Source: Phoronis australis (lineage: Eukaryota; Animalia; Phoronida). From it: a stretch of DNA of 64,000 nt. Under the pieces are notes generated by a model. The model ran no database searches and was not told where the DNA came from. It was given only the letters and a program-made list of their open reading frames with translations. Location: positions 560,233 through 624,232 of the forward strand of contig NMRA01000033.1 of the NCBI GenBank assembly GCA_002633005.1, read 5' to 3'. Shown here piece by piece: positions 1 through 64,000 of the stretch. The position numbers and the translations under genes are program-made. Each line of letters opens with the position of its first letter. The stretch's first letter is position 1.

Positions 1-325
1 CATAGGATCGAATTCGAACCCTTGGTTACGTAACTCGGGCAGTGGATTGACGGGTCTCGGTCAATTTGAACTTATGAAAAGCGACGATCTGCAAGTCGGT
101 AGATTAGTTCAGTTTTTGACCGCCAGGTGACTCCTTATCCATTCAAAATGGCGGTATTACTACCGAGTACCAGGAAATAGTGCGAGCAGAAATTTCACGA
201 TAAAAAACTAAGGGAACAGGGTAGGACAAATTTCTACGTATATTTGGAAAGATAACATTGCGAGGAATCGAACGATACCAAAATCATATGTCTAAGTCTT
301 TGTCGTCATATTGTAAACAATTACC

Positions 326-774
326 CAATTGCCCCTTAGCGAGTAGCTAACAGAGGCTTATATAATTCACCGGAAGCACATCTACAATATTCCCCCCTTC
401 CCTATGGAACGGACACGCGACCAGGAAGGTGAACACCAGGATGTCTCGCATACAGGTCATCAACGTCCCTTGGTACCTTTACCACTACAACACTGGTGAA
501 CACAAGGTAATCTCTCATACAGGTCCTTGACTCCTGGAACTTTTCACGCGCGCCGTCCTGAGGTCCGTGGGTATTAGTTGGCAGTGCTTCATCGGTAGAT
601 CATCCGTTTGCCGACTACACCATTTGTAGTAATAGCCGAGATTACCCGACGCGGGGATTGAACCAGCGACCCAAATAAAACCGGCAAGCGTGTTAACCAT
701 TCAGCTAATAGGCAATTGCGCCTTAGCGAGTAGCTAACAGAGGCTCATATAATTCACCGGAAGCACATCTACAA
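326..774 (-). mobile_element. tRNA-derived (SINE-like) element bracketed by ~62-bp direct repeats
   Basis: A box TAGCTGAATGG and B box GGTTCAATCCC at 645-713 on -; near-identical repeats at 326-387 and 713-774. Confidence 0.6.
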
Positions 775-1129
775 CACTAACGAGTCTGTGAAAGTCCGCC
801 TTGTCTCTAGCAAGTTCCAAGTACGAAGAACGAGTGAACCACGAGGTCGTTACATCATCGCTCCCAGCAGGTTCCATCCATTCTCCAATCAGAGCCATGA
901 TAGTAGAGAAGCCCGCGAACCTGACTATCCAATCAAACCTCATGTAACAGATGCACTGGTTCACTACATAAGAACACGGGATTTTGGCTAGATTTTTCTT
1001 GCTGCGAGACAGCTAATGAACTCTACAGTAATGACATGTCGAATGTATCATGTCCGAATTTTGAGAACTAGTTTTCTCAACTGATAGTGATAATGGGCAT
1101 CAAACTCATTCTCAAAATACGGGCACGTT

Positions 1130-1860
1130 ATATCTGACTATTGCCGAACTCTACCCTCACTTAATCAGCCACTATTCATTCCCAGTTTAATATAGAGAGT
1201 TCTTAACCCATTGGTTTTAAAGGATCTTTAGTGAAATTTGGCACATGCGTTCCTATGGAGCTGACAACAGAGGACAACAAGTTTCAGACCAATCCGAGTA
1301 CTACTGTGGCCCCTAGTGGCAATATGGTTTTTCTTATGTTTGCCTCTGTCAATGTTGCGAACTCCCTGTTGCATCTTTGTGACATTTGACAAATAGGTTT
1401 TTATTAAGAAGACACTGATGGCTTTTCGTTTTCACCACCTATTGCCCATTTGTGTTATTTGGAGTCTGTTTTTAGGCATCATCCTTTTCATTCTCAAATC
1501 TACTCAAGGGATCATTGTAAAACTTAACAGATGTGTTCCTACTGACGAGAGCATGACTGCGTGGATTTTCAAACAGGTCCAGCTAGTGTATTTCGACCTA
1601 TTGCATTTGTGTGTCTCCTAGACCCATTGCAAGATTTTTTGGAAATGTGGCAATGTGTATTCTTGTTAAGTTGACAACATGGATAGATCCGACTACGGTA
1701 CTGGTGTAATGGCAAATTGTTTTTTTTCAGGTTTGCCCTATGGAGTTCCTTGGATTTTCATATTTGACACCTTCCCATTTTTTGGATGGGTTTGACGTGT
1801 TCTGTGCTAAATAATGGCCATTTTTAATTACTTCTAGAGACCTACCATTTGTTGTACTTT
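1130..1860 (+). repeat. Dispersed repeat with ~145-bp subunits (CCTAGTGGCA family)
   Basis: Shares gaaatttggca, actactgtgg-cc-ctagtggcaa blocks with 44680-46000 and 48720-49500. Confidence 0.6.
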
Positions 1861-2668
1861 CGTGAGTTCATTTCAACGGCATTCAATGCTCTGTGTTGCT
1901 CTGGTATATGTTTGTCTACATGAAGTTCAGAAATAGTGATTAACCTTGGATTTGTTGTTTTTATGTCAACCAGGCGATGTCTATGCCCAGCCATTACCGC
2001 CCTGTACCAGGAGGCAGCATTGGTCACACTGGTTCTCCTGCAATGAATCGTACGTATTAACTCTGTTTTCATAACACTTCAAGATGCATATTTATGATAA
2101 TCATAACAATTTATTGCAATTATTTTTTCTCAGCTTGTTTTTGAAGAGTTGGGGTCAGAGAATTCTCATGTTTTATTAATGAGTGTTGTATTTTATTTTT
2201 ATGTCATTTTCTTTACCCCCGCCAGATGCATTTTGTTGATACAATATGCTCATTGTTTCCAAGTAGGCACTTGTAATTTTCCTTATGGTGTGTTCTCTTT
2301 CATTACCTAAGCCAACACTAGCTTGTATTATTCTTACTCATGTCGTAATACCTGAATGGAATGTAATTCACTTCCCTCAGTTTGGTCACTGGAGTCCACC
2401 TTAGGCGTTGTCATTGTGATTTTCAGTTGTTGTGAGAGAGACGTCTTGCTAGAACGGAGCACTTTTATGGTCAATATTTAGTAGTTATGAATTCGAACGC
2501 TGTTTACGAACTATGTTGTGTCTCGGATGCCACAGAAGTCTTCCCATATCTCATCTGATCACCTTTTCAACGTTTTTGGTGAATGTGGTAGATCATGTGC
2601 ACATTTGCTTTGTGAAACTTTTTGACGATTATACTCTTGTGTGTAGTTAAGCATGTGGTTCATTTCAG

Positions 2669-2778
2669 AGCGTGGACGTGGTCCCGGCACTCCCTATGGT
2701 CAAAATACTGGTGGAAGTCCTTTCGTCTATCACCAGAACACACCAGCTCCTTTTCAGCCTGTCAAAATGACAGCCAGG
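2669..2778 (+). CDS. SMARCE1: SMARCE1/BAF57 exon (N-terminal Pro/Gly-rich region; upstream exon(s) not identified)
   Basis: catttcag acceptor, gtgagt donor; RGRGPGTPYGQNTGGSPFVYHQNTPAPFQPVKMTAR splices in frame to the next exon. Confidence 0.75.
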
Positions 2779-3194
2779 GTGAGTACAATTAGCTGATGGT
2801 CTCTATCAACTCTGTTTTTTAATTCAATTTGTAATTTTTGCCATTTGATAATCTCTTGATACTTAAAACATCTGAGAAGTTGCATGGAAAGCAGTGAAAA
2901 TGCAGTTTGACTAAAGATTGATTGTGTTTAAAACTTGTGTCGTTAGCCATCTTTTTTATTCTTAAAGTGTAACATTTGTAAAAGGTTCCTTTAAATTTCT
3001 AGTGCTGCATCAATAAAAAAGCAGCGACAGTTGGGTGTCCCTGAGTTGATAGTATAATACACTCAAGACCTTCTGGCCTGCAACTTATAAAATATTCCTG
3101 TTTTAATGATGTCACTAGTTGATAAAAGTTATTCTGTGTGTCTCTTTTATATTGAACTGACTTGCTTACTAAAAGTTATCTTCTACATTTGCAG

Positions 3195-3269
3195 AGTGAG
3201 GTTAAAGTTCCCAAGCCGCCCAAACCTCCTGACAAGCCGCTAATGCCTTACATGAGGTTTAGCAGGAAA
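3195..3269 (+). CDS. SMARCE1: SMARCE1 exon, start of HMG box
   Basis: [25 protein letters not shown] is the BAF57 signature; ttgcag / gtaagt. Confidence 0.96.
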
Positions 3270-3565
3270 GTAAGTAAAAATGTAAGAGGCGTGGCTTTTT
3301 TGTTTTCTTTCTTTTTTTCTTGCTTCTTTGGTGTAGTGGTTTTCGCAAATGACACAATTTCTTCACATAATTTGAAATTTGCACAAAGTTTAGACAAAGG
3401 TGGCGAAATTATAACGGTTAACGAACGAATGGTCAATTTAGTCGTCAGATAGTTGCACGGAAACAAAAATCAGACAAAAGTTACTCAGAAGAGATTATAT
3501 TGGTTACTTCAAATATATACTGAATTTTCACGATAAGGAATTGTGTCACTTTTGAAACTGCTTGT

Positions 3566-3997
3566 TGAAGGGGAAAGCAGACGTTTTTGTTGTTACCATT
3601 TGTAAAAATGCAGATCCCTTCTCATTGGACAGATATTTTACTGTGTTAACTACTGGCCCTTTGCTGTTTATCAAGTATCCGCGGAGTGCTTGGAAAATAA
3701 CGTAAATAGTTCAGCAAGACCCACATCTTGGTTCTTCGTTCACTTAAATTGAGCAAACATGCATGACCGACACAGACCATGTTCAGTTGCAAGTAAGGCA
3801 TTGTATTTGCTCAATGGAAGTGAACACGGAGCAAAGGTGTGGGCATTTTACTGGGCCATTTGCGTCATTACTAGTTTCCGTGGACAATAAATGAATGTGA
3901 AGGGACGCTTAAGTAAACACGGAAATATCTGTTTCCAAGGTAATCGGGGATATATTTTTACTCAAGCTAATGGCAAAAATGGCTGTGTTCCCTTTAA
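3566..3997. mobile_element. Degenerate fold-back MITE, Kolobok-like
   Basis: Ends ttgaaggggaaagcag / ctgtgttccctttaa; arms are imperfect inverted repeats over most of the length. Confidence 0.6.
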
Positions 3998-4645
3998 AGG
4001 GACATTTCTTGCTCACTGCCATGATCACAAACCATAAACCAGGTTACCTGACCTCTCAAAATATGTTTCTGACCTGTCCATACCATGATTGGAAGTGATC
4101 TCCATCTCCCAGCAGGCTGCGTTCCATAAACCTACACGACACTTGCAAAGCATTTGTGATGAGGAGTCTTCATTTTTGGAAAGGAAACGGCGATTTTATA
4201 TCGTAACATAATGTTCTAACGTGACCAACCGATCGCTTGTTGCTGACGTCATGCAAGAGTACGCTAGTAACGTCCCGAGCAAACTTACAAAACGCTTGCT
4301 TTTTACTCTTGTCATTTTGCATGGTCTTGCGTAATCTTGCTTTTTTGGCGAGTTCCTGGCATCTGCATAACACAGTTTAGATGAGTTTGTGCACATGCAA
4401 GTAAAAATAGTGTTTTCACACTAAATGTGATATCTTTGAGAAAAGTCTTCAAATTTGACAGGGAGGGATAACTAACTCTTCCAATATTGAACGGTTTTAT
4501 GTCTACCGTAGGTGATCCCTATATTTCTTGGGTGGTAAAAACTTTTTCGTTCGTGGCCAGCAAAATTTTGTGGAATTAGTATTATAAAGGTTTATCGTCT
4601 TATTTCATATTCGTGCTTGGGATGTAAATGGAAAGAAATGTCCCT
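3998..4645. mobile_element. TTAA-flanked MITE, Kolobok-like
   Basis: Perfect 13-bp TIR AGGGACATTTCTT / AAGAAATGTCCCT with TTAA on both sides. Confidence 0.8.
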
Positions 4646-6470
4646 TTAACCTATGTGTTTGATTTCAAATTGTTATGAATTACATAAATTGTGGTTTCGT
4701 TGAACATGTGATCGTGCAAGTTTGATTAGATTGAGTCCAAGTGAACTCATGTAGAACATTTTGAATCCCATCTGTATATTATGTGTTATGTTTCCAGTTT
4801 ATTTTTAAAGATCTGTCTGCTTTGGATAAGACATAACTGCGCAACCTCATTTTCTGAAGGCTTGCAGGGTTGCACCTTACGTAAACAGTTCCGCACGATT
4901 TTCAACGACTGCGACTCCAAAATGAGTCATTTACTGTTTGAATGTTTTTACATTTGTGGATGTCAAATTTGAAATCGCTTGTGTAATGTACTAAATTATT
5001 TTCAATCTGATATCGCGTCATATTTGACATGATGTGCCTCCAAGAATAACTGCTGCCTAAATATACTGAAAATCATGCTAGCACACAAATAGTAGTTGTT
5101 GGCAAGGTATTCAATTTAAGTCATTCGTTTCGTTATGAGGAACATTATTGTTTTTGCTATTCGCAAAGTGTACACTTTGTGCTAAACTGTCTTCAGATTG
5201 CTTAAGAAATGTCTAACTCTTGGCAACGAGCATGTAACGGTTGCACAGTGTTTGTGTTTTGTTGGGGGCAATTCCAGAATTCAGGGCAACCGGTCGACAC
5301 GATCATGCAGTGACGGAAATTGACGATCGACTTAAACTTGCCCTGCGGACAATTCTGAAACAACTTTCCGCCTGCTCGGTTGTCTGTGAAAGAAATATGG
5401 AGATGGAGGTGATACTTGAGACTCACACCAGCAGTAGCAGTGCTAAAGATTCACACATTTATTGATTATTCTGTGATGGTTTTACATAACAAACTCTTAG
5501 TATTGATTTTTAGGTCCTGTACTATATTTCTGCGTCATCTTATTGCAAATATATCTGTTGTAAATTCTTTACAATATTTTATGGACTAGATTATTACTGA
5601 TTTTTCTGTGTCCACCGGCATTTACCAAGAGACACTACCAAAAAAGAGCCCTCATAGTGAATGTTTCGGGACTGACAAGAGGCTCATGTACGGAATAGAA
5701 GACAAGATGTCATTAATTTATTAAATTTTCATCCGTGAAAGGACCATCAAGTATTTGAAGTTCTCTCTTGTCAACGAAAGCTTCACCGGAATTCTCGTTT
5801 AGTTGTTGAACTGCTGACAAGGTGAACCCAGGTGGGATATGAAGTCCATGACACAGCAGTGTGATAGACGTTCACTTATTTTCTGAAATAGCTCAATGGG
5901 CACTATTTGGAAGCAAAATCATTTTGATTTTTCTTTATTATTTTTTTAGCTGCTTTTCCGTTCCATGTTATTATTGATTCCTTTGTGCTGTGTTCTTGCT
6001 GAATTCTCTGTGAGAGGAATCTATTTGCTACGCATGCATTCATATATGTACTTCTAAAGTTGCATTTTGCACTGGTTAGTTGGCTAAAAAACAAAAATCA
6101 TGTTAAAACTTTTACTTGTGTAAAATTGGTCTCGTAATATTCGTTATCGTGATAGGATTCGATTTCCGTTATCAATAACAAGTTATTACATATCTGATAT
6201 TTTAGTACTGTGTCACATATCGTTCTGCGTTATTACTGATTTTCTGTATGATGTGGTTTTTCACTTTTCTTCAATATATGATTTTCTGATTTTCCAATGA
6301 ATCTACATTATTACTGGTTGCCATGGATGGGCATTATAGGAATGTTTTAATTGGATATGCATTAAAAACTTTCAGAGCACTGCCACTTAGGCATCATTTT
6401 ATAACCTGTGGTTGGGCATTCGATTAACAATTGTCAAATTACACCTTCACTGGTCTATCATGCTGTTTAG

Positions 6471-6602
6471 GTGTGGGACTCGGTCAAGAATGAGCGTCCT
6501 GACGCCAAGCTGTGGGAGATTGGCAAGATCATTGGGCAGAAGTGGCGGGAAATGTCTGATGAGGAGAAGCAGACGTACACGGCTGAGTATGAGGAAGAGA
6601 AG
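6471..6602 (+). CDS. SMARCE1: SMARCE1 exon, HMG box
   Basis: [44 protein letters not shown]; tttag / gtaaag. Confidence 0.96.
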
Positions 6603-7212
6603 GTAAAGGATTTGCCTTTGACCCTTGACCTTTTGGGTTGAAGTGAGGTGGGGAAATGCATTGTTGGCTAAGTGTCGGCTGAGAAGTTAGTGAGCACATC
6701 CCAAGAATGAAGAAGAGAGATTTGGTTAATGCGTTGTTAAGGATACGTTTGATGAGCGGGCATTTTTACTATTACCTTTGAGCAGAAATGTTAGGTATGA
6801 ATGCTTGATGATTTGGTTGCAAATATTTTGTAAATTTGAAGTCGAAGGGAATCCTTCAAGATGCTGCATGTAGGTAGTAGCGCTCGTAACTGGTACATGT
6901 CATCAGTGCGGCACCTCCAGGGACACTATAGGCACTTATGGGTTATTGAGATCACTGAGCCATGTTATTTATTCGTCACTGCTGAGGCTGCAGTCATAAA
7001 CATCTTGCTAGTTTTTCTTCTGTTCACGTGTACGTTTCAGAAATGACCTTCAATACAGCGCAGTGATTTTACTGTTTAAACCTAAAATTTTCACATGACT
7101 CGCACATCTTTATTATAGTCTCGGTAAGGTGCATTTGCAGATGGAGAGTGCATTGTGGCTTCAAAGTTTACTTGCGACTCAGAACATTGTATGTGTGTGT
7201 GTGTGTTGGCAG

Positions 7213-7390
7213 ATGATGTACAATGAGGCGATGAAGCAATACCACAACTCGCCTATGTACCAGGCATATATCGCCGCTAAGAACCGTGCGGAGCAGCTGA
7301 TTGAAGAGGAGGAACGTAGTGCTAATAGTCACGTGCCTCGCGGCAAACAGGAAGTGCGCATCAGCATACAGCCAGCAGAGGATGATGATG
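7213..7390 (+). CDS. SMARCE1: SMARCE1 exon, end of HMG box and linker
   Basis: [23 protein letters not shown]...[10 protein letters not shown]; ggcag / gtattt, phase 1. Confidence 0.93.
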
Positions 7391-7616
7391 GTATTTAGTT
7401 TCAAAGGATTGTTTCGATACAGTGCAGTCACTTGAATTGAATTATAATATTTTGGTTTATGTGAGCATCTGGAAAACCCTGTTTACTATGACCTGTTTCT
7501 TTGAAAACACCAATTAATCTTCAAAGGGCATCAGAAAGTGTTTATAGCAAGGTTCATTGTGCTCTTAAACATGTACATATTTTTATTTGTTGCAATAACG
7601 AGTTTTACCATTTTAG

Positions 7617-7789
7617 ATATGGACGAAGGCTTTTCCATCAAACACCTGGCTGCTTCACGTTACCATAGAAACCATCGGCTGGTCAATGAGATCTTCAGCG
7701 AGCTAGCTGTGCCTGATGTCCGGGCGGTTGTCACCAAGAACCGCATGGCCGTTTTGAAACGTCAGGTGCAATCTCTTACCACTCATCAG
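7617..7789 (+). CDS. SMARCE1: SMARCE1 exon, NHRLI-type domain
   Basis: [27 protein letters not shown]...[16 protein letters not shown]; ttttag / gtaggt. Confidence 0.96.
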
Positions 7790-8283
7790 GTAGGTTCATG
7801 GTTCAGGTCAGCCTGAGTTCAAAGGTCAATGCTAATCTGTAGGGCTTGCTTTTCCATGAAATATAGCTGACTTTAATCAAGATATTTGTGTGCGACAGAA
7901 GGGACTAGCTTTAAGACTGCACTAACATCATTACCTCCATCAAGTGGACAGGTAACGCCACTAGGATTTTGCCTTTGTGCATAATTTTCAGTGGTGTTGT
8001 AATAGTTTGCTGCAAAAAAAAATGTGGATTAGTTTTGCTGCATGTTTAACTTTTGAAAGTTGTCAGTGAGATGGGTTTTCCACTTTCAAAATACATTAAA
8101 GGGAAATAGTTATTCACTCTGCATTCTCCAATTGCTGTTGTCGTGTTATGGTAGGATGGTGTTGTCAAGACACAAATACAGTATTGCGATGGAGCAGTTT
8201 GTGGCTTCATTAGGTGTGGTTTGAAGTTTTCAATGCAAATTAACCTCTCTTTGGCCTTATGGTTTCTGCATTGGCTGTTTCAG

Positions 8284-8385
8284 AAAAAGCTGGAGTCAGA
8301 ACTGAAAGGGATTGAAGAAAAACACGATGAGAAAAAACGGAAATTTGTCGAATCCAGCGAGCAGTTCCATGAGAAACTCAAAAAG
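8284..8385 (+). CDS. SMARCE1: SMARCE1 exon, coiled coil
   Basis: KKLESELKGIEEKHDEKKRKFVESSEQFHEKLKK; tttcag / gtaata. Confidence 0.94.
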
Positions 8386-9381
8386 GTAATAATATAAGGT
8401 GAAACTTTGGCTAAGCTCTGTAGAAATATTGTTTGCATTGACTGTCTCAAGAAGTTCAAGATACTTGCAGTTTTAGCACAATATACTTTGCTATAGTTGC
8501 TTTTTAGAAATCTCTTTAGTTGATATCTGCCAATGTTGAGGCTTCATCACACTGTTAAGACTATCAAGTTTATTCTGTTGGTTTGACAGTAAACTTTTGT
8601 TATGCTTGTTAGATTTCATTAAAGATACTTTGTAAATGCGCTAGTTGTCCTTGACAAGTTGTTAGGTTGAATTGTTTAAGCATTAACTCTAATCACTGGT
8701 GATGCCTAGCTTTGTTCTTGTGACAACTTTAAATCTAAACGCAGTTTCACTACAGATATTGGGAATGGTCATGGAATCACAAATCTCACTGACTAACACT
8801 CCATGCACACTCTGGATTAGGAATTTAAACCTAGCTCTTGTGCTTAGATACGTTTGCTATTCAATACGTGATTCAGGTAATTACTGTGAACTGCAGTATA
8901 GCTTGGCATTGAATCATGGCAGACCACACAGCTCAGACTGTGCTAAGTGTAGCATGGGAACTGAGAACTTCAACATTTAGTAGAGGTTTGCCCTGCCTAT
9001 CAAATGTTTCACAGCCTTCTAACTCAAGGACTCATAGACTGGCTGAAGGAAGTAACCAGAGTATGCAGGTTTAAGAGTCTTTTTAAATTCCTAAGAACGA
9101 CGGGTAGATTCTCCCATGGGGAACCGCATGCTGGGAGTCCCCATGAGTGCAATGGGGCCAGATGTGTGGCCTAAGTACACAGCTAAAAGCATCAGGCCTC
9201 CTGCCTATTTTTTTAATAATTATTTGATCAGTGACTCGCTTTGACTGAACTATTGCATTTTTCACTTTTATGATTTAATTTTTTAGTCAAGTCTCAAGTA
9301 AACTCAGTGGTCACAAACCCATTTCTTATGTAATAAAAATTATTATGTGGCTGTACGTGAATAGATGTGTTCTCTTCGCAG

Positions 9382-9666
9382 CTTTGTGAAGATAAGCCGA
9401 CTGTGCCAGATGAACAGTTCCAGTCGATGGTTGAGAAGGCGAAGGAGGATATCCGTGCGCGGCAGCTGGAGATGCAGCGAGAGAAGGAACTACAGGAGAG
9501 TCTGGAGAAAGAGAAGCGGGAGGAGGCAGAGCGACAGCAGAGGCAGGAGGAGGAGGCAGAGCTGGCTAGGCAGGAGGCGGAGTTGGCCAAGGAGGCGGAG
9601 TCTAAGGAGGCGGTGCCAGCAGATGATGGACAGGTGGTGGACAGAGAAGTGGTACCACCACAACAG
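9382..9666 (+). CDS. SMARCE1: SMARCE1 exon, charged coiled coil / acidic tail
   Basis: LCEDKPTVPDEQF...EVVPPQQ; ttcgcag / gtatgg; in frame. Confidence 0.88.
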
Positions 9667-9873
9667 GTATGGGAATTAAAATGTTGCTGCTGGTACAGGT
9701 GTGTCTACTGAATACATTGCAGTTGACAACATATCATTTTTTAACCACAGAACAAGCCATCTTTTTAAGATTTAATTTTTGCATTGTCTTTCTGGATAGG
9801 GCCTTGTAAAGCAATCCCTTTTTGTTAAAATCTTTGAAATGGTATTGAGATATGAATACATTGTTCCATGCAG

Positions 9874-10024
9874 GCCATTGAAGGCAGTGAGCTGCAGATG
9901 AGCTGTGAGGAGCCATCTTTGGACAATGATCAACCTGCAGAGGTCGCCACTACAGAGAACTCTGAATTTAAGGCAAATAATATGACGAACTATGAACCAG
10001 CAGATACAAATGAGAAAATAGAAG
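9874..10024 (+). CDS. SMARCE1: SMARCE1 exon, acidic low-complexity tail
   Basis: AIEGSELQMSCEE...NEKIE; atgcag / gtatgt; phase 0 in, phase 1 out, matching both neighbours. Confidence 0.75.
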
Positions 10025-10086
10025 GTATGTATAAGGGGACAGAATACAAACCTGTGTAACTAGCAAATGTTTAGGAGGATGAAGGA

Positions 10087-10246
10087 ATTTGTTGTCTACA
10101 CATTTAAACTGTTATTTGTTGTCTACTTTACACATTTAAACTGTTATTTGTTGTCTACTTTACACATTTAAACTGTTATTTGTTGTCTACTTTACACATT
10201 TAAACTGTTATTTGTTGTCTACTTTACACATTTAAACTGTTATTTG
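10087..10246. repeat. 32-bp minisatellite, ~5 copies (SMARCE1 last intron)
   Basis: Unit atttgttgtctactttacacatttaaactgtt. Confidence 0.95.
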
Positions 10247-11125
10247 GTTTTTCTCCAAGCATTTTCCAATGTTCCTACGACTCCTTAATAGCATTAAAAG
10301 TTGTCAAGAGTCTTGCATTGTCTTACAGTGATGCAAGACTACATTTTTATGTTTTTCTGTGTTTAATTGTGTCTTAATTGTATTATGTGGCTGGTGAAAA
10401 TTAGCCTTCACTCTGTGCTGGTGTTACAGCGTGACGTGGATCGGCAAATTGATTGCAACATTGTCAGCTGTACACAGAAGTATACTTACACCATGCAGTT
10501 TCCATGTTCGTTGTCCAATGCCCAGAGTTAGTGACATTAACAAACTATGGCCAGCATTTCCCATTCTTGCACACATCTTGAAGTGACTTGTACAAGGTTG
10601 CTCAACTAATGATGTCTTATCTTGGTGAATGACCAAGCTGCTCTCAGCACAGTGCAAGATCATATGGCAGCACTGAAACGTAATTTGTATGCCAGTACGA
10701 GTGAAACATGTTCCTTCAATACTGGGCTTTGCCTTGTCAACTTTAATGTCACCAAACAAAAGCAGGCGGCTTTGCATCATCTCGGTTCAACACCAGGGGT
10801 GCTGACGCATCAGTCTTCACATCACAGTACAACACATACGTTATTGTTGCGATTCACCAGGAAGCAGCAAACGCAAAAAGCAGATGAGTCTCACAAAGCT
10901 GTGCACTTAGAACACCCTTCCGTGGTGTATGTATGATTCTAACATTCTCACAGGGACAGTGATGAGGTGTCTAAGTGTGAATGTATAGCCTACATGCCTG
11001 TAGCAGTATTTGTTACGTGTTGCAGTATATTTAATGCACAAACCAGTTGCCCTGTTTTGTTTAGTGGCAAACTTATGTTCAGTTCTTGTAAGCGTATTGT
11101 TGACCACTGTTGTTTTCTTTTTCAG

Positions 11126-11460
11126 AGAACCAGTCAATGGAAACAGACGAAGGAGACAGAGTCCCTGATACTCCGTCAGTTATAGACGAGCAGCCGCAGG
11201 TTTCCACGGCAACAGTGGAAGAGAATGTCCAGCCACAAGCATCTTCATCGCAGCCGGATGCTGTGACAGAAAGTGAGCTGCAGAATGAGTCGGATAACAA
11301 AGTGGAGTCAACAACAGAGGGGGCTGTGCAACCAGAACAGTCATTGAGTTGTGACACCACAACCGCACAAGAACCTATGGAATTGAGTGAATCGACGGTT
11401 GACTCGTCATCTGAGGCAAAAACTATTGAATCATCACATGTGGCAGATAGTACCAGCTAG
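11126..11460 (+). CDS. SMARCE1: SMARCE1 last coding exon, acidic S/T/E-rich tail
   Basis: ttttcag acceptor, phase 1; NQSMETDEGD...VADSTS then TAG at 11458-11460. Confidence 0.8.
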
Positions 11461-14400
11461 GAAGGTGTCATGGAAAAACATTTTTTAGGAATTCTAGATA
11501 AAATTCATGTGTATTTTGGAGCTAAGCGTTTCTATGAATACTGTCCTGATGACTGACAGTAGTTTGATTCCTCTCATTACTTCTTTTTTATCCAATGAGA
11601 GGGCTGTATGAAAGAGTGTGTGGTCAGCTTGCATACCGTGTTTTACTAAGGGCCATCACAGACATAGAGATATAAGCTGAGCTGTCCATCTCATGTGAAG
11701 GATAGCCGAGCTGACAGTTGACATCAAGTCATGCAAGTATTGCAGGAGTTGAATGAACTAGCTGGTAATTCATTCAATTGTTCTCAGGCAACTCAGTTCA
11801 TAGCTCTCCATATGTCAAGGCTCTTACTCTATTGTCATTTGAGATCAGGCGTTGACTGCAGTAATATGAAGAATTGAAATCCATGAAGTTTTTTACCGTG
11901 AATGTGCATTTCATTGCAGTTATTTTTTAATTCTTAAGATCATTGGGATTAGAGAAATCTATTATATTTAGGTGACTGTAAGTATCAGAGGGCAGAAGGT
12001 ACGTTTCACCTGTCAACATCATTGTGTAGTCTTTTTGTTTCTTGTCCAAACTCGAGCATGCTTTAGGACTTCAGGTTATTGTAGTAATGTATGGGGTATC
12101 AGTGTCTGTACATTAACGTCCATTTAATTTCCAGTATTTTTTGTATAGATTTTAATGAGTAACTGGCCGTTACAGTGACTTTATTTGGTATTTGATCCTT
12201 GTTGTACTTAGTTTCAAGACTGGACCCTTGTTCAACAATGTTGAGTTGTATGATCAAATACAAACTAGGACTACCAGTTTACTGAATGAGTTGGCTTAGC
12301 TCTACACACCCTAAACTCTTGCATAAATGTGTTATTTGATGCAGATGTACAGTTGAAATATCCAGTTTTTAAATAGTTTATTTCCTTGTTTTTCCACTTT
12401 TACATCTTGCATTTTCCATGCATTGCATTCACACCTTCCTCTTTATCAAGTTAAAGCAAACATTCATTCTCTAATAAGCAAAATTACAACATTTGCAAAT
12501 CTTTAATACTGATAACGTGACCAATAACAAAAACGCATGTAGCGTGTTAACTTGCATGTATGAAACTAGACCACACTGTTCTGTTCATGTTAACTAAATT
12601 CAACAAAGAGTGAATCATTTTAGCTCGTCAAAAATACACTGAGAAGTGGTAAGTAACAAAGATGCATCAAATCACCCTGAAAAAGTATATTTCTTCAGCA
12701 AATATAATTCCTGAACACCAACACAAGTGTATTAACTGTGTGTGCAAATTGTATTAAAACTCGCATCAGTCAGATCCAACAGGACCAAGATTTTATCACA
12801 GTATGGCAAAAACTGACTTGTCAGAAAGCCCAACAAGTGTACGAAGGAACGCGGAACTTTGTCCGAGTTAAGCGAAAATCTGACTTATTCTTGCTAGACT
12901 AATGCGATCTTTACCTTAAACAACTTTGTTAATAATCTGTGTACATTGTTCTGTGCACAAGCTGCCTTTGGGCCAAACGTACTTCATATTCTATAAACAA
13001 TGCTGCCATGTCGACTTTACACACAGGGATATCAACAGGGTTTTCCTCTGTCAGATATAATAAATAGCTTCAGTGCCAAATTTGAAATGTCCGTATACCG
13101 AGACCTGTTCACTTACCGAGCCTACATCTAAACACAAGTGGATGACTGCCATTTTAGTTGATGCTATCACTTCTGATAAAAAACTAGCATGTTGACTGCA
13201 GACTAGCTTTAGACTAACTATATACATTTATGTACAGTAAAACAGCAATCCCCAGCAAGCAACATTAAGTAAATTGAAAATCACAATTGCCAACCTTCTG
13301 CAATTAATGTTAAATATTGACTATGCAGAAATAATGACACAGTGGTTTTAGATTGACAATCAAAGTATTTCTAGTTCCCTCAACTGGACGAGATTATGGT
13401 GGCAAAACAAAATGATTGGCGAGTGTCTGGACTAAGACGAAGCTTATAAGTGCTTAACGTTCATGTGTTTTTGACAGGTGCCAGGCTTTCAATGGGAATC
13501 ACTCACAAAAAATACACCTAATATGATTGATGACAATAATATTAATGCTGCAAAATCTTTGTTGATTAAATATGACGAACTTAAATAAAGCCCGAAGCAC
13601 CATTTCACCATGTGATAATTTCAGTATCTACTGTATCTTATGACATATTCCCCAAACACCACATGGTATCCCGACAACTGTATCAGTTCACTATATCTCA
13701 TAAGCTGCTTGACACTCTTAATAACTTGCAACATTTAATATTATGAATTACCAATAACAAACTTGAGTTTACTGCTAACGCAATAAGTCTCACCAGACCT
13801 CGCCTGATCACCTGTTGTTTTGTTTTTTGGATAACGTGATGTGGCATGTATTAAGAAAACGTAAAGAGTTAACTTATGGCCAAAACTAACATCTGAGCGA
13901 AATTATAATCAGCATCTTTAAAGCTGCAATAAACATTTTTTCTGTCAAACATAAACAAATAGATCTAGACCAATCAATTGTAAATTCATTTCAAAATGTT
14001 CCTTAGAAATGCACCCCAAGCTTGGGACGTTTCTCACAGCTCAACACCATGTTCCATAAGTTAGCTTGACCCAGCGGATCACTTTATTCACTGAGCATTG
14101 CATCAAGCTTAAACCAATAAGCAGTTGTTTTTTCTCAAGCTCGGAAATCATTTCTTATCTGAGTAGGAAACAAGTTGAGGCCTATTTTAAAGTGGTGTAA
14201 AGATTGTATTTTTGGTATGGGGGGGAAGCTTACAGCAGTAGTACGTAACTTATACCAGTCATATGAACATGAAAATCATACATTGTTATGTACATTTTTG
14301 CTATTTAACAGTTTCTCAATAGGACAATGATTAATTAACATGAGCAATTTCTTTTAAATTTAGAAACAACAAATACATGAATTTAATACACCTAGGGTGA

Positions 14401-14892
14401 ACAAATAAATTCTCAACAATGTCTGTACTCGACCAATACACAAACTGTCAACTAACAATAATTCTTGAATCCAACATACATCAACAGTGCAAAGCATTAC
14501 TAACACGGATCAAAGACTTGCATTTCACAATTAAACCATCATATCATGGAATTTTATACAAATTAAGAAACACTCGTTTCCCCCAACTTCCACATTGCTC
14601 CCTTATTTGTTTAGTTTAAAGACAGATAATGAGGTGCTGAACTGAATATTATCCAAGGTCTTTAATCTTTACTGCCTTCATTGCTCATCACGTAAGCATG
14701 CCATACAGAGTTTCAATTTCAAATCCAAAACATAGTGACAAAGACTGGGACATCAATTCCCAACTTGCGCTTCGCAAGTAAATACCCCCTAACTAGCTAA
14801 GCTAAGGTACCCCCTGTTGCCTGAGAGATTGCTGTCCGCAGCCTGAGAGACCTCTATTGTCTGCAACTGGAGTTACCTCTGTTGTCCGCAGC

Positions 14893-15066
14893 CTACACCT
14901 TGTTAGTCTTCTTGCAGCCTGTTGTGTACTGTCTGTGGAATACGGAGTGAAGGCCAGTGGTGTGATTGGGATTACTCCAATCAGCAATAGGAATGCCCTG
15001 AGCATACTGCTTCGAGGAAGTCTTGTTGAAGACTGGGAGTAGCTCATTGGCTTCATCACTCAGCAC
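14893..15066 (-). CDS. PDK: PDK last exon (C-terminal tail with DW motif)
   Basis: VLSDEANELLPVFNKTSSKQY...ADWSNP...TNKV, TAG at 14893-14895. Confidence 0.94.
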   Translation of the reverse strand: MLSDEANELLPVFNKTSSKQYAQGIPIADWSNPNHTTGLHSVFHRQYTTGCKKTNKV

Positions 15067-15641
15067 CTGTCCAGACAAAAACAGGTGTGTCCATTACATA
15101 ATTGACAATCTTACATTAATAACATGTGGAGATGGAGTTCCATTCTCTTTAGCACAGTTGTTCCTGGCTTGTAATGGGTCGAGATACAATAATCTTGTAT
15201 TTCTGTCCTTCTGGAGGGATTAAACTTTCAACGTTCAGTCTCAAGTTTGACCATGAATTAGTCAACATTGCCAACTGAACGGATGATACCGTCAAGATTT
15301 GATTTAATATTTTTGATTAACGACGTATTTCAATGTAACGCAACTGTAATTCAGGGAATCCTTTAAACACATTCTTAAGTACTACAGTCCTCTCTAAAAG
15401 TATTGGAATTTCCCATCATGAGGATTAGATGGAAGTCAAATCATGGTCAAAGTAGCCTTCCTTTATGACTGAGAGTGAAAGAGAATGAACAGGGAAGTTA
15501 GCAAAATGTACAAGACATTCCATAATAAGAATTTTGCAAAACTAAAGGGAATTCTTGGGAAGGAACAAAAATGAGCCGTCCTGTTGGGAAAATGGTTTGC
15601 TGTCCTGTGCTGTACATGAACATGCTAGAATAATGCTATTA

Positions 15642-16050
15642 AACAATAACATGTCCTGTGATAGATATTCTGACAATAACCTGTCCTGTGGTAGATATTG
15701 AAAAATAACATGTCCTGATAGATATTGAACAATAACATGTCCAGTGATAGATATTCTGACAATAACCTGTCCTGTGATAGATATTGAAAAATAACATGTC
15801 CTGATAGATATTGAACAATAACATGTCCAGTGATAGATTCTGAACAATAACATGTCCTGTGATAGATATTGAACAATAACATGTCCTGTGATAGATATTG
15901 AACAATAACCTGTCCTGTGATGGATATTGAAAAATAACATGTCCTGTGATGGATATTGAACAATAACATGTCCTGTGATAGATACTGAACAATAACATGT
16001 CCTGTGATAGATATTGAACAATAACATGTCCTGTGATAGATATTCTGACA
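15642..16050. repeat. ~29-bp minisatellite, ~14 copies (PDK last intron)
   Basis: Unit aacaataacatgtcctgtgatagatattg with length variants. Confidence 0.95.
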
Positions 16051-16071
16051 GTTACAAGATCACAAACTTAC

Positions 16072-16185
16072 CTTTAGGTAAATATGAGCATCTGTGCCCA
16101 GTCCCTCCACAGATGACAACTGAAGGTCACCTTGAAAGTACTTAGCATAAAGTCGAGACAGAGGCAAGCCGTATCCATAGCCAGC
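16072..16185 (-). CDS. PDK: PDK exon 11 (G2/G3 boxes)
   Basis: [38 protein letters not shown]. Confidence 0.97.
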
Positions 16186-16530
16186 CTAGTAAGAGAGAAA
16201 TTTATGGGTAATGTACTCTCATTCAATACATCAAATTGCATAAATCACTATTATGAAAGACTTAATGATGGATTCAGGTTTTGGGAGTGACTGTTGATTT
16301 TTGAATAAATATTAACAGAATGGCAACAAAGTGACAATAAAAGCCCAAATAAAGCTGCACTAGACCATCCGTTCCATTAAAAACAAGTTTTTATTTGGGC
16401 CACCTAAGATTATAAAAATGGTAATCTCTTATTCCTTACTCAGTTTAGAAGTGCTCTCTGGGCTCTGCTAGAGAACAAACTTTATTTCTTCAGGCCAAGC
16501 ACATAAAATGTCACGTCATGTTGTGGCAAA

Positions 16531-16622
16531 GGGGAGGGAGAGGGAGGGACGGAGGGAGGGATGGAGGGAGGGACGGACAGACGGACGGACAGAGGGAGGG
16601 AGGGACGGAGGAAGGGACGGAG
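16531..16622. repeat. GGA(G/C)-rich simple repeat
   Basis: ggagggagggacggagggaggg... purine tract. Confidence 0.85.
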
Positions 16623-17187
16623 AAAAACCCAGGGTTTTCATCAAATAACTTTTTATTTGATAATTTTATTGCAAACAGAGCTACATATCAAAAGACATGA
16701 GCTCCAACACGATGACAATAGGCCCACGGTTATTACACATGGTAAGCCATATCACCACCATGTGGCGTATGTGACAACATGGAGTCCAATTTTCAAGTTC
16801 CTTTAGGATTTCCTAGTTGTCTTCTTTAAAGATGTCACAGCATAGCTTGCATTAGCAAGATTTAGTAACAAACCAGTTCGCAAAGGTTTTTATTTCATTA
16901 AAAAACTGTTGAACCATCAATGAAATATTACACAAAATATGTCCAGTATTTCAGTCGCTTGACTATATTATGAATAAGGGCCAATTTGAGATCAATGTCG
17001 TAAAACAGAAAGTCCCCTAAATGAAAAAAGCACAGGTTTAATGCTGCCTCAACAACAAAGCAGAGTACAAATTTAAAAACTTCTATTGCGTTTATGGCAT
17101 ATTAACCTACTGTTATTTCAGAACTATAATTGTAATTCATCAAACTCTGACAAAAACATAAACTTTTTAACCAGAACTGAAACTCAC

Positions 17188-17301
17188 CAATGGGGCATGT
17201 GACGAAGATCCTTGGGGTGGTGGCTGAGGGGCCGTGGAATACATGTAGTTGAACATGAGATCAATCTGTGAGTGGGGTATACCTCCGCCGCGGTCGCTCA
17301 C
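17188..17301 (-). CDS. PDK: PDK exon 10 (G1 box)
   Basis: VSDRGGGIPHSQIDLMFNYMYSTAPQP...HAPL. Confidence 0.97.
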
Positions 17302-17964
17302 CTGAATGAAAGGTAATCCAGCATCTCGAGAATGATATATCTGCGTGCATTCACATTCAACAGTTTCAGCACGGATAAAGAAATGAAACACCAACTATGG
17401 TAAAAAAACTCTTCAGTTTGGGACGCAATATGGCAGACAGGTATAATTTCATTTTGTCAAAATTCTTAACAAAAATTTGCTTTTAGTACATTTGACATGG
17501 CCTAGCTATTACCAAACAACATTTGGTAAATTTTTGCACATTTGAAACATTGTAAGCCTCTGAGAAGTAGAAATACGGCAATTTTAACAATTATTTTTGT
17601 CCAAAATTAAAATTTTTTTACCATATTAAGTGAATATTAAGGCAGACTAATATTGGCACAAGAGACGAGAAGATGCCATAGTTATCTTTTCATTTATGTT
17701 TTGAAGATGTATTTTGAAATCTCACTTCCAGCTGAAAACAATCCAAGGTACTCAAACTGATCTGATTTCCTCACCTTCAATGATGAAGGATTTCAAGTTC
17801 AGCTACTGATGGGATACAAACAGTTTAGCTTCGTTCAAAGAATATAATCAGCTTACTATGCTCTCGAGTTCAAATGCTTTGACTAGCTGTTCAAGCCAAT
17901 AATACTTGTGAATCAACTTGGAAAGTATACAACCATTCATTCACTGTTAATATTATAGACGTAC

Positions 17965-18066
17965 CTTTATTGTCATGTCTTCGACACCTTTACAAATGAC
18001 AACCTTAATTATGGGATATTCATCAGCATCAGCCCCATGATGCTCCACTACGGCACGCATGGAATT
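17965..18066 (-). CDS. PDK: PDK exon 9
   Basis: NSMRAVVEHHGADADEYPIIKVVICKGVEDMTIK. Confidence 0.96.
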
Positions 18067-18773
18067 CTGCAAATTACCAAAATAAACTTTGGCACCAAGA
18101 TTTCACTACCATAACAGGACTCGGACGACTCACACAATGGGTTAAAAAAGCATAGTTGGTTCTGGTTTGTAACCCGACTCATTTTGAAACCTGCATCTCA
18201 CTACTTAAAATAAAAGCCCGTTCGTATTGATTTCACACCAAGGCTCAAACTTTTTTCAACGCCATGGAAACACAAGGTATTAAATGGTGTGGCTTGCTAG
18301 GTCAGCCACAAACACTTCACGAGTGCTCCTCAGCGACTCATACGCATGCAGGAGTGAGGCTATCTCCGCCCACTACACCACTAAATCCATTTTCAAGAAA
18401 GCAAAAGACCAGAACCATCTCTACTTTTTTGCATTACCTGGCTTCAATACGACTGCAATAAATAACACCGATAACTCGAACTGTAAGTCATACATGCAGG
18501 GCAAAAACCAGTAAACCAGCAGTAAAAAAATCACAAAACAAAATGCGACAAAGTTGAGTCAGCACTGACATAACTCTTTTTCATCACAATAATTATAATT
18601 ATACATCATTACAGCAAACAGTATGTGGTATTACAAGGACGAGTCATTAACCAACATTGCTAAACTGTATAATGGTAAAAATGGGTCATTAACTGATATC
18701 GCTAAGCAATACATAAGATAATGGGTGACATACTCTCATATGTAATTTATCAACATAATACAAAATGTCTTAC

Positions 18774-18850
18774 CTTTAACAGCTCAAACAGCATGTGGTA
18801 CAGGTGAGATGGTACATACACCACTCTGACTGGGTTACCATGTTCAGTAG
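18774..18850 (-). CDS. PDK: PDK exon 8 (start of GHKL N box)
   Basis: TEHGNPVRVVYVPSHLYHMLFELLK. Confidence 0.96.
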
Positions 18851-19286
18851 CTGTAACAACGAACCACAAGAGTCAAAAGCAAACATCCGTAATATAACTC
18901 TTCAGTGTTGAGAGAGTGAGAAGAAATTTTAATTTAACTCAATCTCAAATTTTAGTGGAAAAGAAGAGCAAAAACATGCACAAATATTTTATGTTGTTAG
19001 CTTTTTGCACAACAGTGATGACTTGATGCCACAGCATCAAAAATGGCACAATGGGTGCAGGCCTAACGCCAATGTCCAGAGAAACCTTAATTTATGAAAG
19101 CATTGTATTCCTCGGTTATGCCTGGGGTTTATCTTAAACCCGCATATCTATCACACATACCCTCCCCAAAGTATTGGTATCCTGATACCCTTCAACTGCA
19201 CATTGCTTTTGGCAGCTAAAGACAAAATAAGTTTGCCTACAAAATGTTGCAATTTTAAACTTAAATAATGCAGAAATGCTACTCAC

Positions 19287-19364
19287 GGTTGTAAGACTCG
19301 TATTCCACCTCGGGTGCCGTCATATAGTACTGTTCACATAGGAACCTGGCGTTGGCATAGGCAT
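19287..19364 (-). CDS. PDK: PDK exon 7
   Basis: AYANARFLCEQYYMTAPEVEYESYN. Confidence 0.95.
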
Positions 19365-20300
19365 CTGCAGCACGGAGAATAAATGTATTAGGCATTATAG
19401 GGCACCACTGAAAGTTGGACTTGTAACATAGAGGGTAAATGACATGTCCTTACAGCCATATCCTTACTGCAGGTCAAGTTGAATATTAAAGGTTGCGCTT
19501 GCGTAGTGCAAGTGAGTTTGACGAAATATAATGACACGTCCTTGAGGTCAATTCTTTACTATAGAACAGTCTCAACTTTCTAACTTTCTAGTACATTCCT
19601 GGTCATTCATGGTCACGTCTGGTAGCTACTATTGTGCTAGCGCCGAGTCATCGTGACAAGGAACTCCGGCTCACTTCATTATATTACTCTTGGTGACGTG
19701 TTACACGTCCCGTAACATAACTAGACCTAATAAGGTAATGACCACTAATATCCATGAACAAGGAGCAAAAGGTCAAACCTGACGTCGCGACAATGAATCC
19801 TCAATCATTATGTACCAATACCAATGCCTATCACATACCGATTTCAGTCAACAGTGCCCCATGACAAGTAATCACCTTTTATATTCTAAAAGCCTGGTGG
19901 AGATTCAGGACTTGTTTTATCGGCTATTTCATGGAAATGGCCATTGAGATCGGAAAATGCAATCAAGCAAACATTGCCAAGCATTTGCAGAAAAATTCTA
20001 GCCAGGTCACTCTGTTTGAGAAATTGGCTAATACGCATATAACGAGGAAAGTGGTCATACAAATTAGCTTAACTTAAAATTCATGACATTGGGAGTAGCA
20101 TTTGGGAAACAGAGCTCTAAATGTTATCAATGATTTTGTCCCATTTACTTTTGACGAGTAGTGCACTTACACCAGAGCTGATGGGAACAAGAGCTGGTGA
20201 CAGGAAATGAACCAAAATGGCCAATGAGAGCTGCTGTGTGTATTACACTTACACTAGGTCTACTTAAAGAACGACTGTGGTGACCTGCTCAATTACCTAC

Positions 20301-20396
20301 CTTTGGCAACAGCCAGGACGTCACAGTGGGGGTCTATCGAGCCAATGTGTTGGTGGCGATCGTTAATGGGGACAGCATTCTCACCGAACAACAGGG
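20301..20396 (-). CDS. PDK: PDK exon 6
   Basis: LLFGENAVPINDRHQHIGSIDPHCDVLAVAK. Confidence 0.95.
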
Positions 20397-21534
20397 CTGA
20401 AAAACAGATAGTACGCACCAGTCAGTAACATGTCCTAAGCCAAGTTGGATCATGAAGACAAGATCAAGTACTATGGAACTGCAGTATACATGAGAGGATT
20501 ATAAGGACGTTAGAATTGGCAGAATCCAGTGCTATGTCCAATAGCACTTGCATTGCCAACTTACACAAACATAATTGTAAACACAATGAAGAATTCTAAA
20601 ATTAAAAATGTCTATAATTGATTGAAGAAATGATGAAGCTGTTTGTTTACACACTCTCTCAAACTTTGTTGACACTGTGAGTTCAAGGAAGTACGCATAT
20701 AAGTTGTAAAGAGACAACACTGCCGTGTCTTCACCAAATTTGGCATGCATGAGGGACTACTACCAGGACATTGTTCCTGTCATTTCTAAACAACTCATTT
20801 AGATTTACAATTACTGTCCTAGATAGCCAATGACACAGAATGACAAATGGCAATTACATTTTACTGAGAAACCTCAGTCAAGAGCAGAGATCCTGGTTTT
20901 TCTGCGAAAACGGAAAAAGGACGGAATTCACGGAATCTAACTTCTTTCAGTTAATTATACATTTCAAACACATATTTCAGTAGCAGATAACAAAATTACA
21001 GTTAATTACCAAAAAGTAAGAATGTAACTCATCAAATTCAACAATTCTGGCAACAAATCGAAAAACGTTTGTTTGCAACAGACATGTTCAATGTATTTGT
21101 TCATTTTTTCTGAAGGTGGCACTCTACATTTGCCAAGTTTTGAGAAATGAAAAACGTGGCATGTAGCAAGGTAAAAAAGCACAGCAAAATTTCATGCTTG
21201 CTAAAACAGATTTCTCATTATTTAAAAATGTAAAACCAAGGTCGCTACAAAAGTTACGAAAAATTTATAAAAACATCAAGACACTATACCAATATTCTGA
21301 AGCAAATTCTAGTAATACTTAACTTTAATCCACTGACATGGCTAACCGAATGCTACTAGAAAAACCAAACATCATTTTCAAAAACAGAAACCAGATATTT
21401 CCAAAACAGTAAGGAAAAATAGAATGCAGCCATATTGTCTGACCAATCTGTGGGCTCAAGTAATTTGAATTTGGTTATTGCAGTATTCATGTACTAAGTG
21501 CCACACCAGTTACTTTACAATGTACACAACTCAC

Positions 21535-21655
21535 TATGCTGGTTAATCAACATGCGGATACTGATGCGACTCATGTAGAAACGGTCCAGGAAGTATTGGA
21601 TCTGATTCCCTGTGTTGTGGTCAATTCCATGACTGTCTCTTAGTTCCATGACACC
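21535..21655 (-). CDS. PDK: PDK exon 5
   Basis: [10 protein letters not shown]...[22 protein letters not shown]. Confidence 0.97.
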
Positions 21656-22777
21656 CTGGAGAAATGAACAAAACGAAACGGTTTCAAATGACGTCAATTT
21701 ATGTCACGGTAAAATCTCATCAGTTTAGGACACAACATGGCGGACACGTGAAATTTTATCTTCTCATTTTCAACAAAAGATCAGTAATGCCAAATTAATG
21801 AATTACTTGGTTCAATTTCAGTACCGTAGCTACCATGTGCCACTCTTTTGAAAACTATAGGCATTCAAAACTATGCTAGAAAACCTTGAAAAATGAAAAA
21901 GGTAAATTTTGATAATTAATTTTGTAAACAACTGATGACGATCATATTCCTTAAAGGCATAAACCTAGACTTTTTGTGCTTTAACAAAGCACTAGCGTGT
22001 AAGAGTTGCACTGGGATCAAAAGCACATCTTATCAACTGATATTATCACCTCAGCTAATATTGGAATTATTTAATTGTAGGACCAAGTGTATTGTACAGT
22101 TGTGTAATGTTAGAACATAACTTGCCAGTTGAAGACTGAGGTACTATCAGTAAGTACAAACAGGCTGTGAATATGTCTGTGTCAAGACCCATGAACTTGT
22201 AGTATGGATATATTGACACTTGAACTGAGACTGTGAGACTATGAGGAATTAGAAAAAAAAACTTCTAAATATGTGGATACAGGCTTGAGTAGGGTTACAA
22301 GAAACATCCCATCCCATGTGCGTCAGACTCAGACAGAAGTCTCGGACATTACAAACAGAGAATTGTTATTCAAGGTTGAGGACAAGTGTGAATGACCAAG
22401 TCAAAGAGACAAGTCATTGCTGAAGGACAACAAGGAAATATAGCAAGAAAATTGTGCCTTAAGCATGAAATCAAAAACCTGGTAAAGTTGAAGACATTGA
22501 AACTGCTCTTGACACATTTTCAGTGTTTGAAACAGATTCTGGCTGGGACTGTGTTGTGGTTGATTTGTAACCTGGGAAATAACAACTAATGGTGGTAGGA
22601 GTAATGTATCCTTTCCAAAGGTATGGAGTGGTTATTATTGATGCTTGAATTGTGATGTAATAGTGTCTGGCAGCATGAGAACAGATAGATTACATAACTC
22701 ATGACCATTGGTTAGTAGGGATTATAGAGGAGTTTGAATATCTAGGATAGGTGTGAACCCAGGAGGTCACTGAACAA

Positions 22778-24447
22778 GGAGCATAATGACTATTGAGGAG
22801 ATATATTGTATTTATATAAACACTGTCAGCTATGCATTGTAAATGGCAGAATTAGTTCAGACAAGGACATTACCATAACTTTTCATGCACTGCAAAGGCA
22901 AGATGTAGTGCAGTAGACTGTGTTATGTAACGAATCTCTTGAATATGACTTTACTCAGCTGAAGGCTTAAGCAAGATTGTGACGACTTAAAAACAACTTT
23001 CAACATTGTAAACAAAAAGTGTGGAATTACGAAATATTGTCATGTGTGATCATTTAAAATTAGCTAAGTATTTATTAGCAGCTGGTGGCAGAAGACACGA
23101 TGTAAATACGTACTAAGTTTGTGCAATGTACTGTATAACTGTGTGTATGGACCGCAGGCCTTGTGTACAACAATGAAGTACATGTTGGTTTACAGTGTAA
23201 TAGTGGGTGAGTTCTCCCATTGATCTGAGGAGGTCCGTCTATCGTGATTAAAAGATGCTTAATCCTCATCTTGCTCCTTTAAGTTAAAGACCTAACATTG
23301 AAGGTCTATGAAAATAAGGCAAACTCCTAATGGCAAAGTGCTCCTGTTNAACCTTAAGCATGTTAACACATAAAATCAGTCCAGGGTCCCCTCTAGTTGA
23401 CTTGCAGACAAACTGTTCAGTAATTTCACAATATTTGTGAGAAAAACATCAACAATCTTCAAGCTATTTCTCCAACTGCTCATTCCTGGCGCCATTTTAG
23501 TTTGAAATTCAGAAATCTGGTTCAACTGAAATTTTCCACAGTTACAGCCAATCAGGGTGTTTGTTTATCTTAAATTCTCACTGAATTCTCACTCCAATTT
23601 TGGCAAGTCTAAATTCTCACTCAATTCTCACTCAGATTTTTTCTAAGTCTGAAATTCTCACTGATTCTCACCCTCAGAATTTTTCTAAGACCAAAATTCT
23701 CACTGGATTCTCACTGTTACATAACATTTTCTCACTCATTCTCACTGACTCCCCTGTTGTTCAATTCCCACTGGGTTCTCACTGGCATTTCTAACTATAA
23801 TTGGTGATTTAGTGAAAATCTAACTGGAATCTAACTGGAATCCAGTGAGATTCTCACTTTCTTTTTCGTAAGGGGGAGCATAATGACTATTGAGGAGATC
23901 TATTGTATTTATATAAACACTGTCAGATATGCATTGTAAATGGCAGAATTAGTTCAGACAAGGACATTACCATAACTTTTCATGCACTGCAAAGGCAAGA
24001 TGTGCAGTAGACTGTGTTATGTAACGAATCTCTTGAATATGACTTTACTCAGCTGAAGGCTTAAGCAAGATTGTGACGACTTAAGAACAACTTTCAACAT
24101 TGTAAGCAAAAAGTGTAGAATTACTTTACGAAATATTGTCATGTGTGATCATTTAAAATTAGCTAAGTATTTATTAGCAGCTGGTGGCAGAAGACACGAT
24201 GTAAATACGTACTAAGTTTGTGCAATGTACTGTATAACTGTGTGTATGGACAACAGGCCTTGTGTACAACAATGAAGTACATGTTGGTTTACAATGCAAT
24301 AGTGGGTGAGTTCTCCCATTGATCTGAGGAGGTCCGTCTATCGTGATTAAAAGATGCTTAATCCTCATCTTGCTCCTTTAAGTTAAAGACCTAACATTGA
24401 AGGTCTATGAAAATAAGGCAAACTCCTAATGGCAAAGTGCCCCTGTT
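22778..24447. repeat. ~570-bp near-identical direct duplication (22778-23348 and 23875-24447), probably two haplotypes joined at an N
   Basis: Same 64-aa spurious ORF twice; few SNPs/indels; N at 23349 exactly at end of copy 1. Confidence 0.8.
23350..23874. mobile_element. End of a non-autonomous DNA transposon with ATTCTCACT subterminal repeats
   Basis: More than ten ttctcact motifs, terminating in ttcgtaaggg. Confidence 0.55.
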
Positions 24448-24688
24448 TAGTCTGCTGCGGTGAGTATTCAGTGATGCATTGTGAAATGTGCCAGCAAAGG
24501 TTCCCCAAAGTCATACACTTACGAAATTGTATTAAATCACAATTTAGAGAGTTTCTAAAAACTCAGTTAACAATGATCCAAATGAATTCAAATAGTTCAC
24601 AAACTTACTAATCTAAGTAACTTTACTAATACACCAATCAGAATCTGTAAGTTCAATGAATAAAAACAAAAAGTTATACTAAACGTAC

Positions 24689-24752
24689 CATGGCCATGGT
24701 TTCTACAACATTCACATGTCGATTGCGAATTCCTGCCAAAGTCTTACAGAAC
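24689..24752 (-). CDS. PDK: PDK exon 4
   Basis: FCKTLAGIRNRHVNVVETMAM; ttccag / gtacgt. Confidence 0.92.
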
Positions 24753-25855
24753 CTGGAATAAAAAGAGGTAATCCAGTTACTATTATTTACTACTTCACTG
24801 CTAAAAAATGGAGCACCGGCAGTAAAAGAAATGAGGAGGCAATGTGGCCTACTGAGGAAAATGTTTGTGAATTCGAGTCCCATTGCTATGGTGGCCCCTT
24901 GAGTCAGATCTCTAGCTCCTCAGCATATTATAAATAAAGCCTAAACATGGTTTCAGGCGATCAGTGCAATGGGCCCCATCTGAGTGGCCTGCACACGTCT
25001 GGTATAATGTGTACCAGACCGCCTGCAATTAATATTTTTAAGAGAAAAACGGAGTGGGAGGGAGGGAGTGATGGAAAGGTTGGAGGAAGGAGGGAGGGAC
25101 AGATGGACGGAGGGAGGTCTGAGATGAATATGAATCAGGAGCTCTGCGTTAGGATTTGTACATGTCTATCACTCACGTGTCTTGGAATTACAATGTGTGT
25201 TAACTGTGAGCAATACACTGAAAGCCTGTCTTTCCCCTTAGCTAGTCTATGCTTAAGAGAGTTGGGAGAGGTTTTACAAACGAAGCAGTGTGTTTGGAAA
25301 GCATGTGTGTCTTCAACTTCAAATAACGACAAGCTATACTGGTGAAAATAAAGCACAGTAACCAATGTCAGGTGAATCATGTAAAAAGGAAATTACATCA
25401 GAATGTATGGCCTTTGTCAGATAACCATTGAATACCCTGGCTGTGTATTATTTAACATTATACAATTGAAGGATACCCTCTAGGCCAATTACCAGAAAGT
25501 TGACCAAACATCTAAAGTTGACCAGGCTATTTCTGGACAGTTATCTAGAAACTGATTATGCCTATCAGTTACAACTCACAACGGTCAGAGCCCCTGGGTC
25601 AGATGACCATCATCAATGTTTGCAAACAATGCTTTAACACATTGTTTTAAGTGGAATCTAGAGTACCTTGTTTACCACCAATACATGTGGACAGCACATA
25701 ATGACAAATTTTAATCTACTTAAAAGTATATTATGGTGTTTGTCCAGGTCAATACCCAGATTAATCCCTACACCCTGAAATTATAAATTTTTGGTTTTAA
25801 ATGCCGATGCCCGGTTTGGGGCTCTCCTGCAACTAATATGATCGAGACTTCCTGA

Positions 25856-26338
25856 CAGGCCTTTATGCAGCGTACGTCCTGGGCGTCCATTTGGACACCC
25901 TAGCAGTAATACGGATGCCCTGGCAAGGACGCCCAATGTATCATTTGGACATCCACTATCAATAGGAATCTTTCAAGTTTGGACACACACATTGTAATGA
26001 TTACTAGGAAGCCTATGAAGACTCACAGTATAGTGTCTCTTTTTTCAAAGCAGGAAGACATACACAATGTATATACAAAGTATATACAATGTTGCTATGC
26101 TCACACCTGGTTGATAGCATTGGAAAGTCTTGGTCTACACAGTTTTTTTTAGTAAAAATGCTCACTGTTTTGTAAACTTAGATGTAAAAATCTTGGTCTA
26201 TGCATTTTTTTGTAAAAAATCTGTGTGTTTGGGGGGATTGCTGGGGGTGGGGGGTTATGCATCTGAATCATGGACACCCTGGAATACTGGGAACCCCATT
26301 TTGGACACCCTATTTTCGAAATCCTGGATAAAGGCCTG
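25856..26338. mobile_element. hAT-type MITE
   Basis: TIR CAGGCCTTTAT(G/C)CAG; perfect 8-bp TSD CTTCCTGA; second copy at 40937-41375. Confidence 0.9.
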
Positions 26339-27216
26339 CTTCCTGACGCAGTAAGTATAGGGGCAATGTAATTTTAACAACTTGACAACATTTAGTTGGT
26401 AAATTATTCAGAGAAAAAATTACCCTCATTTCCATGTAACAGCAATTGTGCTGCAGAAATGCAGGTTTTCAACATGACCTGGATTTAGTCGGTGAATGAA
26501 TGTATATCTCATGCATTGCCAGTAGACAGACAAAAGACACATAATCCTGAACCAACACAAATTTTCACTTATTTCAAAAACTTGACTTCATTGGTGATAA
26601 CACATTTCTCTCAGTTGTCAAGGTTAACACCCACTCTTGATTTACAAATTTTGAATTTCAAATGTCAGCCAAATATGTCCAACCTTAATTAAAACACTCC
26701 TATTTCTGTGAACAACAACCAACGGACAGCTCCCAAAACATTTGCATTTTGCATAATACCATACAAACAGTACATGGTCTCTTTTACTCAACTGAGGTAT
26801 GGTAAACTCTCAACGAGTTGAACACAAGTTGGTGGACAAGTGAAATTTTATTTTTCCATTTTGTTCGATGAAGACCAGTAGCATCACCAAGTAAATGTTT
26901 TGTCACAATAATTTCTTTGCCATAGTTACCATTGGACGCTTTGGAAAATTGAGGATTATCACAATAACATTTGAAACCATTGAACAATGAAAAAAGGTTA
27001 AATTTGGCAATCATTTTTATCCGAAATTAGTGAGACTTTGCGGTATTTTTAGACTCCGACAAGTAAAGTGGGCGACAACAACTCTCAAGTCATTAACCCC
27101 AATTTGTCATTAAGAGAACTGGCCCGGCCCGCCCAGAGCCTGATTTGCAAGTTTCTAAGTTTACACACCATGGGATTAACCCCGTTAAAAATCAATGCTG
27201 ACACTGGGACACTTAC

Positions 27217-27288
27217 TCTTCCCGTGTTTCACTGCTGTCAACATGTGAACGCTCAAAGTCCAGGATTTCCTCAAAACTCTTCACATAC
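27217..27288 (-). CDS. PDK: PDK exon 3
   Basis: YVKSFEEILDFERSHVDSSETRE; tttcag / gtaagt, 72 nt. Confidence 0.92.
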
Positions 27289-29325
27289 CTGAAACAACAA
27301 AGGTAACAAAGTCGCTCAATGCCTGCAAATGTAGTTAACACCCACACCGTCAAATTACATGTTTTGCAAGCAGTTACTTAAGCAGTCTGCGTAGGAAACA
27401 AAGGCAAGAGGCAGAGGGGGAGTGTGCCTCACCTTCCTACTAAGAAGTTGAAAAATAAACCATACCATAGGTTAGGTAAATGGGTCTTCATTCACAGGTG
27501 TTGAACATTAACCTAAAACTTAACTATATTTCCTACATCAAATCGGGATCTCAACTTTTACTTAGAATTCTAGAAAAAGTACGAAAACAGGCTTTATTTC
27601 CTTACATTAATCCCAGGTATGTGATAATGCAATGAGATGACCCCTAGGTTTCCTAATAAGTTTGAAATGCATTGAGCCATCTTGGAAACCTTGAATGATA
27701 TTTGAAAAACTTGGACACTATCCTGTACTACAATTGTGCACACTTCCTGCACTACAATTGTATAGAACTGCAAGGTAAAAGAATATTTGATGAAAATAAA
27801 AAACTTGCCAGGAAATTTTTAAAAATAATTCCTTACAGTAAATAAAACATAGTTTCTGCAAGTTTCGTATGAATACGATTGGCCGTTTCTGAGATATGAT
27901 GTTCCAGACTTTGCCAAATATGGAACCTTTTCAACAGTTCTACATGACCTTAAGAAACATGTCATGGTATTGGTTAATGACACTTGATGCTTGAATTAAC
28001 CAAACTAACCAAACAGGTGTACCACCACAAGGCCCAATACCCTTATCATAAAGGATCTCCCAGGGTATTACAGATTGGACTTTAGACCAATGGCAAAATT
28101 CTAAACAAAGTGGGACATGTGATTAGAATAGATTGCATTTGATAAACAGAGTGCTAACTTCAAAACTGACAGATTGAAATTAAGGTCCTGCTCAAGTGAT
28201 TCTTGACTTGACGGTAATTTTTCAATCATTAAATGGGAATTTTTAGGCTTAGCTGATGAGAATTTTGCTTAATTCTTAAATATTTCTCATGGGGGAAGGG
28301 GCCCTACATTCGTCCGCGAAATCGAGGCATCGTGGGCCATTCTGCATACAAGTTTTTAATATGACATGTTGTTCATGTTAGCAGACAGTAAATCAAACAA
28401 GCTTATCAAGCTGTACTCAGTGTCATGTTTCTGGAGACATTTAGAATGTCAATAATTAAAATCTTCAAATTTTTGGAATTCAAAAATGCATTTTCAAATT
28501 TTGGTCTTAAATACTAGGGACGGGGGGAGGCTTGCTACGTACGATTTTATTCCCTCCAGAGAATAAAATCAGTTAATGTCTCTGCCAGATAGCTACTTCA
28601 TGTCCAGTGCAGAATGTTATGCCTGACTTGATCAAGCAACACCACAGGTCACAGTTGACTGCTATGTTCAGAGCAAAGAGCATGATGCAATCCTAATCTC
28701 AATTGAGGTGTTGCATAAAATCCCCTAACACCTAGTAAACATCATGTGACTTGCAAGGGCTAAACAGAGGTTAAAAACAACTGACCCCAACATGGCCTAG
28801 GGCTAAAGTTGATGGACATAACTTAGTCATGGGAAAACAGCAACTGTGAGTAAATAAATGCTGTCAAGGTCATACTTTAACCCAGCCAATCTGAAACGTG
28901 GTAAACAGACATGCCTCTAACACACCCCTCATTTCAGCCAATCACGTTACACATGCTTGACCTAGATAAACATGCATACAACAGTCAGGGCACGTAGTCA
29001 GATTTATTACCGTATGCCCCTGGTTTAAAAAAGATATGGAAGTGGCCTAATTTTGCAAGGGTCAAAGTACACTTTCAGAAATTATTAACATTCTATAATA
29101 ATAATAAGGCACTGTGAGCATAGCAAAACTGAAAAATCAACAATTACCTCGTAATTAAATCCACTTCATTTCAGACATCGTACTGCCAAAATTATTTTTT
29201 CATTTCAAAGAACATCTAACATTATTGTGAACTCTCACAATTCATTGGCAGGATTTTATCATGCAACTGCTGCTGCCACTAGTTCTGAATTTTAAATTCT
29301 ATTTGCCATCACTTATTTTACTCAC

Positions 29326-29467
29326 ATTTTCTGCACAATATCTACAGAGGGCATGGAAAGTAGATTGTCTGGCAATAGGCTAATCTCTTTCATAATGTTG
29401 GCAAGTCTCACAGGCAGCTCTTTACGAAGAAACGAGAATGAGGTCTTCTCACAACCTACTTCCCTTC
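29326..29467 (-). CDS. PDK: PDK exon 2
   Basis: [46 protein letters not shown]; canonical splice sites, 142 nt. Confidence 0.96.
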
Positions 29468-30049
29468 CTGTAACAGAAAACAGTTGCAATAGAAACAAAA
29501 TGAAAAATTAATTTCAAGTCATGCTTTTCGTCTGAGCATACCTGTATGTATAATTATGAGGAGATAACTCTGACTATTATCCAAATTAACATAACAAACG
29601 TCAACGTAAATGTTGACATCCTGCAGGCAGATAATTTCCTCCACTTTACGAAACCGCCCACTGTTCTAGTCACCTCAATTTCATAACCTTCTGCATTTTT
29701 GATATAACAAGTATTGCACACTCATACCTTATTTACCCTCATGTGGGGTTAATCCATGGGGATAAAAGAATCCATAGTGGATGTTTATGCAAGATTTGGC
29801 AACATTCCTTCAATATCCTGACTCACCTCATTAAAGCCAGAAACATTAGGTAAGACCACCAAATAATGAAAAGTTCAGTCAGGTAACAAAAGCTACCCAG
29901 GATCTATCAACTTATGGCTTTCTTAATCCACAGAGCATAATAATAGTTTCATTCATCTAGCTGTGAAGAAAGTCAGAACAATGAAAGCCCTGCTTCAGGA
30001 ATTCCATCAACAACAACCACCACACTGATACAACAGAGTAGGATCTCAC

Positions 30050-30275
30050 CAAATTGCATCATGTTTCCAAGTGAGACAGGAGAAGGTGTGAACGCCGCAT
30101 ACTCCTGGATTTTTCCAAGATGTTCAACCGACTTCTTCCCAACAACCTCACTTTTCCCATTTTGTTGTTTCACCCGAGCCGAAGCTACAGAGGCCAATAG
30201 TCGGTTCAAGTTAGCGTGATGAAGTTTAAGGCTGACATAGGTGCACTGCTTTGCTTTTGATAAGACACACGACAT
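30050..30275 (-). CDS. PDK: Pyruvate dehydrogenase kinase, alternative proximal first coding exon (1b)
   Basis: MSCVLSKAKQ...IQEYAAFTPSPVSLGNMMQF-G, donor gtgaga; same phase-1 junction and homologous motif as exon 1a. Confidence 0.78.
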
Positions 30276-30419
30276 GATGACAAAGTTCAGCTCAGCACCC
30301 TCCTCCAATGGAAAATTCCCAAATGATGGAAGAATATTGTCAACAACTCATAGTGATCAAAATATTCCCTGTTCAGACTCCAGTCCTTTAGTCCTGCCAC
30401 AAACTGCCACCAACATCTA

Positions 30420-30550
30420 ATAAGCCCTCAACACACACTGGCCATTTTATAATGCAATGTTGACAAAAGCAGATTTAACTAGTTTTCAGGTGATGGCCTA
30501 CTTTTCAAATGATGTCTCTGCTGATTGGCTAGTTTTGTTCCCACCCCTAA
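30420..30550 (-). promoter_or_regulatory. Candidate core promoter of PDK exon 1b
   Basis: Minus-strand TATAAA (30446-30451) followed by ATGGC, AGCCAATCAG CCAAT box (30521-30530), CACCC/GT box (30541-30547). Confidence 0.5.
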
Positions 30551-31814
30551 GAGATAATTTGGATTAGTCCACTACATACACAAAACAAGTGATATCCTAG
30601 GAAAATCAGATTGATAACCACACGAACAACTTGAAGTAAAGAAAGAAGTGCTTGCTTGCCATCTAGACAGCTAATTTATGAATAAATACACAGAAGTGTC
30701 AAGAATTTTTTAAAATATTTTTTATTAAGTTTTAAGCATTTTTATCATTTATTTGAATTGAAAGTAATTACAAAATTGCCTGAAATTTGTGACATGCGCT
30801 GAATCATGCCAGTAGCACTCCACAAAAAATCCACGGAATCAGAGTATATATAATTAATTTATCTGCAATTAAGTCAGGGGAGATAACTACACAATTTGCC
30901 AATAGCCTGTTGTAGAGAGTATATTATTTAATTGCCAACTGTTATTGGTGAAACTTTTTTTCACATCTGTTTATGAAATCATCTGGAAGCAAATACTCGA
31001 GGCCATAGATCATTTCTAAGTCAAGCTGTGGTGAAATTCATTTCGCCATCAGTAGGGTAAGCAGACAGGTTCACAAATTTCACCAAGAAAACTTGGGCAG
31101 TTCTCAAGTTATTGTAATTTTTCAGAAAAAAGCACTTCGAAATTTCAGGCCGCAGGAAGTAGCGACAGCTACATGTAGGAAACCATAATTCCCTGTTCTC
31201 CTAAAAGCAGAAAGTTCTTTACTTGCAAGTAGCTAAACAACATGGCATAGACATCAAACCATGTACCCACTGTAATATTTTACATGACGAAGATAAAAAA
31301 GATTAAGAAATTTACTATGGCTTTCTGTAAGGCAAAGGAAAATAACAAATCTGCAGACTTCAATATCAACACTCCTGAGAAATGGATGTAAGTCCTTACA
31401 CTCACTGATAGAATATCTTATCCACCAGCTCGGACTCAGTTTTAACTAAACACGATGCCAGCGTCGCATCGTTTAATCGTTCCGACACCCTTGAGTTCCT
31501 CGCTCCAGATCATGTTCATGCGAAATCGTTTACAAAAACTTTGGACATAAAATGTGTCATGTAGCAGTGAGCTATTGGCATCCTTAAACAGAATGGGAAA
31601 ATATCATCAGAGGCGTACTAACTAAGGCTTGTGACATGTCTGTGAACCTTCGCTACTTTACTCACCACCCCACCTACAGTGGAACTTCATGTCTTTGCCA
31701 AAACTAGTACGGAAGCACATAGGGCCACGTGTTTTTTGAAATCTGGTCACCAAAATAACATTGCCATGGCACAAACTTGAGTGAAACCTCTTAAGGACAT
31801 TTTGCTACCACACT

Positions 31815-32324
31815 AAGAGACCTACTTGTTTATGGTCCACAGTGTTTGCGCGCGAAACCTTCTTTTTGTAATGTTTATTACACTTTTTGTATTTTGTGCA
31901 ATCATTTCGTAACAAATTTGTTGTAGTTAAAGTAGTCTTCTGTTTTTTTCATCGTCACTCAGATTCCATTTTCTTTAAAAAATGAAGTAATTTTCTTCAT
32001 TGCACAGTGAAGCAGACGACGGAAACGGAGTCGTACTGCGCAGCGCCTCTGCCGGTCGCCTGGGATATCGCGAGAGAGCCTATACTCAGCCATAATTCCG
32101 TTACAATTGAGCCATGTTCCGAATTTGACACTTGAAAGTAGATCTGAGCCCCCCCCCAACATACTAAAACTGCACACATTTCAATATAGTTTCCGCCATA
32201 AAATGTTAATTACCGGGGTTAATAAATAAACTCAACATTTCCCTATGCTCTTGCTGTTTTATTTTTTTTTGCGGCAGCCAGGGGGGGGGGCGGGCCCCTG
32301 GGGCCCCCCCTAAATCCGCCTATG
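31815..32324 (-). mobile_element. Partial copy of CATAGGCGGA-terminated DNA element
   Basis: Reverse complement of 59720-60335; terminus taaatccgcctatg. Confidence 0.75.
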
Positions 32325-35300
32325 AGTTTTTGTGAGTTATTGGTTTATTGTATCTTTGTTTTATTGCCTTTTTGCAGCCAGTGCTTGTACCTTGTTTAGC
32401 TAATGATCAGCCAGTGTGTGAGTCAATGGTTATCTCTTAACTCATTCTCACGTCTTCAAGACTTTGGCAACCCACTTAGGCAATGGTAGTACATGGTCAT
32501 GACCAACTGGCCATCAGCTACTGTTGTTTTGATATAGCAACAGCTGTGACCTAGCTACTGCTCTCATACCACAGATTGTGAATTCCAGAGGTTCCAACTG
32601 TCCAGCAATGCTCTGGAGACAATATTTAGGCCTCATGCAGCTGGTACAGTTAGTGGTGTGTTTAACCTTTGACCTATCCATGGTGCCAATGATTGGTTAG
32701 AATAAGCATTTGTTATGACGATGAGCCTCATGTAGGGATCAAGAATGGTACAAATTTCTGGCACTGATCAATTGCCTGGAATTCCGAACACATCAAGAAA
32801 TATGTATACAAAAACACACAATCACAAACCATGGCAAGGATCATCCCAACTGCCTCCGGTAGCGATCTCTCCTTTTATGGCGAGATATTTTTCGAAGCTG
32901 ACAGGTCAACTCTTAGCAAATAAATATTAATGTTATACACCTTATGTTTTGATGTTTCTGAAAATGTCTTTTAATTCTTAGAGATACCGTATTTAGAGAA
33001 GGGCAGTTTGCGCTGTTTGTTCACACGACGAGTAATCCTGTCATGTGACTTAGCACTTCTAATATGATATCAAGTTGTCAGCTATAGTACCATGTGCACT
33101 AAGTCTTTAGATGTCTATGACAGCATATTGTAAGCACAGTGACTTACAGAAATTTGAAATCCACACATGAAAAATGTGAAGCCTTTACAGTTCTAGTAGA
33201 ACACGCTTTTTAACCCTTATTAGATTGTTAGAACATGACAGTGTATAACGAAGCTACCAATACCTAAACGTTAATCCTAACGAAATCTGTAGGTGGAAAA
33301 TTCATAAAAATCCTCACTTGTCCTGAACTAGTGATAATCTGCCATTTTACGGGTGTTTTGCTAGGAGTAATTAACACTGGTCAACGATATAAACATAACA
33401 ACCGCAATATCAAAACAAATAAAAGAAAAAATGCTTTACAGAAAGAATATTTGGACAACTTGTGAAAATATATAATTCAAGGGGAAAACTAAGATACCGG
33501 TGGCGTCCGGTGACTTTGTTAGGCGGCTGACAGCCAACAATGAACGACGACCAGTTCCAACTGCAGGCAAAATCACTTCAGAAAGAAAACTTGGTATGTT
33601 GCCGAATAGTATAATATAAGTAAGTTCAAAGTAAAAGAATTTTCATTGAGCCTGAGGCTACTAACGGAGCCCGGCGGCCTAGTGGCAGGGCCACGGACAT
33701 CACTGCTCTGTGGTGCAGGATGAACACATCAATTAGCTCCGCAGGCCTTGAAGAGCTGAAATTCGTGTGACCAAGAGATTAAAAAATTATTGTGTCATGC
33801 TACCAACACTACAATATTTTCCCATCGGCAACATTCAGCTCACACTCTTCCCCTTTGCGTTTTCAATCGCGGAATTTTTATTTTTAAAAAATGGAGGTAT
33901 CAATTACAAATTTTTATCACGTTTTAATATAATATGTTTTGTCTAATAATTGAAAAAGTCAATTAAGCAAGTGATTATATATTTTCCCAACGCCGGGCGA
34001 AGTGACACTGGCATGGAAGCTGCTGGGGAAACTTTGGTGGTTGTCGTGTCGAGCAGCAAAAATCAAAAATACGTGTGCATTATTGCAATTCAGGTGAGGA
34101 GTGCACTGTTTTGAGATAAAAATGTTTTTGTTTACTAAAACATCGCCGTGTGTGGATGCATTGCATCAAATTAGTATAAAAAGAACCAAACTGAGATTTA
34201 AAAACAGCTAAACAAAATAACACATTTACGCTCACGGTGATAACAATACATTTTCAAGGACAACATGGCTGTCATTCAGGAATCGTTCCTGAACTGATGG
34301 CCAAAGATTACCCAGGTCACGGAAAAAGTCGATTTTCTGATCACGGCCGAGGTACAAAATTATGCTCAAAAAGACTTTTAGTTTATTATAACAGAAAAGA
34401 GGTAAACATTATACCATGTTACATCTTACGTAATTCGGTATATATTTTCAAGTTTTTGAACTTGATTAACCCTTTGACATAACAGCAAGAAAAGTTATTT
34501 TCTGAAATCAATCTAAGCCCAGATCTAAACCTACAACCCCCTCTATTGTACGTTTGTTATTTTAAGCATATTTTACTGATAAAGTCACCAGCCTTGATTT
34601 CAGCGGTGATTAGTAACAAAATCACAAGATTTTGTTTGTTTCATATCGCTGGTCAAAGCTAATAAGTCTATCTAATCCAGCAATAACCTCAGTAAAACTG
34701 ATAACGCCCTTTAGGAGGAAGTCAGTTCAACTGATTCCTCATATTCTGAAGCATCCACTACAAAAGTATTTTAAAGCATTTATTTACTACAAAAGTTTAG
34801 TTGCGATAAAGCATTGATTCCACGGACTTCTTTATATATCATCTATTGCTTTTCGCGATAATTCACAAAATATGAATGCTGCAATTCGCTGCCAGCAGTA
34901 AAGTGAAGTTTGTAGACAAACAATAAGGATTTAATCCAAAGGCAGTAGCTCTAAGTCATACACACAACAAAAATCACTTATGATATCCAAGTAGCTGTTG
35001 CCCTAGCAACAACACTACAGAAAACTGGTGATTGTTTATCGGGAAACCAAAAAGCTTTACACTTTATTTTTCAAAGCCCTGATTTTTGGTATTCTTGATG
35101 ACTTTGTTATTTTAGAAAACCAAGAGCTAGGTATAATACTATCCATCACTACAGTGGTCCTACAGTCATCCTCCCCTCGTCGTGTGCTGCCTCCTCTTGG
35201 TGTGGCTAGTAGACATGATCTCCTCCCATAATCCTCTGTATGCAAAATACATTGACCTCGAGCACATCAAAAGTATTGGATGTTAATTATCAATTCCACA

Positions 35301-36714
35301 GACGAATGAAAGTACCAGAATGAAATCTTGACAGCCAGAGTATTTATTCGACTTGAAAGGGTTTAAAGACATCGACAGCCTTTGAAGACGTGTACCACTA
35401 AGCTCAAACATTATTTTGGAGAGAACTGAGGTTGGAAAATTAGCCTGGGTGAAAGTAATTACGACAAATGTTTTCTGCGTTACATGGCATACTAGGAGGT
35501 ACTATCACCTATTGTGTTCCCTGACTTTGAAAACCAGTTCCACCCAGCCAAATCCATGCCACCTAAAATGCTTGGCAGTGACACCTAATTGTGATTAATA
35601 AAATTCAGCTGCAGTGACCCCAAGGAACCTGAAGTACAAAACTGTATCTATATACAGCTTTGGAACCATTTGGATAAAAAGGTCTAGCAAAATGAAACCC
35701 TGCAGACAGTCAATTATGAATTTAAAGCACATTTAATTAGGTTATTGGAACGAAAAGAATAACGTTCATCCATTATATTATACTGCTGTAGTTAAATTTG
35801 TGAAGCGATCATATGCTTCAACTTTGAGCACCATGAAATTGAGCATTATCTGTTGGTCAATTTCTGTTTTTCGCTTTCAGAAACGTTACGTTGAAAAATC
35901 TTCATGGACATGTTCAAGTTATAATGACTAAATTGTATCCAGAGTCATGGTATGTGGTAATTATAACTCCATGTGCATGCATGTTTCATTCAACTTTATT
36001 TGCTGCATTTTGAAATGAGTAACTTGTTATGGGGATGTACTATCGCCCTTGTATGCCTGCGGCATTCAGTGTGATGTAATTACCTATCTGAAACATTGCG
36101 TTGAAAAAATATTCAAAGCTGGTCCTCAGAAATGTGTCCTTTACCGGCCACTTGTGTTGCTTACTCAAAGGAACCTTGAAAACTTATCAAAGGCAAACAA
36201 AAGTAACTGATGTTAGCCACACTGAACAGGGTCGACTGCTGGCCAGGGTCGCCGCCGGCTCTGCACAGTACCCCCATGGCCCCTGAAGATCCGGCCCTGA
36301 GTATCTGAGAAAAATTCTATGTCCCAAAAATGTGTCCCCACCATGAATGTGTCACTTACCAGCCATTTGTCACTTTCTGAAACGTTGCATTGAAAATTTT
36401 TCGAAGTCCCTTGAAATGTGCCGTTTATTGGCCATTTGTATCACTTTTTGAAAGGTACAACACGCACAGCGAAGTCAATTTTAGTCATGGAGCAGACGGC
36501 AGGTCTTGATAGTCCGCTGACCTGGCTCTGCTGGGCGAATTGTCGCAGTCCTCATGCCTGTCCCACATCGACCGTCCTGTTCACCAGTGGCTGACATCCG
36601 GGGGAGCAGTTGCAATGCTGAAGTTCCACTATAGACCCTATTCATGCCGACAGGAGGCGCGTTCCAAAACGAGGCTCGCTACTATAGCTCTGGTGGCTTA
36701 TCCGCGGAGTTATA

Positions 36715-36870
36715 CTACGCGTTGCTCGAACAGCTAGGAAAAATACGGACACTCTGTTTTACAATCCCTAAGGACATTGGGATTCGGAAGCGTTGGGTCC
36801 TTGCCATACGCTGCGACGAAGGAAAATATGTCCGTGTAAAATTTATAACTGTTTTCGAATCATAATTTGT
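36715..36870 (+). pseudogene. Decayed THAP-domain fragment (transposon remnant)
   Basis: CSNS / FTIPKDIGIRKRWVLAIR / SNH across frameshifts resembles the THAP C..C..FP.D..R..W..CS.HF pattern. Confidence 0.55.
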
Positions 36871-37166
36871 CGCATCTCGGACTGGATGCCGCCATAGCAA
36901 GGACCGGAGAATCTTCGGCCAGCCAGGCTGTGTTTTCATGACTATGGGTTGAAGCGCGATGCATTTTTCTTTACAAAAAGGACAGGGCCCTCAATCCCTC
37001 AAATTTGGGGCCAAACATCGGCCCCATTCCCCTCTCAAAAATATTGAAAAATCACGCGAAATTCCCGGCCACGAGGCCTAAAAATCCCCTTTGTGATTGA
37101 AAATTTCTCTCCAACGGTTCAAATCACCTGTGACCACAGAGGTGACAATTTGAAAAAGTACAAAAT

Positions 37167-37483
37167 CATAGGCGGATTTAGGGGGGGAGCGGCCCGACCC
37201 CCCCTTGACTGCCGCAAGCAAAATAAACCAGCAAAAGGTGAAGAGGGAGGAAACTTGTACTGAGTTCGAGCTAGGACCGGTAGCGGATGAGGGGGGGAAA
37301 GCACGTTCCGTTTTATTTTTTTTTAGTCCAACGACAGATTTCCTGAGCAGAAGGTAAACATCCTCGGCGCCCGCAACTTCCGGGCCGCCTGCATGCATAC
37401 AATCGCGCTTTGCCCGCTTCTCCGAGGATGTCGCCCCCGCCCCCCTCACTATAGGCCTATATGGTATCCTAGATCAGCCACTG
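37167..37483 (+). mobile_element. MITE with 5-bp TSD, same termini as 59709-60684
   Basis: CATAGGCGGATTTAG ... CTAGATCAGCCACTG, TSD AAAAT. Confidence 0.8.
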
Positions 37484-37689
37484 AAAATGGTACTTGAGAC
37501 AGAGCTATAAGAGCTTGCAAAAGGGCGGGGTGCTATTGATGGTGATCGGGAGGACAGTAGAGTTTTCACTGACCCGTCACTCGGCGAAACGTTCCCCTCT
37601 CAGTCGGAAGGCCGCACACACACGGTGAGGCACCTTTCCCCTCGGATATGAATGAGGCCTCTGAAGAAACGTGATATCTATGCTTGTTC

Positions 37690-37854
37690 CAGGGGGGATC
37701 CAGGACTTTGAGTTGGGAGAGGGGGAAGGCAGAGTATTAGCCAGGATTTTGCCCGTCAGAAATTCGCGCTCCTGAACTGCCAAATGGAATCTGGGAGAAT
37801 TTTAGGAGGGGGGCTGGGGCATAGCCCCTTGGCTCCCCTCTAAATCTGCCACTG
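37690..37854 (+). mobile_element. Short MITE with 5-bp TSD
   Basis: CAGGGGGGATCCAG ... TAAATCTGCCACTG, TSD TGTTC. Confidence 0.75.
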
Positions 37855-38933
37855 TGTTCTGTCCAGTTAACTGAAATTGAGCTCTAAAACGAGGTTATGC
37901 TTTGGACCAAAGAATTAGGTGTTTCAATTTTAAAATTCAACTTGGTCGAGACTGATATTTGAAAAATATAACACATGAAATAGACGTAATTATTAAAACC
38001 AAGAAAGCAGAATTGATGGTCATATAATTTTTTATTTTCAATTGCGAGCCTTGTTTTTTATCGTAATCAAAATATATATTTAATAACATCAAGTATTATT
38101 TCAGATCAATAACAAATCAACTGTTAGTCCCGGTAGTGCCTACCTCACCAGGACCTAGGCTGTGCTTGAAGCTAATAGGCCTACTCTTGATCAACAAGCA
38201 TTTTTATCAAGAATTTATTAGAAGAAACGTAACCCTGCATTCAGCATGATACCTAATCCGCAACACTACGATTGCCGCAATTTGGTCATGTTTACTTTTC
38301 ATGTTTCGAACCTAGTTTTCCGGAAAAAAACCTATATCCTTTCGTCAGACAACTCTTTGGTGCATTGACTTGTTCTTTAACTGTATTTTTCTACATCTCT
38401 GTGGTTAATTTATTGACACATTTTTTAAGATTTAATATTCAGGTTGGACTCCAAAGACCGGCCATTTAACTCACGCAATGTAAATTTGCGCTTTGTTTAT
38501 CGCAGTGAGCCTCGCTTTGGATTTTAATGTCCGCCGCGTGAATAGAGTCTATAGTCATGTCCCTGGATGTGTATCTGAAGTCCCACGATCCACATATGGC
38601 CAGATCCGCCGCTCTGCCTCCGTACTAGCAACAGACGGAAAGCGCAGGGTCACAATGCAGTCCAGTTACCCCCATGTTGGCAAAGGACCGATTGGAGGTT
38701 TGTGCACCCATTGTTCCGCCGTCGGAAAGTGCTAATGCAGGTGATCAGGTACTGCCCAACGATCAGGAAGTTTCAATGGCAAGTTTCCCTCATGACACAT
38801 TTCAAAATGTGAGTTTTCACTTTACCCTATATTGTGATATATATCAAAGGGACGGTTGTTGGACAACGCAGTTGGTGGCTTTGGTTTGGTATAGACAGTG
38901 CCACCGCCTTAACTTAGCAGTATACTGTATGCA

Positions 38934-39197
38934 CCAGAAGATATGACATCATATCTCCTGACAAGCACAGTGCAAAAATGGCCAGTTGCCGATTTGGGCA
39001 ACTGAGCAAAGGACCGCTCCAAAAAAAAGTTTGATTAAGGGAGTATTTGTGCGACTTGGAAGGAACTAATGACATTGACGGTTTCCTAAGGTGTCCCTCT
39101 ATGTGCAACATGTAGTTGTAGCAGCATGACTTTGATGGTTTAATCAGTGTGAGGCATCATTCGCCAAAAAGCTTCAGGCGTATGACTGAAGGGCCTT
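38934..39197 (+). repeat. Dispersed repeat; inverted copy at 40587-40742 plus 44494-44592, third copy ~62950-63330
   Basis: Direct reading of reverse-complement matches. Confidence 0.75.
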
Positions 39198-39685
39198 TGG
39201 GAGCATCACTGCAACGTAGAGGCGGTGTCTATGGTTAAGTATAGATACACCTGGGCACACATTCGACACTGTCGTATGTGGTAAAAATCCAATAGACAGA
39301 TCCCTCTTGAAAATCGCTGCGGGATACAGTTATTCAGTGAAAAGTGGTTCCTGCAGCAGCCATTTTGAAGAGGGACCTGTCTATTAAACTACTTGACTTT
39401 TACCAATAATGTATGCCAGAAAGGATATTCTACGTATTTGGCTTGGACCAAAATAACATCTGCCAAATATACATAACTGATTCATGTACGGAAAGAGTGA
39501 TTTTCCTACATGTCGCTTCAATAAAATTATGTTCCTGCTTTTGATTTTTTAAGCACTGACCCAATTTAAAACCAGACGGCGCTACATGGTGACATAGTGT
39601 GTGGCGTGGGATATGTTTTCATTATGCCATGACACATCTTGGAGTTCTTAATCTAGGTATAATATTCGGACAAAACATAACTTAC

Positions 39686-39806
39686 CAAAATCCAAAAACT
39701 GTTTTATTGACAACGGGGATGGATAAAAATTCGAGTATTTATCCAACATCTTCTTAGTCGTTGTCGAGGTAAGTACCTTCTGCATACACACAATTGAAAT
39801 TCTCAT
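39686..39806 (-). CDS. PDK: Pyruvate dehydrogenase kinase, distal first coding exon (1a)
   Basis: MRISIVCMQKVLTSTTTKKMLDKYSNFYPSPLSIKQFLDF-G, donor gtaagt; PSPLSIKQFLDFG is the canonical PDK motif. Confidence 0.92.
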
Positions 39807-40273
39807 CCTGATTTTATAACAGTAGCGCAGCAAGTAAACGTATTTTCAGAAGTAGAAGTCCGTAAGCATGAGTAGTTACTGCGACCGTCACGATGATGAT
39901 GAAAGAGCGTGAATGAATGACATACCAAGAACAACAAACAAACCAAGCACGGCTGAAAAGCGACCTCTTTTGACAGACAAAAATAGTCTCCTTCTTAACA
40001 ATCATCCACTTTCTCTCCACCGTGGATAAAGTAATATGAATAATAAAATATCAGGTACAAAATAAGTGTGTTTACTTGGGCTTGATGTAATATGTAAAAC
40101 GCTCGCAAATTGTATGTAAAAATAGCCTCCAACCTCATCATGTGCGCATGCGTATTGCGCAGCCGGTAAAAGACGGAGAGGCATGAGTGAAGAGTTTTTA
40201 GGCAGGACTTTAAGCATTTTTGTTAATTATATGCGTTCGTCATTGTTATACTGACTGTCTTTATTTAGGAATC
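39807..40273. promoter_or_regulatory. Head-to-head (bidirectional) promoter region PDK/CDV3 with NRF1-like site
   Basis: Divergent ATGs about 470 bp apart; TGCGCATGCGTA at 40143-40154 matches the NRF1 palindrome. Confidence 0.7.
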
Positions 40274-40459
40274 ATGGCGGAAAGTAACGATTTGGACGAT
40301 TTCTTTGCCAAAAAAGACAAGAGCAAAAAGAAAAATAGGTCTAAATTCACAGCAAATGACTTGCTGGCTGAACAAGGAAAGGACCCCAAAAAAGAGAAGA
40401 AGAAGAAATCTAAAGATAAAGAGAAACCGCAGTCTGCTGGTAACGATACCACGCAACAG
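40274..40459 (+). CDS. CDV3: CDV3 homolog, first coding exon
   Basis: MAESNDLDDFFAKKDKSKKK (CDV3 N-terminal LDDFFAKKDK motif); donor gtataa. Confidence 0.9.
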
Positions 40460-40936
40460 GTATAATCATTTAGTGATTCACCAGAAACTACACTTTTTCA
40501 GGTCTTTTTTAGTTAAAATTGAAATTGAAATCACTGAAAAGCTGCCATCTGCTTAGATGGGAGACAGTGCACCGTGGTACTCCCATAAGGCCTTCAGTTT
40601 TCATGCGCCGGAAGGTTTTCAGCTAATTATGCCTCACACTGATTAAACCATCAAAGTCACATTGCTATAAATGCCTTTTTCACATAGAAGGACACCTTAG
40701 GAGTCCATCAATGTCATTAATTCCTTCCAACTCAAACAAAAATCGGAAATTTTCGGGTTAACACCCTGAGGCTGAGTGGTGAAAATTGGCAAACCCAAAA
40801 ATTTGGGTGTGGGCGGTTAACCAGACGTGGGCGCTTAAACGTGCAATGTCAAGAAATCTTGGGTAGGTGGTTAACCGACCATGGGCGCAGGGATATACCC
40901 AGGTTTCAAAACCCTGCTCGCCAGCTGGGCGAGTGA

Positions 40937-41375
40937 CGGGCCTTTATGCAGCGTACGTCCTGACAAGGATGGCCTATGTATCATTTGGACGCCCACTGTC
41001 AATAAGAATCTTACAAGTTTGGACTCGCACATTGTAATGAATACTAGGAAGCCTCTGAAAGCTCACAGTTGGGGCTCTTTTTTTCAAAGCAGGAAGAAAT
41101 ATACAATGTATATACTTCGCTATACTCACACTTGGTTGATAACATAGTAAAAGTCTTGGTCAACAGTTTTTTTTTTTAGGAAAAGTGCTCACTACAGAAG
41201 GCTGTTTTGTAAACTTAGATGTAAAAACCTTGGTTTATGCATTTTTTGTAAAAAATCTGTGTGTTTGGGGGGATTGCTGGGGGTGGGGGGGTTACGCGTC
41301 GGAATCATGGACGACCTGGAATATTGGGAACCCCATTTTGGACACCCTATTTTCGAAATCCTGGATAAAGGCCTG
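40937..41375. mobile_element. Second copy of the hAT-type MITE
   Basis: Colinear with 25856-26338; same termini; TSD degenerate. Confidence 0.85.
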
Positions 41376-42204
41376 TGAGTGGGCCAGAAAATCTACTAGA
41401 CCAGCCCGTAGTTCAGTTGCCAATCTTGCTGCCAGTGTCATTAAAAATCATCGTTTCGTGCGTTGATGTCATCATCTGTTAGAGCTACCGTATTTACCCT
41501 AATAAGTGACCAGGTGCTTAGAAAAATTCGTTTCGGAAGGGGAACGCTTTTTGTAGCCTAAGGCAGTTGAAACCCGGTCTCCGAAATGGGTGAAATAGGA
41601 AGCTGGGATTCATTAAATTTACGTGCTGTGACATATCTGTAACCTATGACAGACTTTCTGCAAAACTGCATTGCTATCAAACTTTGTTGTTAAATTACAA
41701 TCTTTTTTCAAAAAATGTGCTGAAATCCCAAGGCGAAAACTTGCTTTCTGATGCGTTGCAGCCTCGCGATCGTCAATAGGGCAACTTGAATTCTTGATTA
41801 AAAAATGCAGTTTCGACTCAACAAATTACCTGAAATCCTCCTTAAGTTTTCCAAGTAGCGTCCCTAAGTTTTTTAAGTTCCTGTGGAGTCGGTATTAATC
41901 GCAGATTATGTCCATATCTGCGCTAGATCGCACCCCGGCTACAACATGAGAAACATCTAGATGAACACACATCACGTGACGTTTGTTTTGAGGTTAGTCT
42001 ACAGGTGTGTGTGCCGAGCGAGCGCATGCGTGTCAGAGTAGCAGGCCCACATATATGTAGGCCCTAGCGCGTGCTTCTTGGCCACGTGCTCATTAGCGCT
42101 GGTCAAGTTTCGATTTGTGGTTTTTTACTCGTACAAAGTAATCTAGATTCCTGTTGAGGGAGAAGATCTGCACGAGAAAGATACAATACAATCTCAAGAT
42201 ACAA

Positions 42205-42400
42205 TACAATCCCGTTGACAAGTATGCTGTGTCGGTTCTGAAAGGCCTGACCATAGTGCGACACGTTCCTCGCAAGATCAGCAAAACTTTTACGTTCTTT
42301 TTGAAGCATTGCGGAAGTTTGAAGTGTACAGTGACAGCTAAATACCGACATAGCGGCGAGGCTCGTGGTCTAGAAATTCCATGCACAATTATTTTTCAGG
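42205..42400 (+). pseudogene. HIRAN-like domain fragment
   Basis: NPVDKYAVSV...VRHVPRKIS...FL...CTVT...GLEIPC motif; no clear ATG start. Confidence 0.6.
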
Positions 42401-42910
42401 ACTGTCGGATATTATTGATAAATTGAAATTGTAGAATTTTAGATTTGTAGGTAAGGCAATTTTTGCATATGTACACATTTAAGACTGTGTGCTTATTTTA
42501 GTGATGTCTGAAAATTAGTGGGGGGCACTTGTAGGGGCATGGGCACTTGCTAGGACGAATGTTATTACTTATAAAATGATTTTGGCTAAAATGACATATT
42601 GTACATTACAATGAGAAATCAGTTCCAAGAAATGTGGTATTTCACTTGCTGTGAGCACATGGACTGGTCTTCCGCCTTTCCCCCCTTTTCTTCGTTTCAA
42701 ACTAGTCCACAAATTCCTTTGTGCATGACCACACACTGATCTTTTGTCTAGACGAATCGTGTAATGAGTGACATGAACGAGTGAACAACAACGTGTATGT
42801 TCGTCCAGAGATTTTTCTCTTGTTGCAGAGTACGATCTAGCGCAGATTTGGACTTAATATGCTGTTAATTCCGACTTCACAGTGAACTTAAAAATTTTAG
42901 GGACGCTATT

Positions 42911-43696
42911 CAGTGTTCTCCACATTATAAATTCCAAACTCGACGCAAATGTTGAATGTCAGTTATTGACATTGTTTTGTGTCTACCCATATCCATGGCC
43001 ATGCTGGAGGTATTTATATATGGTTTAAAACTGCACACTGCACTGGTGTGACCTACTTCTTAGACACTTCAAAGTTTAGCTTTCCTACCAATGCATCTCA
43101 TAATTTCTCCAAAGCATTTGACAGACCAAGAGCAGCAAACAAAAGATCAAAAGTTCCTTTAATAATACCAATGCCGATTTTAATATCAATTAGACATATT
43201 AAGTACTACTAACATGAGTTCTGATGTGACCTAGTTTTTAGTGACACCTGTTGTCAAGTTTAATAAGCTCATAAAGTTCTCTAACTTGCCACTAGATGTC
43301 AGTCAAAATCAAAATTGTCTTTATTAAGCAAATTAAATTGCTTTTTTATGGGTTGACTTGCAAAATTTTAAAGTTAGAATGACTAAGTAGATTAGTCATT
43401 CAATTAAGCAAGCTAGGTGACTCCATGAAATGTTTGTTATTTAAAGTTTTTTGCAGATTTTGTTAATTATAATTTAAACTTTTGTAGTGTCTTACGAAGT
43501 TATACATATAGTGTTGACTGCCTCTAAAGTTCTGTATTGGGCTTGATGTTGGCTAATCAGGCACTGCTTTAGGGTTGAGGGCTGAAATACCAAGCCTGGA
43601 CAAAAGTTCAAACCTGACGCAGCACTTTCTAAACTCGACGCTGCAAAATCCAAACTCGTTACAGCGTCGAGTTAAAACAGGCCGTGGAGAACACTG
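42911..43696. mobile_element. MITE nested in the right TIR of the pogo-like element, 6-bp TSD
   Basis: 13-bp TIR CAGTGTTCTCCAC / GTGGAGAACACTG; TSD GCTATT. Confidence 0.85.
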
Positions 43697-44679
43697 GCTA
43701 TTTTGAAAGCCTAAGAAGGACTCGAGGTAATTTGTTGAATCGAAACTATATTTTTACTCAAGAATTCAAGTTGACCTATGGGCGATCATGAGGCAGCGAC
43801 GCATCAGTCAGCAAGTTTTCGCACTGGGATGTTCTGAAAAATGCTCGTAACTTAACAACAAAGTTTGATAGCAATGCACTGCAGTTTTGTAGAAACTCTG
43901 TCACAGGTTACAGATGAGTCACAGAGTGTAAATTTGATGAATTCTAGCTTACAATTTCACCTGTTTCGTAGACCGGGTTTCACCACTTTTGGGCTATAAT
44001 AAGCCCCCCCCCTTACTGAAGTGAATTTTTCTAAGTGCCCCGGGCGCTTATGAGGGCAAATACAGTATATGTTTTATCTAGTGTATTGCAGACAGAAACT
44101 CAAAGTGGCTGAAAGCAGAGGTATTGAAGCTGATGGTGATCTTAAAGTTTGCGATCATGGGTAGAATTCCATGACCCGGGACAATAATATGTCTCTTGTG
44201 GTATTATAATTCACATTGGCAAACTGCCATCTTCGAGGTGGTCATTGCATTCATTGTTATCATCAATCTGTATTTACAAGTCGGGGAATCGCGCATTTCC
44301 TTGGCACTGGGTGCTAAATCTTCAATCGGGGATGGGCGCTTAACCGTGAAGTGGGTGCTTTACTGGAAATCTTCAAAGTTGCAGATGGGTGCTTAACTGA
44401 GCAGAGGGTGCTTAAATCGGAAATCCACCTAAAGTTGGGGATGGGCAGTTAAGTGAACATTGGCGTGAACTCGAACGTTTACCGTACTTTGGTAATCAAA
44501 CTTTTTAGCGGTCTTTCACTCAGTTGCTGAAATCAGCAGCTGCCCGTGTCTACTCTGTGCGCATCAGGAGATATGGCGTCATATCTCCTGGCTCAAGTCT
44601 CTCACTTCAAAATACAGCAAAATAACATTGAATGAAACATGCATGTATATACACATTGAGTAATAATTAACACACATCT

Positions 44680-45990
44680 ATTAGTGAGATTATGCTATCC
44701 TCCCGTTTTCGGATGGATTCGACATAGTTTGCGCCACCTAGTGGCCATTTCTATTGTTTTTTAGCCTGTTTTTTTATGTTCACCTCTCTATCAACCAAAC
44801 CGCACTAAGGATGACGTGGAAATTGGCATGTATGTGCTTACTATGAAGAGGACAGTTGACGATAATTTTCTGACGATTTCAACTACTGTGGCGCCTCCTA
44901 GTGGCAGTTTTTATTTTCGCCTATGGCTGTATCTCCTAAACCGTTCGCAGAATCTTTACGAAATTTAGTAAGTTTCTATATATGATGATAACAACGGACG
45001 ACGACAACTTTTAGACAGATTCGACGACTGTTGTGCCCCCTAGTGGCAATTCTATTTTTTACGTTTACCTTTGTATCTTCAAAAGTCCTTAGCCGATTTT
45101 CATGAAATTTAATATGTAGGCACCTATTAGTGAGGTGGCGCTATCCTCCCGTTTTCGAATGGATTTGACATAGTTTGCGCCACCTAGTGGCCATTTTTAC
45201 TGTTCTTTGCGTCCACTCCTCTATCAACCAAACCGCTCAAAGGATGATTGTGAAAATTGGCAGGTATGTGCTTACTATAAAGAGGTCGGTTGACGATGAT
45301 TTTCCGATGATTTCGACTACTGTGGCACCTCCTAGTGGCAGTTTTGTTTTTGTTGTGCCTATGGCTGTATCTCCTAAACCGTTTGTAGGATCTTTACTTA
45401 ATTTAGCTAGTGTATTTATATGATTGATGTTGACTACGGATGACGACGACTTTCGGACAGATCTGACTACTGCTGTGCCCCTTAGTGGCAATTTTAGTTT
45501 TTTTACGTTTAACTCAGTATCTTCAAAGGATTTTCATAAAATTTTAAAAATAGGCATCTATTGGTGTGATGCCGCTATCTTCCTGTTTTTGGATGGAATC
45601 GAGGTATTTTGCATTTTTGCTGTTTTCAAATCTTGTTTTTGGTGTCCACCCCTGTGTCAACCAAATCATTTGAAAATTGGCATATATGTTCTCAGTGTGA
45701 AGACGACCTTTGATGATGGTGACTGACTACTGTTGCGCCTCGTAGTGGTAGTTTTGTTTTGCGCTCATAGTTGTATCTCCTAAATCCACTGCAGGATCTT
45801 TACTAAATTTAGTAAGTGTATTTATATGAAGATAACAGACGACGATGACTTTCATGCGGATCCAACGGACATTGTGCCCACAAGTGGCAATTTCATTTTC
45901 TGTTTTCCTTTGTTTCTCTGAAGTTCCTTGACATATTTTTATGAAATATGGCATTTTCCTGTTTTTGGATGGATTGTATGTTTTTGTGCC
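44680..45990 (+). repeat. Higher-order tandem repeat (~430-bp unit of ~145-bp subunits) carrying CTCF-like motifs
   Basis: Eight G(C/T)GCCnCnTAGTGGC-type motifs; 44690-45130 is colinear with 45135-45570. Confidence 0.8.
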
Positions 45991-46182
45991 ATCTAGGCCA
46001 TTTTTATGATACAAATAAATAACCCTAAAAGCAAACCATTTGCAATGCATTCGTGGGCGCATTTCAGCGTTCATTCGTTCCTAAGGTGTATCATCGATTA
46101 TTGCTAACAAAAATGGATCATTAAGCATGCGACCAACTGTATGTAGCTGATAAGTTGTCTAAGCTGTCACTTGTCTTTTCAG

Positions 46183-46256
46183 AAAGAAGACGAAGAGTGG
46201 GTTGAGATAAGCACAGAGAAGGATTACTCTGGTTTGAGGATACAGTCCCTGCAAAG
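46183..46256 (+). CDS. CDV3: CDV3 exon 2
   Basis: KEDEEWVEISTEKDYSGLRIQSLQ (EW...DYSGLR motif); weak donor gtttaa is phase-compatible with the next exon. Confidence 0.88.
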
Positions 46257-47451
46257 GTTTAATGACATGCTATTAACCTATTTTTTCTTCTGCTTCAAGA
46301 GATTTTGGGGTCATTTGGTATTTCTGGACATTGTTGGGCTAACAGGTTATAAATGTGACAAAGTAACAGTCATTGTTTAGTCTGTCAACAGTTTTGTTGT
46401 TGTACAAGTGACTTGGGTTTCTCACAATGCTGTAAACCAGATTCTGGGCCCGGGGTCTAATCTCCTAATGCAAAATTATTTTGACATTTTCCTTGTCTAC
46501 TTTCAAACTCAAGATGCGTTTCTGTTTATTGTATGTTCGAGTATATTGTGACTTGTGCAGATCCGTTTCTAGAGCAAGTTTGCTTTTAATGACCCCTAAA
46601 TTCACGCTTCAAGTTGAGTAAAATCACAAGATTGGGGTCGTCAAGTACAAACTGGGATTATACAGTAATTCATGCAAGCCATAATGAACGTTTATCTTGA
46701 GTTTGTATTCAAGTACAAAGATGAGATATGGACCCTGGTGTTTAGAATATCAACTATTTTCGAAGGCGTTCTTGCTCTTCCGTAGTACCATCAGGGCTTT
46801 CTTATTCTGTCTTCTCGTTGAAATTAGAAAATTAATTGTTTGAAATTCCCGTCCTGAAGCAATGGTGACCAATGACATCGAATCAATAACCATTTTGCCA
46901 TTGGGTCCCTAGATTTTGCACTTTGTGATATGGACTCACTTGTAGTTTTTCATTAGCTTGCCAATTGGGCAAGAAAACTAAAAACTTCACATGCCCGAAG
47001 GAAAGACTTGATTGCCCAAAATATTTAGTTGTAAAACCTTTAAGAAAACAATCAATCTAGACAAGTTCTGTTGTTTGCGATTTGATCTAGATTTATAAAT
47101 TGAGTGTTCAAATCAACTAGCCCGTCGGGCATACTAGTTTAAAATTTCAGAAATCACAGAAGTTAAGTGCTGTCTGGCCGTCAGGCTACTGTTTGTGTCG
47201 AGCCTTGAGTTTGACGAAATGTGTTTATATAGCATCCCTGATACACTTACTTATTGCATTTTGTCAGGTCTTGTATTACACAGTTGCGGGTCCATGGTTA
47301 CTACGCAATATGTTCCCCCCGTCTTTAGCTACTTTTATATTTTTGAACTGAAGGAGTATCAAGTACTCCCCATGTGTGTTCATCGCTTTTGCTATGATCA
47401 AAAAATTGCATTTATGCTTTTCTAAATGTTTATTTTGACCTTTAACCTCAG

Positions 47452-47585
47452 TAAGCAAGATGAGGAGGTGAGTGAAACGCCGGAAGAGCCTGAACTGAAT
47501 GAGGACGGAGAGGTAATTGAGAAGAAAGACACCAATGAAGGCCCGTGGAAGAAGGTGGAGGTGTCGCAACAGCCCCAGCAGCTAT
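47452..47585 (+). CDS. CDV3: CDV3 exon 3
   Basis: KQDEEVSETPEEPELNEDGEVIEKKDTNEGPWKK (GPW motif); cctcag / gtaagg. Confidence 0.88.
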
Positions 47586-48337
47586 GTAAGGGCTACTCCT
47601 AAATGCAGAAAGTGTCATGAATGTTTAGTAACATATTAAATGGGGTATGCAATATGCAAAGACGAATGACTTGTGATTTGTCAAAATGCCAGGTGCAATT
47701 TCACTTCAGCATTTATTTTTGTTTGGTAAGCAGTGATGTATTCTGTTAACTAAGTTTCCCTTGCACAGTTTTTGACTTGGTTGTTGAACTAATTTTTTGT
47801 AAGTCTGTCTAATGCTCTTAGTTGTCCAAGCAGTTTTTAAAAGTAATCCAGAACGAGTAACAGTGCATTCGACCAGTAAGTGTTGGAAAATTGTGTTTTG
47901 CTCACTGATTTTTGAACTAATGCACAGGAAAAGAAAAAGTGATCACTGAAAGACATTTCTGTGTATTTGTAAAACACTTACTAGAAATTTTTTGTGCAGA
48001 GTTCAGTCAATTTGAAAGCATTGATGGGGCTATTAGTTTAAAAAAATGACATTTGCTTTCATTCAGTTCCTTTTGTGATATACATAAGAATAATTTATGA
48101 TTAGTTTAGGAACAGTCTTGCATAACATTCCTAATTTTCCTGTGCAAATCTATTATTACACAATGGTTCCACATTCAGGAAGTCATGTTGGTCCTTAGCG
48201 CGTGCATTATGATGAAGAATTTCCCGTTCTCAATTGGTTCAAGAACAGGGTCATGCTTCGTTAACACCACTTACCATCAAATTTGGCACTGTGGTCTGGC
48301 TTGTGTATGTAGATGTCATACTTTCTCTTTTATCAAG

Positions 48338-48545
48338 CTTCAAGAGAAAAGGACGTGACGGAGGTGATCGAGGAAGCATCAAAGCTAGTCATCAGTGACG
48401 GAAAGTACGTCCCACCCCACCAGAGAGGCGGTGCCGCCGCCATTGTGACCCCCGTGCGACAGGCACCGAGGAGGAAGAAGGTGGCACCGAATATACAGAG
48501 TGATTTAGATTTTCCCAGTTTAGCAGGGGCCATGGAACAGTCCAA
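48338..48545 (+). CDS. CDV3: CDV3 exon 4
   Basis: GKYVPPHQR...APNIQSDLDFPSL motifs; AAG acceptor inferred from phase; donor gtgagt. Confidence 0.85.
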
Positions 48546-48719
48546 GTGAGTGCCAGGTTCAAGATCAGTGGATTTTCATATGGGTCCAGCTACTTGAACA
48601 CTCCAATACCCATTTTTTGTGCTAACACATGCTTATATGTAGTTGCACATGTTCGTCATCTCTTTTTGGCAGCGTACACTGCTGTATGGCCTAAACCCCT
48701 TGCTGGATCTTTATAAAAT

Positions 48720-49500
48720 TTGGCTACTTCCGTCTGTACGGATCTGAATACCCAATGTGCCGCCTAGTGGCATTTTTTTTATGTTTGCCTCTGTATCTTT
48801 GGAGTTGCTTGGTGGATTATAATTAAAATTGGTATTTAAAATGGCTTTCTATTAAGTACATGGTGATGCCTATGTTTGATGCTAATAAACATCCCTAGAA
48901 GCATACCGTTTGTTGTGCAGTCGTGGGTGCATTTCAACATTACTATTTTGTAGTTTGTTTTTTTTTTGGTGTCTGTTTCTTGATCTGCAAACTGTTGTAT
49001 GAAAATTGGTAGATGTGTTCTAGCATACAACAGTATGACTGACATTAATTTTTGTGTAGTCCTGACTATTCTGGCGTCATTTTTTTTGCTGAATCTCCTA
49101 AACCTCTGCAAAGTTTTTGTGAAATCTGGCAAGTGTGTTCTTTTAAGCAGGACAACTTTTGTACAGATACGACTGCTGATGTCCTGGTAGTGGCAATTTT
49201 ATTTTTTACGTTGTCTTCTTTAAATTATTTCCCGAGTCCCTTGACAGGTCTCGTGAAATTTGGTAAATGATATAAAATGATGAATCCATCCCATTTTTAG
49301 ATGTGTGAAACGTGCTTTACCTTGCTTAGTGATCTATACTCCAGAGTCTGACTTGAAGGATCATTTTGAAATTTGGCATTACGTTTCTACTGAGAAGGGA
49401 AAGGTTGACGTGAAATTTGGGATGTGTTCCTATTGAGGAGAGTACAGTTTAGATTGATTTTGAGACAAATCCGAGTACGGTGGTTTTAGTTTATTAGTGT
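48720..49500 (+). repeat. Degenerate copy of the CCTAGTGGCA repeat family
   Basis: gtgccgcctagtggca and repeated gaaattgg/gaaatttgg blocks. Confidence 0.55.
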
Positions 49501-49796
49501 TCATCCCTGTAATGGGAATGTTTCAAATGGTTATCCCTTGTATCTGTGCTGTATTTGATACACACATCAAGGCTATGCATTGCTCGTGTACTTTGTAATT
49601 GAGGTATATCTTTTCTTTCATTTAAATATAAAAAGTGGCTCTGCTCTTTTGGAAGACAGGTGAGAGGGTCTTTTGAGAATGGGTTGACTGAGGTCAATGA
49701 ATTCTGAATCTTATATTAATTCATTTTGATTTTTTTATTTCTTTAAATTTATCTCTAGAAAAGTTGAAAGCTTTAGTTCTCATTTCCGGTTTACAG

Positions 49797-49920
49797 AACG
49801 CCAATAGATTCAGGACAACAGTTTGAGCGCGTGCGAAGTGGCGGACGCCAGACAGACGAGAATCATGGGAGAAGTTCTCAGCTTGAATTGGGAAACAAAT
49901 ACGATGCATTGAAGAACTAG
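49797..49920 (+). CDS. CDV3: CDV3 last coding exon
   Basis: tttacag acceptor, phase 2; TPIDSGQQFERVRSGGR...LELGNKYDALKN then TAG. Confidence 0.85.
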
Positions 49921-52900
49921 GCCGATACAGACTATCACGGTCACTCTTTTCACCAATGGGCATTGAAAGGGCAATTTTCGTTTTCTGCACGTGCTATTTT
50001 GTCAAGCGACAATGTATCAGAATATTAGTGAAGGCATATTTTATTCCTGAATTCAACTATATGTGGCTGAATAAGGGAGTGTTGCCCACTATTGTGTGGT
50101 TCATGTGTGTGTCATGAAGTTTCTCATATGAAGTTTAAGCTTTTCAACTTCTGATCAGTAATTATTCCATTGGGCAACAGATGGTATCCACAAATCAGCA
50201 ACAGCCTCTGATGTGAATATCAGAAATGTTTATTGTTTTAGAGGTTCGTTTTCTCTTAAATTGAAAATGCAAATCACAGTTAAGATAACTAAAGTAAGAG
50301 TCGGCCAGGGTTTTAGCCAGTTTTGATGTCCCAGATTTTACGCCAAGAGGCAATGTTATTAGATGCTTTGTCGCATTCCTTTCTATTTTATGTGACACGA
50401 AATTGTGAGTGACATAAGACAGATAGTCTTTGAAGTTTGTAAACTGTTTAAGGTATATTGAACACTACATGGGCGGGTCAATAGTGAGCAACGTCAAAGT
50501 AAAACATAATAAGAATCAAGTTGTTTATTTAAGTTGAAAATAACACCTAGGAACTCCATTCCAACTATTGTATAACCATAGAAAACACGAAGGGTTGACT
50601 TGTCTTATTTTACGGCTCGATTTTGTTGCAAAATTAACTCAAAAACCATTCGACACTTGCTATAGGGTAAAATAAAATGTCCAAAGGTCATAGTAATATT
50701 ACTTGACAGTCTTCAATATAACTTAATCATGCCCAGTATTTTACACTTTCTAGTTACTTTAGGCCGCAAGTTGAAAGCTGAATGAACTCGAGCAGAGAAC
50801 ACAGCCTGTTCATGTGTTCAACTCTGATCTTAGCCTGCACTTGTCTTGTACATAACATCCAAAATTCGAAACATTTCCAAACAAAATGCCATCTAGGTAA
50901 GCATCAAAATAAACATTTTCATCTGCGTGACACCAGCAATAAGTGGGAGGTACTGTAATATCACTTCTATACTGTAGCGTCCAGATATCTTGGTCTCTAA
51001 CACCAAATCCATCCCACCTACTTGTGGTTTTATAAATCTATAATAATTTGTCGCATATGTTGTTTTTGGTGCTGCCAGAATGTATTTGCCTGAAAAAAGG
51101 TCAGAATAAATGCCTGGAACGGCGATATTGTGTTTTATTTTATTGAAAAGGTTTCATCTTACTTCGTGTGCCAATCTCGGCTTCTGGTTTGTGTATTTGG
51201 CCAGGAAATTCTGGAACATTTATTCTGTTTAGCAGAAAACATTCCTGCATTGTAAAGTATTTTGATGTCTTCCTTTAGTAGAATTCTTGGTGTAGTATTT
51301 TTGGCTATAATTCACGAAGTGCAATTGAAAAATTCAACCATAGCAGATGGACTTGCCAGAAGTAAACTGGGCTTACTCAACATGTGCCACTAGTGAATAA
51401 AGGCGGGGCAAGATCACAGACCTCGTGCCTTTAGAATATTGGTGAAATCTCACTAATTAAGGACACAATATGGCCGACAAGAGAAATTTTATTTTTGATT
51501 TTTCCTATGAAAGATGCGTAGCAATAAAGTAATCCTTTTACACGTTGAAGGATTGTACCAAGGATACCATCAGACAATAAATTGCAGACATTCAGAACAA
51601 TGTTAGAAGCCTTTGAAAAATGAAAAAAATGACTACTTTGAAATTAGTTTTGTCTGAAATTGGGGAGATTCTACTATACAGTGTTGGCGGATCTAGTTCT
51701 ATGCAACTTTTTTTTCATTTAAACAGAAACAACAAGGAAGACCTACAACTGACAAATGCCTTGGACAGTGCACTGCCCTACTAACACCTTGCTTTCGAAA
51801 ACTTCCAACTGCAGTACTCCTGTTCTTTACCACAATTTTTACTTTACAGGCATGACATTCTGGTTTCGAAGAGTTTTTGGCCCACAGCAATTTTTGAGAC
51901 GGTAATGAGTGAACTGTCTACCCTGATTAAAAGATGATTATGCTAAATGTAACTATTAAGCCATGAAAAATTTTCAAGATAAATCTAAATTAAATAATTA
52001 ATAATTACCTTTAATGACCATGATCACAGGACACAAAATGTTTTTAAAAAGAAGACTAGACCATTCATCAAGAGAGCTGTCAACAATTTTAACTTTTATT
52101 CCAATCTGGGGACTAAATTGAAAGATTCCGACAAAACTGGTCACGAGAGACTAGATAAATACACCATTCAATAACGCAACTCTTGCCACCTACATTCTTG
52201 CCACAATGTTGTATAGACGTGAATCTCAAACATTTGGTTGACATACCAATATCACTTCACAATGGTTTAAGCTTTATACATAGAAGCATGAGAAGCCCAT
52301 GCAGTGCCTTTTTAATTGTGCTAGTCCCATTGTTTGTGCAGCCTTTTAATTCTGTCTTTGAGCGGTATTGTATAGCACACCGACATAAATGCAGATGGTA
52401 ATTCTGGTTGTAGTACCCAAGTCAAAACAAAATTAGTTATCAAAACGTAATGTAAGACTGGATAACAAGTGTCATGGAAAAGGCAATTGGTGCCCCGAAC
52501 TCTAGGGTGACACATAGTTTACCCCTTTTTCCAACACCTGCTTTATATGACACAAGGCAATTGGTTAATGCATTGTGTCATAGGAAGAACTAAAGTGGAA
52601 TATCGACTGGGTTACTGTTTGCACAACAAGCCAGAGTTGTTTATGGCTTTCAGGGCAGTTACACATAGGAATATTCAAGTACATTTCTGGATAAGGTACC
52701 AGATGTTTTAGAGGTAAGCCAATTGGCCGGCTTGCCTTAAACCAACTGGTTGGGGTGTCGTGGTCAAAAATTGCATTATCATTTCAAAAAAATTGAATAC
52801 TAGCAACAGACTCTCAGATTCATTTACACAAAAACAAACAAATCTCGAGGCCATCGGACTTTCTGTGGTAACTCACTTTCTATGTAGTGTTATGTCAAAT

Positions 52901-53748
52901 GGCATTGTGTGGGTTCAGATTTTTGGAACAAAAATTACTTTCTGAGGGTAGAGATTATATCTTATTGTCATAAGTCATATTATTCAGAGAAATGGTGTAC
53001 TCTCACAGAGAAAAGAATGTCGATGATAAATGGCAAGTTGTGCAAAACTCGAGAATGCTGATAAAAGGCTACCATAAATTTTTTGGTTCTGGAAGACTAA
53101 CAACTAGGCCAACACACCGCTTAGTCTAAACATAAAAAAGACAGAAGTGTACGCATGTTCAACAGTATTTGGGGGCATGCGTCACTGTCAGTTTGTATAT
53201 TGATCTGAGGTGTCAGTAATATGTAAATATTCTAAAAATTCATATCTTGCTTTGTAAAGACAAAATCATGAATTAATGTCTATAAATTCTTAACGCATTG
53301 TCAACACCATTACATATTTAGTAAACAACCACTTTTAAGCAAAACGTCTCCATTAAAATCTGGAAATTGTGAGAAAAATCTGCAAATCTGTTAATGTAGA
53401 ATACTTGACATAAGTTTTTACGGCACAGGTCAGTGTCTTATCAAAGACAAACAGTGTTCCAGTACAACCTTGTCCAGCAACATAACCTTGAGATTTTTAA
53501 CAAGGCAGCACCCTATACAGTTGTAGCAACTAAATCGAATTCATCAAAATATATCTCCAAAACAGATAACCCATATCTAAAAAGGCACTGCAGTGGGCTT
53601 CAAAAGATATAAATATTACTTTTCTCTGGCAAAGCCATTTAAGTTTCATAATAAATTTAATAAACAGGTCAAACAGTTATTTTCAATTCACACCAAAAAA
53701 TCAAATAAAAACAGAAGAAATGTGTTCCACCCAAATTTGAAGAGCAAC

Positions 53749-54154
53749 ATACTAACAGTATGTTGTATGTCACCACTATATCACTTTCCCAGTGTAATAC
53801 TAACAGTATGTTGTATGTCACCACTATATCACTTTCCAGTGTAATCATACTAACAGTATGTTGTATATCACCACTAAATCACTTTCCCATTGTAATCATA
53901 CTAACAGTGTGTTGTATATCACCACTATATCACTTTCCCAGTGTAATCATACTAACAGTATGTTGTATATCACCACTATATCACTTTCCCAGAGTAATCA
54001 TACTAACAGTGTGTTGTATATCGCCACGATATCACTTTCCCAGTGTAATCATACTAACTGCATGTTGTATATCACCAAGGTATCACTTTCCCAGTGTAAT
54101 CATACTAAAAGTATGTTGTATATCACCAAGGTATCACTTTCCCAGTGTAATCAT
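53749..54154. repeat. 51-bp minisatellite, ~8 copies, overlapping the SDR stop codon
   Basis: Unit actaacagtatgttgtatatcaccactatatcactttcccagtgtaatcat. Confidence 0.95.
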
Positions 54155-54347
54155 AAAACTGTCCTGTGTGTTCGCTACCAAGTCCCTGTAATACATTCAA
54201 CATGCCTTCTACACTCTGTTCTACTGTCACGGGTGCCTTGGCTCCACCTAAATCAGTCGACACCCAACCAGGATGTAGGCATACATTGAGAATGCGGTCC
54301 TTCTTCATATCTTCACTGGCTGACACTGCTGCCATGTTCAAAGCAGC
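54123..54347 (-). CDS. CsgA-like SDR last exon
   Basis: AALNMAAVS...CLHPGWVSTDLGG...GQFYDYTGKVIPW then TGA; HPGWVxTDxGG and terminal PW typify the C-factor subfamily. Confidence 0.95.
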   Translation of the reverse strand, partial: AALNMAAVSASEDMKKDRILNVCLHPGWVSTDLGGAKAPVTVEQSVEGMLNVLQGLGSEHTGQFYDYTGKVIPW

Positions 54348-55605
54348 CTGAAACCAGTGAACAGAAAACGATAACCAAAACTTCTGAAACTGGTGAGCAC
54401 CCATACAAGTATGTCCAATTCTCAAAACATGGTTGGTGAGAGCACTGTGTAGACAAGCTAAAGAGGCAGTGGGAGACCACTTGCCTGTGGTAAGAGTTCT
54501 GCCACAAAAATGCAGACACTAAAATGTGACGAGAAATGACTTGAATACAGCATTAACACAAGTTACCACTATCGTTCACTGGTGCCTCTAGACAGCTCAC
54601 TATTGCATCCATTGTGTTCTCGAACGTTTATGCAGTGGATACACTTAAATGCAAATTAAGCCAAAAAAGCAGTTTTAGTAGAAAAAAGGACTACAACCCA
54701 GTTTGTAATGCTTGCACTTCATGTCTATCAATCATAATCAGACACCTCTAGGATGACGGGTAAAATTTCCTTGCCTGGAAACAATCTGAGATTTCAGCGT
54801 GAATTTCTTAAAATGTGATGAGGATAGTGTGCTTGCTACGGCCTCTGTCTAGTAAGTTCTCCTATTCGTGCATTACATGCACAGAACAAAGCCCTTTTGA
54901 AGTTAGATGGACATAAAACATAGCATTGACTATCGTCAACTGCCACACAAGCTGATCGCTAAGTTCCCCCTGAGGTGAGATTTTGCAAGTGTTGTGTGTT
55001 AAAACTTCCTTGCATATGTCCAAGAGCAAATCCGTTCCAACATCCTGATTTCTTTATGGCAAAACCACAAGTCAATATAGACGAGACAATTATGAATGTT
55101 TCTTACCAGTTGGGATTAGAACAAGCATTTACCAGAGAGCCTAGAATTTTATGACTGGCTTCCTTTGTTTGAGGATGGGGAAGATGGGTGTCAGTTAAAA
55201 CTGCTGCTTGTTGGTTGCAACAATCCCACCCATTTTATATAAGCATCAACTAAATCCGCCATTGAAAATAGAACTTTTTCATTGATTCAATGACAAAAGT
55301 GGGTTAACAGATGAAAAGAGAAATGAAGCGCATTGCAATTGGTGTTCCTTAGTTGATATCTGTCACACTCTTGGGTAACATACCTGAGCAACACAATGGG
55401 GGTGACCTGATTTGTGTACACCACTGCTTACGAGAAAGTTTTTNCCCCCCCCCCGAAAAAAAATCAGTGAAATTTGAACGGAGGAGCCCATCAGGTTTTT
55501 GAAAATGTTATACTTGAACTTTGTCATGTAGAGGGGTTAAACTGAATGAGAACTCTACAAAAACAGAAAATCTGCCTTCTGCTTCATCACTGAAGGATGA
55601 TATAC

Positions 55606-55764
55606 CTTAGAGAGTGAGTAAGAGTATGTTCGTCCCACATGACCGACCCCTATTGTGTGAATGGAGCCCAGAATGGCCGAGATGTTGACCACGGCTGATC
55701 GCGAACAGCTCATCTCTTTGTCACTGTGCTGTTTGGATGCAAGTCTCAACAAAGGGTAAAGATT
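55606..55764 (-). CDS. CsgA-like SDR exon (YxxxK active site)
   Basis: NLYPLLRLAS...SAVVNISAILGSI...YSYSLSK. Confidence 0.93.
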
Positions 55765-56143
55765 CTGAAAGAAGAAAGCACTGAGATTAGAATCTAATCA
55801 ATAACAGCTTTGTTAATGAAGAGAAATAAATTACAGCAGGATGTGACAGGTGCAAACAAAATTTTTCATCACACGCAAAAAAAAACATTTACATATTTTG
55901 AGATGATCAATCAAAAATTGCCACTTTAACTGCTCATAATTGGTTATACCCCCTCTCCCAAATTACACGGCCATGACAGATAATTCTTTAAACGTCACTT
56001 TGGAGATTTTCAGCTAGCAAACGTATTTTGTGTTTTCGGGCAATGTTTCTTTGACAACAACACACAAAGTGAATGACATCACAAATGAAACTTCCTGGGT
56101 GTTAAGTGTATTGTTAGTTTTGCTTTAATGTCCAAGCCACCCC

Positions 56144-56368
56144 NNNNNNNNNNNNNNNNNNNNNNNNNNNNNNNNNNNNNNNNNNNNNNNNNNNNNNNNN
56201 NNNNNNNNNNNNNNNNNNNNNNNNNNNNNNNNNNNNNNNNNNNNNNNNNNNNNNNNNNNNNNNNNNNNNNNNNNNNNNNNNNNNNNNNNNNNNNNNNNNN
56301 NNNNNNNNNNNNNNNNNNNNNNNNNNNNNNNNNNNNNNNNNNNNNNNNNNNNNNNNNNNNNNNNNNNN
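56144..56368. other. Assembly gap
   Basis: 225 Ns flanked by C runs. Confidence 1.
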
Positions 56369-57071
56369 CCCCCAACTTCTCAAAAGTACTTTTTAATGAC
56401 CTTGCTCAATTTAACCACTCATCCACCCTAGGTTTTTTAGTATTACATTCAAATTTCCTGGTAGATGGAGCTGCATTTCGCCCTCTTTAGCTACTTAAGA
56501 ACCAAGAATCAAATCTGGTCTTTTATTCTCACAAAAGCCATGTACCATTTTTGAATTTGCAATTTTAGAGTTGGCCAACTCTGAAGTGTCTCTTGACGTC
56601 GCTGAAGGTTTCGATGTTCATGTTGGAAACAAAAATAGAATCCTGTCACACCAAGGAATTTTATGAGACCGATTTTTTGGGATTTAAAGGCCAAACTCAA
56701 TTTTCAATTTAGCTAGCTAAACAGGAGGTGATGCAGCTTTAACCCACTCAAATACAGTAACAGATTTAGTTGGAAATGTGTTTTGCCTCTACATTTTACC
56801 AAAAGATACTGTCAATTTTTTAAACTAAATATATACTCCAACCTTTAATAACTTGCAATTTATTCTTAATGGTAACTGATGTGTGTGCGGCAACTAACCA
56901 AACTTGAAGGTAAAACAGCCATCCAGAGCTAAATGCTAACACAATGGTTACAAATGAAATTTCCTTTCCAACCACATGATAGAAAACACAGAATTAATTT
57001 TCATTCCTATAAGGCATTGCTATTAAACGATGATCAAAGAAAATCTTTGATCAGCACACTTTTAATTTTAC

Positions 57072-57166
57072 CTTCATCAACAGCAGAGGAGTGACAGCAT
57101 TGATGGTGAAGCTTACATATAACTTGTCAACTGTCACACCACGGAACGAGTCCTTGTGCATGATTC
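57072..57166 (-). CDS. CsgA-like SDR exon
   Basis: IMHKDSFRGVTVDKLYVSFTINAVTPLLLMK; ttcaag / gtaaaa. Confidence 0.88.
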
Positions 57167-58890
57167 CTTGAAGGAAAAAGGAATTGTGTTATGAGCCATT
57201 GTGGAGTACTTGCAGGCATTAATGATAAATTGTTTGGCCACTTATTTGCTTGTACTGGGCAAGTATGATAAAACAACATTTGATTATTAAGTTTCCACAC
57301 TATGCAGCAAGCAAGTCGTCCTCTACAAATTGAAAAGGAACAATTTTGGCAATTATTTTCAACCGAGTATTTTACGCGTTGTAATTCACAGGATAACACT
57401 CTTTCCAAAATGTTTTCTTATACCCTTCAATCAATGGCAACAGTTACGTTATTGAGACGGTTGTTTTATCATTGTACCTTAAAGTTTTGTTTCTGATAAA
57501 TTTTACTAAAAAAAAACATTGACACGTGTCCTAATTCTTATGACACTTACTGGTAAAAAGTCTGCAAAAATCAAATTCTGCAGGATTTTTACTCGTTTCG
57601 GAAAATACATACTTTACTGAGATCAATTTGATAGTTTTGTAGACATTTGCCTGAATACACAAACACATCAGGGACAGCTGCCAGTGCCTAGTAGTAAAGC
57701 CGAGGCAAACACGCCAATATGCAAAACACTTGACCACAAAAATTGTATCATTTCGGATACAGGTGCAAGAAGCTAAATCTTTGCAACCTCTAAATATATG
57801 CAAGCTAGCCCTATGTGAAAGTACAGAGAACTATTGAGTTCAGGTTTGCAACACAATATTGCAGATGAAACTGGATAAGTTCCTCATTGCTATTCAATGA
57901 CACTTGACACACTGGCATTACATCAAGAACCAACCTCTGTCTTGACTGGCTGTTACCAAGAGGACCTCCAGATGGGTGAATGGATTCCATTGCCTAATGG
58001 AATTCCAACTATTGAAATTTTGATTAAAAGTTGTGTTCATGGTATAGAACACGTTTGAACACTACAAGAAGCCAAACAAAACAAAAACAAGTATTTATTT
58101 ATCTAAACATCATTCAACAAAGAATGGACTCACCGGAGACAGCCTAAGAGTTGTTATGTCTGCGGCGAAGGATGTTAAAGTTGAGTCCCGATGAGTTGCC
58201 AGCAGTCACTGGTACGGTGCGCGGCTTTAGACGCTCTGCGGCTGGGTTAAAGATCTTTTATAGGCCTAACTATCCCCAATTCCCGTACCAGGATGAATTT
58301 CAAAAAATAACTTGACTTGGCTGCGTCAGATGTGATATGCGACGTTGATGTTGAAATTGCGCCATATTTTTTATGTTGATTTCCTTTGTTGGTTTATAAT
58401 TCATATATTGCAATGTAGGCATCCTGGGGAGGCTTGGATGTACTTGTGACTGTAGAGTCGTCAAAATTTATCCATTCAAAATAATAAAGCTTAATGGTAA
58501 TGTAAGTTAAAAGGATACCAAACCCAGTTCTGACCTATAACAGATATCAAAAAAGAATTTCTCATCTAGTTCTGTGAAACAAAATGATGCTCAGTAACCC
58601 TTGGCAACTATCAAAAACTTGGAACAAAATTTGAAAACTCTTAACAAAGTCTGCTAACAGGCAAGAACAACATACGCTTGTGGCGAATTACACGATAATT
58701 GTAGGGAAACATCACTCACCAACAAGCATGTCTTTTCCATATATGACTTGGAGAATATGGTTTTTAGTTGAATCATACTTTTATCACTTATTAATAAGTG
58801 GGACACCAATGATTTTCAGGTGACAAAACAGGGTTTGGTATCGTTTTAAAAGTTAGAGGTTTGTGAAATTGGAAATAACACAAAACTTAC

Positions 58891-58983
58891 CAGCATTGTT
58901 AATCAAGGTATTCAATCCATTCTCACCGACAATATCTTTTACCCTGTCAACAACTTGGGGAATAGTATCCGGTTTGCTTGAGT
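58891..58983 (-). CDS. CsgA-like SDR exon (NNAG motif)
   Basis: SSKPDTIPQVVDRVKDIVGENGLNTLINNAG; atttag / gtaagt. Confidence 0.92.
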
Positions 58984-59147
58984 CTAAATGAAATAAAAAT
59001 GTTAAACTAACCAAGAGGAAAACTTTGTTCAAATTGCGACGTTAATTAGAACACATTGAGCAAAAATATAGTTAGTTTCACGAATGGCTGAAAACACATT
59101 GACACATATGTAAATATTCATAAACGTTTAGTCAGAAGGCAAAATAT

Positions 59148-59183
59148 TACCGTGTTAGTTACCGTGTTAGTTACCGTGTTAGG
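59148..59183. repeat. 12-bp tandem repeat x3 at the edge of a dispersed repeat also seen at ~21720-21930
   Basis: ttaccgtgttag x3, then ttaggacacaacatgg shared with ~21725. Confidence 0.7.
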
Positions 59184-59708
59184 ACACAACATGGTGAACA
59201 AATGAAATTATATTTTCTCAGTTCATCTGTAAAATATAACAAGCACAAAATTTCTTGCTTTACCAGCTTTGAGTTGTTCAACTACTGTCCTACAAAACCT
59301 TGTAGGCAATCAAAATGTTGAAATCTATTGAAAACTGAAAACGGGCTATTTCAGCAATTATTTTTTGTCTTAAATTGGGAAGATTTCCCATTACATAACT
59401 AATTATAATTAAGGGAAACAGAAACGTTACTCAAAGCAATAATAAACCCATCTCTGTCACCAACAAATTTTGATTTTGGACACTAGAACCGTTATGCAAT
59501 TGGTCTCGAAGAGTTCCTATGTCAAAATAAACACGATTTCTAGGCTTAGATAAAACCATAGATTACAGACAACAGATTCGCAACTCCGACATTTTCTTGC
59601 ATAGCAGCCTAGAGGAGGCGCCACTCTCCTAAATTATCAATTTCAGTTTCCGGTTAGTGTATTGTGATGGGAAATGCTCGCATCTATTTTACTGTCCAGT
59701 ACAATGAA

Positions 59709-60684
59709 CATAGGCAGANGCAAAAAAAATAAAACAGTAAGAGCGTAGGGAAATGGTGAGTTTGTTAATTAACCCCGGTAATTAAAATTATACGGATGAA
59801 AAAAGATTTAAATGTGTGCAGTTTTAGTGTTGGGGGGGGGCTCAAATCCAATTTCAAGTGTCAAATCCGGAACACGGCGCGTTCGTAACGGAACCATGGC
59901 TAAGTATAGAATCTCCCGCGATATCCTAGGCGACCGGCAGCGGCACTGTGCACTACGACTCCGTTTCCATCGTCTGCTCCACTGTACAATGAAGAAAATT
60001 TACTTCATTTTTTAAAGAAAATGGAACCTGAGTGGCGATGAAAAAACAGAAGCTGCTAGTAAGATGTGAATTTTAATCGAAGCCTTAGTGAATCACTCAG
60101 AAACTCGCAATACTCTCTTTGTCAAACCTTATCTTAAGACGGTTTCCAAAGCAATCCCGTCATTATTGCCAACACGAAAAATGGATTTGGTCTTTTGGGC
60201 ATTTGAAGACTATTTCAAATACGACAAATTTGTTAAGAATTGATGGCACAAAATATAAAACGTGTAATAAGCATTACAAAAAGAAGTAGGTTACGCGCGC
60301 AAACGCTGTGGCCCATAAACAAGTAAGTCTTTTAGTATGAGAGTTGTAGTTAAATCGTGGTGGTGTAGTGGTAACGTACGCGCGCTCAACCCTCTAGGTC
60401 GTGAGTTCGAGTCTTTGACACTTGCATTTTTTTCCTGTTTGACACGTTCTCCGTGTTTTTTTTTCTCCTTTTTTTCTTGGATAATACTTCAGGAATCAAG
60501 GAAAATGCTTGATTTTTAGAGGTAAAAACAGAAAAATTTCCTGGGCGGGAGGGGGGCAAACCCCCCTCCCGACCTCCCCCCATTCGGTGCTATGCGCATC
60601 TACAATCGTGGTTCAGTTTGCGCAAATGCTTCCAGCCGGACAAAATGTTGGGCCCCCCCTTGTGATATCCTAGATCCGCCACTG
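59709..60684 (+). mobile_element. Non-autonomous DNA transposon with 5-bp TSD (hAT5-like)
   Basis: Termini CATAGGC... / ...TAGATCCGCCACTG, TSD ATGAA; internal N at 59719. Confidence 0.75.
60355..60420 (+). pseudogene. tRNA-derived fragment inside DNA transposon
   Basis: A box TGGTGTAGTGG, B box GAGTTCGAGTC; cloverleaf stems do not pair well. Confidence 0.5.
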
Positions 60685-61611
60685 ATGAAAACGGTAATTT
60701 CAGCATTGAAACACTGTTCAAAGTCTTTCAATAATAGAACTGTTGGTATCGTGAGTACTTTTGACACCCGACCACGCAACAGACGACCATGATTAGCAGA
60801 CAACGTACTTGCCTTAAGTAAAACTTGCTAATTTTGCCAGGTGCTGCTAGTGAATAGTGACATCACGGCTTATGCGTAAGATCACAGATTTCGTCCATTG
60901 AAAATATATGTACTATAGTCTATGATAAAACTACCAGTTTGTTACTGCTTGAAACAAGAGTGCACACCTTGTTGATTTGTCAAGATGTGTCATTTTATTC
61001 GCCGAGCATGATCTTGATCAATAACGACCTGTCTTGTTACATAATTCAAAAATCACGTGTGATGTGAGACAGGAATGCTCAGACCAATTTATTAACGGTA
61101 AATGGTCTCTAATCATAAGTCTCTTTCTTCGATGGAATGTGGCTTTAATGCCACTTTAAATTTCAAATATTCTGAATGTCAGATAGTACCACTAAAATAA
61201 CAAGAATCATTATAATCTGAGCAATGACGGTGATGAAGACTATTATGATGGTGATAACAGTGATCATAAAAAAATATTTATTGTCTTATGTTGACTACTG
61301 TGTGACCCAAGCGTGTACACTCTAAGCCGATAGGCTAAGAGTGAAAATTATTATTACTCTCTCGTCAGTAGCTATTACAACTTATCAATCTATTCTATGA
61401 ATTGAGCAATTGTCTGCACATAGCTGAATCCACTCCACAAGTTTTGTCCCTGGCACAAGTTATTGCCATTAATAGCATCTTTTTTTAAACGTGGCAGTTT
61501 CGGATCGCATAACAATGTGAAGTGTATTTGAGCAAGAAAGATTCATAATTCCTAGAAGTCAGCAGGTAAGATCATCTGTAAAAGACTAAATAAGTTTTCG
61601 ATTCCACTCAC

Positions 61612-61669
61612 CTAACTGTACCAAATGTATTTTGGTGGTCGAACTATTTGAAGCAACTTGATGCAAGTT
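61612..61669 (-). CDS. C-factor/CsgA/Sniffer-like SDR exon (upstream GxxxGxG exon not found in window)
   Basis: NLHQVASNSSTTKIHLVQLD; ttttag / gtgagt; phase fits next exon. Confidence 0.75.
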
Positions 61670-64000
61670 CTAAAACATAAGCAGATACATTCATCAATAG
61701 AACAGGACACCACTGAAACAAAAAACATTATTCTTTATCATATCAGGACTTGCTCTTACGAATGTATTATGACAAAAAGCAAAGTTAATTCTCGTCTTCT
61801 TACCAACTCATTTTAAGACGTGTGCTCACCGAATAAAAAACATCGGCCCGCATCAATTTCAGCCAAGGTCCATTTCACATTATGATCCTTTTTAGTGGGG
61901 ACGTGATGAAATCCACTACCTTGTGGCTAGATAGCGATAGAAAGGTTGGTGGCCAGCGTTCTGAATACTTTCATTAGTAACATTCTTCAGTTACAGCTTT
62001 TGCATACGTCCCTATAAAAACCTTTGAATTTTTACCCTAATCCACAAGGAAAGTGATATGTCAAGACATCAACAGCCTTACTAGTATGCTTCAACTCCTC
62101 GCGTGCTCAGGGTTGATATATTGAGTTGGCACGATCTCATCTGGTGAAAATCAAACAACTCAGGCCAAATTTACAAAATAACCTAAAGTTACAATATTTT
62201 TTCAGCAAGAAAAATTAACACAATTGGGACTTGGATTTTAAATCGGCGAACTAATAAAATTACAAATTAAAACGACTTCCGATAGACTTTGACTTCCTGA
62301 CTGCTGATTACATTAATTTTCACTTAATTAATTTAGGCATCTCTACTTACAATAGAAAGGTATAGTATGCAGTTCAAACGTCTTCGGGTTTTTTGATGAA
62401 TTAGGGGTGATGTTAGTATGTGTAATTGTAGAAAATACAGTATATGATAATTAAATATTTTACAAATAAATGCAAAACAGGAAAATAATTGCATAGTCCA
62501 TGACTAAAGTAATCCGTCAGACAAAATATTGTTTCCCTGTAACATGTAATTATGTTAACAACAAGAATAATTATTAGACTGGCAAAATTCTAATTACAGA
62601 ATGGCTTAGCCACTTTAATAACTTTCCCATTAACACCCCTTCATTCTTGGCCATGAGGGAAAACTACTCTGGAGATGAATTCGGCTTCTGCCCAGCTATC
62701 CTAATGGGGAATTCTGGGTCATTTTGTCTGGATACCTTCAGTTTGTACTGTGTCGTTTTATATGATGCCTGATACAGATGTAATTCTTTTATAATTCTTT
62801 TCAGTCATCACATTGTCAGTTGTCACCAACTTGACACTGTTATGGGATGGAATGCCTCAAAACGTCCATGAATGAAACTAAAGAACTTCACAGTCACTGA
62901 TACAGTGACGGGTAAAAACAATGACTCAAGTCAAGAGTTAGCATAGACAGTGGCCACCGTCTCTAGCTAGCCCCAGAGACAGTGAATCTCTTACAGGAAC
63001 TTCATATGCCAGAAGCTTTTCGGCAAATTACGCCTCACTGATGACAGCGTCAAAGTCACAATGTTATAAGTATTTTTTGAGCACAACAGGACACCTCAGG
63101 AGGCCGTCGATGTCTCTAATTCCTTTCAACTCAAACAAATATCTCCGTAATCAAACTTTTTCTTCGAGCAGTCCTTAGTACAGTTGCCCATATCGGCAAC
63201 TGGCCATTTTTAGCACAGTGTGCACTCGTGGCGGGCACACTAAAAATAGGAGCGCGGGCAGTGTAAAAATGGTCAGTTACCGATTTGGGCAACTGGACGA
63301 AGGACTGCTCAAAGAAAAAGTTCATGACAGCGTTCTGCCGTTCAGCAACTTTTCCAGACGTGAGGGGTTCTGAACGTGCGATAACATCTGGCTCTTTTGT
63401 TAACTGCCCAGCACTGCATAACTGTCCCGTATGACAACAAGCAGGCCAATATCTCCCAGGCTTCAAAGGGTTACTGAAACCTGGCAGAAAGGATTGTCTT
63501 AACTTCTGTTGTAGTTGGGCGACTTTGGTGATTCAAAAACTAAACATGATCAGCAGTTGACAAGGAATTCGGAAATGCTATTGGTTTATGTTCAAATATG
63601 TTATAACTTAACTTTCATTTTTAACAGCACAGCCCAGTCAGGCTAGAAACGATCTGATCGGAGATTCAGTTAGAGCAATTATCGAACTAAAGAGAGCCGG
63701 CCCTCAAAACATATGCCAGAATAGAGTTAATCAGTTGTGTAAGATAGTGGCTACAGGGGTATCTTCCCAACTTGTTGTTGGGCTATACTGCCTATAGAAT
63801 CAAACAAATTGGGAGCAACGGAAAAACGCCGTAATATTATGTTAGCGACCAGCCGTGTTTTTATGGGAGTATTTGTTCGAGTTGGAATTAAAGACATCGA
63901 CGGCCTCCTACGGCTACGGTATCCCTCTATGAGCGAAAGGTACTCATAATGATGTGACTTAGATGTTTTAACCAGTATGAGGAATATTTCGCCAAAAAGC

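Follow-up and report, generated by a model that had tools for sequence, protein, structure and literature searches.

PDK decides whether pyruvate gets oxidized, and differences among its isozymes in docking to L2 have been studied as a trait of four mammalian genes. The mammalian isozymes are encoded by separate genes and differ along their whole length, and their C-terminal tails also contact L2. In PDK3, the N-terminal hydrophobic channel consists of Leu27, Gln31, Phe32, Phe35, Ser45, and Phe48, according to the available portion of the source (PMC4551558). PDK4 is the weakest L2 binder in the accessible text of one report (PMC4813202) and, in the accessible text of another, is neither activated by L2 nor inhibited by AZD7545 (PMC5322387); these reports also credit it with a high basal activity. 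In Drosophila, the differentially used isoforms of Pdk correspond to alternative C-terminal regions and are sex-biased, as stated in the part of the source at hand (PMC13232068). The gene described here resembles Drosophila Pdk in being one invertebrate gene with several isoforms, but the Drosophila gene does not have duplicated first exons.

Alternative exons derived from tandem exon duplication were reportedly described by Kondrashov and Koonin in 2001 and by Letunic et al. in 2002, and the UGT1A and protocadherin loci splice variable first exons onto common downstream exons. The PDK gene with twin first exons shares with these systems homologous exons that are used singly and, probably, a first exon chosen by promoter. 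It differs from them in having two copies only, a short homologous core of 21 aa, and an alternative segment that belongs to a regulatory docking site and not to a substrate domain. Mammalian PDK1-4 belong to the same family and have the same exon 1 core, but the gene described here swaps the N-terminus only. A search of the accessible literature returned no description of twin PDK first exons.

The gene lies on the minus strand of the window, the 64,000-nucleotide stretch of Phoronis australis DNA that was analyzed. The coding part of exon 1a (type A, canonical; 39806-39686) spans 121 nt, or 40 codons plus 1 base, and ends at the phase-1 donor GTAAGT; that of exon 1b (type B; 30275-30050) spans 226 nt, or 75 codons plus 1 base, and ends at the phase-1 donor GTGAGA. 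Each leads in frame into exon 2 at 29467, and the open frames through 11 shared exons encode 424 aa from 1a and 459 aa from 1b. On rereading the sequence, the exon ends, the translations, and the same-codon phase-1 donors onto a shared exon 2 all proved to be as the sequence-only reading had given them. Exon 2 (29326..29467, 142 nt) contains the positions matching PDK3 Ser45 and Phe48 and matches the Pfam family BCDHK_Adom3 (39.7 bits, cut-off 24; E 5.8e-10), and its joint to exon 3 (27217..27288) is present in 25, 20, and 17 reads of RNA runs X2, X3, and X4. The remaining exons are predicted from tblastn, exon 4 (24689..24752) having AG/GT ends and the others an in-frame reading: exons 5 (21535..21655), 6 (20301..20396), 7 (19287..19364), 8 (18774..18850), 9 (17965..18066), 10 (17188..17301), and 11 (16072..16185), and the last coding exon, which runs to the stop codon (14893..15066). 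Along the open frame of these tblastn exons there is a GHKL ATP-binding domain with the N-box Asn in exon 9, the G1 box in exon 10, and the G2 box in exon 11. The predicted protein is 61-67% identical to PDKs in its top 15 matches among the proteins compared, and it is nested among PDKs in a tree whose set contained no BCKDK.

Over their last 21 aa, 1a and 1b are identical at 7 positions, with a score reached by 0 of 20000 shuffles. When the 38437 stop-free 21-mers of the window were scored with a profile from other species, 1a ranked first (66.8) and 1b second (46.3); the next score, 23.4, rules out a third copy and leaves these two as the only PDK exon 1 cores found in the window by profile search. 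Neither exon alone gives a Pfam match. As sole query, exon 1b found true relatives in 0 of 42 candidates; a separate search gave two matches outside the PDK core that we took as chance, and against the PDB there was one weak match to a ribosomal protein. The shuffle test, the two top profile ranks, and the splicing of both exons in RNA confirm that 1a and 1b are homologous alternative first exons and that both are used, as had been claimed from the sequence.

RNA-seq contains both junctions that this arrangement predicts, 39686>29467 and 30050>29467. The former was crossed by 6, 4, and 24 reads in runs X2, X3, and X4 (34 in total) and the latter by 3, 7, and 10 (20 in total, or 20 of the 54 first-exon junction reads), and the 1b junction is also present in an X1 contig. 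Among X2-X4 the 1a:1b ratio did not differ significantly (p 0.12; by distinct starts, 0.43). No reads enter 1b from upstream; there is no upstream joint, the loose ends there are adapter only, and exon 1b has just one joint, to exon 2, among the joints listed. This pattern rules out 1b as an internal cassette exon, and the reads point to a separate 5' end for 1b. Depth fades out near 30450 for 1b and before 39976 for 1a, these being the limits of RNA reads and not capped ends. Loose read ends at the exon 2 acceptor match the end of 1a at 99-100%, and thus no third first exon is seen.

The 5' UTR of 1b, at 30276..30449, carries a polymorphic 3-nt insertion and three short upstream ORFs, with ATGs at 30445, 30416, and 30351. 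The sequence-only reading had given 1b its own TATA, CCAAT, and CACCC motifs. Words of these kinds are indeed present (30445..30546, at 30451, 30528, and 30546, respectively), but the reading of a TATA box is unsupported; the CCAAT-CACC-TATAAA arrangement arose by chance in 21 of 100 shuffles, which is not significant, and the X1 contig extends to 30449, a position within the TATA word, and only then turns into adapter. No HRE or FOXO words occur within 500 nt upstream of 1b. The three upstream ATGs, together with a 1b branch of 0.89 that is the longest of the B class, could indicate a decaying copy that is still transcribed, or an RNA hardly translated due to its upstream ORFs. We regard this as extremely unlikely, given that 1a too is preceded by two upstream ATGs, that 1b supplies so large a part of the first-exon junction reads, and that its variants comprise 6 silent and 3 replacement changes (pN/pS 0.15, p 0.006), with no core residue replaced, no frameshift, and no stop. 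These variants support constraint on exon 1b.

Compared with that of 1a, the 1b leader is longer by 35 aa and more basic (10 versus 4 Lys/Arg), as might be expected if 1b served to target the kinase differently, whether through slower import, through altered processing, or by sending it elsewhere than the mitochondrial matrix. This explanation appears very improbable. The first acidic residue of 1b falls at position 43, as expected for a presequence, and the B leaders of Mytilus, Littorina, and amphioxus are as short as their A leaders, so leader length is not the conserved trait. Both N-termini are basic and acid-poor, and mitochondrial entry is predicted for either form, which does not bear out the import difference that had been suggested.

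Of 13 named mollusc groups, 11 have database proteins with paired N-termini on one shared body, identical within each pair over 366-387 aa, and so do three amphioxus species. Twin N-termini are therefore not peculiar to one invertebrate gene, as had been thought from the sequence. Annotated pairs include XP_029646766/XP_029646767 from Octopus, KAK6183451/KAK6183450 from Patella caerulea (under one locus tag), and CAH1241373/CAH1241374 from Branchiostoma lanceolatum. Like the two forms in the window, the members of these pairs have homologous N-termini that end at the same FG, an identical body, and the same type-specific residues; they are automatic models named only "isoform X1/X2" and are known from proteins, not from genomic layout. 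In 13 pairs, with A and B labels assigned by eye, Ser occupies position 20 (PDK3 numbering) in all 13 A and in none of the 13 B; at position 29, every A has Ile or Met and every B has Leu; and at position 32, 12/13 A have Phe and 10/13 B have Leu or Met, with Phe kept in the other 3. Leu29 occurs in 21/21 B-like cores versus 5/74 A-like cores and Ala20 in 17/21 versus 2/74; Leu32 is also found in 7/74 A-like cores. From these alignments, the conserved A/B swap is Ser20>Ala, Ile/Met29>Leu, and, in most cases, Phe32>Leu/Met.

Exon 1b carries Ala20, Leu29, and Met32, and so has the residues that define type B (non-Ser20, Leu29, Leu/Met32). Coming from a lophotrochozoan that is not a mollusc, it has Val27, Gly30, Asn31, and Met32 and is more diverged than the mollusc and amphioxus B forms. 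The changes that the sequence-only reading had singled out are not those that are conserved: Val27, its L>V, is found in 2/13 second-type exons and is lineage-specific, as is the GNMMQ that replaces KQFLD, and in place of a 75-aa N-terminus the type-B leaders of other species vary from 33 to 76 aa. L>V and leader length were dropped as the conserved change after the 13-pair comparison.

Exon 1b is closer to the mollusc B exon in 10/11 comparisons (2/2048 sign flips), and on sequence it is likely orthologous to the alternative first exon that is retained across molluscs. We consider it probable that exon 1 was duplicated in tandem no later than the time when molluscs and this lineage separated. 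The amphioxus link to type B appears weaker than that of exon 1b, since amphioxus B is closer to mollusc B in only 7/11 comparisons (325/2048). A tree of the core splits 13 A from 13 B at 74/93, without star, from 21 columns and with long B branches. Independent duplications of exon 1 in the three groups (this lineage, molluscs, and amphioxus), with convergence of the second copies, would accord with the weak amphioxus affinity and with a tree that makes window 1a and 1b sisters, which is not rejected (p-AU 0.22). They would also accord with the lack of a B form in the nemertean, annelid, hemichordate, priapulid, arthropod, and vertebrate proteins compared, including those of the nearest relatives in that set (Lineus, Tubulanus, Owenia), but most of these are single-model annotations. 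The Phe>Leu change can itself recur, as in mammalian PDK4, because shark PDK4s retain Phe at 32. Against convergence, Ala20 and Leu29 are common to 1b and mollusc B, 1b is nearer to B in nearly all comparisons, and a clade of amphioxus A and B is rejected (p-AU 0.014); we consider it improbable. A predicted structure of the Lineus type-A protein was poor (mean pLDDT 50.6) and was set aside.

Exon 1 encodes four of the six PDK3 channel residues (Leu27, Gln31, Phe32, and Phe35), with Ser45 and Phe48 contributed by exon 2, and the earlier claim that exon 1 contributes to the lipoyl-binding pocket is upheld to the extent that the available text defines the channel (PMC4551558). Types A and B have in common Phe35, Pro24, and the pocket residues that exon 2 encodes. 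Where PDK1-3 have Phe32, PDK4 has Leu (human chains read ...SMKQLLDFG), as do most B exons, and in 1b Met is the aliphatic replacement. PDK4 is nevertheless not a type-B exon, because it has Met29 and Ser20. The literature on pocket residues, as far as its text was available, yielded no statement that Leu32 causes the behavior of PDK4.

The duplicate may have been kept merely as a second promoter and targeting peptide, with mature kinases that are alike and type-B residues that are harmless old substitutions. The freely varying leader length, the pocket residues common to both types, and the three B exons that keep Phe32 would all fit, as would a hint of switching in X1, where the 1b path alone is seen (contig depth 119.9 versus 0 at 1a, though contigs cannot show absence). 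We judge this somewhat unlikely in view of how sharply Leu29 and Ala20 separate B-like from A-like cores, and such type-specific conservation beside the pocket is in keeping with proteins that differ in role.

The explanation that we favor, to which we assign about an even chance, is a two-promoter PDK gene in which 1b, the likely mollusc-B orthologue, would bind or respond to L2 more weakly, as human PDK4 does. Transcription would begin at two separate first exons, each spliced onto the same exon 2, and promoter choice would swap the N-terminal helix lining the pocket (Ile/Met29>Leu, Phe32>Leu/Met, with Phe35 kept) and leave the catalytic domain and C-terminal tail unchanged. Form A could then be a kinase tethered to E2 and adjusted by NADH and acetyl-CoA via the lipoyl group, and form B one that is less subject to this feedback and governed chiefly by the promoter of 1b, a division of roles that we find evenly balanced between acceptance and doubt.

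A broader scenario, tentative and in our view unlikely, is that the protostome/deuterostome ancestor already had a one-gene PDK pair through a duplicated exon 1, one form tethered and feedback-sensitive and the other PDK4-like. Molluscs, this lophotrochozoan, and amphioxus would have retained both, vertebrates would have lost B, and mammalian PDK4 would have regained the Phe32>Leu pocket after gene duplication; the switch to the B promoter would then be a shutdown of pyruvate oxidation in anoxia- or fasting-tolerant invertebrates.

Gene-level expression studies cannot tell A from B, and a paper on hypoxia in Aplysia treats PDK as one gene in the portion of its text available. RNA-seq already existing for molluscs and amphioxus can be recounted per first exon at once. 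The A/B pairs are natural swaps of the N-terminal pocket on an identical body, and they offer a clean test for the residues behind the L2-independence of PDK4 and its insensitivity to AZD7545-class inhibitors. If the conserved switch is true, many invertebrates supposed to have one PDK would have two regulatory forms.

The PDK gene on the minus strand has two alternative first exons. The coding part of exon 1a (39806-39686) holds 40 amino acids plus one base and then a GT donor, that of exon 1b (30275-30050) holds 75 amino acids plus one base and then a GT donor, and the common exon 2 starts at 29467, preceded by AG. Tblastn with PDKs of other species and inspection of splice ends yielded 11 shared exons ending at the stop at 14893, with an open frame through them from either first exon (424 aa from 1a, 459 aa from 1b). 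Over the last 21 residues of exon 1 (the core), 1a and 1b are identical at 7/21 positions, a score reached by 0/20000 shuffles, and in a profile scan based on other species they rank first and second of 38437 stop-free 21-mers in the window. This bears out the sequence-only reading of two homologous first exons with phase-1 GT donors and open frames. Because the third-ranked 21-mer scores half of 1b, the window contains exactly two copies of the core.

The gene body and introns have several features of their own. The C-terminal tail (14893-15066) has an HTTGLH motif common to Lineus PDK and absent from the mollusc rows of the alignment. The last intron contains a minisatellite (15637-16044; 29-nt unit, about 14 copies), and the intron between exons 4 and 5 a 576-nt direct repeat of 97% identity (22778-23348 and 23875-24447) that adjoins a single N at 23349 and is possibly a haplotype or assembly artefact. 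Between 1a and 1b, 31540-32430 and 36400-38650 are repeat-derived, with many both-strand reads carrying many differences, and are likely dispersed mobile elements.

Both predicted RNA junctions were present when three raw RNA runs, X2 to X4 (18-19% of each run sampled), and one contig set presumed to be RNA, X1, were mapped. In X2, X3 and X4, respectively, 6, 4 and 24 reads join 1a to exon 2, 3, 7 and 10 join 1b to exon 2, and 25, 20 and 17 join exon 2 to exon 3, all with GT-AG ends and the expected strand. These joints are among the strongest, with 21 weaker ones besides, and 29250-31450 was then mapped separately. That interval has a single joint, and read depth across 1b is gone by about 30450, so exon 1b is a first exon. 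Loose read ends at the exon 2 acceptor agree 99-100% with the end of 1a, and hence no third first exon was seen in this remapping. The 1a:1b ratio did not differ significantly across X2-X4 (p 0.12). A contig of X1 takes 1b (depth 119.9) with nothing at 1a, which hints at biased first-exon use; these are contigs, so zero at 1a cannot mean absence. That 1a and 1b are real expressed isoforms is almost certain.

The TATA, CCAAT and CACCC words reported upstream of 1b are present, but their arrangement does not stand out as a promoter signal, being met in 21/100 shuffles. The X1 contig extends to 30449, within the TATA word. Upstream ORFs number three in 1b and two in 1a, and an upstream ATG at 30416 in the 1b 5' UTR is polymorphic, removed by a variant in X1, X2 and X4. 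Head-to-head with 1a lies a plus-strand gene (40166-40459), with opposite-strand reads from about 40166 and an ORF from 40274 whose start, we presume, resembles CDV3; no Pfam match confirmed this. Given this neighbour and a word at about 40143-40153 that we take to be NRF1-like, it and 1a may share a bidirectional promoter. The coding part of 1b has nine variants, six silent and three replacing (pN/pS 0.15; binomial p 0.006, uncorrected for transition bias), called from RNA reads with no matching DNA run; among these there are no frameshifts and no replacements in the core.

Comparable pairs of a canonical, 1a-like (A) and a second, 1b-like (B) N-terminus occur in other species, as known from protein models rather than genome layout. 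Two protein searches listed at least 240 matches, and 28 of their clusters were looked up: 12/28 have two different N-termini on one body, the Haliotis pair is split over separate clusters, and the remaining 15/28 have one type or none. A/B pairs occur in 11/13 named mollusc groups among these clusters, and the amphioxus species Branchiostoma belcheri, floridae and lanceolatum have them too; the two mollusc groups lacking a pair are Argonauta, represented by a single A model, and Bradybaena, whose models are all B-like. We assume the names Gigantopelta, Haliotis, Ruditapes and a chiton for four of the molluscs; in the cuttlefish the B form comes from an unnamed Logan protein. Pair members are identical over their last 366-387 residues, divergence begins at the terminal FG of exon 1, and the Patella pair falls under one locus tag. 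No B form was found among the nemertean, annelid, priapulid, hemichordate, arthropod and vertebrate proteins fetched, mostly from single-model clusters. In the land snail Bradybaena, models P0157, P0158 and P0314 all have B-like N-termini and are spread over two contigs; exon and gene duplication may exist side by side, or else the A form may have been lost or missed by annotation. Several B forms (database proteins P0029, P0126, P0297, P0146, P0149) carry 1-4 extra residues directly after the FG, suggesting a micro-exon or shifted splice sites linked to first-exon choice.

Across 13 pairs (PDK3 numbering), position 20 is Ser in 13/13 A and 0/13 B, position 29 is Ile/Met in 13/13 A and Leu in 13/13 B, and position 35 is Phe throughout. 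Position 32 is Phe in 12/13 A, and Leu or Met in 10/13 B with Phe in 3/13. B leaders vary in length from 33 to 76 aa, and Val27 is found in 2 B exons and 1 A exon, which makes the L>V change and the long 1b leader, earlier singled out, local features. Both leaders here are basic and acid-poor, a composition that would fit mitochondrial import of both forms.

In a shared-body tree (28 rows, LG+G4), the gene lies outside molluscs and joins Owenia (87/83) and the nemerteans (89/89), both branches being unstarred, and on this placement we class it as coming from a non-mollusc lophotrochozoan. Exon 1b is nearer the B than the A exon in 10/11 mollusc groups (2/2048 sign flips), and amphioxus B is nearer mollusc B in only 7/11 (325/2048). 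The 21-column core tree sets all A apart from all B (74/93, unstarred); on it an amphioxus-only duplication is rejected (p-AU 0.014), while a window-only duplication is not rejected (p-AU 0.22). As these statistics involve A/B labels set by eye, related taxa and long B branches, a common origin of the B exons is favoured without proof. Exon 1b is probably orthologous to the mollusc B exon, and a duplication older than the protostome-deuterostome split falls slightly short of an even chance.

Neither exon duplication nor the use of alternative first exons is new, and RefSeq and GenBank already include the A/B pairs among their unnamed models. Full-text literature, mostly non-subscription and partly excerpted, yielded no account of PDK first-exon duplication, which is limited evidence. 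In the excerpts seen, a Drosophila preprint (PMC13232068) describes alternative Pdk C-termini rather than duplicated first exons, and an Aplysia paper handles PDK at gene level.

We take the N-terminal hydrophobic channel of PDK3 to be the lipoyl pocket. Excerpts of a docking paper (PMC4551558) list Leu27, Gln31, Phe32, Phe35, Ser45 and Phe48 in this channel, and those of a review (PMC13151138) place the AZD7545 site in the N-terminal domain's lipoyl-binding pocket. Exon 1 encodes 4/6 of these residues; form A keeps all four, which in form B read Val, Asn, Met and Phe. PDK4 has Leu at 32 in solved chains, whereas PDK1-3 have Phe. According to partial texts, PDK4 binds L2, the lipoyl-bearing domain of E2, most weakly (PMC4813202) and has high basal activity, with L2 without effect and no inhibition by AZD7545 (PMC5322387). 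The excerpts used do not state Leu32 as the cause of PDK4 behaviour. Leu at 32 also occurs in 7/74 A-like cores, and three B exons keep Phe. Both shark PDK4 sequences fetched keep Phe, which would make Leu at 32 in mammals an independent change. By analogy, form B has roughly an even chance of altered L2 docking or regulation. From the likeness to PDK4 at one residue, position 32, form B would be a promoter-controlled kinase less dependent on L2.
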